DNA of 64,000 nt from Thermoplasmatota archaeon (GTDB taxonomy: Archaea; Thermoplasmatota; Penumbrarchaeia; Penumbrarchaeales; Penumbrarchaeaceae), in the NCBI GenBank assembly GCA_029762535.1, contig JARVGK010000010.1, positions 19,892-83,891 of the forward strand, written 5' to 3'. Below, piece after piece: positions 1 through 64,000 of the stretch. The first letter of the stretch is position 1. Each line of letters opens with the position of its first letter. The translations under genes and the position numbers were made by a program. The notes beneath the pieces were generated by a model. That model was not told where the DNA came from and did not search any database. It worked only from the letters and a program-made list of their open reading frames with translations.

Positions 1-1898
1 AGAGCGGTGAACGTCTCGTGATGCATGGAACCGTTCGGCGTCCTCACGATGACCTCAACCGCTCTGCTCCCTCCCGGTGGGACATCGGACCCGTCAAGGT
101 CAAGGCTCAGATCCCATCCTTGGGGAGGCGTGGCGTGTTCGAGGACTATGTCATCCACGATATCGCCGGTGTTGAACACATCGAATGAGTAAGAGGCGCT
201 CTCCCCGGGAAGGGCGATCCCTTTGAGTTCCGATGCGGAGGATCCCACGCCAAAGGTAGGGTTCCGCGTCAATCTGATGGTCAGATTGTAATATGTCACA
301 TCGTACATCGATACCTCAGGGAGGCTGGCCTGGATGTGGAGCCTGGTCTCGCCGTCGAAGCGCTCCAGCACGTGAAAGACCCCGAGCGAGGGCTGCTCCT
401 CAAAAACCAACTCAACGCTGAGCGGATCGGTGTAATCGTGAGGCAGGACGATGGGCTCGTAGAACAGGTCCTCTCCATGATGGTACATATCCCAGTTGGG
501 GAACCACGTGTCCACGGAAGGCGGCCGATGGTAGCTGATGTTGAGCTCCATGGTCGCCCCATCGACCCTTTCGAACTCTACCCTTGTCAGGTTCAGCCCA
601 GGGTCATGATCGTTCCTGAAAGGGTCGTGCATAGGATCCCCATAATAGACCCTATTGGATTTACCCCCAAGCATGGCGGCCGCGGAAGGCCATTCCACGG
701 GATCGAAATCCCCGGAGGGCAGTATGTCCGGAAGGTAGGCGCTCTCCCCCTCATTGTAAAGGCGTAGGTTCGGGCTGTTTCCCATGAACCCCATCACGAC
801 CTGGTCCAGGGATCTCTTGTATATGTCGCCCATGGGCTCATGGTATCTAAGAGCGTTCCACTGGTCGAAATAGCTGTTGTATCCGTGGTTCGCCCCGATG
901 GGTGCAAAATATCCCGTGGCGTTGTCACCCAAAATCCTGTTGAAGAAAGCGAAATCATCTGACATCTCGTAGAATCTCACAACCCCTTCCGTGTTGCCGA
1001 AGGTCGCTGCGATATCCCCCTCGACCAGGGCCCTCTTGGGCACTCCTGAATGGCATGTCCCCGCGAACACGACCGCGGGGTAGAGATCTATCCCGCTCAG
1101 GTTCTCGGGTGTCAATCCCATCCGGGCATGGGCGGGATCCTCGATCTTCGCAGGGTCGTAGGTCCATACGGGCGGGTCAGGGTCGAGGTTCCCTCCTTTG
1201 AATAGCCATGTCATATGTGGATCCCCGTCCCCGCTGATGGTAACCATCCTCGATCCTTCGAGGTCCGCCGCGTTATCGAGGAAGAAGTCCCTTCCGGAAC
1301 CAGTGTCGTTGACCTCCATATACAGGTGGACCTCCGAGTCCCTCACGATCTTGTGGAAGCTGTTCGAGCCGGTCACCCTCCAGTTCAGGGAGCTTGCGGA
1401 ATATCCGGACACTTTCATAGGGAGCAGATGAGCCTCTTCCTCCTCCGCCCTGATGATGTTCTCGACGAAGGAGAGGGCGTCAGCGGGCGTCGCCCCGGTT
1501 ATGTATCCCCATGAGAAGTCAGGGAAGGGATCGTCGTCCAGCGTTGTCGAGTTCATGACGAAGGACCTGTGGAAGTTGATGTCCATCTCCAGGGGTCTGA
1601 CGACCACGGCGACGTATCTGGCATCCATCTCCTTCAGGCCCTCCATGAGAGATGGGAGATCGTCCACGGAGAACTCGATCACGGTCCCGCCCCTGAATAG
1701 CGCCAATGCCTCGGCGGCATCCCTGTAGGGATCCGTCGAGTTCGCCGTTGTCGCAATGACGTACGTCGATGGCACATCCAACACATTAGGCGTCCCTTCG
1801 ACGTTACCGCCTGAGATAAATGAATAAGGAAAAGAGGGGCCTGCTATGAGGAGAAGGACGACGATCGAGATCATACCAGGAACGTTTAGAGAATGCAT
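1..1898 (-). CDS. Secreted protein, partial (runs off the window start); C25/gingipain-like domain followed by a NEW3/Ig-like domain
   Basis: Not in the ORF track because it has no stop in the window. My manual translation from ATG 1898 (or 1874) stays open to position 1. It shows a signal peptide MISIVVLLLIAGP, then FSWGYITG, VVFAGTCHSG, YYGDP, and PGESASYSFDVFNTGD...GWDLSL...VPPGGS. Confidence 0.65.
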   Translation of the reverse strand, partial: MHSLNVPGMISIVVLLLIAGPSFPYSFISGGNVEGTPNVLDVPSTYVIATTANSTDPYRDAAEALALFRGGTVIEFSVDDLPSLMEGLKEMDARYVAVVVRPLEMDINFHRSFVMNSTTLDDDPFPDFSWGYITGATPADALSFVENIIRAEEEEAHLLPMKVSGYSASSLNWRVTGSNSFHKIVRDSEVHLYMEVNDTGSGRDFFLDNAADLEGSRMVTISGDGDPHMTWLFKGGNLDPDPPVWTYDPAKIEDPAHARMGLTPENLSGIDLYPAVVFAGTCHSGVPKRALVEGDIAATFGNTEGVVRFYEMSDDFAFFNRILGDNATGYFAPIGANHGYNSYFDQWNALRYHEPMGDIYKRSLDQVVMGFMGNSPNLRLYNEGESAYLPDILPSGDFDPVEWPSAAAMLGGKSNRVYYGDPMHDPFRNDHDPGLNLTRVEFERVDGATMELNISYHRPPSVDTWFPNWDMYHHGEDLFYEPIVLPHDYTDPLSVELVFEEQPSLGVFHVLERFDGETRLHIQASLPEVSMYDVTYYNLTIRLTRNPTFGVGSSASELKGIALPGESASYSFDVFNTGDIVDDIVLEHATPPQGWDLSLDLDGSDVPPGGSRAVEVIVRTPNGSMHHETFTA

Positions 1899-2124
1899 CG
1901 AATGAGAACAACACGTTAGAGATACTAATATTATTCTCGATAGATATCGCTGGGACGGACTGGTACGGATGTGAGATATGGGGTCGATTCAGCCCATACT
2001 CGGCCATTGTATGGATACCTGACCTCTTGCCGATCCTGCTCCGATCGATCGAATCTTGCTATGCTATGGATCTGAGAACGAAGGAGGTTGAAAAACCTTT
2101 AGGCAGGCACGACCTATTGTCGTT

Positions 2125-3579
2125 TCACCTGTTCCTCATCATCGAGTAATACCCGATCACGTCACCGTCATATCCAAGCCTGTTGAGGATCTCCCCCTTC
2201 AGCTCGAGCGACCTCTTGAAGAAAATGAAGTTATCAAGGATCCAACCCGCTGCTGACTCCGTCAGGCCTCCCTGAAGCCATCTTTTTAGGAAGAATCCTT
2301 TCGATGTCAGATAATATTTGTAGTACTTCTCGGCCTCCTTCCTCTTCCCTGGGGTGGAATACAGCATCATGGTGAGATTGATGTAGCTCTCGGGATAGTC
2401 CGGGTTCCTGTTTATCGCCTCCAGAAAGGCCTTGATCGCTTCAGGGTACTTCCCTTGAGAGGCGAGTACCTTCCCTCTCTCGTTGAAGGCGATCTCGTAT
2501 TCCCCCGGTTCAAAGATGATCTCCCTGAGGGACCTTCCACGATCCATTTTAAAGAGGATGTTGTCAGAACCGCTGGACATCCCGAACCCGTTCACTGGAT
2601 TCAATTCGATGGCACGATCCACTTGTTGCAATGCATAGTGATCCTTACCGCTCCTGTGCATATCATCCGCCCTGATCAACGCTCTGCTGACCGCTTTGAG
2701 TTCGTGCTGCATCTTCAGGTCCAGCGATCTCAAGGATACGATCGACCCCATGCCAGCAATGAGCAATAGAATTCCTGCCGCAGCGGAGATCTCGAACACC
2801 CTTATCGGACCTACAATTCGAAGAGTGCACAAAGATACCGCTGAAACCAAGACCCCTGAGGACCAGATAAGAGAGGGCATCGATCTCCTCAAGGGGAACG
2901 CCGAAGAGCTCATATTTATCGCCATGATCGAGAAGGTCATCACCATCCCGATCAATAATAGGGTCTCATTTCGGAGCATCCAGTGATCGACGATGTCGGG
3001 TTTATCCAACATTATACGTGTGAGCCCGAAAAAAGAAGGCATGAATCCCAAAACGGGCAGAAAGAGACGATCTATCCGCACCTTCTTTATACCCAGGGCC
3101 GAAGCTATGACCGCGGCCAAGCCCGATATGAGAAAGATTATGGCGATGGTCGAACTATCGGCCCGCGGCTTCGCGTTCAAAACATAGGATAGCGATGACG
3201 ATACGACAAGCATGCCCATGATGAAGGAGAGAGTGAGCATAGGCTCCTTTCCAAAAGAAAGGGCCCTCGTCTGATAGATGATCGCTCCCGAACCCAGTAG
3301 GGAGAGGAATAGCATAGGGAACACCATCCATGATGACCTCTCCATCGTCTCCGAATAGTGATCTCCCATTATCGGACCCGACGCATGGATGAAAAGAGAT
3401 ATCGCCATACAGAATGTGGCGATCAGGAAGATCGTGTTGATGCTCGTCAGGTCATCCCTGGGAAATTTCCCCACACACCCCTCGCAAACAGGTCCGGAAG
3501 GGCTACTTGAACCGCACATAAGGCATCCTCCTCCCTCCTCAAAGGGGGGATCCTTACGCGATGTCCTGCCGCCCTCCAT
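2125..3579 (-). CDS. Polytopic membrane protein with N-terminal CxxC...CxxC and C-terminal TPR repeats
   Basis: CLMC/CEGC, about 8 hydrophobic segments, then TPR-like helices (ALQQVDRAIELNP; GKYPEAIKAFLEAINRNPDYPESYINL). The start could instead be 3630. Confidence 0.7.
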   Translation of the reverse strand: MEGGRTSRKDPPFEEGGGCLMCGSSSPSGPVCEGCVGKFPRDDLTSINTIFLIATFCMAISLFIHASGPIMGDHYSETMERSSWMVFPMLFLSLLGSGAIIYQTRALSFGKEPMLTLSFIMGMLVVSSSLSYVLNAKPRADSSTIAIIFLISGLAAVIASALGIKKVRIDRLFLPVLGFMPSFFGLTRIMLDKPDIVDHWMLRNETLLLIGMVMTFSIMAINMSSSAFPLRRSMPSLIWSSGVLVSAVSLCTLRIVGPIRVFEISAAAGILLLIAGMGSIVSLRSLDLKMQHELKAVSRALIRADDMHRSGKDHYALQQVDRAIELNPVNGFGMSSGSDNILFKMDRGRSLREIIFEPGEYEIAFNERGKVLASQGKYPEAIKAFLEAINRNPDYPESYINLTMMLYSTPGKRKEAEKYYKYYLTSKGFFLKRWLQGGLTESAAGWILDNFIFFKRSLELKGEILNRLGYDGDVIGYYSMMRNR

Positions 3580-3599
3580 TGTACGCTCCTTCAAGAGGT

Positions 3600-4979
3600 T
3601 CAATGGACCACCACCCTTCGATGACCCCACCGCAGCTCGATCCCCCTGCGAGTAACGTACATGAAATATAGATATGCAGTGTGGAATCCATTGATCAGAT
3701 CGTAAACGGTCTTAAGTGGCAGATACTGGACGAGGCCCCTAGTCTCTTTATACTGGACGAGGATCAAGACCCTCATAAGGAAATAGAACGCTACGAGAAT
3801 GACGCTCCGCAATGCGATGAACTCGAGGAGCGAGTGATAGGACAAACCCGTAAAAAGCAACGTTATGGTAAGTAAGAACGATACAAGGAAAATAAGGGCG
3901 GACAATGTCGTGGAGATCCATGTGAAATAAGTGTACAACGCCCAGGGATTTCGCCAGAGATGCCATTTGTTCTCCCTCCACGCCTGGAACTGACCGAAAA
4001 TCCATCTCCTTCTCTGATTGAACCATCCGGTCCATGAGACCGGCGCTTCGGTATACGACCTGGCACCCGGTGCGGCCCTCGTCGTATATCCGGTGGACAG
4101 GATCGACATGGTCAGGTCGCAATCCTCAACGACCGTTCTATCCAAAGGCGGATACATACGAGCAAGGTCCGTTCTCATGCCGAATATCGGGCCAGGGGCT
4201 ATAAGGACGGACCCATCCTCGCTCTGGCACGTCCTTATCACATGCTGGGTGATTATGTATTCGAGCTGCTGAAGCTTCGTTAGGGTTCCGGCAAAGGTGT
4301 TCCTTATCGTCACGAAACCGCCAACAATCCCGGCGTCCGGGTATGCCCTGAAGGTCTCTACTATCTCGGAGACGGCGTTCTTGTCCATCGTGCTGTCCCC
4401 GTCGGTCATAAGTACGATAGGCCCCGTGGCTTTTTGGATCCCGTAGGTGAGGGCCGAGGCCTTGCCCCCGTTCTCTTTATGATATATCTTAAGGTCCCTG
4501 CGTCCCGATCCGCCCTTGAATATACTGGATACAGACCATGTATTGTCCCTGGACCCATCGTCGATCACCAATACCTCTATCTCTCCCCGATAGGTCTGAT
4601 CGTAACAGTTCAGTATCGCCCTGCCCACGTTGAGCCCTTCGTTGTAGCAGGGAATGATGATTGATACCTTTGGATATCTCGATCGGGCGAAGGGATCCGG
4701 TCCTGAACCCGTTCCTGTCCTCTTTCGGAACTTCCCGGAAAACGCCTTTGAAATGGTCGAACGTACCGCCAGATATGTGAACGGGAAGACGTTCGCTAGA
4801 ATGAAGAACGTGTAGTATAGGTCCAAAATGAGATAGAGGGGGCCCCCTTGATGGATCTCCTCGGCGTCAAGGACCAATTTTCCGTTGCCTATGGAAAGAC
4901 CCAGATGTGCGGGGATAGCGATAAGGGGCAGTGTCAATACCATTGCAAGCATTAGGCATACAACGATGGATATCCTCAT
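3600..4979 (-). CDS. Processive GT2 glycosyltransferase (IcaA/PgaC/NodC/chitin-synthase-like)
   Basis: IIPCYNE, DDGSRD, NGGKASAL, TDGD, QQLEY, VEDCDL, TEAP and QRRRW motifs, with TM helices at both ends. ATGA overlap with the upstream stop at 4976-4979. Confidence 0.9.
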   Translation of the reverse strand: MRISIVVCLMLAMVLTLPLIAIPAHLGLSIGNGKLVLDAEEIHQGGPLYLILDLYYTFFILANVFPFTYLAVRSTISKAFSGKFRKRTGTGSGPDPFARSRYPKVSIIIPCYNEGLNVGRAILNCYDQTYRGEIEVLVIDDGSRDNTWSVSSIFKGGSGRRDLKIYHKENGGKASALTYGIQKATGPIVLMTDGDSTMDKNAVSEIVETFRAYPDAGIVGGFVTIRNTFAGTLTKLQQLEYIITQHVIRTCQSEDGSVLIAPGPIFGMRTDLARMYPPLDRTVVEDCDLTMSILSTGYTTRAAPGARSYTEAPVSWTGWFNQRRRWIFGQFQAWRENKWHLWRNPWALYTYFTWISTTLSALIFLVSFLLTITLLFTGLSYHSLLEFIALRSVILVAFYFLMRVLILVQYKETRGLVQYLPLKTVYDLINGFHTAYLYFMYVTRRGIELRWGHRRVVVH

Positions 4980-7900
4980 GGAAGGACCACCCCGTCCGAC
5001 CATTCGATATCCTCCTCGAGTAACTCCTCGAACTCCACTTCTTCGTCCCAGATGATCTCCTCTTCCAGCTTCGGGGCCAGCTCATCGGGCGTGTCGATCA
5101 TGTCCATGACGGGATCGTCCACATCTTCCGGGGCGGATATCATGGACACGTATTCGTCCAGGTCCTCGTCCATCTCCATAACATCCTCGTAGAGAGAGCC
5201 GTGTATCGTTCGATGCGAACTGCCATCGTTCACGCGAGGGACGCTCATCGAAGGGTATCTCGACATCAAAGGAAGGGGTCCGCCGCCCATGTTACTGGAG
5301 AGGATCCTGAGCCTACTGCCCATATCCGCAGTCCCGGATGGGTACAGATCACCACATGTATCGATGCAGAATTCATCATCTTCTGCGTCGGCAGGGTTCT
5401 TGGGCCCTCTCCTATATCTTATGATCAGGATCGCGATCGATGCTGCCGTGACAAGGAATGACATTACCAAAAGGGAGAATATGGAGGCCAGTAAGAGGGA
5501 CGAGGCGGTCTGTACCTCCTCGATAGAGGTCCGGTTGGCATCATCGGGCGGTGCGATTATTACGACCTGGGTCACCGTAACGTTCTCTATCGGCGGAAGG
5601 AATACATCCACTTTGGAGAGGTCCGTGAGATCCCTTGCCAATCCGGTGTTGAGGTCCGTCGAAACGGTCGCATGCGTCTCCGCGTAGGAGAAAATGCCGT
5701 GATCGTCGCTTACCCAAAGACCGATCCGATAATGACCCGGATCAAGGGTGAGCGAGATCGATGGAAGGTTCGAGATGTTCACACCATCCAGGGACCATGT
5801 CGTTCCCATCACCCATCCGTCCGCATCGAACGAACCAGAGGATGAGAGTTCTAAGGATCCCCCACGATAACAATCGATATTACCCGTGATCACGGGGATA
5901 GGGGCCATGTTGCTCGATGATATCTCAGCGGAGAAGCCCCCGACATGCCCAGCCCTATCCACGGCCCTAACTTTTATACTGATGGTGCGTCCGGGGTCCC
6001 TTCTCATCCAGGTCCAGTTCCGATCGGTCGTTCCCGTCATTTCCCAATACGGACCTCTGAGGGACCATACCTCGTAATGGTCTATGCCGGAACCGGGGAG
6101 GTCCATGGACCGCTTCCAACTTATGTTGTATTCGAGGTTGGTATTATTCCTCACCGATATCATGGTTTGAGATGGGGCGGTCGGGGCATTGAGGTCCACC
6201 AATACTGGAACGCTATCCTCTTCTGTGCTCAGACCCGCGTTGCTCTCAACGGTTAGCTTCAATGTGTATCGGCATCCCTCGGTCAGTGACCCCTGGTAGG
6301 TAAAAGATGTGCCGTTGACCATAATATTTTTGAAGACCACGCCTCTGTTTCCGTTACCCGCATCGTATAACAGTGTCGCGAGGGAACCCTTGATCCCCGA
6401 AACCGGAACGAAGGTCTCCTTCCATCTCCATGTGATTTGTTCCTGAGTGATGATGGAGGATCCCGCATCTGGCGTGGATATCCTTGGATTGGACCTGTCA
6501 AGGCACAGTTCGACCCGCCCGAACTCGCTTCGCGAACCGAACTCATCCACCGCTCTAACCTCGATCAAGTGTTCTCCTTCAACGAGTCCCTCCATCGTAA
6601 GGACTGTCGAATCTGTGACGGATATATCCCCCCCGTTCAACCTCCATTCGTAGAACGAGATCCCCGCCAGACCCTCGATCGGATCCCAGATGATATCGAC
6701 CGGATCCGAGGAGGTCCAACCTTCAGGTGCACCATACGGCTGCGGAGTTGATGGAGGCGGTATATCGCTGTGATATCGAAGGTCCTCGACCGTCCTGTTA
6801 TTCTGTGTGGTGAACCGGAGGAAGAATGACATGTCGTGATCGAGCACCACGATCTTCAGCAGCACCCTGTTGATGCCATGCTTCAAACTCACCATTGTGG
6901 TGTTCTGGTCCGGTCCGACATCCCGTTCTTCATCGATGACAAGTGCGACCTCTCCGTTGATCCACACTTTGATCGCATCCGAGCTCCCTATCCTCATTTG
7001 GACATCCATATCACGAGGGGATATGACGAACATATGGGAATACGCGACCGAATAAGATGTGTGACCGTACACAAGGTCCAGGTCGATGAGGTCCCTGTCC
7101 ATGGTGGCGTCGGTCCACGGCCTTCCTCCGGTTATCGTTCCCGCTCGGGGCACTATTTCCGCCTCGTTCTCGAAGAACGTCCTTTCGAGAAGGCCCTTGG
7201 AATGACCTGTAAAGAACGTTCCTGCGGAAAGCCATGTCCTGACGCTGTAAGGCATCCATGAAAGGTGTATGGACCCAATGGTTATGTTCGATGCATCTTC
7301 GAACCTGGGGACCACCCGGATGTATCTTATGTTCCCCAACCATTCGGGATGATCGTCGAGATGGATCGAAACTATGCCCCACCTGGCCTCCTTCATGACC
7401 TCTGTACGGACCATCATCGGCTCCGAAAAACGCGTATGATCGTTGGACCAGTAGACATCGATGAAACAACTCTCATCATCTATGGCCGCGTCGATCTCGA
7501 TAACGTTGATATCCTTCGCATTGATGCCCAATAGCGGCGACATAAGCCCGGCTTCCTTGGAATTCGCTATCGTCCATCTACCGCCTCGGGGGTAATGATG
7601 GCCCGAATCGGTAAGCCTCCAACCTTCCCTGTCTTGGTCATGCTCGAAATCCCATTTCAGATCGGTCACTGCCGTGGTCTGGTTCTTGAGCGGACAACTG
7701 GCATATTCCTCAAAGGGGTCTCCGACGAGGGCCTGACCATAGGACGGATAGCTCCTGAGGAACTTGTAAGAGAAGAGACATACGCCCAATGCGTTGCTGG
7801 ACAGTGCGTAGTTGACCTGCGCGTTCATGGTCTCGATCCCGACGGTCTCGTTCGGGACCGAGCCATGGGCGGTGTTCCCAGGCACATATACGTAAGTGCC

Positions 7901-8848
7901 AGCAACGACCGGGCAGGAATGTTGATCGATGTTGAGATCGATCAACTGTCTATAGGTATCAAAAGAGGTCGTATATGTCATGGGGGTCACGAAATCGACC
8001 AAGCCCGTCTGCGACCAAAGCTCAGAATCCTGAAAGATGGAGTACTGCCTGCTGTAGCTGTTGGTGAATATGTCGGCTCCTATCCAAGCATAAGGACGAA
8101 CCTCATTTATCGCGTCGGATATTGCCATCATGCACTCCGTTATCTGCTGCCTTCTGAAAGCGTTGAAATCCGTCCAATTCTCCTCGTAGTAGATCTGGAT
8201 GGAATACTCATCGTAGCCGTAGTTCGATCCGGGATAACGGATCGTATCCAATTTTATCCCATCCAAGGGGTAATCGGCCATGAGCTGTCCGGTGACGTTT
8301 GCGAGATAACTCTGGACCTCGGGCAGGGTGGGATTGAGCCACGAGGGGCTCCGATAACCGCTGCTGCTGACGCATCCCCATTCCGGGTGTTCTCTCAAGA
8401 CTATGGGATCGATCAAGGTATGGAACCAGGGCATCACATGTATACCGTACTTGTGAGCCTCTCTTATGAGGTCCATGAGAGGATCGAAATCCCAGGCGAG
8501 CTCGCTGAACCTCGGGTGATAGGACGAATTGTAGAAGACACCGAGATAGTTGCCGTTTATCAAGGGGCTCAGGCAGTTCACGTTGGAGCTTCTGGCGGTT
8601 TCGACGACCTTCAATACCTCGGAATGGTTGATGATCTGATATCCCTCGAGCCACATGGACCGATACTGGAACAGCCTTGTATCGTTCCCGCCGTCCTGCT
8701 GGCCGTAGCCTCCCGGGGAGAAGGTATCGTGGACGGGTTCGTCCCTTTCTGCATCGGCGAGTGATGTGAAGGGGCCGATGAGCGAGGACAATGACAACAA
8801 TACGATCGTGAACTGAAAGCACATCGCCCCCCTCATTCTATCTCTCAT
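4976..8848 (-). CDS. Membrane-anchored GHL10 (YddW/DigH-like) glycoside hydrolase with accessory beta-sandwich, FN3 and PKD domains
   Basis: Signal peptide; RSMWL, GIHVMPWF, WLNPTLPEVQSYL, YPLDGIKLDTIRYP, VDFVTPMTY; FN3 (SGIDHYEV...VRAVDRAGH); PKD (SSGSFDADG); C-terminal TM and acidic tail. Confidence 0.8.
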   Translation of the reverse strand: MRDRMRGAMCFQFTIVLLSLSSLIGPFTSLADAERDEPVHDTFSPGGYGQQDGGNDTRLFQYRSMWLEGYQIINHSEVLKVVETARSSNVNCLSPLINGNYLGVFYNSSYHPRFSELAWDFDPLMDLIREAHKYGIHVMPWFHTLIDPIVLREHPEWGCVSSSGYRSPSWLNPTLPEVQSYLANVTGQLMADYPLDGIKLDTIRYPGSNYGYDEYSIQIYYEENWTDFNAFRRQQITECMMAISDAINEVRPYAWIGADIFTNSYSRQYSIFQDSELWSQTGLVDFVTPMTYTTSFDTYRQLIDLNIDQHSCPVVAGTYVYVPGNTAHGSVPNETVGIETMNAQVNYALSSNALGVCLFSYKFLRSYPSYGQALVGDPFEEYASCPLKNQTTAVTDLKWDFEHDQDREGWRLTDSGHHYPRGGRWTIANSKEAGLMSPLLGINAKDINVIEIDAAIDDESCFIDVYWSNDHTRFSEPMMVRTEVMKEARWGIVSIHLDDHPEWLGNIRYIRVVPRFEDASNITIGSIHLSWMPYSVRTWLSAGTFFTGHSKGLLERTFFENEAEIVPRAGTITGGRPWTDATMDRDLIDLDLVYGHTSYSVAYSHMFVISPRDMDVQMRIGSSDAIKVWINGEVALVIDEERDVGPDQNTTMVSLKHGINRVLLKIVVLDHDMSFFLRFTTQNNRTVEDLRYHSDIPPPSTPQPYGAPEGWTSSDPVDIIWDPIEGLAGISFYEWRLNGGDISVTDSTVLTMEGLVEGEHLIEVRAVDEFGSRSEFGRVELCLDRSNPRISTPDAGSSIITQEQITWRWKETFVPVSGIKGSLATLLYDAGNGNRGVVFKNIMVNGTSFTYQGSLTEGCRYTLKLTVESNAGLSTEEDSVPVLVDLNAPTAPSQTMISVRNNTNLEYNISWKRSMDLPGSGIDHYEVWSLRGPYWEMTGTTDRNWTWMRRDPGRTISIKVRAVDRAGHVGGFSAEISSSNMAPIPVITGNIDCYRGGSLELSSSGSFDADGWVMGTTWSLDGVNISNLPSISLTLDPGHYRIGLWVSDDHGIFSYAETHATVSTDLNTGLARDLTDLSKVDVFLPPIENVTVTQVVIIAPPDDANRTSIEEVQTASSLLLASIFSLLVMSFLVTAASIAILIIRYRRGPKNPADAEDDEFCIDTCGDLYPSGTADMGSRLRILSSNMGGGPLPLMSRYPSMSVPRVNDGSSHRTIHGSLYEDVMEMDEDLDEYVSMISAPEDVDDPVMDMIDTPDELAPKLEEEIIWDEEVEFEELLEEDIEWSDGVVLP

Positions 8849-11576
8849 TCGCTACCCCCTCCTCCATGACGGCTTTGTCGTTCCTCCTCCTCCTTTTGAT
8901 AAGGGTCACGGTCTCCGCAATGGCGATCAGGACAATGACGACGACACAGGCGGACATCGCATAAGGCAGCCAACCCCAGTCCTTTCCCTCCGGCTCAACG
9001 GTCACGTTCTCCTCGTAAGGCACGGTGACGTTCTCGATGATCTGGATGTCCTCATATGTCCGATGTTCGATGATCACCGTCTCAAAGGTGGGAAGGACAA
9101 CGATCGATATTTCCTGTACCATGATGTTCCCCCAAACATCGGTGATGGTCAGGACCACCTTGTAAACACCGACGGACCCGTAACTGTGATAGACAGACTC
9201 GCCCTCGGCGCGACAGCCGTCCCCGAACGACCATGAGATGCCGAAAATTCCGGAATCGTCATTTATATCGCATGCGGAAAACCTTATTGTCTCGTTAACG
9301 AGATAGCACCCTATCAGATCGTCGGGGATCGACATCCTATCGAGCAATTCCGTCCCCGCCAGATACGTCTCGTTGAGGGGGAGCGGATCGGGATCGTATG
9401 ATATCGAACACGTAGGGGGGGTGATATCGAGTACGTCGACATGGACGGTCGTGGAGTTCGAGTTTCCCTCGAGATCGAATAACTCCAATGTGAAATAGTG
9501 CCTTCTTGCCCGAGGCTCCCCGATGACCAGGACGCTCTCTCCGATAACCAACGTGTCATCATCCAGATGCCACAGTATCCGGTCCAGACCGACATTGTCG
9601 CAGGATGCGGAGGCATCAAGGACGATATCCTCACCCAGAACGATACTGTTCTCGTATTCGATCATCAGGACCGGAGCGGTCCTGTCCCTGACGGTGACGT
9701 TCACGACATCGAAACCCCGGTTCCCGGACCTGTCGGTCACCGTGAGATGAACCGGGTAGAACCCCGGGTCCTCGAAAACGTATCTGAGATACATCCCGTA
9801 AAGTGTCCTCTCCTCTACCCTCCAGGTGTAGTTAAGGCCGAGATCGTTATCGTGGCTTTTCGATGCGTCCAGATAGACGATGCTGTCCTCCCATACGATC
9901 ATATCCTCTCCACCGATGGCGACCGGGGGCATATCGTCCTTGATCACGACCTGCATTTCTGAAATGTCGCAAAAACCCAGGCTGTTGATGACGGTCAGGG
10001 TCACCTTGTAGATCCCGGGATAGAGATAAGTGTGCTCGGCGATCGGCGTGTGATGGAACAGATATGTCCCGTCGCCGAAGTCCCATGAATAGGAGACGAT
10101 CCCGTGAATATCCCAGGATCCCGATCCGTCGAACGTTATCGGCTCACCCTCCATCGCCTGAATGGTGCCCGAAAGCGATGAGAACGGAGCGACCCTTACG
10201 GTCTTCGTCCTCATCACGACCGATCCTGCGTCATCGGTGACCTTGAGGGATACGTTGTAATATCCGCCCCTCTCATAGACATGCAACGGGTCGATCTCAT
10301 TGGAATGGGATCCGTCCATTAGGTCCCAATCTATGGAGGCGATATGTCCATCGATATCGTAGATATATGCTGGCCCAATCCTAATAGCGGTCCCTATCAT
10401 GCCCTGGACATCGTCACCGATCCTCACGAAGGGGGGGAGATCGCCCACGGGCCCATCCCTGACCAGATCCACGTAGGATCGGGACAGGGGGTCGTCCTCT
10501 CCGAGCCTCCATATGCTTATCCCGCCGATCATATGCCTCCTGACGATATCCATCTGATGGAGAAGGCTCTCCGAATCGGTGTAATGATGGGCCCTCAGGG
10601 ACCCGGACCTGTCCCTGTACACGAAGTAGGGCGTTCTCGATGTCACGTTCCACGATCGCTCGATATCAAATTCCCGAATCAAGTTGCGCGTCGATCTGTA
10701 TGTGTGGTTCTCCGCCGTTCCGGTAGTGGTCCCGTCGTTATTTATGGGCCAATCATAGCCGAACTGCGCTATGCCGAGTATCAGTTTTTCCGGGTCGATA
10801 ACGGAAGCGGCATAGGAAACGACCTGGTCCATCCATTCGTAGGAGGTCACCGGGCCCGACACCTCACATGTGGACCAGTGCAGGTTGTAGGCCATCAATC
10901 GGATGAAATCCGCCCTCTCCCCCAGACCCGGATAATCGTATCCGGCAGGACCGTATCGATCATCGGACCCTGAGGTCTTCGGGAAGACCGAAACGTGAAG
11001 GACCTTGCCATAGATGTGCATGGCCTCCGTCAGGTTGCCTATGAAATCGACAAATGCGTCGCGGTCCTCGGTGTAGAGGGATTCGTAGTTGATCTCGAGT
11101 CCGGAGTAACCATTTTCCAGGGTGAGCCGGACCAGATCGTCTATGTGGGCCGTCCGTATCGATGCGTTCCTGACGATGTTTCGGACCGTTTCGGGATCGT
11201 GCAGGTTCGAGACCAGGGGGATCACTTCGATATCGTTCTCATCACAGAGGTCCATGTATGCTTCGTGATGTGACGGGGTGAAGACCCGAACGATGCTACC
11301 GTCCTGCATTGTCCGATACCAGAAAGGGGACAGGGAATCCAGAGTGTCCGCCCATTCCTCCATTCCCGACCAGGACGATGCCTCCCATGGAATGGTCCAT
11401 CCGGATACCGTGAATGGGGGATCCCCGGCCCTTGTCAACAATTCATTTTGATCTTCATTTAGACCGGTGACATCCACCATGGACGATATGAGGATCAAGG
11501 CGAGCAAGGTATATGTCAGGGATAGGACGACTTTCTCTCTTTCTCTGAAATTCTTCAGGAGTCGGATTCGGGACAT
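8838..11576 (-). CDS. Membrane-anchored GH18 (chitinase/YaaH-like) hydrolase with multiple PKD domains
   Basis: LSPFWY, YSGLEINYE, MAYNLHW, KLILGIAQFGYDW, GGISIWRLG; repeated PKD motifs (YSWDFGDG, YNVSLKVTDDAG); C-terminal TM followed by KRRRR. Start placed at ATG 11576 after GAGGG. Confidence 0.85.
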   Translation of the reverse strand: MSRIRLLKNFREREKVVLSLTYTLLALILISSMVDVTGLNEDQNELLTRAGDPPFTVSGWTIPWEASSWSGMEEWADTLDSLSPFWYRTMQDGSIVRVFTPSHHEAYMDLCDENDIEVIPLVSNLHDPETVRNIVRNASIRTAHIDDLVRLTLENGYSGLEINYESLYTEDRDAFVDFIGNLTEAMHIYGKVLHVSVFPKTSGSDDRYGPAGYDYPGLGERADFIRLMAYNLHWSTCEVSGPVTSYEWMDQVVSYAASVIDPEKLILGIAQFGYDWPINNDGTTTGTAENHTYRSTRNLIREFDIERSWNVTSRTPYFVYRDRSGSLRAHHYTDSESLLHQMDIVRRHMIGGISIWRLGEDDPLSRSYVDLVRDGPVGDLPPFVRIGDDVQGMIGTAIRIGPAYIYDIDGHIASIDWDLMDGSHSNEIDPLHVYERGGYYNVSLKVTDDAGSVVMRTKTVRVAPFSSLSGTIQAMEGEPITFDGSGSWDIHGIVSYSWDFGDGTYLFHHTPIAEHTYLYPGIYKVTLTVINSLGFCDISEMQVVIKDDMPPVAIGGEDMIVWEDSIVYLDASKSHDNDLGLNYTWRVEERTLYGMYLRYVFEDPGFYPVHLTVTDRSGNRGFDVVNVTVRDRTAPVLMIEYENSIVLGEDIVLDASASCDNVGLDRILWHLDDDTLVIGESVLVIGEPRARRHYFTLELFDLEGNSNSTTVHVDVLDITPPTCSISYDPDPLPLNETYLAGTELLDRMSIPDDLIGCYLVNETIRFSACDINDDSGIFGISWSFGDGCRAEGESVYHSYGSVGVYKVVLTITDVWGNIMVQEISIVVLPTFETVIIEHRTYEDIQIIENVTVPYEENVTVEPEGKDWGWLPYAMSACVVVIVLIAIAETVTLIKRRRRNDKAVMEEGVANER

Positions 11577-11778
11577 ATACCCTCGTAATTTTATAGCTCT
11601 GGGTATGTATATAAGAGTGCCGTCCTCTTTCAACCCTTTATATAATAATAATAATCAAAGCATCACGTTCCCTTGATGCGGGATTGTATAGGGATCGGAC
11701 GCTTGCCGATGAAATACCCTCCGGCCGCCTGGAGGATCACCAGAAGGATGACCAACAACGATCGTTCATTTTACAGGG

Positions 11779-13242
11779 CTACTTCCTCTCCGGGGGAGGG
11801 ATCTCCTCCTTGATGTTGGCGACCTTCCTCGCCAGAGCTATCAGCGACTCTATGTCCGATGTCGATCCAATCACCAATTTGGCCCCGTCGGGGGATCCTC
11901 CTCCGTGCATGCACCCCGGGACACCCGCCCCTATTGTGAGCCACTCGATGAGCCTCGCGATCCTGGCCCGGGTCTCACCGGAGCATTTGGCGCTGAGGTA
12001 TTTCTGCAAGAGCTCCCCGTAAACGGGGGAGTGGATGTCCTCGCAGGAGGGCATGCACCCCGTCTCTGCGATCCCTCCGGCGATGTCCTGGGCGAGCCTC
12101 TTGGTCTCGTAGGGCAGTGTCGCGACATGCACCTTGTTCACGTTCGAGAGCTTCCCGTCGGGGATCCAAACCCCGGAGGGGTGGAGCTTTCCAAGTACCG
12201 AGGCGGCGATCCCCATGCCGAAGGTGGTCTCGTTGTTTATCGTCATCTTGGTCAGCTTATCTCGAAAGACCTTCTCGCTCAGGCCATTGGCTCTGGCCAT
12301 AAGGGCGGACGCGCCCATTATCACATCGCCCTGGCCGGCGACGCATCCTCCGATCGCTGAACGGTACGGGGCTATGAAGTTCAACACCGCCTTCATGGAG
12401 TATTTCCACTCACCGGCCATGAACACCCTGTCCGCCGGGATATGCACGTCCTGGAACAGCAGGTATCCCTGGGTTATGCCCCCGTAGTCCACCGGGTTGT
12501 CGAAACCGCATTCCGCGTCTCGTCCGTCGGAGGGATGCCTGGCCTCGATCACGGTGAGGCCCTCGATGTCCCGCGGCACTGCAAAAGATAGGGCGTAGTC
12601 CGCATCCGGCTCCTTATAGCCGGTCCCCGGAAGTATGAACACCTCGTTCGCGGCGGCGACGCCCGCTATCATCACCTTCGCCCCCCTGACCACTACCGAT
12701 CCGTCGTCGTTCCTCTTGACGATGCGCAGGGACAGGTCTGGATCACTTTGTTCGGAGGGTCGCTTGGACCTGTCCCCTTTGGGATCCGTCAGCGCCCCGG
12801 CCACGGTTATATCCTCCTTCTGGGCTTTCCTGAGCCATTCGGTAAGCCTTTGATGATATTTCGTCCCGAATTCCGCGTCCATGTCGTAGGTGGTGGCCCA
12901 CATGGAGTTCAGGGCATTGAAACCGACGCATCTCCCACCCGTGCACGTGCCGGTTATGTTGAACATCAATCTCTTCATCCTGACATTCTTGACCATGTCC
13001 TCGGCGGATCCGACGATGGAGAGGTAGCGGGAGATCCTCTCCCCGCTCAGATGCGAAGTCGTCGTTAGAAGGTCCTTGTGCTCCTCGGTCCGGGCGGCGT
13101 CGAAGATCTGGGCGTGGCCCTCCACCGTCCTTCTGGTGGACGGATGCATCGTGACGTCCTCTATCAGCTCGCCGAACTTGTAGACGTTCGGCCTCATTTT
13201 CCTCAGGCTTTCCCTGTAATCTTCAGATGTCCTCAATATCAT
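11779..13242 (-). CDS. 4-hydroxybutyryl-CoA dehydratase / 4-hydroxyphenylacetate 3-hydroxylase family protein
   Basis: YRESLR, ALTDPKGDRSKRPSEQSDPD, VRGAK, FQDVHIPADRVF, DIAGG, MHGGGSP. GGAGGT RBS and ATGA overlap at 13239-13242. Confidence 0.85.
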   Translation of the reverse strand: MILRTSEDYRESLRKMRPNVYKFGELIEDVTMHPSTRRTVEGHAQIFDAARTEEHKDLLTTTSHLSGERISRYLSIVGSAEDMVKNVRMKRLMFNITGTCTGGRCVGFNALNSMWATTYDMDAEFGTKYHQRLTEWLRKAQKEDITVAGALTDPKGDRSKRPSEQSDPDLSLRIVKRNDDGSVVVRGAKVMIAGVAAANEVFILPGTGYKEPDADYALSFAVPRDIEGLTVIEARHPSDGRDAECGFDNPVDYGGITQGYLLFQDVHIPADRVFMAGEWKYSMKAVLNFIAPYRSAIGGCVAGQGDVIMGASALMARANGLSEKVFRDKLTKMTINNETTFGMGIAASVLGKLHPSGVWIPDGKLSNVNKVHVATLPYETKRLAQDIAGGIAETGCMPSCEDIHSPVYGELLQKYLSAKCSGETRARIARLIEWLTIGAGVPGCMHGGGSPDGAKLVIGSTSDIESLIALARKVANIKEEIPPPERK

Positions 13243-13769
13243 ACCTCCCTCATCCTGAAGACCCATTCGCACCATTTGCCTTCCTCGAGATCGTCAGGAG
13301 GACACTGGATGCAGTCCACGACTATGTCCTCCGAGAACTCCTTCGCGAAGGATTTGAGGAATCCGTAGCGGACCTTCTTGCATGGGAACACCGGGAGATC
13401 GTCTTTTTGGCGGGTGTTCTGCACCCTGCATTCCACGTTCCGGAGAAGGACCCTTCCGGGATGGTATTCCCATTCCTTGTCCTCTAGGTCCATTGCCCAT
13501 CCGGACATTTTCAATCCCCTCACCATATCATCCAGGGATCCCGCGAGGCCGAATAGCTTCTTGATCTTGCGGGCCTCTATCTTGCCCATCACTCGCCATA
13601 CGTTCGCGTCGATCTCGGTGGCGGCCTCGGTCCCGAACCTCTCCTCGATCCCGAGATAGTACAATCCATCAACGGCCCACATGTTCCGAAGATGCATGAA
13701 CATCAGATCGGCACGGCGTTCATCGTCCATTCCCGAAAGCATATCCCTTTCCTCCTGGCGATCGATCAT
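13239..13769 (-). CDS. DUF6125-like / V4R-like Cys-containing protein
   Basis: WAVDGLYYLGIEERFGTEAA, CRVQNTR, FPCK, CIQCPPD and WCEW motifs. Confidence 0.7.
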   Translation of the reverse strand: MIDRQEERDMLSGMDDERRADLMFMHLRNMWAVDGLYYLGIEERFGTEAATEIDANVWRVMGKIEARKIKKLFGLAGSLDDMVRGLKMSGWAMDLEDKEWEYHPGRVLLRNVECRVQNTRQKDDLPVFPCKKVRYGFLKSFAKEFSEDIVVDCIQCPPDDLEEGKWCEWVFRMREV

Positions 13770-13908
13770 GAAGACACCCTTGTCGGGGGTATCGCGTGAT
13801 GGACCATAATGTTTTTCACGGGATCCCCCCTCCAGTTCATTCAATGAACTGGAAAGTTTTTATACGAGTGCAGGGCCTAACACCCTTATCGGGTATGGTG
13901 GTATCAAA

Positions 13909-15222
13909 ATGGAATTGAAAGGATCGATCCACGGGATCCCCCTGATATTGATATTGATATTGATATTCTCGAATATTGGATCCCTGGCGAACGGCACCAT
14001 CGAGGCGAATTTCACAGGTACATGGACCGAATCCCTCGAGGACCGGGACGGGGACGGATCGGCGGAAGCTCTTGTCATAGGGGTCGATATCGACGTTTAC
14101 GTCCCCGGGTCCTACGGCATTTTCGGGTCCGTGAACGACGGCGAGATCGTATCGAACTCGGGACTGGTCTCTCTGGGATTGGGAAGGCATCGGATCGATC
14201 TCAAGTTCCCCGGCGCCGATATCATCACCAGAGGCACCTCCGGACAGTACGACATCAAGCTCGAGCTCTACACCTCCGATCCCGGCTCCAACGCCCGGAG
14301 CAGGGAGATAAAGACGAAGGAAAGCTACGACCCGACCGATTTCGAAAGGGGTGAGGGCTTCCCCGGCACGTCCGTCACTGTCGAGGGCCCCGAGGTCCTG
14401 ATCAACAACCCCCTGGTCGAGATAAGGATCAACACCACCAGGCCCCTTCTCGTCTTCTCGTATCCCGGCGAGCTCTCGAAAACGACGAGGGCCGCCCTCG
14501 AGTGCATCAGCCTTGTAGCGTACGACGATCAGGACGGGAACACGGCCTACGACCCCGGGGTGGACACCGTGAAGTACAGTACCGATCTGGCCCGGGACGT
14601 GGACTGGAAAATGAACCTGGACCTCTCCAGGGGGTTCAGGATCGACCTCCAGGGCATGGCCCCGATGCGCAGGACCGGTTCCCCATCCCTCGTCGCCTGG
14701 GCGTCCCTGACCATCACCATGGACTCGACGACGATAGATCCCCAGGGAAGCTCTCAGAAGTTCGACATAGACATAGAGCTGTTCCAGCCACTCGACTCCG
14801 ACGGGATCGCCATAGTCCAGGAGCTCCGCGACGAGAGCGGCGGCCATGAGTTCCAGTATTCGGAATCCGATCCCTACAAGACCATCTCCCTCGTGGACCC
14901 ATCGGGCAAGGTCAACGGCATGTACACCTGGGTGGACGAGATACTCATAGGGGAGGCGTCGGCGGACACCCTTTCATCCGCCAAAACTGGCCACAGGCTC
15001 GATGAGGACACCGCCATGGTCGTTTTCAGCTATCCGCTCAACGGGGACACGCTGCAGGTGTTCCACGATCCAAGGGTGGGCATGGACCCTAAGATGCCCG
15101 AAATACGGGGCGAGGACCCGTTCCTCTCGAACAGGCCATTGCTGATGGGCGCGGGCTTTCTGTTGGGGGCCTCTCTGGTCATAGGGGCCGTAATCATAAC
15201 ACGATTGCGGAGGAGGTGGTGA
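13909..15222 (+). CDS. Secreted, C-terminally membrane-anchored surface protein
   Basis: Signal peptide, Ca-binding-like DRDGDG and DQDGN, FHDP near the end, then TM and RRRW. Confidence 0.7.
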   Translation: MELKGSIHGIPLILILILIFSNIGSLANGTIEANFTGTWTESLEDRDGDGSAEALVIGVDIDVYVPGSYGIFGSVNDGEIVSNSGLVSLGLGRHRIDLKFPGADIITRGTSGQYDIKLELYTSDPGSNARSREIKTKESYDPTDFERGEGFPGTSVTVEGPEVLINNPLVEIRINTTRPLLVFSYPGELSKTTRAALECISLVAYDDQDGNTAYDPGVDTVKYSTDLARDVDWKMNLDLSRGFRIDLQGMAPMRRTGSPSLVAWASLTITMDSTTIDPQGSSQKFDIDIELFQPLDSDGIAIVQELRDESGGHEFQYSESDPYKTISLVDPSGKVNGMYTWVDEILIGEASADTLSSAKTGHRLDEDTAMVVFSYPLNGDTLQVFHDPRVGMDPKMPEIRGEDPFLSNRPLLMGAGFLLGASLVIGAVIITRLRRRW

Positions 15223-15225
15223 GAC

Positions 15226-15531
15226 TTGGACTGGGTGGAGACCGCATCCATACTCAAGGACGTCCTCGTGGGGATACTGATCATTCTCTCCATGGCCCTG
15301 ACGACGATAGGAGCCCTGGCATGGAGGAGGAAAAGGGCGACGAGGCTTCTCTGGGTCACGATCGCCTTCGCGCTGTTCCTGGTCAAGGGGGTCTCCCTTG
15401 CCCTTGGGTTGTACGTGCTGGGGATGATCTCGGTCCCCAGGGGTTTCGCGGGGACCTTCGACCTGATGCTGATCCTCGATGTGCTGATACTGGTGATACT
15501 CTACCTCGCCCTCTTCAGGAGGACGGGCTGA
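15226..15531 (+). CDS. Small three-TM membrane protein (DUF7521-like)
   Basis: Three hydrophobic helices with AWRRK..RLLWVTIAFALFLVKG. GGAGGTGG RBS before TTG. Confidence 0.7.
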   Translation: MDWVETASILKDVLVGILIILSMALTTIGALAWRRKRATRLLWVTIAFALFLVKGVSLALGLYVLGMISVPRGFAGTFDLMLILDVLILVILYLALFRRTG

Positions 15532-15549
15532 AAAAGGGCCGGACTGATC

Positions 15550-16071
15550 GTGATGCGGGAAAAGGACCCGGACCTGGACATGAAGAAGAGGATCTTCGAC
15601 CTCATCTCCCAGAGCCCGGGCGTTCACTTCAGGGAGATCTCGCGAAGGCTCGATGCCCCCACCGGCGCCCTGGAATACCATCTGCATCAGATGGAGAAGC
15701 GCGATATGATAGTCGCGAAGCAGGAGGGCAAGTACAAGAGGTACTACGCCGAGGGCAAGGTGGGGTCCGCCGAGAAGCGCCTGCTGTCCTATCTGAGGAA
15801 GGACATACCGAGAGGGATACTCATCCATCTGATGCTGCACCCGGGAGCGAGGCATCGCGATATCAAGGAAGCCCTCTCTGTCGGTGGGCCCATACTCTCC
15901 TTCCACCTGCGCAAGATGGTCAGGGACGGGCTGGTTAGGGAGGTGGATGAAGGCACGAAGAGGCTCTTTGTCGCGGACCCTGACGCGGTCTCGAAGAGCC
16001 TGATAATGTATAAGAGGTCCTTCATGGACGATCTGGTGGACTCCTTCGCCGACACATGGCTCGACATGTGA
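15550..16071 (+). CDS. Tandem winged-HTH transcriptional regulator
   Basis: IFDLISQSPGVHFREISRRL..GALEYHL and a second HTH, HPGARHRDI...LSFHLRKM. Confidence 0.85.
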   Translation: MMREKDPDLDMKKRIFDLISQSPGVHFREISRRLDAPTGALEYHLHQMEKRDMIVAKQEGKYKRYYAEGKVGSAEKRLLSYLRKDIPRGILIHLMLHPGARHRDIKEALSVGGPILSFHLRKMVRDGLVREVDEGTKRLFVADPDAVSKSLIMYKRSFMDDLVDSFADTWLDM

Positions 16072-16073
16072 GC

Positions 16074-16535
16074 TCATTCGCGGCCGAGCTTCTTCATGGT
16101 CCTGTTCACGCTCTTTGACACATCGTCCTTCGTCGATCCCGTCCCATTGAAGAAACGCTCCCAGGTCGGCGTGTCCCAGTAAGGGCTGTCGAGCGGGTCC
16201 CTGTCAAGGGCATCCAACATGTCTTTAACCTTTTGGGCGCCACCCTCCCCGAATCGAAGCCTGAATATGGACCTGAACGTCGAGCCGCCGGCCCATACCG
16301 CCTCCATGTTCAGCTCGATCTCACCCTTCAACCTGGCGTTCCACGGATACGGCAGCCTTACGTCCCTCAGTTCTATATCTCCTCCGTCATTCAGGTGAGG
16401 GACTATCAGGGCCTCGCCGACATCTGTGAGGTTGAGGCGGTCCAGCCCGTTAAGTGGCCTCTTTACGCTCCCCTTCCTCAGCATCTCGTAGGACACCACG
16501 GGAGCGACCCTCAGGGGCATTATCCACATTGTCAT
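16074..16535 (-). CDS. Hypothetical protein
   Basis: 153-aa ORF directly downstream of nadE with protein-like composition. Confidence 0.55.
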   Translation of the reverse strand: MTMWIMPLRVAPVVSYEMLRKGSVKRPLNGLDRLNLTDVGEALIVPHLNDGGDIELRDVRLPYPWNARLKGEIELNMEAVWAGGSTFRSIFRLRFGEGGAQKVKDMLDALDRDPLDSPYWDTPTWERFFNGTGSTKDDVSKSVNRTMKKLGRE

Positions 16536-16547
16536 CTCGCCCAGATC

Positions 16548-17387
16548 TCACCACCTCTCCCTGAGATCGATCCCCACGGTCCAGGCCCCCACTTTGGGTA
16601 TTATCAGCGGGTCCCTCTTGTGCCTTGAACCCTCGATCATCGAGAAGATCCGCTCGACGGAGTCCAGGGTTAATCCGCCGGGGCCGCCCGATGCATCGTC
16701 CTCCAATTCCCCTTCCATCATATCGAACACCTTCCGGGGCGCATACCCGGTGAGATACCCAATGACGACCCGATCGATGAGGGGATATGGAAGGCCTATG
16801 TCGCCCTCGTCGGTCTGGCCCGGGATGAGGCCTGCGGTCGGGACCCTGTCGATCAACGGCCTGGGCACTCCCAGTTCCGACGCGAGCGCCCTGACCTGGG
16901 TCTTGTAAAGGTCGCCGATGGGGCAGATATCGGAGCCTCCGTCGCCGTGCTTGGTGAAATATCCCAGCATTATCTCGGTCTTGTTCGAGGTTCCGAGGAC
17001 CAGCAGGTCCTCCTCGTTGGCTATCGCGTAAAGCACCGCCATCCTCATCCGGGCCTGCAGGTTCGCGTTGGCGGACCTGCCCAACTCGAAGGGGAACGCC
17101 TCGATTAGAGGTGATATGTCGTGCTCCCTGAGATCACAGCCCGCGTCCCGGGCCGACATCGATGCGAGATCCCTATCCGGGGATGATAGTTCACCGTAGG
17201 GTAGGAAAACAGGAAGCACACGGTCGCTGCCAAGGGCGATGGAGGATAATTTCAGGACGAGCGCGGAGTCCAGGCCTCCGGAGAGCCCCAGGACACAGCC
17301 CCTGCAGCCCGATGATGCGAACCTCTCCCTGATGAACTCCGATATTATCGTGCCCGTCTCGGGCCTCAGGCGAGGAACGGCCATCAT
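16548..17387 (-). CDS. nadE: NH3-dependent NAD+ synthetase
   Basis: GLSGGLDSA, NLQARMRM, GTSNKTE, GYFTKHGDG, PIGDLYKTQV, PTAGL..GQTDE. Confidence 0.95.
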   Translation of the reverse strand: MMAVPRLRPETGTIISEFIRERFASSGCRGCVLGLSGGLDSALVLKLSSIALGSDRVLPVFLPYGELSSPDRDLASMSARDAGCDLREHDISPLIEAFPFELGRSANANLQARMRMAVLYAIANEEDLLVLGTSNKTEIMLGYFTKHGDGGSDICPIGDLYKTQVRALASELGVPRPLIDRVPTAGLIPGQTDEGDIGLPYPLIDRVVIGYLTGYAPRKVFDMMEGELEDDASGGPGGLTLDSVERIFSMIEGSRHKRDPLIIPKVGAWTVGIDLRERW

Positions 17388-17471
17388 CTGCACACCCCGA
17401 AGGTTCAAGGTTGATTATCTTTGAAGGTAACGGTCGGCAAAAGATTAAATTATCCCCGGCCCACTCAAGTC

Positions 17472-17837
17472 ATGGGTATCATCTTGATCAGCTACAAGAT
17501 AGAGAACATAATCGCCTCGGCGAAGATCAACACACCCATAGACCTGGATGCTCTTGCGGCCAAGCTCGAGAACGTCGAGTACAAACCGGAGAACTTCCAG
17601 GCGGCCATATGGAGGCCCTCGAACAGCTACGGGGTGGCCCTGGTCTTCAGCGACGGGAGGCTCATGTGCACCAACATGAGAAGCGTCCAGGACGTCGAGA
17701 ACATATTCAAGAAGCTTGTCAAGAGGCTCGAGGAGCTCGAGATGATCAACCCCAGGGTGGCTTGCCCGCACTGCGGCGCCGCCATAGATACCGAGGATAT
17801 GGTCTGTATCGAATGCGGCGGCCTCATAAACAAATAG
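17472..17837 (+). CDS. Single-repeat TATA-binding-protein domain fused to a C-terminal zinc ribbon
   Basis: KIENIIAS...IDLDALA..LENVEYKPENF...LVFSDGRLMCT matches one TBP repeat, followed by CPHCG-x-CIECG. A TATA-like AAAGATTAAAT lies near 17440. Confidence 0.8.
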   Translation: MGIILISYKIENIIASAKINTPIDLDALAAKLENVEYKPENFQAAIWRPSNSYGVALVFSDGRLMCTNMRSVQDVENIFKKLVKRLEELEMINPRVACPHCGAAIDTEDMVCIECGGLINK

Positions 17838-17843
17838 GCCCTT

Positions 17844-19169
17844 TCACAGGTCCTCGAGGACCCTCGATGCGGCATCGCGGACCGGTGCCACCTTCTCCTC
17901 GGGGCAGGATATCATCATGCACCAGGGGACCGTGGGCCTGTGCTGCAGGCTCCTGGCTATCGATGAGAGCTTGGACAAGGGGGTCGGCCTCTCCGACATA
18001 ACCTTTATATCCGTCCTCTTGAGCCTCGGCTCCGAGAGCGTGAGAGCCGGATCGGGGACGTCGATTATCACCTGTCCCTCCTTGACCCCTGCCCTTCTGG
18101 CTATCCTGTCCTCCATTACCGTCCTCGCCCTGTCGTCGGATGCCTCCCGGACGATCTCCCTGGTCCTCAATGAAAGCTCGTCATCCCCCAGGGCGTCCTC
18201 GGATTCGATCCGGAACGCGGCCTTGAAGAGCCTTCTCATCCTCAGCCTTCTTACGATATCTCCGGTCAGGCCCTCCTCCTTCCTCAGGGTGAACAGGACC
18301 TCGGCGTCCGAGAGGTTCCAGATCCCGAGGAGCCTGTCATCGTTCAATCCCGAGACCGCCCTGCAGAGCATGGATTCCGCAATTCGGGCCGTCTTGTGGA
18401 AGTACACGGACGAATACATCAGTGATCGCGCCACGAGCATGCCCTCAAGGGCGGAGATCCCCCTCTTGTGGATCATAAGCTCGCCGTTTACGAGGACCGC
18501 CGTCTGGACGATCCTGTCGATGTCTATGGTCCCGTGGGCGGCCCCCGTGTAATGGGAGTCCCTGAGAAGGAAGTCCAGCTGGTCCGCGTCCAGGGCCGAG
18601 TGGATTATCTGGCGCATGTACTGCGGCGTATCATCCCCCGCCTCCACCTCAAGAGGGAGCCTCAGTTCCACAATGCCCCCGTTCTTCTCCTGGCATACGA
18701 GAGAGGCGATGTATCCGGGGTCCAGCCCGTGCCTCTCGAGTATGTCCGGGATCCTCCGCGCCTCCCAGGACGGGTCCGTCCACTCGCTGAGGTCCAGGTC
18801 CACCATGCCTGTTATCAGGTCCCGGGTCAGCTCCATGTGGTCGAGCCCGATCCTGTCGTGGAATATGCCCTCCAGAGTGTGCGAGAAGGGGCCGTGGCCC
18901 ACGTCGTGTAGCAGTCCAGCCGCCCTGAGTATCGCGGCCTCCTCCTCGCCAAGGCCCAGCTCCCTAGCGAGCAGCCCGGCGACGAAGGATACGCCCATGG
19001 AATGCTCCAATCGCGTGTGCTGTGCCCCCGGAAACACCAGATAGGCCAATCCCAGCTGCTTTATCTGGTTCAGCCGGATGATCTGAGGGGATCCCAGAAG
19101 CTCGAGAAGGGCTCCCTCGAACCTGATCGTCCCGTGGACCGGGTCGTTTATGGTCTTGATCTCTCCCAT
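17844..19169 (-). CDS. HD-domain phosphohydrolase (SAMHD1/dNTPase-like)
   Basis: DPVHG, RLNQIKQLG, HTRLEHSMG, LLHDVGHGPFSH, DADQLDFLLRD, VYFHKT. Confidence 0.92.
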   Translation of the reverse strand: MGEIKTINDPVHGTIRFEGALLELLGSPQIIRLNQIKQLGLAYLVFPGAQHTRLEHSMGVSFVAGLLARELGLGEEEAAILRAAGLLHDVGHGPFSHTLEGIFHDRIGLDHMELTRDLITGMVDLDLSEWTDPSWEARRIPDILERHGLDPGYIASLVCQEKNGGIVELRLPLEVEAGDDTPQYMRQIIHSALDADQLDFLLRDSHYTGAAHGTIDIDRIVQTAVLVNGELMIHKRGISALEGMLVARSLMYSSVYFHKTARIAESMLCRAVSGLNDDRLLGIWNLSDAEVLFTLRKEEGLTGDIVRRLRMRRLFKAAFRIESEDALGDDELSLRTREIVREASDDRARTVMEDRIARRAGVKEGQVIIDVPDPALTLSEPRLKRTDIKVMSERPTPLSKLSSIARSLQHRPTVPWCMMISCPEEKVAPVRDAASRVLEDL

Positions 19170-19236
19170 GGAAAGGGGTCATGCGACGGAAGGGTATATG
19201 ATTTTTCACTTCAGGTCGCAAGATCGAAGACCGCGT

Positions 19237-20445
19237 TCATATGGACCCGAACTCGATCGCTATCTTTTTGCCGTATCCCCTGCATTCTTCGAGGGAGGCC
19301 TCATCGGGGTTCCAGAGGGCCTTGACGCCGTCGTCGATCACTTCGAGACCAGCATTCTCAAGAAGGCCCTTGAGCATCGACGGGGATTCCCCGCTCCATC
19401 CGTAGCAGCCGAACACGGCCGCCTTCTTCCCCTTGAAGCCAAGGCCGCGTACCTCCTCCATTATCCCGGCGACCGCGGTGAGGATCCCCCTGTTGATGGT
19501 CGGGGATCCCACAACGACCCCCTTGGACCTGAAGATCTCGGTTATCACGTCGTTCTTGTCGCTCTGGGAGAGGTTGAACAGCTTCACCACAACCTCCGGG
19601 TCCTCCAACGTCGCTCCCTTGGCGATCTCCTCGGCCATCCTTCGGGTCCCGCCCCACATGGTGTCGTACAGGATGGTTATCTGGTCCTCTTTGTAGGCCT
19701 GGGACCATTCCATGTATCTATTGACGATCTGTATCGGGTCCTTCCTCCAGATCACCCCGTGGCTGGTGCATATCATATCGAGGGGGACGTTCAGAGATAC
19801 GAACTCCTCGATCTTCCTCTTGACAAGGGCGGAGAAGGGCGTGAGTATGTTGGCGTAGTATTTCATGCACTCCGTCCACAGCTCGCAGGGGTCAACGAGA
19901 TCGTTGAACATCTTCTCCGAGGCGTAGTGCTGGCCGAAGGCATCGTTGCTGAAAAGAACGTTGTCCTCCGTCATATAACAGAACATGCTGTCGGGCCAGT
20001 GCAGCATCGGGGCCTCGATGAAGATGAGCTTCTTCCCGTTGCCCAGATCGAGGGTGTCCCCGGTCTTGACCGGATGGAAGTCCCAGTCCTTGTGATAATG
20101 ACCCTTAATCGATCTGATCCCGTTCGCAGTGCAGTATATCGGGACGTCGGGGATCTCCTCCATGAGCCGGGGTAATGCCCCGGAGTGGTCTATCTCCGCG
20201 TGGTTGGCTATGATATGATCTATCCTCGAGAGATCGATCTCCTTCTTCAGGTTCTCTACATACTCATCGGCAAAAGGAGCCCATACCGTATCGATGATCG
20301 CCACCTTCTCCTCCTCTATCAGGTAGGAGTTGTAGGTGGATCCCTTGTGGGTAGAATATTCGTCACCGTGGAACTTCCTGAGCTCCCAGTCTATCTTCCC
20401 GATCCAGCTTATGTTGTTCTTTACCTTGAGCCTCATTTCGGCCAC
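19237..20445 (-). CDS. fprA: Flavodiiron protein (FprA-type O2/NO reductase)
   Basis: GSTYNSYLI, NHAEIDHSG, HWPDSM, SNDAFGQH, SHG, and a flavodoxin domain (YDTMWGGT; FGCYGWSGE). Confidence 0.93.
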   Translation of the reverse strand: MAEMRLKVKNNISWIGKIDWELRKFHGDEYSTHKGSTYNSYLIEEEKVAIIDTVWAPFADEYVENLKKEIDLSRIDHIIANHAEIDHSGALPRLMEEIPDVPIYCTANGIRSIKGHYHKDWDFHPVKTGDTLDLGNGKKLIFIEAPMLHWPDSMFCYMTEDNVLFSNDAFGQHYASEKMFNDLVDPCELWTECMKYYANILTPFSALVKRKIEEFVSLNVPLDMICTSHGVIWRKDPIQIVNRYMEWSQAYKEDQITILYDTMWGGTRRMAEEIAKGATLEDPEVVVKLFNLSQSDKNDVITEIFRSKGVVVGSPTINRGILTAVAGIMEEVRGLGFKGKKAAVFGCYGWSGESPSMLKGLLENAGLEVIDDGVKALWNPDEASLEECRGYGKKIAIEFGSI

Positions 20446-20732
20446 CTTCTGATCAAAGGTATATATTTTATACTATATCACATGTGGAGTTTCAAATTGT
20501 ATAGCGAGGGCCGGATAAGATAGCATTTGGCCTTGATCCCGGCGCTCCCAAAGCATGGAGAGGATATGGCGGGGTAGGAAGCACTTCTTCTTTACAGTGA
20601 TCCGATCGATCTTCCGTGATGTCCGTACTTCTATGGATCCCTCGTAAAGTTAATTACGGTGTAAAGGGCCTTAAGGTAGTGTTCCTATAGGGAACATGAC
20701 AGCTCGGAAGCGGGCCTTGAGGAGGCAGAAAA

Positions 20733-23700
20733 ATGGGATCGTCGTATGCCAGGGCATTGATGGCCGCGATAGCGATGACGCTGTTCTTCGTCCCATCGGG
20801 GATGATCAGCGGCTCGGAGGATGATGTGTACGAGGCGCCCTTTGATGTTATCCAACTTACCATCGAAGGCGGCCTCGATGCGGTCTTCATCGAGAACAGG
20901 GGACAGTGGGATCCCGAGGTCATGTTCGTGGCGAGGACGGGATATGGCCAGGTCGGATTCACGAAAGACGGAATATACCACAACGTTGTGATTGTCGAGA
21001 GGACCGAGCCTGAACGAAGGGGCATGACCGGGGCGGCCTCGGCCGACTCATGCCTGGTTGGCATCGGGTTCTCGGGATCCAACCCCGCGACCCCAGTGGG
21101 CGTCGATGTTCTCCCGACCGAATACAATTACTTCCTCGGGTCCGATCCCTCAAGATGGGCCTCGGGGGTAAGCGCCTACTCGTCCATTGTTTACAGGGAT
21201 CTCTGGGACGGGATCGATCTGATATACAAAGGGGGTCCGGACGGCCTCAAGTACGACATCGTCCTTCGCCCGGGGGCGGATCCCGACTCCGTCCGGTTCG
21301 AGGTGGATGATTCGACCCTCCTCTCGGTCCGGGGAGATTCCCTCCACATAGGTACCCCTCTCGGAATGGACCTCGTCGATGGCGGGCTCAGGACATTCTA
21401 CATGGACACCATGGAGCCGATCCCTTCCTCATTTTCGTTGGATGGGGGCCTCTTCGGATTCTCGCTCTCATCCTATGATAAGGACAGGAGCGTCGTCATC
21501 GATCCGACCGTGAACCTCCTGGCCCTGAACTTCTCCACGTTCATCGGAGGAAGTAGTAGCGACTACCCTTACGAGATGGACGTGGACGCATCGGGGAACG
21601 TCTTCGTGTGCGGAGCGACATACTCTACGAACTTCCCCACCATCAGGGGGCAGTCTTACCAGGAGAGGATCAATGGATACGGCGACGCCTTCGTACTCAA
21701 GCTCGATTCCGCCGGCAGGAGCCTGCTCATCTGCACCTACATCGGAGGCTCCAGCTCTGATGAGGCCACGAGCATCAAGGTCGATGATAACGGCGACTGC
21801 TACGTCGCCGGTGTCACGACCTCGGAGGACTTCCCCACGACGAAGGACGCCTACAACGACACCCTCTACAGCAGTTCACTGGACCTATTCATACTCAAGC
21901 TCAACAGCAGGGGCAGCGATCTCATTTACTCCACGTATCTGGGCGGAGCGGATTATGATTATTTTCCCAGGATCGATATCGATGATTCCGGGAACGTCTA
22001 CCTTGCAGCCTCGACAATATCCGATAATTTTCCCATTACCTCAAATGCTTATCAGAACACGCTCATCCCCGACCCGTGGGGGGGGTGGGCCTGGGACATG
22101 GTGTTCCTCAAGATGGACCTCTCGAAAATGGATCTGATCTATTCCTCTTACCTCGGTGGCGAAGGTTCCGACATCTCCACTTCGATACGATACGACGATG
22201 CCGGCAGCGTGTACATGGGTGGCTACACGGATTCCTCGGACTTCAATGTTACCAGCGGAGCTTATCAGGGAACAATTAATGGAAGGACGGACGGATTCGT
22301 CTTCAAGTTCGACATGACGGCAAAAAGCATGACCTACTGCACCTACTTCGGAGGGACCAGCGGTAGTACATACATCAGCGACATGGACATCGACGAGTCG
22401 GGAAACGTCTATGCATGTGGTGAGACAGATTCTCAAAACCTCCCCGTTACCATCGGTGCGTACGACGCCCAGATGGACGGAGGGGCTGACGCGTTCGTCA
22501 TGCGCCTCAACTCCGCAGGGAGCGGGCTAGTATTCTGCACCTTCGCCGGCGGTTCGGGATACGAAAGCTTCCAGGGCATAAGCCTGGACGATGAACTGGA
22601 CATCCATCTCTCGGGGTATATCTACGACACCTTCGATTTCCCCATGCCGAACGGCGTGTTCCAGCCTTCGGCCGGTGGCGGATTGCAGGAGGGTGTGTAC
22701 ATGAAGCTCTCGAACGACGGCAGCGAGAACCTCTACTCAACGTACGTCGGGGGGGTCAGCTATGATGAATGCACGGATGTGGTAGTGTGCCCGAACAGCC
22801 AGGAGCCGATCGTACTCGGGTCCACATCTTCCTCCGACTTCCCGACCAAGGGCGGGTCCTACGACACCACCCACAACGGGGCCGACGATATCTTCGTGCT
22901 CAAGCTCATACTCTCCCTGCCCCCGGACCCGCCGGGGACCCCTGTCGCGTCAGCGGGCGATTCCTTCGTCAACCTCTCATGGGATCCCCCCGCCATCGAC
23001 GGAGGGGCTCCTGTCACCGATTACGAGGTGCATCGAGGGACCAAGTCCGGATCCCTCTCGAGGATCGCCTTCACGGAAGGGAACAGCTCGTACAACGATA
23101 CCTCCGTCACCAACGGGATCAAGTACTACTATGCCGTCCTCGCCGTTAACAGGATGGGGCCGGGAAAGCTCTCCGACGAGATCATTGCCCTGCCGGCGAC
23201 CGTTCCCACGCCTCCCCGTAACGTCGTGGCAAGATACAGCAACAGGTTCGTCAACCTGACGTGGATCGCTCCGGAGGACGACGGAGGCCTCGTGCTTCAG
23301 GGCTTTTATCTCTACAAGTTCACCGGGTCATCGCAGACCCCCGAGGTCTCCACGATAGAGCCCTACATCAAGACCTATTCCGACGAATCGGTCACGAACG
23401 GCATCAACTACCGCTATTTCCTCACCGCCTTCAATACCATGGGGGAATCCCCGCCCTCGATCGAGGTAAACGCGACCCCGAGGACAAGGCCGGGGATGGT
23501 GGAGGACGTGGTCATAAGTACGGGACCTGAGTTCATCAGCCTGAGATGGAGCGCCCCTGAATGGGACGGCGGCAGCCCGATCCTGAACTACACCATATTC
23601 AGGGCGGTCCAGAGCGGGTCCTTCGCGAGATACGTCACCCTCCCGGCGATGCCGAGGATCTTCAACGACACGGGGCTGGAGAACGGCCTCAGATATCGAT

Positions 23701-25367
23701 ACAAGCTCATAGCCCTCAACTCGGAAGGGTCGGGCGATCCCACGGACGAGGTCTCGGCCGTTCCTCTTGATCGGCCCTCCATGCCAACGAACTTCGAGGT
23801 GGAGGCGTTCTCCAACTCCGTCAAGATAACGTGGGGGCAGCCGTTGAGGGATGGTGGCACCCCGGTGCTGGGCTTCAACATCTACCGCGCGGAAAAGAGC
23901 ATGATATGGAGCAACATTCGAGAGCTAGACGTACTGGACGAGTCCTACACGGACAACAGCGTCATCAACGGAAGGACGTACATCTACAGGATGACGGCCC
24001 TAAACGATGTGGGCGAATCGGAACACACCGAAGAGATCAACGTAACGCCCCTCGGCAGGCCCGGATCGCCGATGGGTTACAACATAGAGGCCGGGGACAG
24101 GTTCGTTATCCTGAGCTGGGAGACGCCCCTCGACCACGGAGGGACCCCCGTCACCGGATTCAAGGTGTTCAGGGGCGAGTCCTCGCAGGAGATGGGGCTA
24201 TACGCAACCATTGAAGGCCCGGAACACACCTACAACGACACAAAGGTCAAGAACGGCCTCACATATTATTACAAGGTAGCGGCGACGAACGCCGTTGGCG
24301 ACGGGCCCTTCACGGAAGCGAAGAGCGCAAGGCCCGCTTGGGTCCCGTCCCCTCCGTCGAACGTTCAGGTGACACCAGGGGACGGATTCGTGGACATATC
24401 CTGGGGACCTCCCATGAACGACGGCGGTGACCCGGTCACCGAGCTCAGGATTTTCAGGGGAACTGACCCGAACTCAAGCGTCCCCCTCCTTACATCCAGC
24501 GTCCTAACCGGATCCTACAGGGACACGACGGTGACCAACGGTGTGGAGTATTATTACAGCATGTCCTCATCTAATTCCATAGGGGAGAGCATCAGGACCA
24601 CTCCGGCTCCCGCGATGCCCTCGGGCAAACCCACTGCGCCCAGGAACGTCATCTCGACCGCAGGTTCCGGGTCAGTTAGGGTGACCTGGGATGCGCCATC
24701 CAGCACGGGCGGTCTTCCCCTCACTGGCTACAATATATACAGGACATCGACCACGAAAGGCAGCATTCTCATCGGGGACGTCGGCCCGGATGTTCTGGAG
24801 TACAGCGACCGCAACGTTGTCTCCGGTGGGACGTATCTTTACAGGATCTCCGCGGTGAATGCGAACGGCGAGGGCCCGCAGTCAGAGTCCGTAGAGGCCT
24901 ACATCACCGAAAAAGCGGACCACACTCTGGTCATCGTCGTCGCTTCCATGATCGTCCTGGTAATGATCATACTCGCCATCGCGCTCGCGGTCTTCCTATC
25001 GAGGAAAAAGAAGAAACAACAGCAGATGCCGCAGCAGGCCCCTGCCCCTGGCATGATGGCGCCTCCGCCTTACCCGCTCGCCGCGGGCCAGGCGTACCCG
25101 GGGATGATGATGCCCGCCCCGTCCACGCCCCTCCCGCCCGGCACCCCGCAGGAAGGGCTGCCTCCCAGCGAACCGCGGGTATCCCTGCCCGTGTATCAAA
25201 ATGAGGAGGCCCCGGTGGAGGACGAGCCTGAGAAGAGCGATCCCGGGGAACATGTCCAACAGGAAGAGAACGAGGGAACATCCGTCGAACCTCCGATCGA
25301 TGCATCGCCAGAGCCCGAGGTCCAGGACGACGACCCGTTGAAGGGTTTCTACAACGAGGAGCAATAA
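20733..25367 (+). CDS. Large surface protein: N-terminal domain, SBBP beta-propeller repeats, about 7 FN3 repeats, TM anchor and Pro/Gln/acidic tail
   Basis: FIENRGQW, YNYFLG, STFIGGS repeats, and repeated W..P..DGG.P..Y...N.TY.Y.V.A.N..G FN3 units. TM followed by RKKKK. Confidence 0.88.
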   Translation: MGSSYARALMAAIAMTLFFVPSGMISGSEDDVYEAPFDVIQLTIEGGLDAVFIENRGQWDPEVMFVARTGYGQVGFTKDGIYHNVVIVERTEPERRGMTGAASADSCLVGIGFSGSNPATPVGVDVLPTEYNYFLGSDPSRWASGVSAYSSIVYRDLWDGIDLIYKGGPDGLKYDIVLRPGADPDSVRFEVDDSTLLSVRGDSLHIGTPLGMDLVDGGLRTFYMDTMEPIPSSFSLDGGLFGFSLSSYDKDRSVVIDPTVNLLALNFSTFIGGSSSDYPYEMDVDASGNVFVCGATYSTNFPTIRGQSYQERINGYGDAFVLKLDSAGRSLLICTYIGGSSSDEATSIKVDDNGDCYVAGVTTSEDFPTTKDAYNDTLYSSSLDLFILKLNSRGSDLIYSTYLGGADYDYFPRIDIDDSGNVYLAASTISDNFPITSNAYQNTLIPDPWGGWAWDMVFLKMDLSKMDLIYSSYLGGEGSDISTSIRYDDAGSVYMGGYTDSSDFNVTSGAYQGTINGRTDGFVFKFDMTAKSMTYCTYFGGTSGSTYISDMDIDESGNVYACGETDSQNLPVTIGAYDAQMDGGADAFVMRLNSAGSGLVFCTFAGGSGYESFQGISLDDELDIHLSGYIYDTFDFPMPNGVFQPSAGGGLQEGVYMKLSNDGSENLYSTYVGGVSYDECTDVVVCPNSQEPIVLGSTSSSDFPTKGGSYDTTHNGADDIFVLKLILSLPPDPPGTPVASAGDSFVNLSWDPPAIDGGAPVTDYEVHRGTKSGSLSRIAFTEGNSSYNDTSVTNGIKYYYAVLAVNRMGPGKLSDEIIALPATVPTPPRNVVARYSNRFVNLTWIAPEDDGGLVLQGFYLYKFTGSSQTPEVSTIEPYIKTYSDESVTNGINYRYFLTAFNTMGESPPSIEVNATPRTRPGMVEDVVISTGPEFISLRWSAPEWDGGSPILNYTIFRAVQSGSFARYVTLPAMPRIFNDTGLENGLRYRYKLIALNSEGSGDPTDEVSAVPLDRPSMPTNFEVEAFSNSVKITWGQPLRDGGTPVLGFNIYRAEKSMIWSNIRELDVLDESYTDNSVINGRTYIYRMTALNDVGESEHTEEINVTPLGRPGSPMGYNIEAGDRFVILSWETPLDHGGTPVTGFKVFRGESSQEMGLYATIEGPEHTYNDTKVKNGLTYYYKVAATNAVGDGPFTEAKSARPAWVPSPPSNVQVTPGDGFVDISWGPPMNDGGDPVTELRIFRGTDPNSSVPLLTSSVLTGSYRDTTVTNGVEYYYSMSSSNSIGESIRTTPAPAMPSGKPTAPRNVISTAGSGSVRVTWDAPSSTGGLPLTGYNIYRTSTTKGSILIGDVGPDVLEYSDRNVVSGGTYLYRISAVNANGEGPQSESVEAYITEKADHTLVIVVASMIVLVMIILAIALAVFLSRKKKKQQQMPQQAPAPGMMAPPPYPLAAGQAYPGMMMPAPSTPLPPGTPQEGLPPSEPRVSLPVYQNEEAPVEDEPEKSDPGEHVQQEENEGTSVEPPIDASPEPEVQDDDPLKGFYNEEQ

Positions 25368-25393
25368 GGGCTTCCTCCATCTATTTATCCGAA

Positions 25394-26278
25394 ATGGGCC
25401 ATACATGTGCCATGACGGACCTGACCGATGAGGAGCGAACCCTGCTCCGCTCCTATCTGACATACGATTCCGGCCGAGGGGATCCCTCGACGATGCCCCT
25501 TGAAGGCCTCTCGGGAAAGGCGATGGTCCTGGCCGAGGGTGACTGCTTGCTCTCTGGGCTGGAGGCGGCCGTTCACCTCTTCGAGATCTCGGGCTGCGAG
25601 GTCATTGTTCCAGAAGGCATGGAAAGCGGCGGAAAGGTGGTCGATGGGTGGACGGTCCTCGAGGTGAGGGGGCCACTGCCGGGGATGCTCCGGTGCGAAC
25701 GGACGGCGCTAAACGTCCTTTCCAGGATGTCATCCATAGCGACATACGCCTCCGAGCTGGTCGATATGGTCCGTTCCTCTGGGTCCGACTGCCGCCTGGC
25801 TGGAACGAGGAAGACCACCCCGGGCTTCGGACCATTCGAGAAGCGCGCCCTCATCGACGGCGGTGCACTGCCGCACAGGATGACCCTCTCCGATGCGTGC
25901 ATGTTCAAGGACAATCACATTGCGTCCCTCAAAGTGAACGGTTCGAGCCTGAAGGAAGCTTTGGAGGCCGTTCGAAAAATGCGGGGTCCCTATCTTCTCA
26001 TCGAGGCGGAGGCCGAGGATGGGGAAACGGCCATGGAGGCTCTCACATCCGGTGCGGACGTTATCATGATAGACAACGCCACTATTGCGTCCTTCACAGA
26101 CCTGGCAATGGAACTAAGGCAGAGGGCGCGCGAACTCGGAAGGAGCATCGTCATCGAGGCATCGGGAGGGATCGATGCTTCGAACCTGCTGGAATATACC
26201 CCCCACGCCGATGTCGTTTCAATGGGCGCCCTAACCTATCCCCCGGTCCATGTCTCGTTCAGAATGGAGATCATCTGA
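25394..26278 (+). CDS. nadC: Nicotinate-nucleotide pyrophosphorylase (quinolinate phosphoribosyltransferase)
   Basis: ERTALN, GTRKTTPG, HRMTLSD, KDNH, IMIDN, EASGGI. Confidence 0.93.
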   Translation: MGHTCAMTDLTDEERTLLRSYLTYDSGRGDPSTMPLEGLSGKAMVLAEGDCLLSGLEAAVHLFEISGCEVIVPEGMESGGKVVDGWTVLEVRGPLPGMLRCERTALNVLSRMSSIATYASELVDMVRSSGSDCRLAGTRKTTPGFGPFEKRALIDGGALPHRMTLSDACMFKDNHIASLKVNGSSLKEALEAVRKMRGPYLLIEAEAEDGETAMEALTSGADVIMIDNATIASFTDLAMELRQRARELGRSIVIEASGGIDASNLLEYTPHADVVSMGALTYPPVHVSFRMEII

Positions 26279-26328
26279 GCGCTCATGTGCACAAAAGTAT
26301 TATTAAACAGTGCGTACATATTTCATCA

Positions 26329-26428
26329 GCGGCGGAGCGCAGAATGACTTCTTCATCCCCCAGAACCCCCCCTAATCACCCGCGCTCCGTCAAGGCGGGG
26401 AGAGGTCTCCCCGCCGTACCCTCCTCTT
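26329..26428 (+). ncRNA. Candidate small RNA (two stems, C-rich loop)
   Basis: BRE/TATA-like AAAAGTATTATTAAA at 26293-26307. A 10-bp stem 26331-26340/26382-26391 with one G-U on +, and a hairpin at 26394-26415. Confidence 0.45.
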
Positions 26429-26471
26429 GGCAAGGGTTAAGTTTTTATGCCTTTTCGCTTTGGGCGGGCAT

Positions 26472-26969
26472 GTGAAGGCACTCGTCGTCTATTACACCCG
26501 AACGGGAAGGACCCAAGCAGCTGCGAGACAGGTCTCCGAGATCCTCAAATGCGATGTCGAAGGCATCAGGGAGGGTATGTCAAGAAAAGGGCTTCTCGGC
26601 TATCTTCGCTCGGGGATCGACGGCCTGTTGAAGAGGCGCTCACCGATAATCCCTCCCAGAAAGGACCCCTCCAAATACGATCTTCTGATACTCGGGACCC
26701 CACTCTGGGCGGGAAGGATATCCTCCCCGGCCCGCTCGTATCTGGCGGGATTCGCCAGGTCCCTACCCCCTACGATACTTCTGTGCACATCCTCGGGGAC
26801 AGCGACGAAGGATGTATCCAGCGATTTCGAGGCGGAGGCCGGGAACGAACCTCTCGACGTCCATTTCGTAAGCGAGGAAGAGGCATCGGATCCAAGGACC
26901 ATCGTCGGGTTGAGGATATTCCTCGACCGGGTCCTCGAAAGGTTCTCCACTGGTACGATGCCGGCATGA
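26472..26969 (+). CDS. Flavodoxin family protein
   Basis: VVYYTRTGRT, YDLLILGTPLWAG; GTG start. Confidence 0.85.
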   Translation: MKALVVYYTRTGRTQAAARQVSEILKCDVEGIREGMSRKGLLGYLRSGIDGLLKRRSPIIPPRKDPSKYDLLILGTPLWAGRISSPARSYLAGFARSLPPTILLCTSSGTATKDVSSDFEAEAGNEPLDVHFVSEEEASDPRTIVGLRIFLDRVLERFSTGTMPA

Positions 26970-27016
26970 TAAGGTTTATCACCCAACAGGGCCTTCATGA
27001 GACCCGGGGGAATCAA

Positions 27017-27418
27017 ATGGCCAGGAGACGGACGTTCGGAAATTTCTTCACGTTCAGATGGATGATCACTCCGGGGATCATCAGAATATTCTACGTCATA
27101 GGACTGATACTTGACAATCTGCTTCTGCTCGCGGCCACGATCGGAGGCATAGCCGCGATGATAATCATCGGAAGGGACCTGGAACTGGATACGCTCATCA
27201 TCGTCGGTTCCATCGTTGGCATCCTGGTGCTGTCCCTCATCACGTTCATCATTATGAACCTGTTATGGAGGATGTTCTGCGAGCAGATCATACTCTTCTT
27301 CTCGTTGCACGAGATGCTATCGACCATCGAGGGGGATGTCAGGGAGCGGATCAAGGAGCGTAAGAGAAAGGAGAAGGAGGAAAAAGAAGAAGAGGTCGCC
27401 TCCTCCGACGAAGAATGA
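27017..27418 (+). CDS. DUF4282-like membrane protein
   Basis: FFTFRWMITPGIIRIFYVIG...LWRMFCEQIILFFSLHE, with a GGGGGG RBS-like run upstream. Confidence 0.75.
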   Translation: MARRRTFGNFFTFRWMITPGIIRIFYVIGLILDNLLLLAATIGGIAAMIIIGRDLELDTLIIVGSIVGILVLSLITFIIMNLLWRMFCEQIILFFSLHEMLSTIEGDVRERIKERKRKEKEEKEEEVASSDEE

Positions 27419-27494
27419 ACGCCCTTCGCTTGCAAAAAAGGTTTTAACGGGCTTATCTTCACCCCATGGTACCGCTCGTCAAAGGTGATATGAG

Positions 27495-30392
27495 ATGGAC
27501 GATCTCGATTCCGCCGCATTGGAGGCAAAATGGCAGAGGATATGGGAGGAACGCTCCGCCTTCAGTCCTAGGGGGCCCAACCCAGATGCCAATGGCAAGT
27601 TCTTCATGATATTCGCCTATCCAGGGATCTCCGGTTACCTCCACGTCGGTCACATGAGGGGGTTCACCTACACCGATGTGATGACGCGTTACAAGCGTTC
27701 CAGTGGCTATGACGTCCTTTTCCCGGTAGGTTTCCACGCTAGCGGGATCCCCGCCATATCTCTGGCCAAACGCATCGAGAGGGGCGATGAGAGAACGATG
27801 GAGTACATGGTCAAGAACGGCGCCCCCAAAGACATCATCCCCACGCTTTCCGATGTCGATAATTTGATCGGTTTCTTCTCTAAGGTCTATATTGAAGATT
27901 ACTGGAAGCGCTTCGGGTTCGGGATGGACTTCACCAGGTGCATGAGCACGATCTCCCCCGGCTACAACAGGTTCATCTCCTGGCAGTTCCGCAAGCTCAG
28001 GGACAGGGGCCTTCTCGTGACAAAGCCACATTATGCCCCTTACTGCCCGAGCTGCGGCCCCGTCGCAGTGGATGCCTCCATGACGGACATCCAATCCGGC
28101 GGTGGCGCGGAGATCCTGGACTTCACCGTTCTCAAATTTCGCCTCGAGGACGGCACCGTCCTCCCCGCCGCGACCCTGAGGCCCGAGACAGTTTACGGTG
28201 TCACGAACATGTGGCTGCACCCCTATGTCGATTACGTTCTCGCCTCCGTCGGCCCCGAGAAATGGCTGATGTCGCGGGAGGGCATGGAGAAGCTTCTCCA
28301 TCAGACCAAAGGGGAGATGGATGTCCGATCCATCTCAAGAGGCAAGGGCTCCGACCTGATCGGAAGAACATGCACGACGCCGCTTGGAAGGGAAGTGCCC
28401 ATTCTTCCCGGGGATTTCGTCGATCCGGCCGTGGCGACGGGGGTCGTCATGTCCGTTCCGGCCCACGCCCCCTTCGACTGGATCGCCCTGAAGGACCTTC
28501 AGGGCACGGACGTTGCGATCCCTGGCATATCGAGAGAGGAATTGGAGGGTATCCGGCCCGTCACCCTCATTAGGTCGGGGGCAAAGGCCCTCGAGGATCC
28601 CGCAGGGGTCCTGTGCCGGGAGATGGGCGTCCAGACCCAGCATGACTCCGGGAAGCTCGAGGAGGCCACCAAGCGCATCTACAAGGACGAGTTCCATTCC
28701 GGGATTCTCCTCGATATATGCGGCGAATACTCAGGCATGAAGGTGTCCCTTGCCAAGGACGCCCTCAGGTCCGACATGATCGCAAAAGGCGATGCCTCCG
28801 GGTTCCAGGAGTTCTCCGAGCCCGTCATATGCCGCTGCGGAGCGAAGGTGGTAATATCCAGGATACCCGACCAGTGGTTCATTCGCTACTCGGACGCTGA
28901 TCTGACGCGAAAGGCCGTGGAGCACGCCTCCGAGATGGAGATCCTTCCGGATGAGTACAGGAAGGAGCTCCCATCCGTCCTGGAGTGGTTCGGCGACAGG
29001 GCCTGCATAAGACAGGGTTCCTGGCAGGGAACCGAGTTCCCATTCAAGAAGGGCTGGATAATCGAGCCCATATCCGATTCCACCCTGTATCCGGCCTACT
29101 ACATCATATCCCCCTACGTCAATGACGGCTCCCTGCCGCTCGAGGACATGGACGACGACTTCTTCGACCATGTCCTTCTGGGGATCCCGCCCGGCAAGGA
29201 CATCGATCCCCGGAGAAGGGAGCTTCAGGAGAAGATAAGGAAGGATTTCCTCTACTGGTATCCACTGGACTTCAACTTAGGGGGCAAGGAGCACAAGACA
29301 GTGCATTTCCCCGTGTTCCTGATGAACCACGTCGCCATCATGGATAGGGCGCACTGGCCCCGCGGGATCTACGTCCACTGGTGGGTCACTATGGGGGGCG
29401 GGGACAAGATCTCCAAGACCAAGGGAGGCGCGGAGCCCATACCCGAGGCGATCGCCAAGTACGGCGTGGACGCGATGAGGCTATACTACTGCCACGTTGG
29501 ATCGTCCAATATGGACGTGGAATGGGTCGAGGAGACCGTCTCCCATTACAGGGCGAGGACGAGAAGGATATTCGAACAGTTCCAGGACCTGCTTCGCCTC
29601 AAGGGGGGCCCGTCAACAATGGACGGGTACCTCAAAGCCGCGATGTCGAGAAGGACACAGGAGATCACCGCTTCCATGGAGAAGGGGGCCTTCAGGGACG
29701 CTTCCAACAGCGCCTATTTCGCGATCCCCGCAGACATGAGATGGTATGTCAGAAGGGGAGGGAACGACCCCGAGGCCGTGAGGGAGGCCCTCTCCGTATG
29801 GGCCAGGCTGTTACAGCCCGTCACCCCGCATATGGCGGAGGAGCTGTGGGAGATGATAGGGGGAGAGGGGCTGGTGTCGCTCGCTCCCTGGCCGGAGCCC
29901 TCTGACGGCCCGGAACTCGAAACGGCCTGGCTGAGGGAAGGTTACGTGTCCCAGCTGTTGGAGGACGCATCCAATATAATGAAGATGACGGGGATCGAAG
30001 CAAAACGCGTCTGCCTCTACGCTGCGCCCGATTGGAGATGGTATATGCTATCGGAGATGGTAGCGAAGGCGAGGGAGGGGGACGGGAGGCTCAACGTCGG
30101 CGACGTGATCAAGCATCTCATGGGCATCGAGACGATGAGGGCTCATGCCAAGGAGATCCCCAAGCTGGTGCAGAGGCTGGTAAAGGACGTGGTCAAGATG
30201 GGCGATGCCGAGTTCAGGAGGATAGAGCTCCTGCGCGACGAGGTCTCCCTCCTCAAGGGCATCGCGCCTTTCATGTCCGGGGAACTCGGCTGCCCCGTAT
30301 CCGTCTTCGGCGAGGACGACCCGGACATATACGACCCCACGGGCAAGGTCAGGGGGGCCATCCCCCTCAAACCGGCCATCTACATGGAGTGA
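27495..30392 (+). CDS. leuS: Leucyl-tRNA synthetase (archaeal type)
   Basis: AYPGISGYLHVGH (HIGH), ATLRPET, GVVMSVPAHAPFD, KISKT (KMSKS variant), PLKPAIYME. GGTGA RBS. Confidence 0.97.
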   Translation: MDDLDSAALEAKWQRIWEERSAFSPRGPNPDANGKFFMIFAYPGISGYLHVGHMRGFTYTDVMTRYKRSSGYDVLFPVGFHASGIPAISLAKRIERGDERTMEYMVKNGAPKDIIPTLSDVDNLIGFFSKVYIEDYWKRFGFGMDFTRCMSTISPGYNRFISWQFRKLRDRGLLVTKPHYAPYCPSCGPVAVDASMTDIQSGGGAEILDFTVLKFRLEDGTVLPAATLRPETVYGVTNMWLHPYVDYVLASVGPEKWLMSREGMEKLLHQTKGEMDVRSISRGKGSDLIGRTCTTPLGREVPILPGDFVDPAVATGVVMSVPAHAPFDWIALKDLQGTDVAIPGISREELEGIRPVTLIRSGAKALEDPAGVLCREMGVQTQHDSGKLEEATKRIYKDEFHSGILLDICGEYSGMKVSLAKDALRSDMIAKGDASGFQEFSEPVICRCGAKVVISRIPDQWFIRYSDADLTRKAVEHASEMEILPDEYRKELPSVLEWFGDRACIRQGSWQGTEFPFKKGWIIEPISDSTLYPAYYIISPYVNDGSLPLEDMDDDFFDHVLLGIPPGKDIDPRRRELQEKIRKDFLYWYPLDFNLGGKEHKTVHFPVFLMNHVAIMDRAHWPRGIYVHWWVTMGGGDKISKTKGGAEPIPEAIAKYGVDAMRLYYCHVGSSNMDVEWVEETVSHYRARTRRIFEQFQDLLRLKGGPSTMDGYLKAAMSRRTQEITASMEKGAFRDASNSAYFAIPADMRWYVRRGGNDPEAVREALSVWARLLQPVTPHMAEELWEMIGGEGLVSLAPWPEPSDGPELETAWLREGYVSQLLEDASNIMKMTGIEAKRVCLYAAPDWRWYMLSEMVAKAREGDGRLNVGDVIKHLMGIETMRAHAKEIPKLVQRLVKDVVKMGDAEFRRIELLRDEVSLLKGIAPFMSGELGCPVSVFGEDDPDIYDPTGKVRGAIPLKPAIYME

Positions 30393-30438
30393 TAGGAGCG
30401 CGGAGAACGGCCCAAATTTAATATGCGCAGGCATCCTT

Positions 30439-32955
30439 ATGGAGCCCATGCGGGACAGGGGCTCCGGATCCTTCAAAAAGTTCTGTATCGCGTTATATGC
30501 CCTGCTGCTGATCGTCACCAGCCTGCCTTTTGAGAGCGGGGCCGAGCCCGAGGCCGCCTGGTCGTATCATACGTCCTACGAGATCGATTCGATACTCACC
30601 GACCTGGCATCGAGCAGGCCTGACATCGCCATGAAAACGACTGCCTGGGAGCTTCTAGGGATCCCGGACGCCGAGGGAGGGCGCTCGATCCCCATACTGT
30701 TCATAGGCAACATGTCGGACCCCTCTCGATCGAACCTGATGTTCATCGGGGCCCATCACGGCAACGAGCCCGACTCCGCCGAGGCGGTCCTGGCCTTCGC
30801 GAGCTACATCCTAGAAGGCGAGAACGACAGGGTCCGCTACGTCACATCAAGGCTGAACCTGATCGTCCTCCCGGTCGTCAACCCCTACGGTCTGGACATG
30901 GGCACCCGATACGATGAAACTGGCGAGGACCCGAACAGGGACTACCCGTTCATGGCCTCATCTTCCTCGGCATACTCGGACGGTATCCCCCTCAACACCG
31001 CCGGTGCGAGGACCGTCCATGAACTTGCGAGGATGTATCCAACGGATATCGCCCTGAGCTTCCATACGGGCTCCTTCGGAATATTCACGCCGTGGGGAGC
31101 GGCCTCCACCGGGAACATGACCCCGGACCATGTATGCTTCATGGAGCTCGCCTCCGCCATTTCCAGGGCGTCGGGCCTGAACATGCCCTACGGCCCAGCG
31201 AACGATTTCAAGGGCGTATCCTACCTGATGGGTGCCTTCGACGACCATCTCTACGGTTCATCCGTGTTCCCTGACCGCCTCTATTCCCAGGACATGATAT
31301 TACCCTGGTCCTCGGCTTCCTTCACGGTGGAGCTCCGCACGGGTCTGGGAGAGGAGCCGGAAGGGCTCGGAACGCTTCATGGCGTGGACTCGGAACCCCC
31401 CTCGCTTCAGGTGATCCCCTCGGCCGTGAGGATGTGCCTGGCCGCGTGCATGATGGCGCGGGTCGATGCCTCCTATGATCTGGAGGTCACCGCGGGCGGG
31501 TCGACGGCGTCCTTCGAGGTGCGCGGCGTATCATCCATCGATGGATTGAACCTCGGGACGGACGAGGGCGAGGCCCTCGACCCGGACGATCTCAGGACCC
31601 ATCCCAGGTACCCGGAGATATCATTAAGCGCCACGCCTCCGGAGGGCGCGAAGGGTGTGAGGCTGTTCGGCGATCCGCGCGCCTCCTGGAGGGCCCACCT
31701 CGAGGGTTCATACCCCAACGTATCCCCCAGATCGCTCCTGTCCGCGAGCTCGGTCGGCGGCATCGACGCTTGGGTCGGGCTCCCGTCGAGGGAAGAGGAA
31801 GCCCATATCGAGATAGTTGGCATAGATCCCATGATCGCGCAGGTCGGGAGCGGGGTCGAGGTCACGGTGATCATAGAGATGCCGGAGGGCGAACACATCA
31901 GCGGTCTTGACCTCGTGACCATATCCAATGGCTTCGAGATGGCCCTTCCCTACACGGCTTGGGAGATAGTGAGCGGCGAGAACGTCCTTGAGGCATCCGC
32001 TGGCATCGTGGAGGGGTCGACCCGGCTCGAGGCGAGACTGCATACCAACAAGGGCACACATGTCAGGAGAGCGGCGTTTCACACGGCCCCCTGGATAGCT
32101 GTATCGGCGGAACACTATCCTGTCGATCACTCTCTCAAAGTGATCATGGGCCTCGAGGGTGCGAGGAAGCCCGCCTACGCCCATTTGACGCTATCCCCCG
32201 CCGGCGGCTGGGAAGGCCCCGTACTTGGGCCCTTCACCAGGCTCCTTCCCCAAGACGGTATAGAGATGTTCGAGATCGATGTATCCATGCTCGATGGAGA
32301 ATACGAAATGCTCTCATGGACCGGAACTTTCGAGCCACGACCATACGACCGGTTCTTCTTCTATCCCCGTATTAGGGCATCGGAGCTGCCCCTGCGGATC
32401 GTCGGCACGACGCTGATATTGGGCCCCCTCACGGTCTTTGAGGGGGATAGATGCGTGGAACACCAGGGAGCCGTCAGAGCGGTCGTTGTCCGACCCGACG
32501 GCTTCGAGACATGGATCGATATGCCTTTCGTCCCGTTCGAATCTTTGAACCCGGAGGACGCCCTGATAGCCCTGAACCAGGCCTCGAGGGCGGGTGTCAC
32601 TGGCGAGATCGCGGGAGCCTACCTCCTCGCGATCGACCTGCCGTGGCCTGGAACATACGAGGTTATGGGATATGTTACCGGTCCCAACGGCCCTGTTCCA
32701 TTCGGATCGGGGATCACGCCTCCGCAGATGGAGGCGCTCCGTTACGGCTCGTTCGAGGTCATGGAGACCAAAGAGCAGGAAAGGGGCTTCCCCTTCGCGC
32801 TCATAGCTCTTTTCACCGTTCTCATAATCATAATATCCGTTGTTACGTATCTCAGGTATCCGGCCAGGATGAGGCAGATAGCCGAAAGTATGTCCGAGAG
32901 ACCAGATGGGCGTTCGAGAACGGCTTACGAAAAAAGAAGAGGTGGGAGGAGATGA
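30439..32955 (+). CDS. Secreted M14 zinc carboxypeptidase with C-terminal membrane anchor
   Basis: GAHHGNE (HxxE), PVVNPYG, DPNRDY, LSFHT, FTVEL; C-terminal TM. Confidence 0.85.
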   Translation: MEPMRDRGSGSFKKFCIALYALLLIVTSLPFESGAEPEAAWSYHTSYEIDSILTDLASSRPDIAMKTTAWELLGIPDAEGGRSIPILFIGNMSDPSRSNLMFIGAHHGNEPDSAEAVLAFASYILEGENDRVRYVTSRLNLIVLPVVNPYGLDMGTRYDETGEDPNRDYPFMASSSSAYSDGIPLNTAGARTVHELARMYPTDIALSFHTGSFGIFTPWGAASTGNMTPDHVCFMELASAISRASGLNMPYGPANDFKGVSYLMGAFDDHLYGSSVFPDRLYSQDMILPWSSASFTVELRTGLGEEPEGLGTLHGVDSEPPSLQVIPSAVRMCLAACMMARVDASYDLEVTAGGSTASFEVRGVSSIDGLNLGTDEGEALDPDDLRTHPRYPEISLSATPPEGAKGVRLFGDPRASWRAHLEGSYPNVSPRSLLSASSVGGIDAWVGLPSREEEAHIEIVGIDPMIAQVGSGVEVTVIIEMPEGEHISGLDLVTISNGFEMALPYTAWEIVSGENVLEASAGIVEGSTRLEARLHTNKGTHVRRAAFHTAPWIAVSAEHYPVDHSLKVIMGLEGARKPAYAHLTLSPAGGWEGPVLGPFTRLLPQDGIEMFEIDVSMLDGEYEMLSWTGTFEPRPYDRFFFYPRIRASELPLRIVGTTLILGPLTVFEGDRCVEHQGAVRAVVVRPDGFETWIDMPFVPFESLNPEDALIALNQASRAGVTGEIAGAYLLAIDLPWPGTYEVMGYVTGPNGPVPFGSGITPPQMEALRYGSFEVMETKEQERGFPFALIALFTVLIIIISVVTYLRYPARMRQIAESMSERPDGRSRTAYEKRRGGRR

Positions 32956-33635
32956 TCAGGATAGCCCCGTCGATACTGTCGGCGAACATGTGCAGGCTGG
33001 AGGAGGACGTGAAGAGGGCCCTGTCCGCGGGGGCCGACATGGTGCACGTGGACGTGATGGACGGGCATTTCGTCCCCAACATAACGATCGGCATCCCCGT
33101 GGTCAGATCGCTCAGGGAATGCTGCGATGCGGAGTTGGATGTGCATCTGATGATAAGGGATGCCGAGAGGTACGCGCCATCCTTCGTCGAGGCGGGGGCC
33201 GACATCGTGACCGTGCATGTCGAGGCCGCACCGCATCTGAACAGGGTACTGACATCCATACGCGAATCCGGGGGCCAGTGCGGCGTTGTCCTCAACCCGG
33301 CGACCCCTATCTCATCGGTGAGCGAGGCATTGGAGATATCCGACATGGTCCTCCTGATGAGCGTGAACCCCGGGTTCGGTGGTCAGCGGTTCATAGGCCG
33401 TTCACTTGAGAGGATCTCGAAACTCAAGATGATGATCGAGGAGAGGGGTCTTGACATCCCGATCGAGATAGACGGGGGCATAGACCCGGGCAACGCGGCC
33501 GAGGTCGTCGAGGCTGGCGCGGACGTGCTCGTCGCCGGGTCATCGGTCTTCACCGCCAACGGAGGCGATGTGGAGAACAATATCGCGGCACTGAGGTCGG
33601 CGGCTATGCTGGGATCACAACGTAGGGGCCGATGA
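32952..33635 (+). CDS. rpe: Ribulose-phosphate 3-epimerase
   Basis: IAPSILSA, HVDVMDGHFVPNIT, MSVNPGFGGQ, EIDGG, VAGS. ATGA overlap and GGAGG RBS. Confidence 0.96.
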   Translation: MIRIAPSILSANMCRLEEDVKRALSAGADMVHVDVMDGHFVPNITIGIPVVRSLRECCDAELDVHLMIRDAERYAPSFVEAGADIVTVHVEAAPHLNRVLTSIRESGGQCGVVLNPATPISSVSEALEISDMVLLMSVNPGFGGQRFIGRSLERISKLKMMIEERGLDIPIEIDGGIDPGNAAEVVEAGADVLVAGSSVFTANGGDVENNIAALRSAAMLGSQRRGR

Positions 33636-35226
33636 GGGCCGTGTAATGTCCCGATGCTGTGAGTATCGAGAGCACTCTTCCGTTCGTCCCGTCCACAACG
33701 ACGGCATGGACCGTCTTGGGATCCCTCGCATCGTTGACGGAGGAGACGAAGAGGTCCGCGCCCTGGGCCCTGCTCAAGCCCAGAACGTTGAAGAGGAGGA
33801 CCGAGGTCACGTTCGCTCCGAGGCTGCGGGAAACGACCCTTAGCTCGTATGATGCGGCGTACTGTCCGCCTGCGAAGAACCTGCTCGAGTGAGGCGATGA
33901 TCGAAGGACGGATTCATGGTCCTTGAGCGATATCAGGTCCCTTCCCCGGACCCCGTATTCGTTGGATGTGTGCCTGGCCGCAGATAGCAGACCGAGCCTT
34001 TTCATATCAAGACGGTCCCCGCCTGCTTGAGAGGCGACCTCGAAATTCACGGCGGGATGGTGATAGCCCGTATCCCTTCCGGAGGTAAGGGTGATGTTCC
34101 AGATCATCGATCCGGAGGGACCGCGGCTCTCGTTGCGGTAATATCTCATATCGGTGAACGTCACGCCGGGCTCGTCCCGGACGAAGGCATCGATGAGGGG
34201 GCTGTTGGACCTGGCGTGCTCAAGGGTTTCTTTTGGCGTGAACCTCAGGGAGGTCTCACCTCCGTCCCTGGGCACCTCAGCGACGGGGAGCGGGACCGTT
34301 GCCGTTGGGCGATCATCCCTTACGCTGGTTATCGTAGAGAAGCCAACGGGCGCCCCCTGACCAACGGTCCAATCGATGAGCCTTGTTCGCAGGGTCATAT
34401 GAAAGCTCAGTTCACCCTCCGTGCTGGGATACGCACCGCTGCATTCCAGGTAATACTCCTCGGGCCATGGGGCCTTCTCCGTGAAGGCCGCGCTCATCAC
34501 AAGGTGTAAGTTCGTATGGTTGGCCTTGGTACTGAACAGGATACTAGGGACGGGGCCTTCATAGGAGGTCCGGACCGAGTACTCCAACCTCGCGTCCTTT
34601 ATGTTCAGCCCCAATTCGTCCAGGGACAGGTCCATATCGGTCTCGCCTGATACCCAGGACCCATCCCCCGAGTATAGTTCCGCCATCCTCATCCATATCA
34701 TATCGGTCCAGAGCCCTCCGTGGTCCAGCAGTTCCAGATGTACCGATGATGCCGGGTAGGAACCAGAACCTGGCCGGTCCACGCTGACCTTCGTGTCCAA
34801 TGTGGTGCCTTGAAGCGACGCTTCAGGATAACTTATCAGCCTCGACCTCTCTATGGACCCCGACAGGGGTTGTGAGGGTTTGGAGGAGGTTTCGTATCTG
34901 GTCTTGAAGGTGCCCGAGAGCGTCTGTTTGTATGCGTCACCGTATACCATATTGGTGGCCCTGGCATCCATCGAATACGATCCCGAGCTCGTTGTATCGG
35001 CCCTGCCGATATCAAGAGTTAGATTTTGCTCGGCTATGAAAAGCGATCCCGCCCTGAGATGGGGTATCTGAGGGAGATAAGGACCTCCATCTGGCATGCT
35101 TCCCTCCATCCAGGGTGGGACCGGGCCCTCGGTCAGATCGTTCTCGTACAGGGTCAGGGCTGCGTTTATCAGCACCGCGGCCGAAAGGAGTGCGTATATG
35201 GCGACCCTGGTTTCCAGTAGGACCAA
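33604..35226 (-). CDS. Hypothetical N-terminally anchored exported protein (paralog B)
   Basis: N-terminal TM; motifs shared with the upstream ORF. Confidence 0.65.
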   Translation of the reverse strand: MVLLETRVAIYALLSAAVLINAALTLYENDLTEGPVPPWMEGSMPDGGPYLPQIPHLRAGSLFIAEQNLTLDIGRADTTSSGSYSMDARATNMVYGDAYKQTLSGTFKTRYETSSKPSQPLSGSIERSRLISYPEASLQGTTLDTKVSVDRPGSGSYPASSVHLELLDHGGLWTDMIWMRMAELYSGDGSWVSGETDMDLSLDELGLNIKDARLEYSVRTSYEGPVPSILFSTKANHTNLHLVMSAAFTEKAPWPEEYYLECSGAYPSTEGELSFHMTLRTRLIDWTVGQGAPVGFSTITSVRDDRPTATVPLPVAEVPRDGGETSLRFTPKETLEHARSNSPLIDAFVRDEPGVTFTDMRYYRNESRGPSGSMIWNITLTSGRDTGYHHPAVNFEVASQAGGDRLDMKRLGLLSAARHTSNEYGVRGRDLISLKDHESVLRSSPHSSRFFAGGQYAASYELRVVSRSLGANVTSVLLFNVLGLSRAQGADLFVSSVNDARDPKTVHAVVVDGTNGRVLSILTASGHYTALIGPYVVIPA

Positions 35227-35261
35227 CTCCTTGAGTGAAGATGCATATCATTTATTATTAA

Positions 35262-37052
35262 CTATCCTCCGAATACAGCTGCGAGCTGCGAACCCTCAAC
35301 GGATGTGACGTAGAGCAGCTGCCCCGTGTTCGCGTCCACGGCCGCGGAGAAGGTCGATCCCGTGGTCCATACCTCGCCGTACTGCATCCCGAAGGCGTTG
35401 TCCGCCCCGGGGGTGGTGATGCCGAGTATCTGTTCGACCAGGGCAAGGGACGGTATCGCGTTCCGGGAGATCCCTACTATGCCGTAGTAGTACTTGACCC
35501 CCTCGTTGAGGGTGTTCCCCGTATAGGCGTTGGCCCTGACATCGGCATCGAGCTTGATGATCCTCTCAGAGGCGGTGAGCGTCAGGATCTCCCTGTCCAG
35601 GTTCATGCTGTCTATATCCAGGTAACCCCTGGTCCTGCCGTGCCTTTCATCGCCCTCGTCCCTTGAGATGAACGTCGATACAACGCTCCCCGAGAGCTTC
35701 TGGTCCACGGAGCGGGCAACGAGTATCCTGTACCTCCACTCGGGCCACTCCTCGGTCTCACGATAATGGTCCCTGGCCTCTTCCCCGGATGCTACCAGGG
35801 AGAACGTGAGGTTCCACCACTGCGTGGTGTTCCTGCCGAGCCTGTCCTCCTTGGAGATGTTGAATACGGAATCCTCTATGACGATCGATCCCTTGGACCC
35901 GTACTCGTCCATGAAGGCGTTCAGTTCCACAGAGCGGTCCAATGCGAAATCCATCGCCTGGTTCAATGTCCATCCGCTGAACGATGAGCGGTCCACGGCG
36001 GACCCGTCCCGGGGAGCGATATCCCATTCGGCGAACTCCCCACCTCCGTGCCTGTCGACATACCCTTCATCGTTCGATGCGTCGCCCCATGATATGGCTC
36101 TGTCCCCTCTTATGAGTGACCGATCCCCCGGATAGAGGTCCATCCCGAATTCGAGAACGATGTAGAAGGTCTCGTCCTCGTCGCTGAAGCTGGTGTTGCT
36201 CCTGGTATTTCCCTTGATGTAGAATGGCGAATCACCGGAGACGTAGATCGATCTCTCGAAGTTGAAGAAATCCCAGAATCGGGTGGTGACGTTGATGAGG
36301 TATGTGTCGTGTTCGCCCACCCTGTACGCCCCGTCCACCTGCCAGTCGTATATCCAGGAGGTCTCCTGGGAGCTGGCTGGAGGTATATACTGGCCTTTGG
36401 AGCTCTTGTACAATACCTGCCCGCTGCCGTATATGGCGTCGTCCATTGATACCGCAGCATCTGCATTCGGGTCAGGATACGTCCTGAGGTCGGCTATATA
36501 CGAGACGTCGGCCGGGATATTTCCGAACGAGGACCCGAGGCCATTGATGCTCAGGGAGCCGCTGTTCGTCGCCATAAGCTGATGCCCGTCGAGCAGGTTG
36601 ACGAAATCCGATCGGTCCACCTCGATGTTCCCGGGTATGACCACGGTGTCCTTGTCGTTGCCCTCTATCCTCATCTGGAAATTCGCCCTCGTGGAATAAA
36701 CGGTCTTTATGGACATATGCGACTTGAGGAACCCGTCCTTGACGGTTTCCGGTTCGTCGATATACTGTAGGAACTCCCCCTCGCCCGTTAACGTGTACCG
36801 CTGCCACTCGCCGCTGGTGCGGTTCTCGTAGAACATCTGAGCGAATAGCTTGTAGGTGTACTTGGCCTGGTCGCCTATCATCATTTCCGGCACGGTAAGT
36901 GAGGAGGGCCCTTCTATGCTCACGATGGAATCCCCGCCTCCGCCACCGGGCCCGTTCCCGTGATCATCTCCGAATATCACAACGCCTGTCAGAACTATCC
37001 CCAGGTTAGCAAAAAGGGCTATGATCGCGACGATGATGGCCAGGAACCTCAT
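35262..37052 (-). CDS. Hypothetical N-terminally anchored exported protein (paralog A)
   Basis: N-terminal TM, Gly linker, acidic beta-rich body, C-terminal AVDANTGQLL. Confidence 0.7.
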   Translation of the reverse strand: MRFLAIIVAIIALFANLGIVLTGVVIFGDDHGNGPGGGGGDSIVSIEGPSSLTVPEMMIGDQAKYTYKLFAQMFYENRTSGEWQRYTLTGEGEFLQYIDEPETVKDGFLKSHMSIKTVYSTRANFQMRIEGNDKDTVVIPGNIEVDRSDFVNLLDGHQLMATNSGSLSINGLGSSFGNIPADVSYIADLRTYPDPNADAAVSMDDAIYGSGQVLYKSSKGQYIPPASSQETSWIYDWQVDGAYRVGEHDTYLINVTTRFWDFFNFERSIYVSGDSPFYIKGNTRSNTSFSDEDETFYIVLEFGMDLYPGDRSLIRGDRAISWGDASNDEGYVDRHGGGEFAEWDIAPRDGSAVDRSSFSGWTLNQAMDFALDRSVELNAFMDEYGSKGSIVIEDSVFNISKEDRLGRNTTQWWNLTFSLVASGEEARDHYRETEEWPEWRYRILVARSVDQKLSGSVVSTFISRDEGDERHGRTRGYLDIDSMNLDREILTLTASERIIKLDADVRANAYTGNTLNEGVKYYYGIVGISRNAIPSLALVEQILGITTPGADNAFGMQYGEVWTTGSTFSAAVDANTGQLLYVTSVEGSQLAAVFGG

Positions 37053-37198
37053 TCTTTATCACCAATGGCTTTCATAAGGTTCCATTATTATATGATATTT
37101 TAGGGTGAAATGTGATGTTCTATCCCGTTGAGCGTCCATCAACTGTTCGGGAAACCATATATCTACGTTCATTTCTCTCCCCCTGAAAAGGTGATGAG

Positions 37199-38122
37199 AT
37201 GACACAGGAATTCGATCTCGCGATAATCGGGGGAGGACCGGCCGGTATGACCGCCGCCATATATGCGGGCAGGTCGGGGTTGAGGGCGGCGGTCCTGGAA
37301 AAGGCGATGGCCGGGGGCCAGATTGCGCTTTCGTATCTTATCGAGAACTGGCCAGGGGACGCCGAGATCTCCGGAGCGGACCTTAGCGCCAGGATGAGGG
37401 GCCATGCGGAGCGATACGCCTCCATCATCGAGTTCTCGGAGATCACCTCGATAGAAAAGGAGGATGTGTTCGTGATAGATACTCCCGAGGGGAAGCTGAG
37501 GGCGAGGGCGGTCCTTATCGCCACCGGGGCGGAGCACAGGAAGCTTGGGGTTCCGGGCGAGGAGGGGCTTGGCGGAAGGGGGGTAAGCTACTGTGCCACC
37601 TGCGACGGGTTCTTCTTCAAAGGGAAGAGGGTGCTCGTTGTCGGAGGCGGCAACACCGCCGTCGAATACGCCATATATCTGCACAACATCGGATGCGACG
37701 TGTCCCTGGTCCACCGCAGGGGCGAGCTCAGGGCCGAGATGAAGATGCAGGAGGAGCTCGGAAAGAGGGATATCCAGGTCATATGGAACAGCGTTGTCCT
37801 CGAGTTCAGAGGCGATGGAACTCTGAAGGAGGTCCTGCTCAGGGACAAGTTATCTGGCGTGGAGAGGACCGTTGAGGCGGACGGGGTGTTCGTAGCCGTA
37901 GGTGAGGTCCCCAACAACGAGATCCCGAAGAGGCTGGGTCTCGACCTCGACCCTGATGGATACGTGATCGTGGACAGGATGATGAGGACATCGATCCCGG
38001 GGATATACGCTGCAGGCGATGTTACCGGGGGATTGAAGCAGGTCGTGGTCGCCGCCGGGGAGGGGGCCATAGCCGCAACGACGGCCTTCGAGGACCTCAG
38101 GGAGCCTTACTGGATAGGATGA
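37199..38122 (+). CDS. trxB: Thioredoxin-disulfide reductase
   Basis: IIGGGPAG, GVSYCATCDG, GGGNTA, AAGDV. GGTGA RBS. Confidence 0.96.
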   Translation: MTQEFDLAIIGGGPAGMTAAIYAGRSGLRAAVLEKAMAGGQIALSYLIENWPGDAEISGADLSARMRGHAERYASIIEFSEITSIEKEDVFVIDTPEGKLRARAVLIATGAEHRKLGVPGEEGLGGRGVSYCATCDGFFFKGKRVLVVGGGNTAVEYAIYLHNIGCDVSLVHRRGELRAEMKMQEELGKRDIQVIWNSVVLEFRGDGTLKEVLLRDKLSGVERTVEADGVFVAVGEVPNNEIPKRLGLDLDPDGYVIVDRMMRTSIPGIYAAGDVTGGLKQVVVAAGEGAIAATTAFEDLREPYWIG

Positions 38123-38455
38123 TCATTCCTCGTCCTCTTTGCCGCCGTCCATGAGGCGCTCGCCGAAGGCGATGGTCTCCAGCGTCCTTGCGACCCAAAG
38201 CCTGTTGGAATGCCGGTCCACATCCTCCCTCATGCGTATCTCGGACTCGATCTGCATCCGCACCAGATGGTATCTGTACTTCTCGATCTCGGTATCCTCG
38301 ACGATCTCCTCGACCATCATCGGAAGCGAATGCGGATCGTCCATGACCCGCGCTATCTTCTGAAGCAGGGGAGGGATCTTGGATGGTACCTCGCCTGCGC
38401 ACAGGACCCGCAGGGTCCCGTCCTCGTTGGACCTCTTTCTTGACTGGGCATCCAT
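38123..38455 (-). CDS. Hypothetical helical protein
   Basis: 110 aa with a GGTGAT RBS 5 nt upstream of the ATG. Confidence 0.65.
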   Translation of the reverse strand: MDAQSRKRSNEDGTLRVLCAGEVPSKIPPLLQKIARVMDDPHSLPMMVEEIVEDTEIEKYRYHLVRMQIESEIRMREDVDRHSNRLWVARTLETIAFGERLMDGGKEDEE

Positions 38456-38539
38456 GTCATATCACCCGGGAACCATGTAATGAAAAGGTCGTATAACATA
38501 CTTGGCATGGACCCATTTGCCGGCTTGTAAAACATCGCC

Positions 38540-39420
38540 TCGGCCCTCCCGGAAAAGGCCGAAAAATCAATAGGAATAAATATGCGAACCCCCGCATTTC
38601 CGATGGAGACGCCGTCCTCCCAAGTGCCCTTCGCGCTCGGATAGGACCCTGGACTTGGACCAACCCTTCCTCATACTGGCTGCGGTGTATGATGCGGCGA
38701 TCCCCCTGATATGGAACATGGTTTCCATTTCCATTGGAACATCCGAAGAACCGTTATATAGCACCGGTTCCTCTACCATCTTTGCCTGGGACGGGTGAAC
38801 TCCAACGGTCCACGTTGTCCGGATCGGAGCGACCCAACCCAACGCTATCAGGCACCCATCCGACCGGATCCCTTGGGGTCCAAACCGATGGGATGCGAAG
38901 CATACCAAAGACCTGGGCTTCTGTCCTTGTCCAAGGTGATGCGAGGAAGTGCAGGGCCCCTTCGAAGCGCCCGCAAAATGATGCCTTCGGGCAACCTGAT
39001 GCGAAGCCCTTCGATACCTTCCCTCCGGGGAAGGAGGCGCTGCCGCAGAGGCATGATCCCTCCGGGATCATTTCCCCCCCTGGGAAATGGTCACCACCGG
39101 AGATCCTCCCCGCAAGGGACGGATCACGGGATCCAAAGCGACCCAAAAGGAAGGAAACCTCGGTTTCCCGGACCTGGATCGAAAAGAAATGCAGGAAAGG
39201 TCGGCCCCGCCGATCCTCCTCTCTCCAACGATCCATCTTCGCGGGCCTTAAAAACCCGAACCCTATGGAAAGCTCGGATCCCTACGGGTGAAATACCTCA
39301 TCCCGCATTCGCTTTCGCTTCCAGACCCCGTCTGGAACGCCTGGGGCTGTTCACACGGCCCGGAGCGTAGGGAGACCAGGCCGTTGGGGGAGGCGTCCTC
39401 GGACCCTCCCCCAACGTCAT
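38540..39420 (-). ncRNA. Candidate large structured non-coding RNA, class unknown
   Basis: More than a dozen stems, a long-range helix 38586-38604/39178-39202 and a possible pseudoknot. Most non-Watson-Crick pairs read as G-U on the minus strand. No credible ORF. Confidence 0.55.
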
Positions 39421-39474
39421 TTTTGGACGTTTTTCCTTGAACATCTATTAATATATAATCATGATACATGCCCG

Positions 39475-40644
39475 GTGATCTCGACGTTCTCCAAGAGGAT
39501 CCGGGAGCTCGCTCCCTCCGGTACCGTGATGCTTGCGAACAGGATTAAGAAGCTCAAATCCAAGGGAGTGGACATAATCTCCTTTAACCTGGGCGAGCCG
39601 GATTTCGACACGCCACCCAAAGTGGTGGAGGCCGCGAAGCATGCTCTGGACCGCGGCGATACACATTACACGCCCTCCCTCGGGACAAACGAGCTGAGGT
39701 CCGCGGTGGCGGACCATGTATGGAACAAGAACGGGATCCCGGCAAAAGTTGACAATGTCATGATAATGCCGGCCAAGTTCGCCCTTTACGCGGCACTGCA
39801 GGCGCTTGTGGACGTCGGTGACGAGGTCATATACCCCGACCCTGGTTGGGTATCGTACGGCCCCATGGTGCAGCTGGCGGGAGGCGTCTGCCGTCCGGTC
39901 AGAATGATAAACGACGGATATTGGCACTGGAGGCCAAAGGACATCGAGGACGCCATAAACGACCGGACCAGGGCCATCATCATCAACACGCCCTCGAACC
40001 CAACGGGCAGTGTGATGTCCTTGAAGGACCTGGAGCAGATAGCGGCCATCGCCAAGGACCACGACCTCTACGTCATATCCGATGAGATATACGAGGACCT
40101 GATCTACGATGGCAAGCACTGCTCCATCGCATCTCTGTTCGGTATGGCCGATCGGACCCTCACCGTATCGGGTCTTTCGAAAAGCTATGCCATGACGGGT
40201 TGGAGGTTGGGGTGGCTCATCGCCGACAGGGAGATCATAAAGATGGTGAACAAACTGCAGCAGCATTCCCTCACTTGCCTTCCCGGATTCATCCAGCAGG
40301 CGGCGGTGACCGCCCTTTCGGAGAGCGAGAGCGTGGAGGCCATGCGAAAGGAGTTCATGGAGAGGAGGGACATGCTCGTGCCGCTCATCAACTCGATACC
40401 CGGCCTCTCATGCGAGACCCCCCAGGGCGCCTTCTACGCCTTCTTCAAGGCGGACCTCGGATACGATTCCATGACGCTCTCCGAGATGCTGATAGACAGG
40501 GCCAACGTCGCCCTTACGCCCGGATCCGCCTTCGGAGAGGGAGGGGAGGGTTACCTGCGCATGTCCTATGCCGCCAGCCGCGAGGACATAGCGGAGGGAA
40601 TGAGGCGTATCAAGGAGGTCGCTGAAGGTATAATGTCCGCTTGA
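39475..40644 (+). CDS. PLP-dependent class I/II aminotransferase (aspartate aminotransferase-like)
   Basis: GEPDFDTP, NTPSNPTG, SDEIY, SKSYAMTGWRLG, PGSAFG, LRMSYA. Confidence 0.93.
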   Translation: MISTFSKRIRELAPSGTVMLANRIKKLKSKGVDIISFNLGEPDFDTPPKVVEAAKHALDRGDTHYTPSLGTNELRSAVADHVWNKNGIPAKVDNVMIMPAKFALYAALQALVDVGDEVIYPDPGWVSYGPMVQLAGGVCRPVRMINDGYWHWRPKDIEDAINDRTRAIIINTPSNPTGSVMSLKDLEQIAAIAKDHDLYVISDEIYEDLIYDGKHCSIASLFGMADRTLTVSGLSKSYAMTGWRLGWLIADREIIKMVNKLQQHSLTCLPGFIQQAAVTALSESESVEAMRKEFMERRDMLVPLINSIPGLSCETPQGAFYAFFKADLGYDSMTLSEMLIDRANVALTPGSAFGEGGEGYLRMSYAASREDIAEGMRRIKEVAEGIMSA

Positions 40645-40646
40645 CC

Positions 40647-43600
40647 TCAATCGATCTCGTATGCCTCGACCGAAGCCCGATCCGCTGTATCCCTCTCCCT
40701 CCTCCTGATGATGAAGAAGGCGGCGGAAGCGGCGGATGCTAATAAAAGGACCCCTGCCAGGACGAATATCCAAACCCGGCACTGTACCGAGAACGTCACG
40801 GATGCGGTTTCACGGTTCCCGGCGGCATCCCTCGCCTCCACCGTGAGATAATGCTTTCCTGTCCCTGCCTCGATCGTCCTTTCGGTCGCCGGCGACCAGT
40901 CGGAGAGGACACGTCCACCTTCGACCACCCTGTATTCCACGGGGAAAGCGTCATCGGTCCCGGCCATTGAGAGTATTAAGACGTTTCGCCCGACGCGGGA
41001 CGTCTTCACCTCGAGTCGGGGCGCTAACACATCGTAGCGTATCTCCGAAAGACCTACCTCGCCCGCGTTCCCGGCCAGGTCCACAGCGAAATAGTTCAAT
41101 AGGTATATTCCCTCCTCCCCTGGCATCGGGACGCTGCCTTCATAACGAACGGGATCCCCTCCGAAGTAGTAGAACAGTTCCACGTCCTCATCCGAGGACA
41201 AGGAAATGACTGGTGCGGTCCTGAATATGCCGTTGGTCATATCCCCTGAAAGCTCCATTATAGCAATCGGGGGGTTCGTATCGACCTTGAGGGTGCGCCG
41301 GAACATCGGGCTTTGCCAACCCGCCGGATCGACGGCGTAGGCCTCCAGCTCGTGCTCGCCCTCATCGATACGTATGGAGGAGAAATATCCGGTCCAGGGG
41401 CCCTGATCGATGCGGTACCGGACCTCGGAGGCGATGTTGTCGTAAGCCTTCATCTCGACTCTCGGGGAGGTGACGTGTATCCCGTTCCTGCCGTCCGGTT
41501 CGTCCGGATGGACGAATGCCTCCAGAACTGGCGGGGATGCGTCCACGAGAACGGGATAGGTGTGGACCAATCCGATGTTCCCTGCAGCGTCGAAAGCCCT
41601 GTATTGCAGCGTGTGGGAGCCTTCCGGCAGCCTTATGGGCGCAGAATACGGCTCGAAATCCGATCTCGGATCTAGCCTGAACTGAACTGAAGCCCCATCC
41701 TCCGAGCTCTCGAGGACCAGCAGGGGCCTCGTCCTGTACCAGCTGTCGAGGCCGTCCGGTGAGACGGGGGACAGCAGATGCGATGCCTCGGGCGGCGTGG
41801 AATCGATCAGGAAGGAGGTCTCGGTGACGTTCGATGACCTCCCCGAACCATCGACAGCATAAACCCTCAGGACATGGGACCCATCCGGTACGTAGAACGG
41901 ACCGTCATATTCTCGGTAAGGCCCCCCGTCAAGGGAGTGTAACGCCGCCACGGGCGCCCCCTCGTCATAAACCGGAGTTATCGTTATCATGGGCTCGGAG
42001 ATATAATGTCCTCCCTTACCGTCCGGGGTCTCGGGGCTTGTATACATCTCGAAGGCGGGATCCTTCAGATCAATCCTTATCGTGTGATGGCGCTCCTGTT
42101 CCAGGTTCTTAGCTATGTCCTCCGCGAAGTAGTGCACCTGGAACTCACCCTCCTCCTCCAGAGTGAACGTGAAATCGTTCGTCTCGTTGAGCTCTATCGT
42201 CGTTCCAGCGCCTATCCTGGCATGGACCACCCCCTTCTCGTCGGGGGCGATCCTGACCGAGACAGGGGAATGGAACCATCCGTTCTCCCCTTCCGGTTCA
42301 GAGGGATCGGTCGTAAGGAACGATGTGGGAGGGATCGTGTCCGCCACTCTGAATGCCGTGACAACTGGCCTGTGATCGTGCTTGCGTGCGCTCACGTTGA
42401 TCTCGCAGAACCAGCGGATGGACAGGTCGAACGCCGCCTCCCCGAACTGATCGGTCACTCCGTTCGCGAATACCCCCATCTGGAAGTTCTCCAGCGTCAC
42501 GTTCACGCCTGGTACGGGAAGGTTATCCCGGTCCCTGACCTCTACTATGACGTGAGGGTCCAGGTCGTTCTCGTGCCTGATCTCGACATCGAACGAATTT
42601 ACCGGCCCGGTCCATAGCTCGAGTGCGGTCTCACCGAGCATGTTGTACTCGAGCCAGCACATCGACACCTCTGAGTTGCCGCTGTTCTTGAACTGTCCCC
42701 CCCAGACCTCGGCGTAATGACCCTTGGCGTCCTTGAACGCCCTGCCCATAACGTACTCGCCAAGGCTTCCGACCTGCCTCGCGAGATCCTCCTGCAGCCC
42801 GTTGACGTAGGGAAGATACCTGTTCATACCTATGATGCCCACCGAGGTCCTCGATGACCCGGCGTAACCCGCGGCCCCTCCGCGGACGTTCTCTGTAAAG
42901 GATTCACCTATGCATTCCCCGAACCACTGGTCGCTGCCGGAGCTGTCGTCGAACCAGGTCGTCAGACATGCCAATGTGGAGACCAGGGGCATCATCGCAT
43001 CGTTCTCGAGCTTCGAGGCGTCACGGTCCCTGTATATCACTCCAGAACCGTAATTGTCGCACCAGACCGTCGGTCCACCGTGGTCGATGAACTGCACGAA
43101 ACCCGCCCCGGGAGCGAGCGCTGAGTCCACTGCATTGATGGTGAGGTCCATATCGCTCTCGTATAGCTCGACCTTGTCGCCGTAGTGCCCTGATAGATGT
43201 TTGTTCCAGAGGTATTCGGAATGTGCGGGCCCGTCACCCTCGCTGTGGGTGTGTGCCGCGATGAGTACGGCCCTATCGGACCATGCCAGATCGCCAGGCC
43301 CCATCTCGTACTCGATGATCTGCTCCACCTTGGCCTCCCATACTGATCCCTCGTTGATCGCGAGCCTGGACACGGATATGTCCGGGACTATGTCCTCGAG
43401 ATCGCCGATCTCCGCGAATATCCCGTCCCCGTCCAGGTCCCAGGTCCCGTCCAGGCATGCAAAGTAGAAGTCCGCCGGAAGGTATCCGTCGTCCCAACCC
43501 GGATAAGGGTTGGCATCCTGGACCCTCTTTGTCGGGACGATGTCCCAGTCCCCGGCCAGAAGGACGTGCTCCAGCACCCCCCATCCGTAGTGAACGTCGC

Positions 43601-44465
43601 GAAGGTATTCCCTTATCGCGTCGGCGGGATCCTCTCGTCCGGGATACGCTACAAGTATGTCCTCGACGGCTATTATCGAGGTCGGCAGGCCCCTGCCGCT
43701 CCTCCACCGGGCGAGAGGCTCGAGGGAACCTCTCAGGTACTCGCCGGTGACTATGATGTATGACGGAGGGACCTCCATATATGGGGTGACGGAAACGGTC
43801 CCGGGGACCCCCTCCGGGGACCCGGAGGACCGGGCCGGGATCGGGTCCTCTTCCCAGTCGATGTGTACCTCTGTCGTTGGGTGCGCCGTCGCCTCGCCGG
43901 ACGAAGAAAGTGTCATCGGGCATATCCAGAGGGAATAGACGCTGAGGAGACGCCCCCCTTTCAATCGGTGACCGATATGGGAGAGGCGCAGCGGATCCGC
44001 GGGATAGGTTCCACTGCCTCTCCACGGTAGAATGGGATCCGCCTCCTCGTAGGGGGAGACGGCCCTGATCATTCCCATCACCGGGCGATCGAGCATCACT
44101 GTCCTGCCCGGGCCCCTTTCGAGCCTGATCGATCGTATGTGTCCCGGCACAGTGATGACCGTTGCGATCCAGTCCATCATGGGCGAACCTTCCTCAGGGT
44201 CCCTCACTATGATGTGATCGTCCCCGGTCAAGAGGCCTACGGATATGTCGTTCCCCAATAGTTCCAGATCGGCCCGTACGACGTTCGTTCCATCGAACGA
44301 CACCCGAACGGCGATGGTCGATGATGATAGCTCCTCGTTCTCCCCTTCTCCGGGCAGGGGCACGAGAAGGAGCAAGAGTATGACGGCCAAGTATCGCCAT
44401 GAATTGGGCATCTGACCGGGTATGAGGACATTCATTATTAATCTTGAGCGGTCATATGTCCGCAT
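40647..44465 (-). CDS. C25 (gingipain-like) cysteine peptidase with Ig-like repeats and C-terminal anchor
   Basis: VLLAGD, ADFYFACLDG, DHG and LAC catalytic dyad candidates, YNMLGE, repeated PDG.NGWY/D.TPP units, then TM and RRR. Confidence 0.88.
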   Translation of the reverse strand: MRTYDRSRLIMNVLIPGQMPNSWRYLAVILLLLLVPLPGEGENEELSSSTIAVRVSFDGTNVVRADLELLGNDISVGLLTGDDHIIVRDPEEGSPMMDWIATVITVPGHIRSIRLERGPGRTVMLDRPVMGMIRAVSPYEEADPILPWRGSGTYPADPLRLSHIGHRLKGGRLLSVYSLWICPMTLSSSGEATAHPTTEVHIDWEEDPIPARSSGSPEGVPGTVSVTPYMEVPPSYIIVTGEYLRGSLEPLARWRSGRGLPTSIIAVEDILVAYPGREDPADAIREYLRDVHYGWGVLEHVLLAGDWDIVPTKRVQDANPYPGWDDGYLPADFYFACLDGTWDLDGDGIFAEIGDLEDIVPDISVSRLAINEGSVWEAKVEQIIEYEMGPGDLAWSDRAVLIAAHTHSEGDGPAHSEYLWNKHLSGHYGDKVELYESDMDLTINAVDSALAPGAGFVQFIDHGGPTVWCDNYGSGVIYRDRDASKLENDAMMPLVSTLACLTTWFDDSSGSDQWFGECIGESFTENVRGGAAGYAGSSRTSVGIIGMNRYLPYVNGLQEDLARQVGSLGEYVMGRAFKDAKGHYAEVWGGQFKNSGNSEVSMCWLEYNMLGETALELWTGPVNSFDVEIRHENDLDPHVIVEVRDRDNLPVPGVNVTLENFQMGVFANGVTDQFGEAAFDLSIRWFCEINVSARKHDHRPVVTAFRVADTIPPTSFLTTDPSEPEGENGWFHSPVSVRIAPDEKGVVHARIGAGTTIELNETNDFTFTLEEEGEFQVHYFAEDIAKNLEQERHHTIRIDLKDPAFEMYTSPETPDGKGGHYISEPMITITPVYDEGAPVAALHSLDGGPYREYDGPFYVPDGSHVLRVYAVDGSGRSSNVTETSFLIDSTPPEASHLLSPVSPDGLDSWYRTRPLLVLESSEDGASVQFRLDPRSDFEPYSAPIRLPEGSHTLQYRAFDAAGNIGLVHTYPVLVDASPPVLEAFVHPDEPDGRNGIHVTSPRVEMKAYDNIASEVRYRIDQGPWTGYFSSIRIDEGEHELEAYAVDPAGWQSPMFRRTLKVDTNPPIAIMELSGDMTNGIFRTAPVISLSSDEDVELFYYFGGDPVRYEGSVPMPGEEGIYLLNYFAVDLAGNAGEVGLSEIRYDVLAPRLEVKTSRVGRNVLILSMAGTDDAFPVEYRVVEGGRVLSDWSPATERTIEAGTGKHYLTVEARDAAGNRETASVTFSVQCRVWIFVLAGVLLLASAASAAFFIIRRRERDTADRASVEAYEID

Positions 44466-44468
44466 ATC

Positions 44469-46418
44469 TCACGGCATATGGGGATCCTGCATCGCGAACG
44501 ATTCGGCCGGGCACGGTCCGAGGCACGATCCGCAATGACGGCATTTCGCTCTATCGAGCCTGACGCGCCCATCACCGTCAATGGACAGCGCCCCGTGCGG
44601 ACATCTTCCCACGCACACCCCGCACCCGACGCATCCCTGCGCCCTCATCGCAATGGAGACGACGTTCCTGGACATCCTCCTGAGCTCTGGCTCGTCCCTG
44701 CCCCTGACGATCAGCGCCCCGTCCCTGAAGGCCTCGAGGGCGCTTTTTCTCCATTCCCATCCATCGGGAAAGACATCGACGCCGGACCCGTCATTGATCT
44801 TGATCGTTTCCCCCAGAACGTTTAGGAGCTCCTCGAAGGCCTCCCAAGGGACGTTAGTGGAGATGGTGCCCTCCCTGGAGGATCCGGAGTCGCATGTGTT
44901 GTGCCCGTCCACCAGCGAAACGGAGGCACTCCCGATGCGCCCTCGGCCGAACTCGATCCCCAGGGCCTGTTCGAGGTCTATCATGTACTGCGGAAGCCGC
45001 TTGAAACGGTGGAAACCGTATTTGGACCATTCGACGGGGTATCCGCTTTGGACCCTGTGCTCCTCAAGGAAGGAACTCCAATCCGAGATATCCAGCTCCG
45101 TCCCCTCCATCAGGTCCCTCTCGTGGAGGTCGGTGGATGGGCAGAGGTAGCATCCTATCCTCGCGAACCCTTTGCCGTAGAGCGGATTGTACGGAACGCT
45201 GCTTCTGAAAATGTAGAGCCAAACGTCAAGGGCGGTCCAATCCTGGATCGGGGACGCGCCCACCTGACCCGGCACCCACGGGTTCTTCCAGACCGCGCCC
45301 TTCCTCTCCCGTATGTCTGACTCGTACCTCCTCTGGCCGATGAATGTCAGCACGCCTTCGGGGAACATACCGCTTATGAGACGGGTCATCGGCCCCAGTT
45401 TGCATGTCTTGCAGCACCATCTGAAATCCCTGCCGGGCGGCCCGAACCTGCGCGCGTCCTCGAAGAAGGACGATGTCGGACGGGCCGTATGCAGTTCGAG
45501 GTCCATCTCCCGGGCGAGATCGGTCACGTAGGCCAGCGTCTCCGGGAACTCGATCCCGGTATCAACGAAGAGCACCGGGGGTCGGATCCCCGCGGCATGG
45601 ACCAAAAGGAGCGTGGCGAGGGAGTCCTTGCCCCCCGAGAAGGAGACCGCCGTCGGCAGCCCATGACCCTCGTCCACTTCCTTTATGAAATCCACAGCGG
45701 ATGCCTCCAGTGACGATATCGTATCCTCGTTCATTGTGACGGTCCTTTCCCAGGCCTCGGTCCATGAGGCCTGAGGGACATCGGGTGCGCTGTCCTCCAG
45801 AGAGCACCATCTTACCTTGACCCCCATCCCTTTGGTCCCCACCATCTCCTGAGTGCTCTTCCTGGACAGGCCCGCACCTACTATTCCGTCCTCCTCCGTC
45901 GTGACGATGATCTCGTCCCCGGGCCGTATGCCATCGCTTGCGCTTAAGATCCCCGGGGATAGGAGGCTCGCTCCTTCCAGCAGGAAGGGGAGCGCGCTCC
46001 TGTCGGATACGACGAAACCTCTGCTCGGGAGAAAACCGGCCCTCCTGAGACGGGATCCTCCTTCTTTCTTGAGAATGAGCACGTCCTTGAGGTCCTCCAG
46101 CCGGAACGCGGCGGAGGCAACGGGCCTGCCCCCTACGATGATCTCGTCCATTCTATCAGGGGACGGCGCCGGATTGACGAGATGCGGGCCCCCGGAGGGG
46201 ACCAAGGCCTCTCCTGCGCCTTCCCCCCACTGGGCATCGGCCATTCTACGGACCCCCTCCACATCGTGCGGGAAGGCGGGGCGCATGTCCCCCGGAGGTG
46301 TATGCTCTATCCTCCTTGCTCCGGACCCGCATTCGGGGCATATGGATATCCTGATGAGAGGTACGGAGCAGGTATCGCACCAGAATATGTTCACCCGGCC
46401 GTGCCTCACTATCGCCAT
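44469..46418 (-). CDS. PAPS-reductase-family protein with N-terminal Zn finger, PUA domain and C-terminal 2x[4Fe-4S] domain
   Basis: WCDTCSVP..CPECG; PUA-like LLSPGI...IRPGDEI; SFSGGKDS, RWCCKTCK, RIGCYLCP; CVGCGVCVGRCP and CRHCGSCLGPCP. Confidence 0.88.
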   Translation of the reverse strand: MAIVRHGRVNIFWCDTCSVPLIRISICPECGSGARRIEHTPPGDMRPAFPHDVEGVRRMADAQWGEGAGEALVPSGGPHLVNPAPSPDRMDEIIVGGRPVASAAFRLEDLKDVLILKKEGGSRLRRAGFLPSRGFVVSDRSALPFLLEGASLLSPGILSASDGIRPGDEIIVTTEEDGIVGAGLSRKSTQEMVGTKGMGVKVRWCSLEDSAPDVPQASWTEAWERTVTMNEDTISSLEASAVDFIKEVDEGHGLPTAVSFSGGKDSLATLLLVHAAGIRPPVLFVDTGIEFPETLAYVTDLAREMDLELHTARPTSSFFEDARRFGPPGRDFRWCCKTCKLGPMTRLISGMFPEGVLTFIGQRRYESDIRERKGAVWKNPWVPGQVGASPIQDWTALDVWLYIFRSSVPYNPLYGKGFARIGCYLCPSTDLHERDLMEGTELDISDWSSFLEEHRVQSGYPVEWSKYGFHRFKRLPQYMIDLEQALGIEFGRGRIGSASVSLVDGHNTCDSGSSREGTISTNVPWEAFEELLNVLGETIKINDGSGVDVFPDGWEWRKSALEAFRDGALIVRGRDEPELRRMSRNVVSIAMRAQGCVGCGVCVGRCPHGALSIDGDGRVRLDRAKCRHCGSCLGPCPAESFAMQDPHMP

Positions 46419-46498
46419 AGGGGCGGGTGACCCTTCCCTGACGATATATTGCTTGCGGTGGATACGGTTATATCGTATGTTTTCGATGCGGCCGAGTA

Positions 46499-47848
46499 GT
46501 GAAGGACTTGAGAACGCTCGATCTGTTCGTCCCGTACGAGTTCAGGGACCCGGTCACAAGGAGGTGGCTGGCCTCCCCGGGAACCCTCCTGCTCCTGATG
46601 GCGTGCGCGGCTGTCATCGTTATATGGGTGCTTCAAAAGCCCGCATCGCTCTCCGATCCCTGGAGGGCTCTGGCCAAGTTCAGCGCGTTCAACGCGATAT
46701 CGCTTTTATCACTCAACTTCGTGCTGTCGGTGAGGGCGCGATGGATGGAGAGGCTCTTCAACGGAATGGACAGACAGTATATAGTCCACCGCCTGACCGG
46801 AAGGGCGGCGGTGCTGTTCATGCTGCTTCACCCTATCTTCCTGCTCGCCCACAATTCCTTCTCCCTGGAAGCGCTCAGGACCTACCTCGTTCCGGGAGTC
46901 GATTGGCCGGTATCTCTGGGCACTTTGTCCTTCGTCATCGTATGCGTGCTGATCGCATTGACGATGATGTTCAGGATCCCTTATCACATCTGGTTCATCA
47001 CCCACAGGTTCATGATTTTCGTCCTCGTCCTATCCTTCGTCCATGCCGTGCTTTCCGGATCCGACGTCGGAGCGTACCCCGTTATGATGGGAGCACTATC
47101 CATCCTCTTCGCCATGGGAGTGACCTCCGACCTGTACATGGCCTTTTTTTACAGACCTCTGAACTCGCGAAAGGTCAAGGTGCTGAGAAAAAGCTCGTTC
47201 TCGGACATACTGGAGCTGAAGCTTATGAGGCCTCACGGGTTCAACATGGAGCCGGGACAGTTCATTTTCGTCCAGTTCCCGAAAGTGGCGAGATGCGAGT
47301 TCTTTCCCTTCTCGATATCCTCCGACCAGTACGAGGACCACATACGCATCTCGATCAAGGCGGCCGGGGATACGACTTCCAGGCTCAAGGACGCTGTGAG
47401 AAAAGATGACGTTTTGAGGATATTGGGCCCCTACGGCATGTTCGGAAAGAATTACATGTCCCACGACAGGGACATGATATGGGTGGCGGGAGGGATCGGC
47501 ATCACCCCCTTTTTGTCCATGGCGATGAACGAGTCGATACATCCCACTGGAAGGAGGATAGACCTGATCTACGCGATGAGGGGCATGGACGATGCACATT
47601 ACGATCGCGAATTGCACAGGGAATCATCCATAAATCGGCTTTTCAATTACATGCATTGGCTTTCGATGGAGCGTGGAAGGATATCGGCCGAAGGTATCGT
47701 AAGGGAGATCGAAGGGGACGTTCGCGACAGGGTCGTTATGATCTGCGGTCCGCCGGCGATGATGGAGGCGCTCTCCAGCCAGTTCAGGAAGCTCGGTGTC
47801 CCCACTCGCAACATCATATACGAGGACTTCAATCTGCTGGGGCACTGA
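46499..47848 (+). CDS. Ferric-reductase-like transmembrane oxidoreductase with FAD/NAD-binding domain
   Basis: TM His residues (HR..G, LHP, THR, VH), PGQF, PFSISS, GPYG, AGGIGITPF, CGP, YEDF. Confidence 0.88.
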   Translation: MKDLRTLDLFVPYEFRDPVTRRWLASPGTLLLLMACAAVIVIWVLQKPASLSDPWRALAKFSAFNAISLLSLNFVLSVRARWMERLFNGMDRQYIVHRLTGRAAVLFMLLHPIFLLAHNSFSLEALRTYLVPGVDWPVSLGTLSFVIVCVLIALTMMFRIPYHIWFITHRFMIFVLVLSFVHAVLSGSDVGAYPVMMGALSILFAMGVTSDLYMAFFYRPLNSRKVKVLRKSSFSDILELKLMRPHGFNMEPGQFIFVQFPKVARCEFFPFSISSDQYEDHIRISIKAAGDTTSRLKDAVRKDDVLRILGPYGMFGKNYMSHDRDMIWVAGGIGITPFLSMAMNESIHPTGRRIDLIYAMRGMDDAHYDRELHRESSINRLFNYMHWLSMERGRISAEGIVREIEGDVRDRVVMICGPPAMMEALSSQFRKLGVPTRNIIYEDFNLLGH

Positions 47849-47932
47849 TCGGGCGGACCGATGCGAATACCGGTGATAACTATACATACTAGTTCCGATT
47901 AGCTCAGCCCAATAACGATCGGAGCAAGTATA

Positions 47933-49177
47933 ATGGAATTCAAGGAATTGGGATTGAATGACAGGCTCGTTGCTACAGTCAAGGGCCTCGGATACACATC
48001 CCCAACGCAGATCCAGGAACAGGCGATACCCATCGTGCTTCAGGGCAAGGACGTCCTGGGACAGGCACAGACGGGGACAGGGAAGACGGCGGCCTTCGCG
48101 CTGCCCATACTTGATAGGCTTATGGAAGGTCCGCGCGGCAGGGTCCGCGCGCTGATCATCGCCCCCACCAGGGAGCTTTCGGAACAGATAGACTCAGCGA
48201 TAAGGGAACTATCCTCTGGGACCGGTCTGAGGTCAACGACGGTCTACGGCGGGGTAAGCATGGAAGGACAGGTCGCCCGACTCAGGGCAAGACCCGACAT
48301 CGTCGTGGCCTGTCCGGGAAGGCTCTTGGACCACATGAACAGGGGCACCATAGACCTGAGAGGGATAGAGGTCCTTGTCCTCGACGAGGCGGACAGGATG
48401 CTCGACATGGGTTTCCTCCAGGATATTCGCAGGATAATGAGATCGCTGCCGGTAAAGAGGCAGACCATGCTCTTCTCGGCCACGATACCAGGGGACATCA
48501 AGAGGCTGTCCTTCGAGTTCATGAAGGACCCCGTCAGCGTGGAGATAGGGCACAGCGCTCCTGTCGAGTCGGTATCCCATGCCATATATCCGGTCCCTCA
48601 TCACCTTAAAACGAGCCTTCTGATGTCCATACTGAAGGGATGCGGATCGGGATCCGTTATCATATTCACCAGGACAAAGCACAGGGCCAAAAGGCTGGCA
48701 TATCAGCTCCAGAAGGATGGATACCCCGCCGCTTCGCTGCAGGGGAACCTATCTCAGAACAAGCGGCAGGAGGCTCTCGACGGTTTCAGGAGAGGCTCGT
48801 ACCGGATCCTTGTCGCGACCGACATCGCAGCGAGGGGAATAGACATCTCGACCATATCGCATGTGATCAACTACGACATGCCTGATACCGGGGACGCCTA
48901 CACCCACAGGATCGGCAGGACGGGAAGGGTCGATAGGACCGGGATCGCCTACACCCTCGTCACCTTCGAGGACGAATCCATGGTGAGGACCATCGAGGGA
49001 TTGATAGGGTCGAACCTGGAGAGGAGGACCATCGATGGGTTCGATTACGGTGGGTTCCAGCTTCCTGCGGGACGGCCCTCACAGCCTCGCTCCGGGCCCG
49101 GCAGGAGAGGACCCGCCCCTGCAAGGAGCGGTATGTTCAGGGAGACAAGGACCCTGTACAGGTCCCTTCACGCTTGA
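47933..49177 (+). CDS. DEAD-box RNA helicase
   Basis: AQTGTGKT, PTREL, DEAD, SAT, ARGID, HRIGRTGR. Confidence 0.96.
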   Translation: MEFKELGLNDRLVATVKGLGYTSPTQIQEQAIPIVLQGKDVLGQAQTGTGKTAAFALPILDRLMEGPRGRVRALIIAPTRELSEQIDSAIRELSSGTGLRSTTVYGGVSMEGQVARLRARPDIVVACPGRLLDHMNRGTIDLRGIEVLVLDEADRMLDMGFLQDIRRIMRSLPVKRQTMLFSATIPGDIKRLSFEFMKDPVSVEIGHSAPVESVSHAIYPVPHHLKTSLLMSILKGCGSGSVIIFTRTKHRAKRLAYQLQKDGYPAASLQGNLSQNKRQEALDGFRRGSYRILVATDIAARGIDISTISHVINYDMPDTGDAYTHRIGRTGRVDRTGIAYTLVTFEDESMVRTIEGLIGSNLERRTIDGFDYGGFQLPAGRPSQPRSGPGRRGPAPARSGMFRETRTLYRSLHA

Positions 49178-49211
49178 ATGGATTTATCAAAATGATGTAT
49201 GATACGGCCTC

Positions 49212-49922
49212 ATGCGAAGGCGGACCGTGAGGAGGATCGCGCTGTACGTTTCTCTGGCGCTGTTCCCCGTCACGTTCTACTACCTGTCCCCTTATCTCAT
49301 CATATTGGGGGCCTCCGAGGGGATCGTCAACGGGAGCTTCCTGGTATTCTCTTCCATGTTGATATCGTCCCTCTTTTTGGGAAGGCTCTGGTGCGGCTGG
49401 GTCTGTCCGGGAAGCGCCCTGGGCGAGATATGCTCCCGCGCCAGGGGAAAAAGTGTGAGGATCGGAAGATGGGACCTCCTCAAGTTCCTGGTATGGATCC
49501 CGTGGATCGCCCTGATCGCTATCATAGCGGTCAGGGCTGGAGGTTATTCCCGAGTGGACCCCTTCTACGAAACCGTGTACGGGATCTCCATTCTGGCCCC
49601 CGGGGCGATCTTCGTCCTTTTTGGGGTGCTTTTGCTCATATCCGGGAGTGATCTCCTCATAGGAAGAAGGGCCTTCTGCCATTATCTCTGCTGGATGGCC
49701 CCGTTCATGGTAATAGGTGGTTGGTTCGGGAGCAGGGCCCGGACCCATCTCGTGAAGCTCAAGGCGGATCCCGACAGATGCATACACTGCGGTGCATGTA
49801 CCAGGAACTGCCCGATGAGCCTGGATGTCGAGGGCATGGTAGCAAGGGGCGACATGCGAAATTCAGAGTGCATCCTCTGCATGAGCTGCGTCGATGCGTG
49901 CCCCGTGAAAGCGATCCGGTAA
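49212..49922 (+). CDS. Membrane 4Fe-4S binding protein (NapH/MauN-like)
   Basis: GRLWCGWVCP, RAFCHYLC, CIHCGACTRNCP, CILCMSCVDACP. Confidence 0.88.
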   Translation: MRRRTVRRIALYVSLALFPVTFYYLSPYLIILGASEGIVNGSFLVFSSMLISSLFLGRLWCGWVCPGSALGEICSRARGKSVRIGRWDLLKFLVWIPWIALIAIIAVRAGGYSRVDPFYETVYGISILAPGAIFVLFGVLLLISGSDLLIGRRAFCHYLCWMAPFMVIGGWFGSRARTHLVKLKADPDRCIHCGACTRNCPMSLDVEGMVARGDMRNSECILCMSCVDACPVKAIR

Positions 49923-49990
49923 TTGGTTATTATGTCTATTATGTGAATAAACATAAATAACATATAATGCATATAATAATCGATGATACC

Positions 49991-50233
49991 ATGCCGTCCA
50001 TGACCCTGTCCATACCTGAGGACCTACACAGGTTGATCAGCAAGCATAATGAGATCAAATGGAGCGAGATCGCAAGGAGAGCCATGTGGGATTATGCAAA
50101 AAAGCTCAATCTACTCGATGAACTTCTTAAAAACAGCGAGATGACCGAGGAGGATGCCATAGAGATCGGGAGGAAGATTAAAGAAGGAATGCACAAGCGC
50201 CACATGGAGAAGTTGGATGAAACTGATAATTAA
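49991..50233 (+). CDS. RHH/CopG-like antitoxin
   Basis: MTLSIPEDLH....H.EIKWSEIARRA pattern of archaeal VapB-like antitoxins. It overlaps the start of a PIN-like ORF. Confidence 0.75.
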   Translation: MPSMTLSIPEDLHRLISKHNEIKWSEIARRAMWDYAKKLNLLDELLKNSEMTEEDAIEIGRKIKEGMHKRHMEKLDETDN

Positions 50234-50330
50234 CACAAATATAATGATCTCCTCCTTGATCAGGGACTCTATATCCGTTCAGCGGCCTTTCACAGTATTA
50301 ATAGTGCGAACCATGCGAGATTGCCGATGA
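50217..50330 (+). pseudogene. Truncated PIN-domain (VapC) toxin remnant
   Basis: MKLIINTNIMISSLIRDS resembles the PIN N-terminus (D-T-N, with D replaced by N). The frame stops after 37 aa. Confidence 0.6.
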
Positions 50331-50791
50331 GGAGGATCGCCCCCTGCGATCTCCCCATATTCCCCATGGAGACCACAGCTCCTATGAGAGACAGCGAGAT
50401 CATTGCGGGTATCAGGGAAAACGATAACAAGGCATCTGAACTCAAAGGCGATATGATACCGCTAGAACCGACTATCATCAATATATTGAATACTTGACTC
50501 AACGGTTTCCTCCCCCATTTGACCGCTGCTTATCGTTCTTTTTATTGGGGTAGATCAAAGGGGAAGGTATCCCCAAGGAGTCAGCAGCATGGATAATATA
50601 ATAGCATGTAAACGTGTTCCATTTAAAAATAAAGATTATAATTTTTCTACTGAATAATACACATAATTCGGTAGCATTTATCAAAAATAATATATATGTT
50701 CAAACGCATCTATGCTCCAGGGCATGGAAATGGACCTGAAAGGGCACATGACCATTCCCGGAATGTAAGATCCATTAGGGGTGTTGGGATA

Positions 50792-52024
50792 ATGAGAGCT
50801 GGAAGATCCATGGCATATATGATATTCGCTGGATTGTTGATAACGACCATGATCATGGGCGTTCGAGCCGAAACCTCGATATCGCATACCGATCCCTCGG
50901 GCGATGTCGATCACACCGGGTTGAACGAGGAATACATAGACAACATCGACATAGCCTCTCTAAGTATCGACTGGAGCTCGGATCCCATAGTCGTGAAGAT
51001 GACGGTCGAAGGCATCTTCGAGACGGTATCCTCGCCAGAGACAATGTTGTATTCCTATCAAATATATATCGATCAGACGGGGGACGGGGAGGATAATGTC
51101 CTCATCAATATGATGGGCGGAGGATACGCTGTCATGGTAGCGGATCACACCGAGACCTACAATATGGAACCGAACGTGACCGGTGGAGGCACGAGCGAGA
51201 TAACGATACGGTTCTCAAGGGCCGATATAGGAATGGACGAGCACCCCATATCCGACATCCGGGCCGAGGCATCCCTCACTGACCTTGGCACCTTCGAGAC
51301 CGGAAAGGACGTCATCAACGAGGATTACGGAGTGATCCCCGACGATGATGAGGAGGATGATGACGATGATCCGGGAGATGACCAGGATGACGATTGGGAC
51401 GATGACTGGGATGATGACTGGGAGGGCGAGATGATCGACGATCCCCTCAAGGAGACGCCCACCGACACTTCTATCTCGGTCAAGATCGAGGACCTCAAGG
51501 TCGATGTGGACCTTGGCGAGGAGATGTTCGAGGTGGTCTATTCAGCTGAGGGAAGTACCTCCGGGAGCGTCCATCACTGCTCTATGACGATCGTCACCTA
51601 CTACAAGAACGGCTCGTACCAGGCGGACGATTGGAATGTGGGCCCCGAGATAAGAGAGAGGGCCACGTTTATGGGAATGACCTTCGAGATGTATTTCAAA
51701 GGTACAGGACCTGGAGGGGAGGACGATTGGTCCACCTGGAAGGCCTACACCTATACGAAGGCCCCCATGGAGATGTACAACGATACAGTGGACGATACCG
51801 GTAATGAGGATGACATCGAATCCATGTATCTCGTCATAAGGGCCTTTTCCGACGAGGGCGGGACCATGTGGAACCAGGACAGGAAGGACATGAAAGACAT
51901 GTGGTTCGGGATCGATGGCGAGGGCGAGGGTGGAGAAAAGAAGCTCCCGTTCCCCACCGCGATCCTCGTGATCCCCCTTCTTTTGATGACGGCCATCATC
52001 ATCGGAAATAGGAAGAGAGCATAG
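50792..52024 (+). CDS. Acidic surface protein with C-terminal TM anchor
   Basis: Signal peptide, TDPSGDV, Asp-rich linker, then TM and RKR. Confidence 0.75.
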   Translation: MRAGRSMAYMIFAGLLITTMIMGVRAETSISHTDPSGDVDHTGLNEEYIDNIDIASLSIDWSSDPIVVKMTVEGIFETVSSPETMLYSYQIYIDQTGDGEDNVLINMMGGGYAVMVADHTETYNMEPNVTGGGTSEITIRFSRADIGMDEHPISDIRAEASLTDLGTFETGKDVINEDYGVIPDDDEEDDDDDPGDDQDDDWDDDWDDDWEGEMIDDPLKETPTDTSISVKIEDLKVDVDLGEEMFEVVYSAEGSTSGSVHHCSMTIVTYYKNGSYQADDWNVGPEIRERATFMGMTFEMYFKGTGPGGEDDWSTWKAYTYTKAPMEMYNDTVDDTGNEDDIESMYLVIRAFSDEGGTMWNQDRKDMKDMWFGIDGEGEGGEKKLPFPTAILVIPLLLMTAIIIGNRKRA

Positions 52025-52146
52025 ACCACCGATGATGTGGTCCGATCCCCCGATCATGGATATCCATCCATCGCGGGACCCTGTTGATGGATCGGTCCGT
52101 CGACCATTATATAAATCATCGTGGCCATCATACGATAAGGGGTAAC

Positions 52147-54372
52147 ATGAGAAAATGGGTAGTGGCTTCGATCGTAACGCTCCTGTTCCTGTTCTCGGTC
52201 ATCTCATCCGGATGCCTGGAAATAGAGGAGGAGAAAGAAGGAGAGGAGGGCGATGATGTGATCATCGTCCCCGAGACGACGCAGCAGTTGGGCGGAGACG
52301 TCCTCGATTATATCGAATCAGTATCCGATGACGCCTCGAAGATCGTATTTTACAGAGCCGATCTGTCCCACATCGACAGGGGGGACATCATCTCCTTTGG
52401 CATCTCAAAACATACCCCCTACGGGCTTTTGAGGAGGGTCGTAGGCATCGAAAGATCAGGGTCCAGGGTGGCCCTGGAGACGGAGCAGGCGACACTGGAG
52501 GAGGCCGTCAAGGAGGGCAGGGTGGAATACAACCAGACGCTCTCGGGACCGCTGAAGACCATACATTCACTGCCTGGAGTCACAATGGAAAACGAGAGGA
52601 CAAGGTCAGGCTTGGACGCTGTCTCCTTCGAGGACGTGGTCCTTCACGAAGAGGGCGGTTCCAGGCTGCTGTTGGACGGCTATCTCGATCTGGACTTCGA
52701 CCTCCTGTTCGTCCTTGAGATGGAGGACTTCAGTATCGTGGATTGCACCTTCGGAGCGAAGAGCACCTTTCACGGGGAGCTTGTGGTGACCTCCGAAGGG
52801 GAGATCGATATCGATTCGAAGCTCGAGGTGGCACGATACCAGTTCCCCCCTTTCATAATACCCATGGGCGCTATCGAGATCGTGATCGTCCCCGTCCTTT
52901 CCCTCACCATAGGAACGCGGGGTTCAGTAGCCGCAGGAACATCCATGAGGGCGCTCCAGAACACCGATGTCGAGGTGAGGGTGGCACATCCGAATTGGGA
53001 TCCGATCAAGGATTTCACATCCAATTTCGAATACGACACGCCCAGCCTCTCGGATGGGATCTCCATCCGATGCCAGGCCGGCCCCGAGATGCAGGTCCTC
53101 ATATACGGGGTGTTGGGCCCATACATATCGGCCCGCGGCTACGTCATGGGCGAGAGCGCCGGGGAAAGCTGGTGGCTATACGGCGGACTCTCCTTCGGGA
53201 TGGGTTTCAGGATAGAGGTCCTGGGCGTGTCCATCAAGGATTGGGAGAACTCGACCATAATCGATTTCAGAAGGCTCATCGCCTCAAGCATGGAAGACAT
53301 GGCACAGGGATGGGTTGTGGAGAAGGTCGACTACGCCGCCCAGCTTACTATACCAATAATGATAAGGAACCCGGACGGGGACATGGCCATTGTGTACACA
53401 TCCATAGATCCGGAGACCGGATATTTCCCCATCAAGATGGCCCTCCTCAAGGACGGGACGTGGTCCTTCGAGGATCTCGTGCGATCGAACTCCGATGATA
53501 CGATGGACGCATGCTTCGGACCTGACGGCGGGATCGTCCTCGCATACTACCACGGAGGGATGTCCTCGAGGATCCACCTCGTGTTCTGGAACGGGCGCAC
53601 CGTGAGAGGATACGAATACAAAGACAGCGACCTTGCGGGCAGGTTCGTATCCGAGATGAAATTGACCATGGACGATGAGGGGCGCCCAAACCTATACTAC
53701 GTGCTCTACAAGAATACGGGGGGCGGTTTCTTCAGGTTCGAGGAGGCGATCCTGAAGAGGGCGGTGTTCGAGGACGGCGGGTTCTCGAACGAGACCATAG
53801 TGTCGGGCGATGGCATATCGATCACAGGACTGGACCTGAAAAGGGCCAAGGACGACGCGCTACATCTGACATATTTCAAGGTGGACATCGATGCCTTCAC
53901 CCAGGAACTGGTCCACCATAGATACGCTGATGGCGTCCGGGAGGACCAATCCGTTTTCCACGAGGACGTGGTCTGGAACAACCCATCATCCAGCTTCATG
54001 GATATTGACGAGAAGGATGACCCTGTCCTCCTTTTCGATGACAACAACGGGACGTTCCAGTTCATGAGGTACACCGATGGGAGATGGATAACAGGGGATC
54101 CACCCGGGGTGAAGACCCCGAACCTGGGTCTAGTATCCCTTCATCTACTCGAGGGGGTTGACCCGGTCTGCGGCCACATCTCCTCTTCCGGGTCCCAGGC
54201 GAGATCCCTCTATTATTCCGTCCTTAAAGAGGATGGTTGGGATAGGGTGGAGGTGTTCAACTGGACCGGGTGGAGGCATCCCGGAGGGACGGATATCTCC
54301 CAAACCGACGAAAGGTTGCTTGTGGCGTTCAACGATGGTCTTTTTTTGAGGGTCGCAAGGCGCGATGTCTGA
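52147..54372 (+). CDS. Putative lipoprotein / surface protein with C-terminal beta-propeller-like region
   Basis: MRKWVV...ISSGC lipobox-like signal, PYGLLRRV, and repeated W..E.V blade-like motifs. Confidence 0.7.
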   Translation: MRKWVVASIVTLLFLFSVISSGCLEIEEEKEGEEGDDVIIVPETTQQLGGDVLDYIESVSDDASKIVFYRADLSHIDRGDIISFGISKHTPYGLLRRVVGIERSGSRVALETEQATLEEAVKEGRVEYNQTLSGPLKTIHSLPGVTMENERTRSGLDAVSFEDVVLHEEGGSRLLLDGYLDLDFDLLFVLEMEDFSIVDCTFGAKSTFHGELVVTSEGEIDIDSKLEVARYQFPPFIIPMGAIEIVIVPVLSLTIGTRGSVAAGTSMRALQNTDVEVRVAHPNWDPIKDFTSNFEYDTPSLSDGISIRCQAGPEMQVLIYGVLGPYISARGYVMGESAGESWWLYGGLSFGMGFRIEVLGVSIKDWENSTIIDFRRLIASSMEDMAQGWVVEKVDYAAQLTIPIMIRNPDGDMAIVYTSIDPETGYFPIKMALLKDGTWSFEDLVRSNSDDTMDACFGPDGGIVLAYYHGGMSSRIHLVFWNGRTVRGYEYKDSDLAGRFVSEMKLTMDDEGRPNLYYVLYKNTGGGFFRFEEAILKRAVFEDGGFSNETIVSGDGISITGLDLKRAKDDALHLTYFKVDIDAFTQELVHHRYADGVREDQSVFHEDVVWNNPSSSFMDIDEKDDPVLLFDDNNGTFQFMRYTDGRWITGDPPGVKTPNLGLVSLHLLEGVDPVCGHISSSGSQARSLYYSVLKEDGWDRVEVFNWTGWRHPGGTDISQTDERLLVAFNDGLFLRVARRDV

Positions 54373-54437
54373 TGTCTTCATAGATTGAATCAATGGGCAG
54401 ATTTATTAACGAATAACGATATCGCATATCGATATCA

Positions 54438-54740
54438 ATGTATCAGAGAACGCTTTTGATGGGGTTCATAAGGGCCCACATACTTCACCATGCATCGCAA
54501 CCGGACGGAATGTACGGTTCATGGATGATCGAAGAGCTTAAAGGACACGGATACGGGATGAGCCCGGGGACCCTGTACCCGATACTGCACCGCCTGGAAA
54601 AGGACGGGGCCCTCAAGGCCGAGGAGGTCCTGGTCGGCGGAAAGATAAGGAAGGTCTACAGGACCACCGAGAAGGGAGAGGAGTTGCTCGAGATGATGAA
54701 ACGATACATCAGGGAACTTGCCAGGGAGGTGCTCGATTGA
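54438..54740 (+). CDS. PadR-family transcriptional regulator
   Basis: MYG..MIEEL..HGY.MSPGTLYPILHRLEKDG, RKVYRTTEKG. Confidence 0.92.
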   Translation: MYQRTLLMGFIRAHILHHASQPDGMYGSWMIEELKGHGYGMSPGTLYPILHRLEKDGALKAEEVLVGGKIRKVYRTTEKGEELLEMMKRYIRELAREVLD

Positions 54741-55417
54741 ACGTTTTCCGTGTCAGCGGGGCCAAAAAGAGACTCGGGGAGAACCGGGTCCTCAGAGGGA
54801 TAGATCTCGATGTCCGAAAGGGAGAGGTCCTGTCTTTGGTCGGTCCGTCGGGCAGTGGAAAATCCACCTTCCTCAGGACCCTGAACCGTCTTATCGAACT
54901 GGACTCGGGATCGATACTCTTCAAGGGTGCCTCCATCATCGATATGGACCCGGTCGGCCTGAGGAGGAATGTGGTATTGGTAACTCAGGAGGCGGTCATG
55001 CTACCGGGAACGGTGAAGGAGAACATCCTGTATGGGCCGGAGCTCGCCGGGATGAAGGACGGGTGCGATGCCGGAAAGTGTCTTATCGAGGCGGGACTGT
55101 CTGCGGATTTCTCGGCCAAGGACGCATCCAAACTATCCGGTGGAGAGAAGAAGAGGGTATCCCTGGCGAGGGCCCTGGCGCTCAGACCTGAAGTGCTGCT
55201 TCTCGATGAGCCCACCGTCGGCGTGGACCCGAAAAGGGTAAAGAGGATGGAGAGGACCATCCTCAAAGCGGCCAGGTCCAGAGGGCTGACCGTGGTCTGG
55301 GTCACTCATGACATTCCGCAGGCCATGAGGGTCTCGGACAGGATCGCCAATCTCAAGAAGGGCAAAGTGGTGGAGGTTAAGAACGCGGGAGAGTTCGAAT
55401 GGGAGGGGGCATATTGA
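54737..55417 (+). CDS. ABC transporter ATP-binding protein (FetA/YbbL-like)
   Basis: GPSGSGKST, LSGGE, LLDEPT, VTHD. Confidence 0.9.
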   Translation: MNVFRVSGAKKRLGENRVLRGIDLDVRKGEVLSLVGPSGSGKSTFLRTLNRLIELDSGSILFKGASIIDMDPVGLRRNVVLVTQEAVMLPGTVKENILYGPELAGMKDGCDAGKCLIEAGLSADFSAKDASKLSGGEKKRVSLARALALRPEVLLLDEPTVGVDPKRVKRMERTILKAARSRGLTVVWVTHDIPQAMRVSDRIANLKKGKVVEVKNAGEFEWEGAY

Positions 55418-56196
55418 GCGGTCTTCCCTACACCTGGGAAGAGGGGCTCGTCATACTGGGGTTGACCCTTGTCCTTTTCGTATTGGCGATCGCCGTATCC
55501 ATATTCAAGAGGATCGGCATCGCGAAGGAGTACACGATAGCACTGATCAGGGGAAGCGTTCAGCTCTTTTTCACCGCTGGGATCCTCTATCTTTTGTTCG
55601 AGTTCGAATGGTGGTACTATCCCATCTGGCTCATGCTCATCGCCATGATATTGATGGGAGGCTACACCTCGGCGAAGAGGGCATCGAAGATGCCCGGCGC
55701 GTACAAGGTGACCACGCCTTCGATACTCATAGGAGGCACGATCGTTCTCTTGATATTGTGGATCACCGGGGCGATGCCCTCCGAACCACAGTTCATCATA
55801 CCGCTTTCGGGGATGGTCTTCGGGAACTCGATGACGATATGCTCTCTGGCACTGAACAGGCTCATCAGGGAGTTCGAGACCAACAGACCCTCACTGGAGA
55901 CGATGCTCTCCCTGGGAGCCACTCCCAAAGAGGCCATGGAGGAATTTGCGAGGATGTCCGTGAAAGCGGCGCTGATCCCGAACATAGACTCGCTGAAGAC
56001 CCTCGGGATCATATTCATCCCGGGGGCGATGGCGGGCCTTCTGATAGCGGGGACGAACCCGATCCTCGCGGCCGAATACCAGATCATCGTATTTCTCATG
56101 ATCCTATGCGGAGGGCTCATAACATCGTTGATAGCTGTCTATCTGGCAAGGGGAATGTTGTTCACCAAGGCCTATCAGATCGCTGAATGGATCTGA
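55414..56196 (+). CDS. fetB: ABC transporter permease, UPF0014 (FetB/YbbM-like)
   Basis: RGSVQL, IIPLSGMVFGNSM, LSLGAT, ALIPNID, PGAMAG, AAEYQI. Confidence 0.85.
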   Translation: MSGLPYTWEEGLVILGLTLVLFVLAIAVSIFKRIGIAKEYTIALIRGSVQLFFTAGILYLLFEFEWWYYPIWLMLIAMILMGGYTSAKRASKMPGAYKVTTPSILIGGTIVLLILWITGAMPSEPQFIIPLSGMVFGNSMTICSLALNRLIREFETNRPSLETMLSLGATPKEAMEEFARMSVKAALIPNIDSLKTLGIIFIPGAMAGLLIAGTNPILAAEYQIIVFLMILCGGLITSLIAVYLARGMLFTKAYQIAEWI

Positions 56197-56244
56197 GATC
56201 GATGAGGGCCGCTTTCTTAACGATGGGACGGGCGCATGGTTCCT

Positions 56245-56335
56245 TGATCTTATATAAAGAATGTTTTTATTTTCATAAAAAATAAGTTGTTTTATTATTT
56301 GTTTATGATAAATTATATATAATACCGATAGAATA
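56245..56335 (+). promoter_or_regulatory. Very AT-rich promoter/operator region of the arg operon
   Basis: About 80 nt of almost pure A/T with imperfect palindromes (e.g. TTTATGATAAA) and TATA-like AATTATATATA. Confidence 0.55.
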
Positions 56336-56413
56336 GGACATTACAGAACGTCCTGAAAGGATGTTTCCATATGATACCCTTTGAAATATTCACATTATCT
56401 TGAGGTGATTCCG

Positions 56414-57298
56414 ATGAATAATAACGACCATCAACTGGACATATTCGATCTTTTACCTGCTCTTATCGATCTGAAGGGTAAGAGGATCGTGGTCAAGTAC
56501 GGTGGGAATGCCATGGTCGATGAGAGCCTTCAGAAGAAGGTCGTGGATGACATAGTATTTCTGGACTTGATCGGTGTGAAGGTCGTTGTTGTCCATGGGG
56601 GAGGGCCTGCCATCTCGGAACATATGAGACGGGTTGGTCTTAAGCCCGAATTCATACATGGGCAGAGGAGAACGGATAATGATGCACTTGAGATAGTCGA
56701 AATGGTACTCTGCGGGAAGGTCAACAATCAGATCGTGAAGCTGATCAATTCTCACGGAGCAAAGGCCATAGGACTTTCCGGAAAGGACGGGAATCTTATC
56801 CGTGCAAGAAAGCTGATAAGGGAAGTGATAAACGACGGGAATTTCGACCCCGTGGATATGGGATGTGTCGGCGAGGTCGAGAGAATCGACTCATCCATTA
56901 TCGAACAGTTCTTCAAAATAGGAATTCTGCCCGTTATCGCACCCATAGGAGTTGGAGCCGACTTCGAGGACTACAACATCAACGCGGATGTCCTTGCCTC
57001 CCACGTGGCCTCGAGCATAGAGGCCGATACGATAATCTACCTGACGGACGTGGACGGCCTGATGCTCGATCAGGATGAACCATCATCCTTGATCAGGTTC
57101 ATCGATGCTCCCACTGCCAAATCAATGATAAATCGCGAGATAACCGGAGGAATGATCCCAAAGGTCGCCTCATGCATCAAGGCACTCGAGAACGGCGTTC
57201 GATCCGGTATGATCGTTAACGGAACAAAGGACCATACCATGCTCTCATCACTTGTTTTCCCGGGAGAGGTCGGGACCATGATAAGAGCTGGATTGTAA
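56414..57298 (+). CDS. argB: Acetylglutamate kinase
   Basis: VVKYGGNAM, VHGGGP, GLSGKDG, NINAD, LTDVDG, GGMIPKV. GAGGTGA RBS. Confidence 0.96.
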   Translation: MNNNDHQLDIFDLLPALIDLKGKRIVVKYGGNAMVDESLQKKVVDDIVFLDLIGVKVVVVHGGGPAISEHMRRVGLKPEFIHGQRRTDNDALEIVEMVLCGKVNNQIVKLINSHGAKAIGLSGKDGNLIRARKLIREVINDGNFDPVDMGCVGEVERIDSSIIEQFFKIGILPVIAPIGVGADFEDYNINADVLASHVASSIEADTIIYLTDVDGLMLDQDEPSSLIRFIDAPTAKSMINREITGGMIPKVASCIKALENGVRSGMIVNGTKDHTMLSSLVFPGEVGTMIRAGL

Positions 57299-57310
57299 GG
57301 ATATGATAAG

Positions 57311-58510
57311 ATGTACGACTATTTGGAAATAAAGGAATTGAACGATAGATATCATTTTGGGACATACAGGAGACTGCCGGTGCTCCTTGTGGAAGGAAAG
57401 GGAAGCAGGGTGCGTGATAATGAAGGTAACGAATATCTCGATCTTCTTGGCGGTATTGCCGTAAATGCCCTTGGCCACTGCCACCCGAAAGTGGTCGACG
57501 CTATCCAGCAACAGGCAAGTAAATTGATACACTGCTCCAATCTATATCACATAGGGCCCCAGGCCCATCTGGCCCGGTTATTGCTTGAGAATTGTGATAT
57601 GGACAGGATATTCTTCTGTAATTCAGGGACCGAAGCCGTCGAGGGCGCGATGAAGCTCTCAAGGAAATGGGCTTCCTCCCATGGCAGGGGTGGCAAGATC
57701 ATAACCATGGAAGGTTCCTTTCACGGACGGAGTCTGGCAGCCCTTACCGCCACGGGGCAGAGGAAATACCATGAGGGAATGGACCCGCTCCCGACGGGTT
57801 TCGCCACGGTTCCCTTCAACGACATCGATGCGGTGAAAGCGATCGCGGGTGACGATACCTGCGCTGTCATGGTCGAGCCCGTCCAGGGCGAGGGCGGTAT
57901 CAGGATCGCCTCACGTGAATATCTCAAGGACCTCAGGGACCTATGCAATGAGAGGGGAATACTTCTTGTGTTCGATGAGATCCAATGCGGAATGGGCAGG
58001 ACGGGGCATCTGTTCGCCTACCAGGGTTTCGATGTGGTCCCCGACATCATAACCATCGCAAAGGCCATGGGCGGGGGTTTTCCCATCGGGGCCTTCCTCG
58101 CTCGAGAGGAGATAGCATCCTCTTTCCAGGGAGGGGACCACGGCTCAACATTCGGCGGCAGCCCACTTGCGTCGGCAGCAGGCCTTGCAGCGGTTTCATC
58201 CATAATCGAAGAAGGACTGCCGAAAAGGGCAAAGGACCTGGGCGTATGGGCGATCCAACGACTGCAAAAAGAATTGGGCGGTTCGAGAATCATCAAGGAC
58301 ATAAGAGGGATGGGCCTCATGATAGGCGTGGAACTGAAGAGGGATGGGAAAGAAGTGGAGGATATGATGTTTAAAAGGAGGATGCTCATCAACTGCACGG
58401 CTGGTCACGTCCTAAGGTTCCTACCACCACTGAACATATCCCGAGAGGACCTCAACGAAGGACTCGACGCGTTCATAAAATGCCTGAAGGAGGTCGATAG
58501 GCATGAATGA
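57311..58510 (+). CDS. argD: Acetylornithine aminotransferase
   Basis: GIAVNALGH, NSGTEAVE, SFHGRS, EPVQGEGG, DEIQCGMGRTG, AKAMGGG, HGSTFGG; operon context. Confidence 0.95.
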   Translation: MYDYLEIKELNDRYHFGTYRRLPVLLVEGKGSRVRDNEGNEYLDLLGGIAVNALGHCHPKVVDAIQQQASKLIHCSNLYHIGPQAHLARLLLENCDMDRIFFCNSGTEAVEGAMKLSRKWASSHGRGGKIITMEGSFHGRSLAALTATGQRKYHEGMDPLPTGFATVPFNDIDAVKAIAGDDTCAVMVEPVQGEGGIRIASREYLKDLRDLCNERGILLVFDEIQCGMGRTGHLFAYQGFDVVPDIITIAKAMGGGFPIGAFLAREEIASSFQGGDHGSTFGGSPLASAAGLAAVSSIIEEGLPKRAKDLGVWAIQRLQKELGGSRIIKDIRGMGLMIGVELKRDGKEVEDMMFKRRMLINCTAGHVLRFLPPLNISREDLNEGLDAFIKCLKEVDRHE

Positions 58511-59543
58511 TCTGGACGTCGGCATCGTTGGCGCCTCCGGATACACCGGTTCCGAACTGATTAGGATCCTTGCCGAGCATCCCAGGGCCAATATCAGGGC
58601 GGTCACTTCGGAGGCCCATGCGGGCAAGAAACTCCAAGGCCTTTTCCCTCATCTAAATGGTCTCATCGATCTCGAACTGATACGATCGGGGGATATGGAT
58701 GTGGAAAATGATGTGGATATCGTTTTTCTGGCCCTCCCGCATACCGTCTCCATGGGATTCGTCAAAGAGATATGGAACGAGGATGTGGATGTGATAGACC
58801 TTTCAGGTGATTTTCGGCTGTCATCCGTTGAGGACTATGAGAAATGGTACTCGATGGAACATTCATGCCCGGAATTGAACGATAAGGCAGTATACGGGCT
58901 GCCAGAACTATTCAGGGAGACCATCGCAAATGCAAGGTTGGTATCCAATCCGGGGTGTTATCCCACATCGGCCATCATCGGTCTCGCACCTTTCCTCAAG
59001 GAAAAGCTGATCGATCCCAGCAAGATCATCGTAGATTCGAAATCGGGAGTCACGGGAGCCGGTGTCAAGGTGAGAACATCCACGCATTTTCCCAACATCA
59101 ACGAGGATTTCAGAGCCTACGGAATAGGCACTCACAGGCATACCCCTGAGATCGAGGACGTCCTGTCCATTTATTCCGGGTCCGTGGTCTCGATCCAGTT
59201 CACCCCTCATCTGCTCCCGTTGGACCGTGGGATACTGAGCACTATCTACGCGAAGGCCCAAGAAGGTACCACCGAGGACGAGATCCAGGAAGCGCTCCAT
59301 TCACATTATTCGCCCGAGGAATTCATCAGGATAAGGGAGGAACCCCCCTCATTGAAACAGGTCAGGGGATCCAACTACTGCGATGTTCATGCACATCTTG
59401 ACAGCAGAACTGGGAATATGATCATTGTCACGGTAATTGACAATCTGGTCAAAGGTGCATCGGGCCAGGCCGTTCAGAACATGAACATTATGAAAGGGTT
59501 CGATGAAGGGACCGGGCTTAGAACACCCCCACTTATGCCTTGA
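58503..59543 (+). CDS. argC: N-acetyl-gamma-glutamyl-phosphate reductase
   Basis: GASGYTG, LALPH, DLSGDFR, NPGCYPT, HRHTPEI, DNLVKGASGQAVQN. Confidence 0.97.
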   Translation: MNDLDVGIVGASGYTGSELIRILAEHPRANIRAVTSEAHAGKKLQGLFPHLNGLIDLELIRSGDMDVENDVDIVFLALPHTVSMGFVKEIWNEDVDVIDLSGDFRLSSVEDYEKWYSMEHSCPELNDKAVYGLPELFRETIANARLVSNPGCYPTSAIIGLAPFLKEKLIDPSKIIVDSKSGVTGAGVKVRTSTHFPNINEDFRAYGIGTHRHTPEIEDVLSIYSGSVVSIQFTPHLLPLDRGILSTIYAKAQEGTTEDEIQEALHSHYSPEEFIRIREEPPSLKQVRGSNYCDVHAHLDSRTGNMIIVTVIDNLVKGASGQAVQNMNIMKGFDEGTGLRTPPLMP

Positions 59544-59555
59544 AGGAGGGTCTAT

Positions 59556-60776
59556 ATGGATAGCACGATATTGAACAAGAACATGTCCTCCGTGAGAGGT
59601 TTCAGGGTGAGGGGCGCACATGTTGGAATAAAATCGAAGAGAAGGGACCTTGCCTTGATAGTATCCGATGTCCCGGCTTCCGCTGCCGGCGTTTTTACGA
59701 GGAACAGGGTGGTCGCAGAACCTGTCAAGATCACGCGTGAGAACCTTCGAGATGGGATCGGCCAGGCCATTATTGTCACTTCGGGAAACGCGAACGCATG
59801 TACGGGCGAACATGCAAGGATATCCTCAATGGAGATAATCAAGACCCTTGCGGAGGAACTCGATATCGATGCGAATAACGTCATTTACGCATCCACGGGT
59901 GTTATTGGCGTGCCCTTTCCCACCGACATGGTATTGGATGGCATCAAGCGCAACGTCAAATACCTGAACCGGAGGAAGATAAGCGGAACGATGGTCGCTA
60001 ATGCGATCATGACAACGGACACATTCCAAAAGGAGGGGTTCGTCTCGTTCGACCTGGACGGGAAGACCATAAACATGGCAGGGATAGCCAAAGGTGCAGG
60101 TATGATACATCCCGATATGGCGACCATGCTGGCCTTCATCATCTGCGATGCGGCGATCGATCCCGTTCTCCTTGACAGGGCATTGAGGCATTGCGTTGAC
60201 AGGTCCTTCAACATGATCACGGTGGATGGAGACACCTCCACGAACGATACCGTGGTGGTTATGTCCAATGGAATGGCGGAGAACGAGCTGATAGAAGAGG
60301 AGAACGAGGATTATTTCCATTTCAGGGACAATCTGGAACACATCTGCGAATACCTGGCAAAGGCGATCGTATCCGACGGAGAGGGGGCGACCAAGTTCAT
60401 CGAGTACGAGGTCAAGAACGCCTCAACGGTGAAGGATGCGGAAAGGATCGTTAGATGCGTCTCCGATTCAAATCTGGTAAAGACCGCAATATTCGGAAGG
60501 GATCCCAACTGGGGACGCATACTTGCCGCAGTGGGCAGGTCCGGAGCGGATTTCGACCCTGGAACGATAGACATATCCATGGGGTCCCGGACGATGGTCC
60601 AGGTAGCTGAGAACGGGTCCTACAAGGAATTCGACAAGAAGCATCTTCGGGAGATCCTCAGGTCCTCGAACGTGAGGATACTGATCGATCTCAAGAGAGG
60701 TGACAAAGGCGCTCTGGGCTGGGGAACGGACCTTTCCTATGAGTATGTGAGGATCAACGCTGAATATACCACCTGA
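59556..60776 (+). CDS. argJ: Ornithine acetyltransferase / N-acetylglutamate synthase
   Basis: SGNANACTG, STGVIG, IMTTDT, KGAGMIHPDMATML, VDGDTSTND, DGEGATK, DPNWGR. Confidence 0.97.
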   Translation: MDSTILNKNMSSVRGFRVRGAHVGIKSKRRDLALIVSDVPASAAGVFTRNRVVAEPVKITRENLRDGIGQAIIVTSGNANACTGEHARISSMEIIKTLAEELDIDANNVIYASTGVIGVPFPTDMVLDGIKRNVKYLNRRKISGTMVANAIMTTDTFQKEGFVSFDLDGKTINMAGIAKGAGMIHPDMATMLAFIICDAAIDPVLLDRALRHCVDRSFNMITVDGDTSTNDTVVVMSNGMAENELIEEENEDYFHFRDNLEHICEYLAKAIVSDGEGATKFIEYEVKNASTVKDAERIVRCVSDSNLVKTAIFGRDPNWGRILAAVGRSGADFDPGTIDISMGSRTMVQVAENGSYKEFDKKHLREILRSSNVRILIDLKRGDKGALGWGTDLSYEYVRINAEYTT

Positions 60777-61002
60777 TGGTCCTTGTCCCGCTTCGTTTTA
60801 AAGGCGCGACCCTTCGAATCCTGGAGGATACCTGCCCCGCTCCCTATGGAACAATGATCGAAAGAACGATGGGGTCCTATTTTCGATCCCATCCTCATTG
60901 GACCAAATATTTACGCTTTCCGGGGAATTATTAAAACTGTCCGCATCACTACCACACTATGGGGCAATTGGAATATGGAATACTCACTGGAGAGTGGGAC
61001 CG

Positions 61003-61470
61003 ATGGATGACATAGAGCATATGGATCTCATGGTAAGGGACGCATCGGACACACATGGCCCCTGGTCCTATTCCGAAGTGGAATTCAAGGTCCGAATGAA
61101 GGAGATACCCGACAGCTGCGAGTACAGGACGATCTTCGATACAGATTGGAAACCCATATCCGACCTGAAAAAGCAGATGAACTACAACGAGAGGGATGAA
61201 CTTCGTGCCCTTTCTTTCAGGAAGACCGACGGGGTCTTCCTTCTCGGCCTTTTCCTGTTCTTCGCCTCTGCCTTATTGTACTTCATCGACCAGTATCTGG
61301 GTATTCTCCTATTGATCATTTCATTGATCATGGAAGTGGCCCCCATCGTGTACAGCATAAAGAACGAACCAAAAGCGATTAACAAGATGATCGGCAACAT
61401 ACTCGCCCTATGCTGGTCCGCATTTCAGTTCATTATCACCATTGGATTCATTGCCTTCACTTTCTCTTGA
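61003..61470 (+). CDS. Hypothetical membrane protein
   Basis: Soluble N-terminus followed by about 3 hydrophobic helices. Confidence 0.55.
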   Translation: MDDIEHMDLMVRDASDTHGPWSYSEVEFKVRMKEIPDSCEYRTIFDTDWKPISDLKKQMNYNERDELRALSFRKTDGVFLLGLFLFFASALLYFIDQYLGILLLIISLIMEVAPIVYSIKNEPKAINKMIGNILALCWSAFQFIITIGFIAFTFS

Positions 61471-61534
61471 TGAACTCTGTTGGATCGATCATGGGATATG
61501 GATCCGATGATACCATGAGAGGATAACGAATTTC

Positions 61535-61864
61535 TCATGTCCTTGCACGTATCATCAGCCGGTCCCAGGTCTCGATCCGTTTTTTATGGACCGACCTTGA
61601 ACCAGATAGTGTCTTGTTGGAGGCCTCTTCGATAATGGATGAGATCCGACCCTTACCGAGATCGTTGGGATGGATCGGGCCGATACTTCTATTCTCCTTT
61701 GCGGGAGCCTGGAACGCGGGTCTTCTACCGTCGCGGTAAATCGAAACGAAATTGGGTCTCCTGGCCTTGAGCGAGCACCTGCTGCAGGTCCTGGACCTCC
61801 GGTCCGGGATCCCTCCCTCGAGGGAGAATATACAGATGGAGCAGTAGGGATCCTCCGGGGCCAT
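61535..61864 (-). CDS. Small hypothetical protein with CxxC...CxxC
   Basis: YCSIC...CSRC. Confidence 0.4.
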   Translation of the reverse strand: MAPEDPYCSICIFSLEGGIPDRRSRTCSRCSLKARRPNFVSIYRDGRRPAFQAPAKENRSIGPIHPNDLGKGRISSIIEEASNKTLSGSRSVHKKRIETWDRLMIRART

Positions 61865-62357
61865 GGCAGTTCCCATCTTTGAAAGATGGTCAAATACTTT
61901 CCCCTCTGGGATATCGAACCGAGAAAAAATGCCCTATGATTTCAAGCGGCCAAAGGAATAGATCGACAAAGGCCAAGCTCAATGGACTGAATGAGGGGCA
62001 GTTGAAATAAAGTAAGGAGCCATCAAAGACGAGAAAGGCATGGATCAAAAGGCGATCCTTCATACCGATCATTAACATCTTTCAGGCATCGATCCTTAAT
62101 AAGGAGGGGATCCCTATAGGTTGGGTCATTTTTTTTCTTGAGGGATCCCAGTAACGGGAAAAAAGTCTTTTGTTGGCCAATTTTTCGTTTGGATACCTTC
62201 ACAAGTGGATATCCCTACCAGATACCGATGATCGGTATTGGAAACCCCAGGTACATTGCGGCCGATCATACAGGGAAAGGTAGAAGAGGCACAAGCTTCA
62301 TCATATCAAAATGATCCGCTCCTCCTTTCCAATGATGGAGGATCGTTCATCCAAGAG

Positions 62358-62801
62358 ATGATCGAGATGCCAACCCCCTTCTTCACCAGGGACCTGCTCT
62401 GGGATAAGATCCGGAGGATATCCTTCGAGAAAAGACAGATACGAGCGCTGAAGTTCGATAACTACCACACCATAACGGCGCTCGATGAGGAGCAGATGTC
62501 GTATTCCATTCGATTCAGATCGATGAAGGAGCACGATCTCTCCTTCAATGACCTCTACGTGATCTACGAGGAGGTCTACCGCAATGGATGGATCGATGAG
62601 AACCACCTCTCGCGTATGTGCAGAAAGCTCTTTCAAAGACCGTACATTATCAACGCCCCTGCCATGATGGCAATGCTCTATCATTGCGATCGTAACCTAT
62701 TGAACGAGAACGGTATATTGAGAGTGAGGGACCCCATGGTGCTGGTGAATGGACCCGAAGAAGTGAATGCGGTAATGGATCCCTTCGTTGGAAATACCTG
62801 A
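62358..62801 (+). CDS. Hypothetical protein
   Basis: Protein-like composition; start uncertain. Confidence 0.55.
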   Translation: MIEMPTPFFTRDLLWDKIRRISFEKRQIRALKFDNYHTITALDEEQMSYSIRFRSMKEHDLSFNDLYVIYEEVYRNGWIDENHLSRMCRKLFQRPYIINAPAMMAMLYHCDRNLLNENGILRVRDPMVLVNGPEEVNAVMDPFVGNT

Positions 62802-62992
62802 CACTGCTTCTCCTATGGAGATCCTATCGAAGATCTTCAAACGATATCCTCTTCTATCCATCGGATCCGTCTTCGCCTCGATCCTCAACATCGTATCATC
62901 ATATCGATAGGGCGGGATCTACATTGAATAAACCACATCCGATCCCGGGACGAACCGATAAAGAGTAAATACGATACGGCCATGGTCCATTC

Positions 62993-63805
62993 ATGGTCGA
63001 TGTGGAGATCTTCTACTTCTCCGGCTCGGGCAATTCTCTCTACGTGGCCAAGGAGCTCTCCCGAAGGTTCGAACACTGTGAAATTTCGCCAATGGTCAAG
63101 ATGCTCAAAGAGGGCCCCATCAGGACCAGGGGCAAAGTGGTCGGCTTTGTGTTCCCGATCTATCTGGCGTCCATCCCGAGCCCTGTTCGGGAGTTCTTGG
63201 AGAGGATCGATCCCTCCTCTGCCGATCACATATTCGCAGTGGCAACGAGGATCGGTACCTTCTCCATCGCTCCTTCCCTTCTGAATAAATATCTGAAGCG
63301 AAAAGGGAGAAGGCTCGATCATTTCGAATACGTCAACATGCTCTCAAACACCCCGACGGGTCTCAAGCCCGGCAAGGGGTCCCGTTCCTGGGCCAGGGAG
63401 ACCGGAGAAAAGGACATTGAAAGGATCGATCGGTCCATTCAGCCCCAGCTGGACCGGATCGCAAAGGAAATTGAGGAAAAAAAGAGCAGACGTCCATTCC
63501 TTCCTTTGAACGATCTGATAGCGATAGTGATGGATCCCATCAGCAGGAACACGAGAACGGAGGTGGGTTATTTCGTGGACGATACATGCATCGGATGCGG
63601 GACATGCGAGAGGGTGTGCCTGTCCGAAAAGGTGAGGATGGTCTCTGGGAGGCCCCGATGGGATCCTGATACCCCCTGCTATTACTGTTTCGCATGTTTC
63701 AACTACTGCCCTGAGCAGGCGATCCTGGTGCGGAAGAAGTACGACCTGAAGGAGGGTAGATACCGACACGCCACCGCGGAGGAGATAGCCTCGCAGAAGA
63801 ATTGA
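62993..63805 (+). CDS. EFR1-like flavodoxin-ferredoxin fusion
   Basis: YFSGSGNS, GFVFPIY, CIGCGTCERVC, CYYCFACFNYCP. Confidence 0.88.
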   Translation: MVDVEIFYFSGSGNSLYVAKELSRRFEHCEISPMVKMLKEGPIRTRGKVVGFVFPIYLASIPSPVREFLERIDPSSADHIFAVATRIGTFSIAPSLLNKYLKRKGRRLDHFEYVNMLSNTPTGLKPGKGSRSWARETGEKDIERIDRSIQPQLDRIAKEIEEKKSRRPFLPLNDLIAIVMDPISRNTRTEVGYFVDDTCIGCGTCERVCLSEKVRMVSGRPRWDPDTPCYYCFACFNYCPEQAILVRKKYDLKEGRYRHATAEEIASQKN

Positions 63806-63911
63806 TCCCTCCTCTCCCCGGAGGGGTTGGGAGTGTTATGGAAAAAAATCCCTGACCCCGCCCTCTCCGCCTGTGACGGATCCGCCCGATCTATGAAAAA
63901 TCCTGTTGGAT

Positions 63912-64000
63912 CATGAGAAAACCCTTCGGGTTTTCCTGACCTCTTGATCTGCGAGATCGTTGAAAAATCACTGATGTGATTTTCCTGACCTCTTGATCTG
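63912..64000 (+). repeat. Direct repeat TTTTCCTGACCTCTTGATCTG (2 copies, 49-bp period), each closing a variable palindrome
   Basis: Copies at 63931-63951 and 63980-64000. The second copy ends at the window edge. Confidence 0.6.

What the first reader, a model, noticed from the sequence alone, without database searches (positions are those of the whole stretch)
38540..39420. About 0.9 kb ornate structured region: candidate novel large ncRNA
Seen: about 1 kb without a credible gene in an otherwise tightly packed window, nearly tiled by stems. Examples (+ coordinates): 38541-38561, 38671-38692, 38712-38733, 38745-38773, 38852-38896, 39017-39034, 39053-39071, 39069-39089, 39153-39168, 39256-39277, 39319-39337, 39357-39382 and a perfect 12-bp stem at 39382-39416. 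A multiloop-closing helix pairs 38605-38614 with 38695-38705, and a long-range helix 38586-38604/39178-39202 closes a domain of about 620 nt. In at least six stems the imperfect pairs are G-U on the minus strand and A-C on plus, which argues for selection on RNA structure on minus. Against this, a few UNCG/GNRA-like loops and one G-U favour plus. TATA-like elements lie at 39448-39458 (probably also used by the divergent aminotransferase) and 39247-39254. I could not find RNase P, SRP, rRNA or intron signatures. Inference: an undescribed large archaeal RNA in the size range of bacterial OLE/ROOL/GOLLD RNAs, or two adjacent RNAs.
Basis: partly seen in the sequence, partly recalled or inferred. 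Interest (0 to 1): 0.87.

Follow-up and report, generated by a model that had tools for sequence, protein, structure and literature searches.

The report
Large comb-shaped RNA gene in archaea
One family of little-studied sediment archaea carries, in nearly every genome checked, a gene for a 630-1,500-letter RNA that makes no protein, folds into a small conserved core plus a comb of evenly sized hairpins, and matches no catalogued RNA family; its job is not yet known.

Summary
It lies on the PLUS strand at 38784 to about 39422 (folding z -9.8). The stretch 38540-38760 folds no better than shuffles and is its promoter.

A covariance model finds one copy in 22 of 23 other genomes of the family (Thermoplasmatota, probably Ca. 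Penumbrarchaeia) and no credible match in about 135 other genomes of the phylum. Homologs are 633-1,529 nt. They share a TATA box 30 nt upstream, covarying helices joining the two ends, a near-invariant 5' hairpin loop, a 3' hairpin with U tract, and an array of hairpins with a genus-specific period (38-77 nt), capped by C(YYCG)G loops or, in one genus, GNRA loops.

There is no Rfam match, and RNase P, SRP, 5S and 23S lie elsewhere. No ORF is conserved. The promoter has two TATA boxes and two boxes resembling Orc1/Cdc6 sites at fixed spacing; the canonical origin is elsewhere.

Best reading: a new class of stand-alone large scaffold RNA, function inferred only. Transcription was not tested. 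This scan had not noted it on other DNA.

The parts
38784..39422 (+). Large non-coding RNA gene (predicted transcript about 635 nt; 633-1,529 nt in homologs)
   Evidence: z -9.8; CM hit in 22/23 family genomes; lengths; ends inferred from TATA spacing and U tract, not mapped
38576..38583 (+). Upstream TATA-like box (-208 here, -215 to -218 in relatives); possible second start giving a 5'-extended transcript
   Evidence: present in 23 of 24 loci at fixed offset; use inferred
38588..38609 (-). Distal ORB-like box (palindromic core TTTCCANTGGA; G-string present in this genome); overlaps the predicted start of the upstream promoter
   Evidence: offset -187 here, -194 to -197 in relatives; same core as the ORBs of the family's canonical origin and as the Methanomassiliicoccales consensus (PMC4153887)
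38610..38724 (.). Spacer between the boxes: 58-79% AT in relatives, 40% AT here; no conserved RNA structure
38728..38739 (.). Proximal ORB-like palindrome at -56, just upstream of the BRE/TATA
   Evidence: offset -55 to -57 in all 24 loci
38754..38761 (+). TATA box of the RNA gene, 30 nt before the first G
   Evidence: offset -29 to -32, mostly -30, in 24 of 24 loci
38784..38789 (+). P1 5' strand; pairs with 39376-39381 and closes the whole core
   Evidence: pair probability 1.0; two positions change in concert across genera
38793..38835 (+). P2 arm: covarying lower stem, 3-nt bulge, 5-bp upper stem (38807-38811/38821-38825) and the best-conserved loop (38812-38820)
   Evidence: 90.5% of cells paired, 6 pairs with two-sided change, 0/500 shuffles as high; most conserved stretch
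38838..38846 (+). P3 5' strand; pairs with about 39364-39372, making a three-way junction P1-P2-P3
   Evidence: cognate against non-cognate duplex -15.2 vs -9.4 kcal/mol; permutation p 4e-4 with one genome per genus
38855..39361 (+). Variable domain: branched helices and tetraloop-capped arms (loops at 38986, 39024, 39061, 39112, 39159; period about 38 nt here)
   Evidence: in homologs 7 or more arms with period about 48, 60-69 or 71-79 nt by genus
39382..39416 (+). 3' terminal hairpin, conserved in sequence, directly next to P1
39417..39424 (+). Conserved tail and U tract: predicted terminator
   Evidence: termination inferred
39448..39455 (+). TATA box of the downstream class I/II aminotransferase (39475-40644); not part of the RNA
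   Evidence: conserved spacing to the start codon in relatives; Pfam PF00155

Best explanation
A stand-alone, single-copy, vertically inherited large non-coding RNA that works as a stable structural scaffold. SHOWN from sequence comparison: plus-strand promoter geometry, end-to-end closure by P1 and P3, a conserved P2 loop, a conserved 3' hairpin, and an exchangeable array of equal-length imperfect hairpins with stable tetraloop caps. INFERRED: TBP/TFB start transcription at about G38784 and it ends in the U tract at about 39422. P1 next to the 3' hairpin shields both ends from exonucleases. The P2 loop is the one sequence-specific docking site for a protein or RNP partner. The arms form a repeated, sequence-independent duplex platform whose number and length can change, coated by a general duplex binder (Alba is a candidate only because it is present) or packing on itself. 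A palindrome-binding factor, most likely Orc1/Cdc6, sets expression by blocking the upstream promoter (box at -195) and acting next to the core promoter (box at -56).
For: One copy in 22/23 family genomes, the missing one 62% complete; 14/14 at 80% completeness or more; conserved synteny. 120 of 274 consensus pairs have two-sided changes; P3 permutation p 4e-4. Arm caps switch between C(YYCG)G and GNRA on the same strand, so the loops serve stability rather than recognition. Length varies 2.4-fold while the core stays. Unpaired positions are 39% A against 23% overall. The promoter layout is fixed in 24 loci. It is independent of the downstream gene, which has its own TATA, and an unrelated ORF is inserted between them in G013. 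Guide, precursor and known-RNA readings failed their tests.
Against: No partner protein was identified: Alba is class-wide, and the neighbouring 110-aa protein does not co-occur with the RNA. 'Scaffold' rests on architecture and on exclusion of other readings. Outer arm segments have more A-C than G-U oppositions, which is unusual for tightly selected helices. Orc1/Cdc6 binding is inferred from motif likeness only, and most boxes lack the G-string. Covariation counts come from related genomes and overstate independence.
Confidence: 0.5

Rival explanations
1. The upstream boxes are a second replication origin (two outward-facing ORBs around an AT-rich unwinding element), and the RNA or its transcription serves origin firing or recruits Orc1/Cdc6.
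For: Two ORB-like boxes 138-141 nt apart with a 58-79% AT spacer in relatives; same core as the canonical origin boxes; two cdc6 genes, and in this genome neither lies next to the canonical origin; ORB pairs 39-256 nt apart are reported at origins of related archaea (PMC4153887).
Against: A canonical inverted G-string ORB pair with an AT-rich centre lies elsewhere (G000:C102:21672-22031) and recurs in relatives. The spacer here is only 40% AT. Each box sits at a fixed distance from a TATA box, as regulators do. Residual GC skew shows no turn at the locus on a 430-kb contig (a weak test).
Confidence: 0.15
2. The transcript is a precursor cut into 40-77-nt hairpin or guide RNAs (CRISPR-, TIGR-, pre-miRNA- or H/ACA-like array).
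For: The regular period of 60-77 nt in most genera resembles such arrays.
Against: Arms are self-complementary and orthologous between genera, not acquired spacers. No Argonaute in 0/23 relatives or this genome, and no RNase III in 0/14 or this genome. No C/D or ACA enrichment, no K-turns, no rRNA-matching pockets. No significant match elsewhere in the genome.
Confidence: 0.08
3. A domesticated or decaying mobile-element relic, or a folding DNA element, that is not a functional RNA.
For: Restricted to one family; both strands fold well in whole-length z-scores; arms evolve fast.
Against: Single copy, syntenic in 22/23 genomes, no credible hit in viral contigs; RNA-type tetraloops and core G-U pairs on one strand only; fixed promoter and U tract.
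Confidence: 0.1
4. A cis-acting leader (riboswitch or attenuator) for the aminotransferase.
For: It lies directly upstream of the gene on the same strand in almost all genomes.
Against: The aminotransferase has its own TATA at conserved spacing; foreign DNA or an unrelated ORF separates the two in genus g3; no alternative anti-terminator pairing was seen.
Confidence: 0.04
5. A far-diverged, expanded paralog of 5S rRNA (three-way junction closed by the two ends), acting as a mimic for uL18/uL5 or the ribosome.
For: Same gross topology: closing helix, one arm with a conserved loop, and a second arm.
Against: Two genuine 5S genes exist elsewhere, and RF00001 at E up to 1 did not report this locus; no internal loop B; shared stretches with rRNAs are 12 nt or less.
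Confidence: 0.05

Closest known systems
GOLLD and ROOL RNAs (bioRxiv 10.1101/2024.12.08.627333)
   Same: Large (659 to over 800 nt), highly structured, function unknown, no partner protein identified for ROOL.
   Different: Those are bacterial, phage or prophage encoded, often near tRNA islands, and held together by kissing loops and A-minor contacts. This one is archaeal, chromosomal and single copy, with exchangeable tetraloop-capped arms; no Rfam match to either.
OLE RNA (PMC9723947, PMC12265935, abstracts)
   Same: About 600 nt, stand-alone, in anaerobes, thought to be an RNP scaffold.
   Different: OLE is conserved in sequence along its length and has a K-turn for OapC. Here only about 60 nt plus the 3' hairpin are well conserved, length varies 2.4-fold, and no K-turn was found.
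Flexible-scaffold RNAs and expansion segments (yeast telomerase RNA, rRNA expansion segments; from own knowledge)
   Same: Small conserved core with long, fast-evolving helical arms of variable length.
   Different: No template region or reverse transcriptase link was seen (RT not searched), and it is not part of an rRNA: full-length 23S lies elsewhere. The arms here are periodic.
Archaeal origin recognition boxes, ORB (PMC4153887 Table 2)
   Same: The two upstream boxes share the TTCCANTGGAAA-type core, come as a pair, and flank AT-rich DNA in relatives.
   Different: G-string mostly absent; no adjacent cdc6; each box is fixed relative to a TATA box; the canonical origin is elsewhere.

Membership tests
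Any Rfam 15 family | CM match at or near the gathering score | tested here: not met
   no hit in the region at E up to 10; six homolog loci give only chance hits far below gathering
Archaeal RNase P RNA | RF00373 match, and being the genome's copy | tested here: not met
   the true copy is at G000:C91, 182 bits
Archaeal SRP RNA | RF01857 match, and being the genome's copy | tested here: not met
   the true copy is at G000:C14, 132 bits
5S / 23S rRNA | RF00001 or RF02540 match | tested here: not met
   5S on C82 and C7, full 23S on C7
tRNA / tmRNA | ARAGORN call | tested here: not met
   0 genes in the window
OLE/ROOL/GOLLD | sequence or CM homology | tested here: not met
OLE/ROOL/GOLLD | large stand-alone RNA with covarying secondary structure | tested here: met
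   (works-like feature only)
OLE/ROOL/GOLLD | RNA-only multimers through kissing loops or pseudoknots | not testable with these tools
   needs cryo-EM or mass photometry; interchangeable UNCG/GNRA caps argue against loop-loop pairing
Archaeal H/ACA or C/D guide RNA | K-turn/K-loop, ACA or C/D boxes, pockets matching rRNA | tested here: not met
   0 K-turn-like loops, ACA at or below shuffled counts, best pocket match 7 bp
CRISPR/TIGR/miRNA-like precursor array | conserved repeats with variable spacers or targets, and a processing or effector protein | tested here: not met
   arms orthologous and self-paired; no Piwi or RNase III in the family; Cas6 and Nop-domain proteins were not searched
Y RNA / Ro60 RNP | TROVE protein in the genome | tested here: not met
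   0/37 genomes of the class
BHB-circularised archaeal RNA | bulge-helix-bulge at a conserved place across the termini | tested here: not met
   loose matches at inconsistent offsets, none family-wide
Archaeal replication origin (upstream boxes) | paired ORB cores | tested here: met
Archaeal replication origin (upstream boxes) | G-string and AT-rich unwinding element | tested here: inconclusive
   G-string on one box in this genome, mostly absent in relatives; spacer AT-rich in relatives but 40% AT here
Archaeal replication origin (upstream boxes) | skew inflection or mapped initiation | tested here: inconclusive
Protein-coding gene | conserved open frame | tested here: not met
   stops in all six frames of every homolog core; tblastn gives only short hits in changing frames

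The most novel reading that the evidence does not exclude
A first-of-its-kind archaeal giant RNA under direct control of the replication initiator Orc1/Cdc6: a family-universal multi-arm scaffold whose synthesis is tied to replication or growth state, or which serves an adjacent second origin, with arm length acting as a lineage-specific ruler.
Probability: 0.18. Interest if true: 0.93.

Novelty: new variant of a known kind. Interest (0 to 1): 0.8.

Why it matters
Large structured RNAs of unknown function (OLE, ROOL, GOLLD) are known from bacteria and phages. To my knowledge, and in the literature searches run here, no such class above 600 nt is described for archaea. This one is single copy and near-universal in its family, so it looks like a housekeeping RNA that arose or diverged recently. 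Its design is unusual: a tiny conserved core and a periodic comb whose arm length, arm number and loop type (UNCG or GNRA) are reset genus by genus. That makes it a natural experiment in RNA architecture and an easy target for in vitro transcription, SHAPE and cryo-EM. The ORB-like boxes give a direct, testable link to Orc1/Cdc6.

Tried and rejected
There is therefore no transcript evidence.
- Minus-strand RNA: rejected. My first strand-neutral mismatch counts were ambiguous or favoured minus; the core helices, tetraloops and promoter settled it.
- Second RNA in 38540-38760: rejected.
- Distant homologs: none by CM in 13 other genomes of the class or in the phylum sample, apart from one 22-bit partial hit; none at the syntenic positions of the sister family. 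Bacterial and viral motif hits score 25 bits or less. The CM covers only the 5' 71 nt, so diverged homologs can be missed.
- Complementarity of the conserved loop to rRNA, SRP or RNase P: nothing beyond chance. A 10-nt identity with 23S sits in a different fold.
- Partner proteins: Piwi, TROVE and RNase III absent; Alba class-wide; the neighbouring 110-aa protein is missing from two genera that have the RNA.
- Skew analysis for an origin: uninformative to weakly negative.
- Box-plus-TATA regulon elsewhere in the genome: only loose matches.
- No structure or complex prediction was run, as no protein partner was in question.

Full report
Setting. The region lies between trxB (37199-38122), a 110-aa protein of no Pfam family (38123-38455, minus) and a class I/II aminotransferase (39475-40644, plus). 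Relatives with the same element are Thermoplasmatota MAGs, one labelled EX4484-6, the class described as Ca. Penumbrarchaeia (PMC12220078, where the terms ncRNA and non-coding do not occur). The placement of this genome in that class is inferred from those record titles.

Checking the observation. The 0.9-kb stretch folds better than shuffles on both strands and has no Rfam hit. The signal is not even. 38520-38760 is at chance on both strands, while 38784-39422 gives z -9.8 on plus and -4.8 on minus.

Conservation. BLAST of the region hit 19 of 23 family genomes, mostly through a 28-nt stretch at 38801-38828. A covariance model of the 5' 71 nt found one locus in 22 of 23 (the two hits in G017 are overlapping contig ends) and 14 of 14 genomes at least 80% complete, with no credible hit elsewhere in the phylum sample. 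Gene order is kept. In the sister family the trxB-small gene pair is intact but the RNA is not next to it. No reading frame is conserved.

Strand and ends. A TATA box starts 30 nt before a conserved first G in 24 loci. A conserved hairpin and a U tract close the other end. Hairpins capped by C(YYCG)G occur 152 times on plus and 8 times on minus, about 27 times the genome background. In genus g2 the caps are GNRA loops, also on plus. The two core hairpins hold 79 G-U pairs on plus and 37 on minus.

Structure. P1 joins the first six bases to 39376-39381 and covaries at two positions across about 600-1,500 nt. P2 carries the conserved loop; 6 of its 16 pairs show two-sided changes and no shuffle reached the observed pairing (relatedness inflates this control). 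P3 completes a three-way junction: with one genome per genus, cognate strands pair better than swapped ones (p 4e-4). In ten closer homologs 120 of 274 consensus pairs have compensatory changes. Beyond P3 lies a branched domain ending in a run of imperfect hairpins with a period of about 38 nt here, 48 in g5, 60-69 in g3, g4, g6 and g7, and 71-79 in g2 (13 GNRA arms). Helices are short (longest 11-16 bp) and internal loops mostly symmetric. Total length runs from 633 (this genome, the shortest seen) to 1,529 nt.

Promoter region. The boxes match the ORB core of related archaea (PMC4153887) and of this family's own origin, an inverted G-string pair around AT-rich DNA at G000:C102:21672-22031 that recurs in relatives. 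Neither cdc6 gene is adjacent to either site in this genome. The spacer is AT-rich in relatives but not here, and skew gives no sign of an origin. I therefore read the boxes as regulatory sites, probably for Orc1/Cdc6: one over the upstream start, one beside the core promoter. A second origin remains the main rival.

What it is not. RNase P, SRP, 5S and 23S are elsewhere, and there is no tRNA or tmRNA. It lacks H/ACA and C/D features and a conserved BHB, and the family has no Argonaute, Ro60 or RNase III. It is not a leader of the aminotransferase, which has its own promoter and is separated from it by inserted DNA in g3.

How it most likely works. Shown: promoter geometry, end closure, a small conserved core, exchangeable arms. 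Inferred: transcription, end protection, one specific docking site at the P2 loop, and a repeated duplex platform. I put about 0.9 on a real plus-strand structured RNA, 0.5 on the stand-alone scaffold mechanism, 0.15 on an origin-linked role, and less on the rest. No expression data could be obtained.

Verdict. A new class of large archaeal non-coding RNA. It works like the bacterial large ornate RNAs in being big, stand-alone and covarying, but it is a member of none, and its periodic comb is different in design. Interest 0.8.

Noticed in passing
G000:C102:21672-22031 (L124): Probable main replication origin: inverted ORB pair with G-strings around very AT-rich DNA, near radA- and gltX-like genes (named by eye) and not next to either cdc6; similar sites in several relatives (L119-L126).
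   Followed up: partly
window 39484-39486: The aminotransferase has ACG where relatives have the ATG start, at the same distance from the TATA and after a Shine-Dalgarno-like motif; either a non-canonical start or use of the GTG at 39475.
   Followed up: partly
window 38123-38455 (minus): 110-aa protein with no Pfam hit, tail to tail with trxB; found across the class and sparsely in the phylum, not found in genera g4 and g5.
   Followed up: partly
between 38455 and 38570; compare L003-L015: An about 210-aa gene (fumarylacetoacetate-hydrolase-like by eye) lies just upstream of the promoter in most relatives but is missing here and in G006 (L016).
   Followed up: no
L092 (G013), just 3' of the RNA: An unrelated ORF with a Fic/Doc-like motif (by eye, untested) is inserted after the terminator. 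Other g3 genomes (L157-L159) carry 300-nt insertions with 35-45-nt direct repeats there, suggesting an integration hotspot.
   Followed up: no
L019/L088 (G010): This homolog lacks the 3' terminal hairpin, while two close relatives have it: a true deletion or an assembly collapse.
   Followed up: no
G000:C82:461-582 and C7:32719-32839: Two clearly different 5S rRNA genes in one genome (92.5 and 86.1 bits).
   Followed up: no
class-wide search: RNase III is found in 5 of 12 genomes of other families of the class but in none of the 15 genomes of the RNA-bearing family.
   Followed up: no
window 44469-46418 and 47933-49177: A PUA-PAPS reductase-4Fe-4S gene and a DEAD-box helicase lie 5-9 kb downstream; no link to the RNA was tested.
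   Followed up: no
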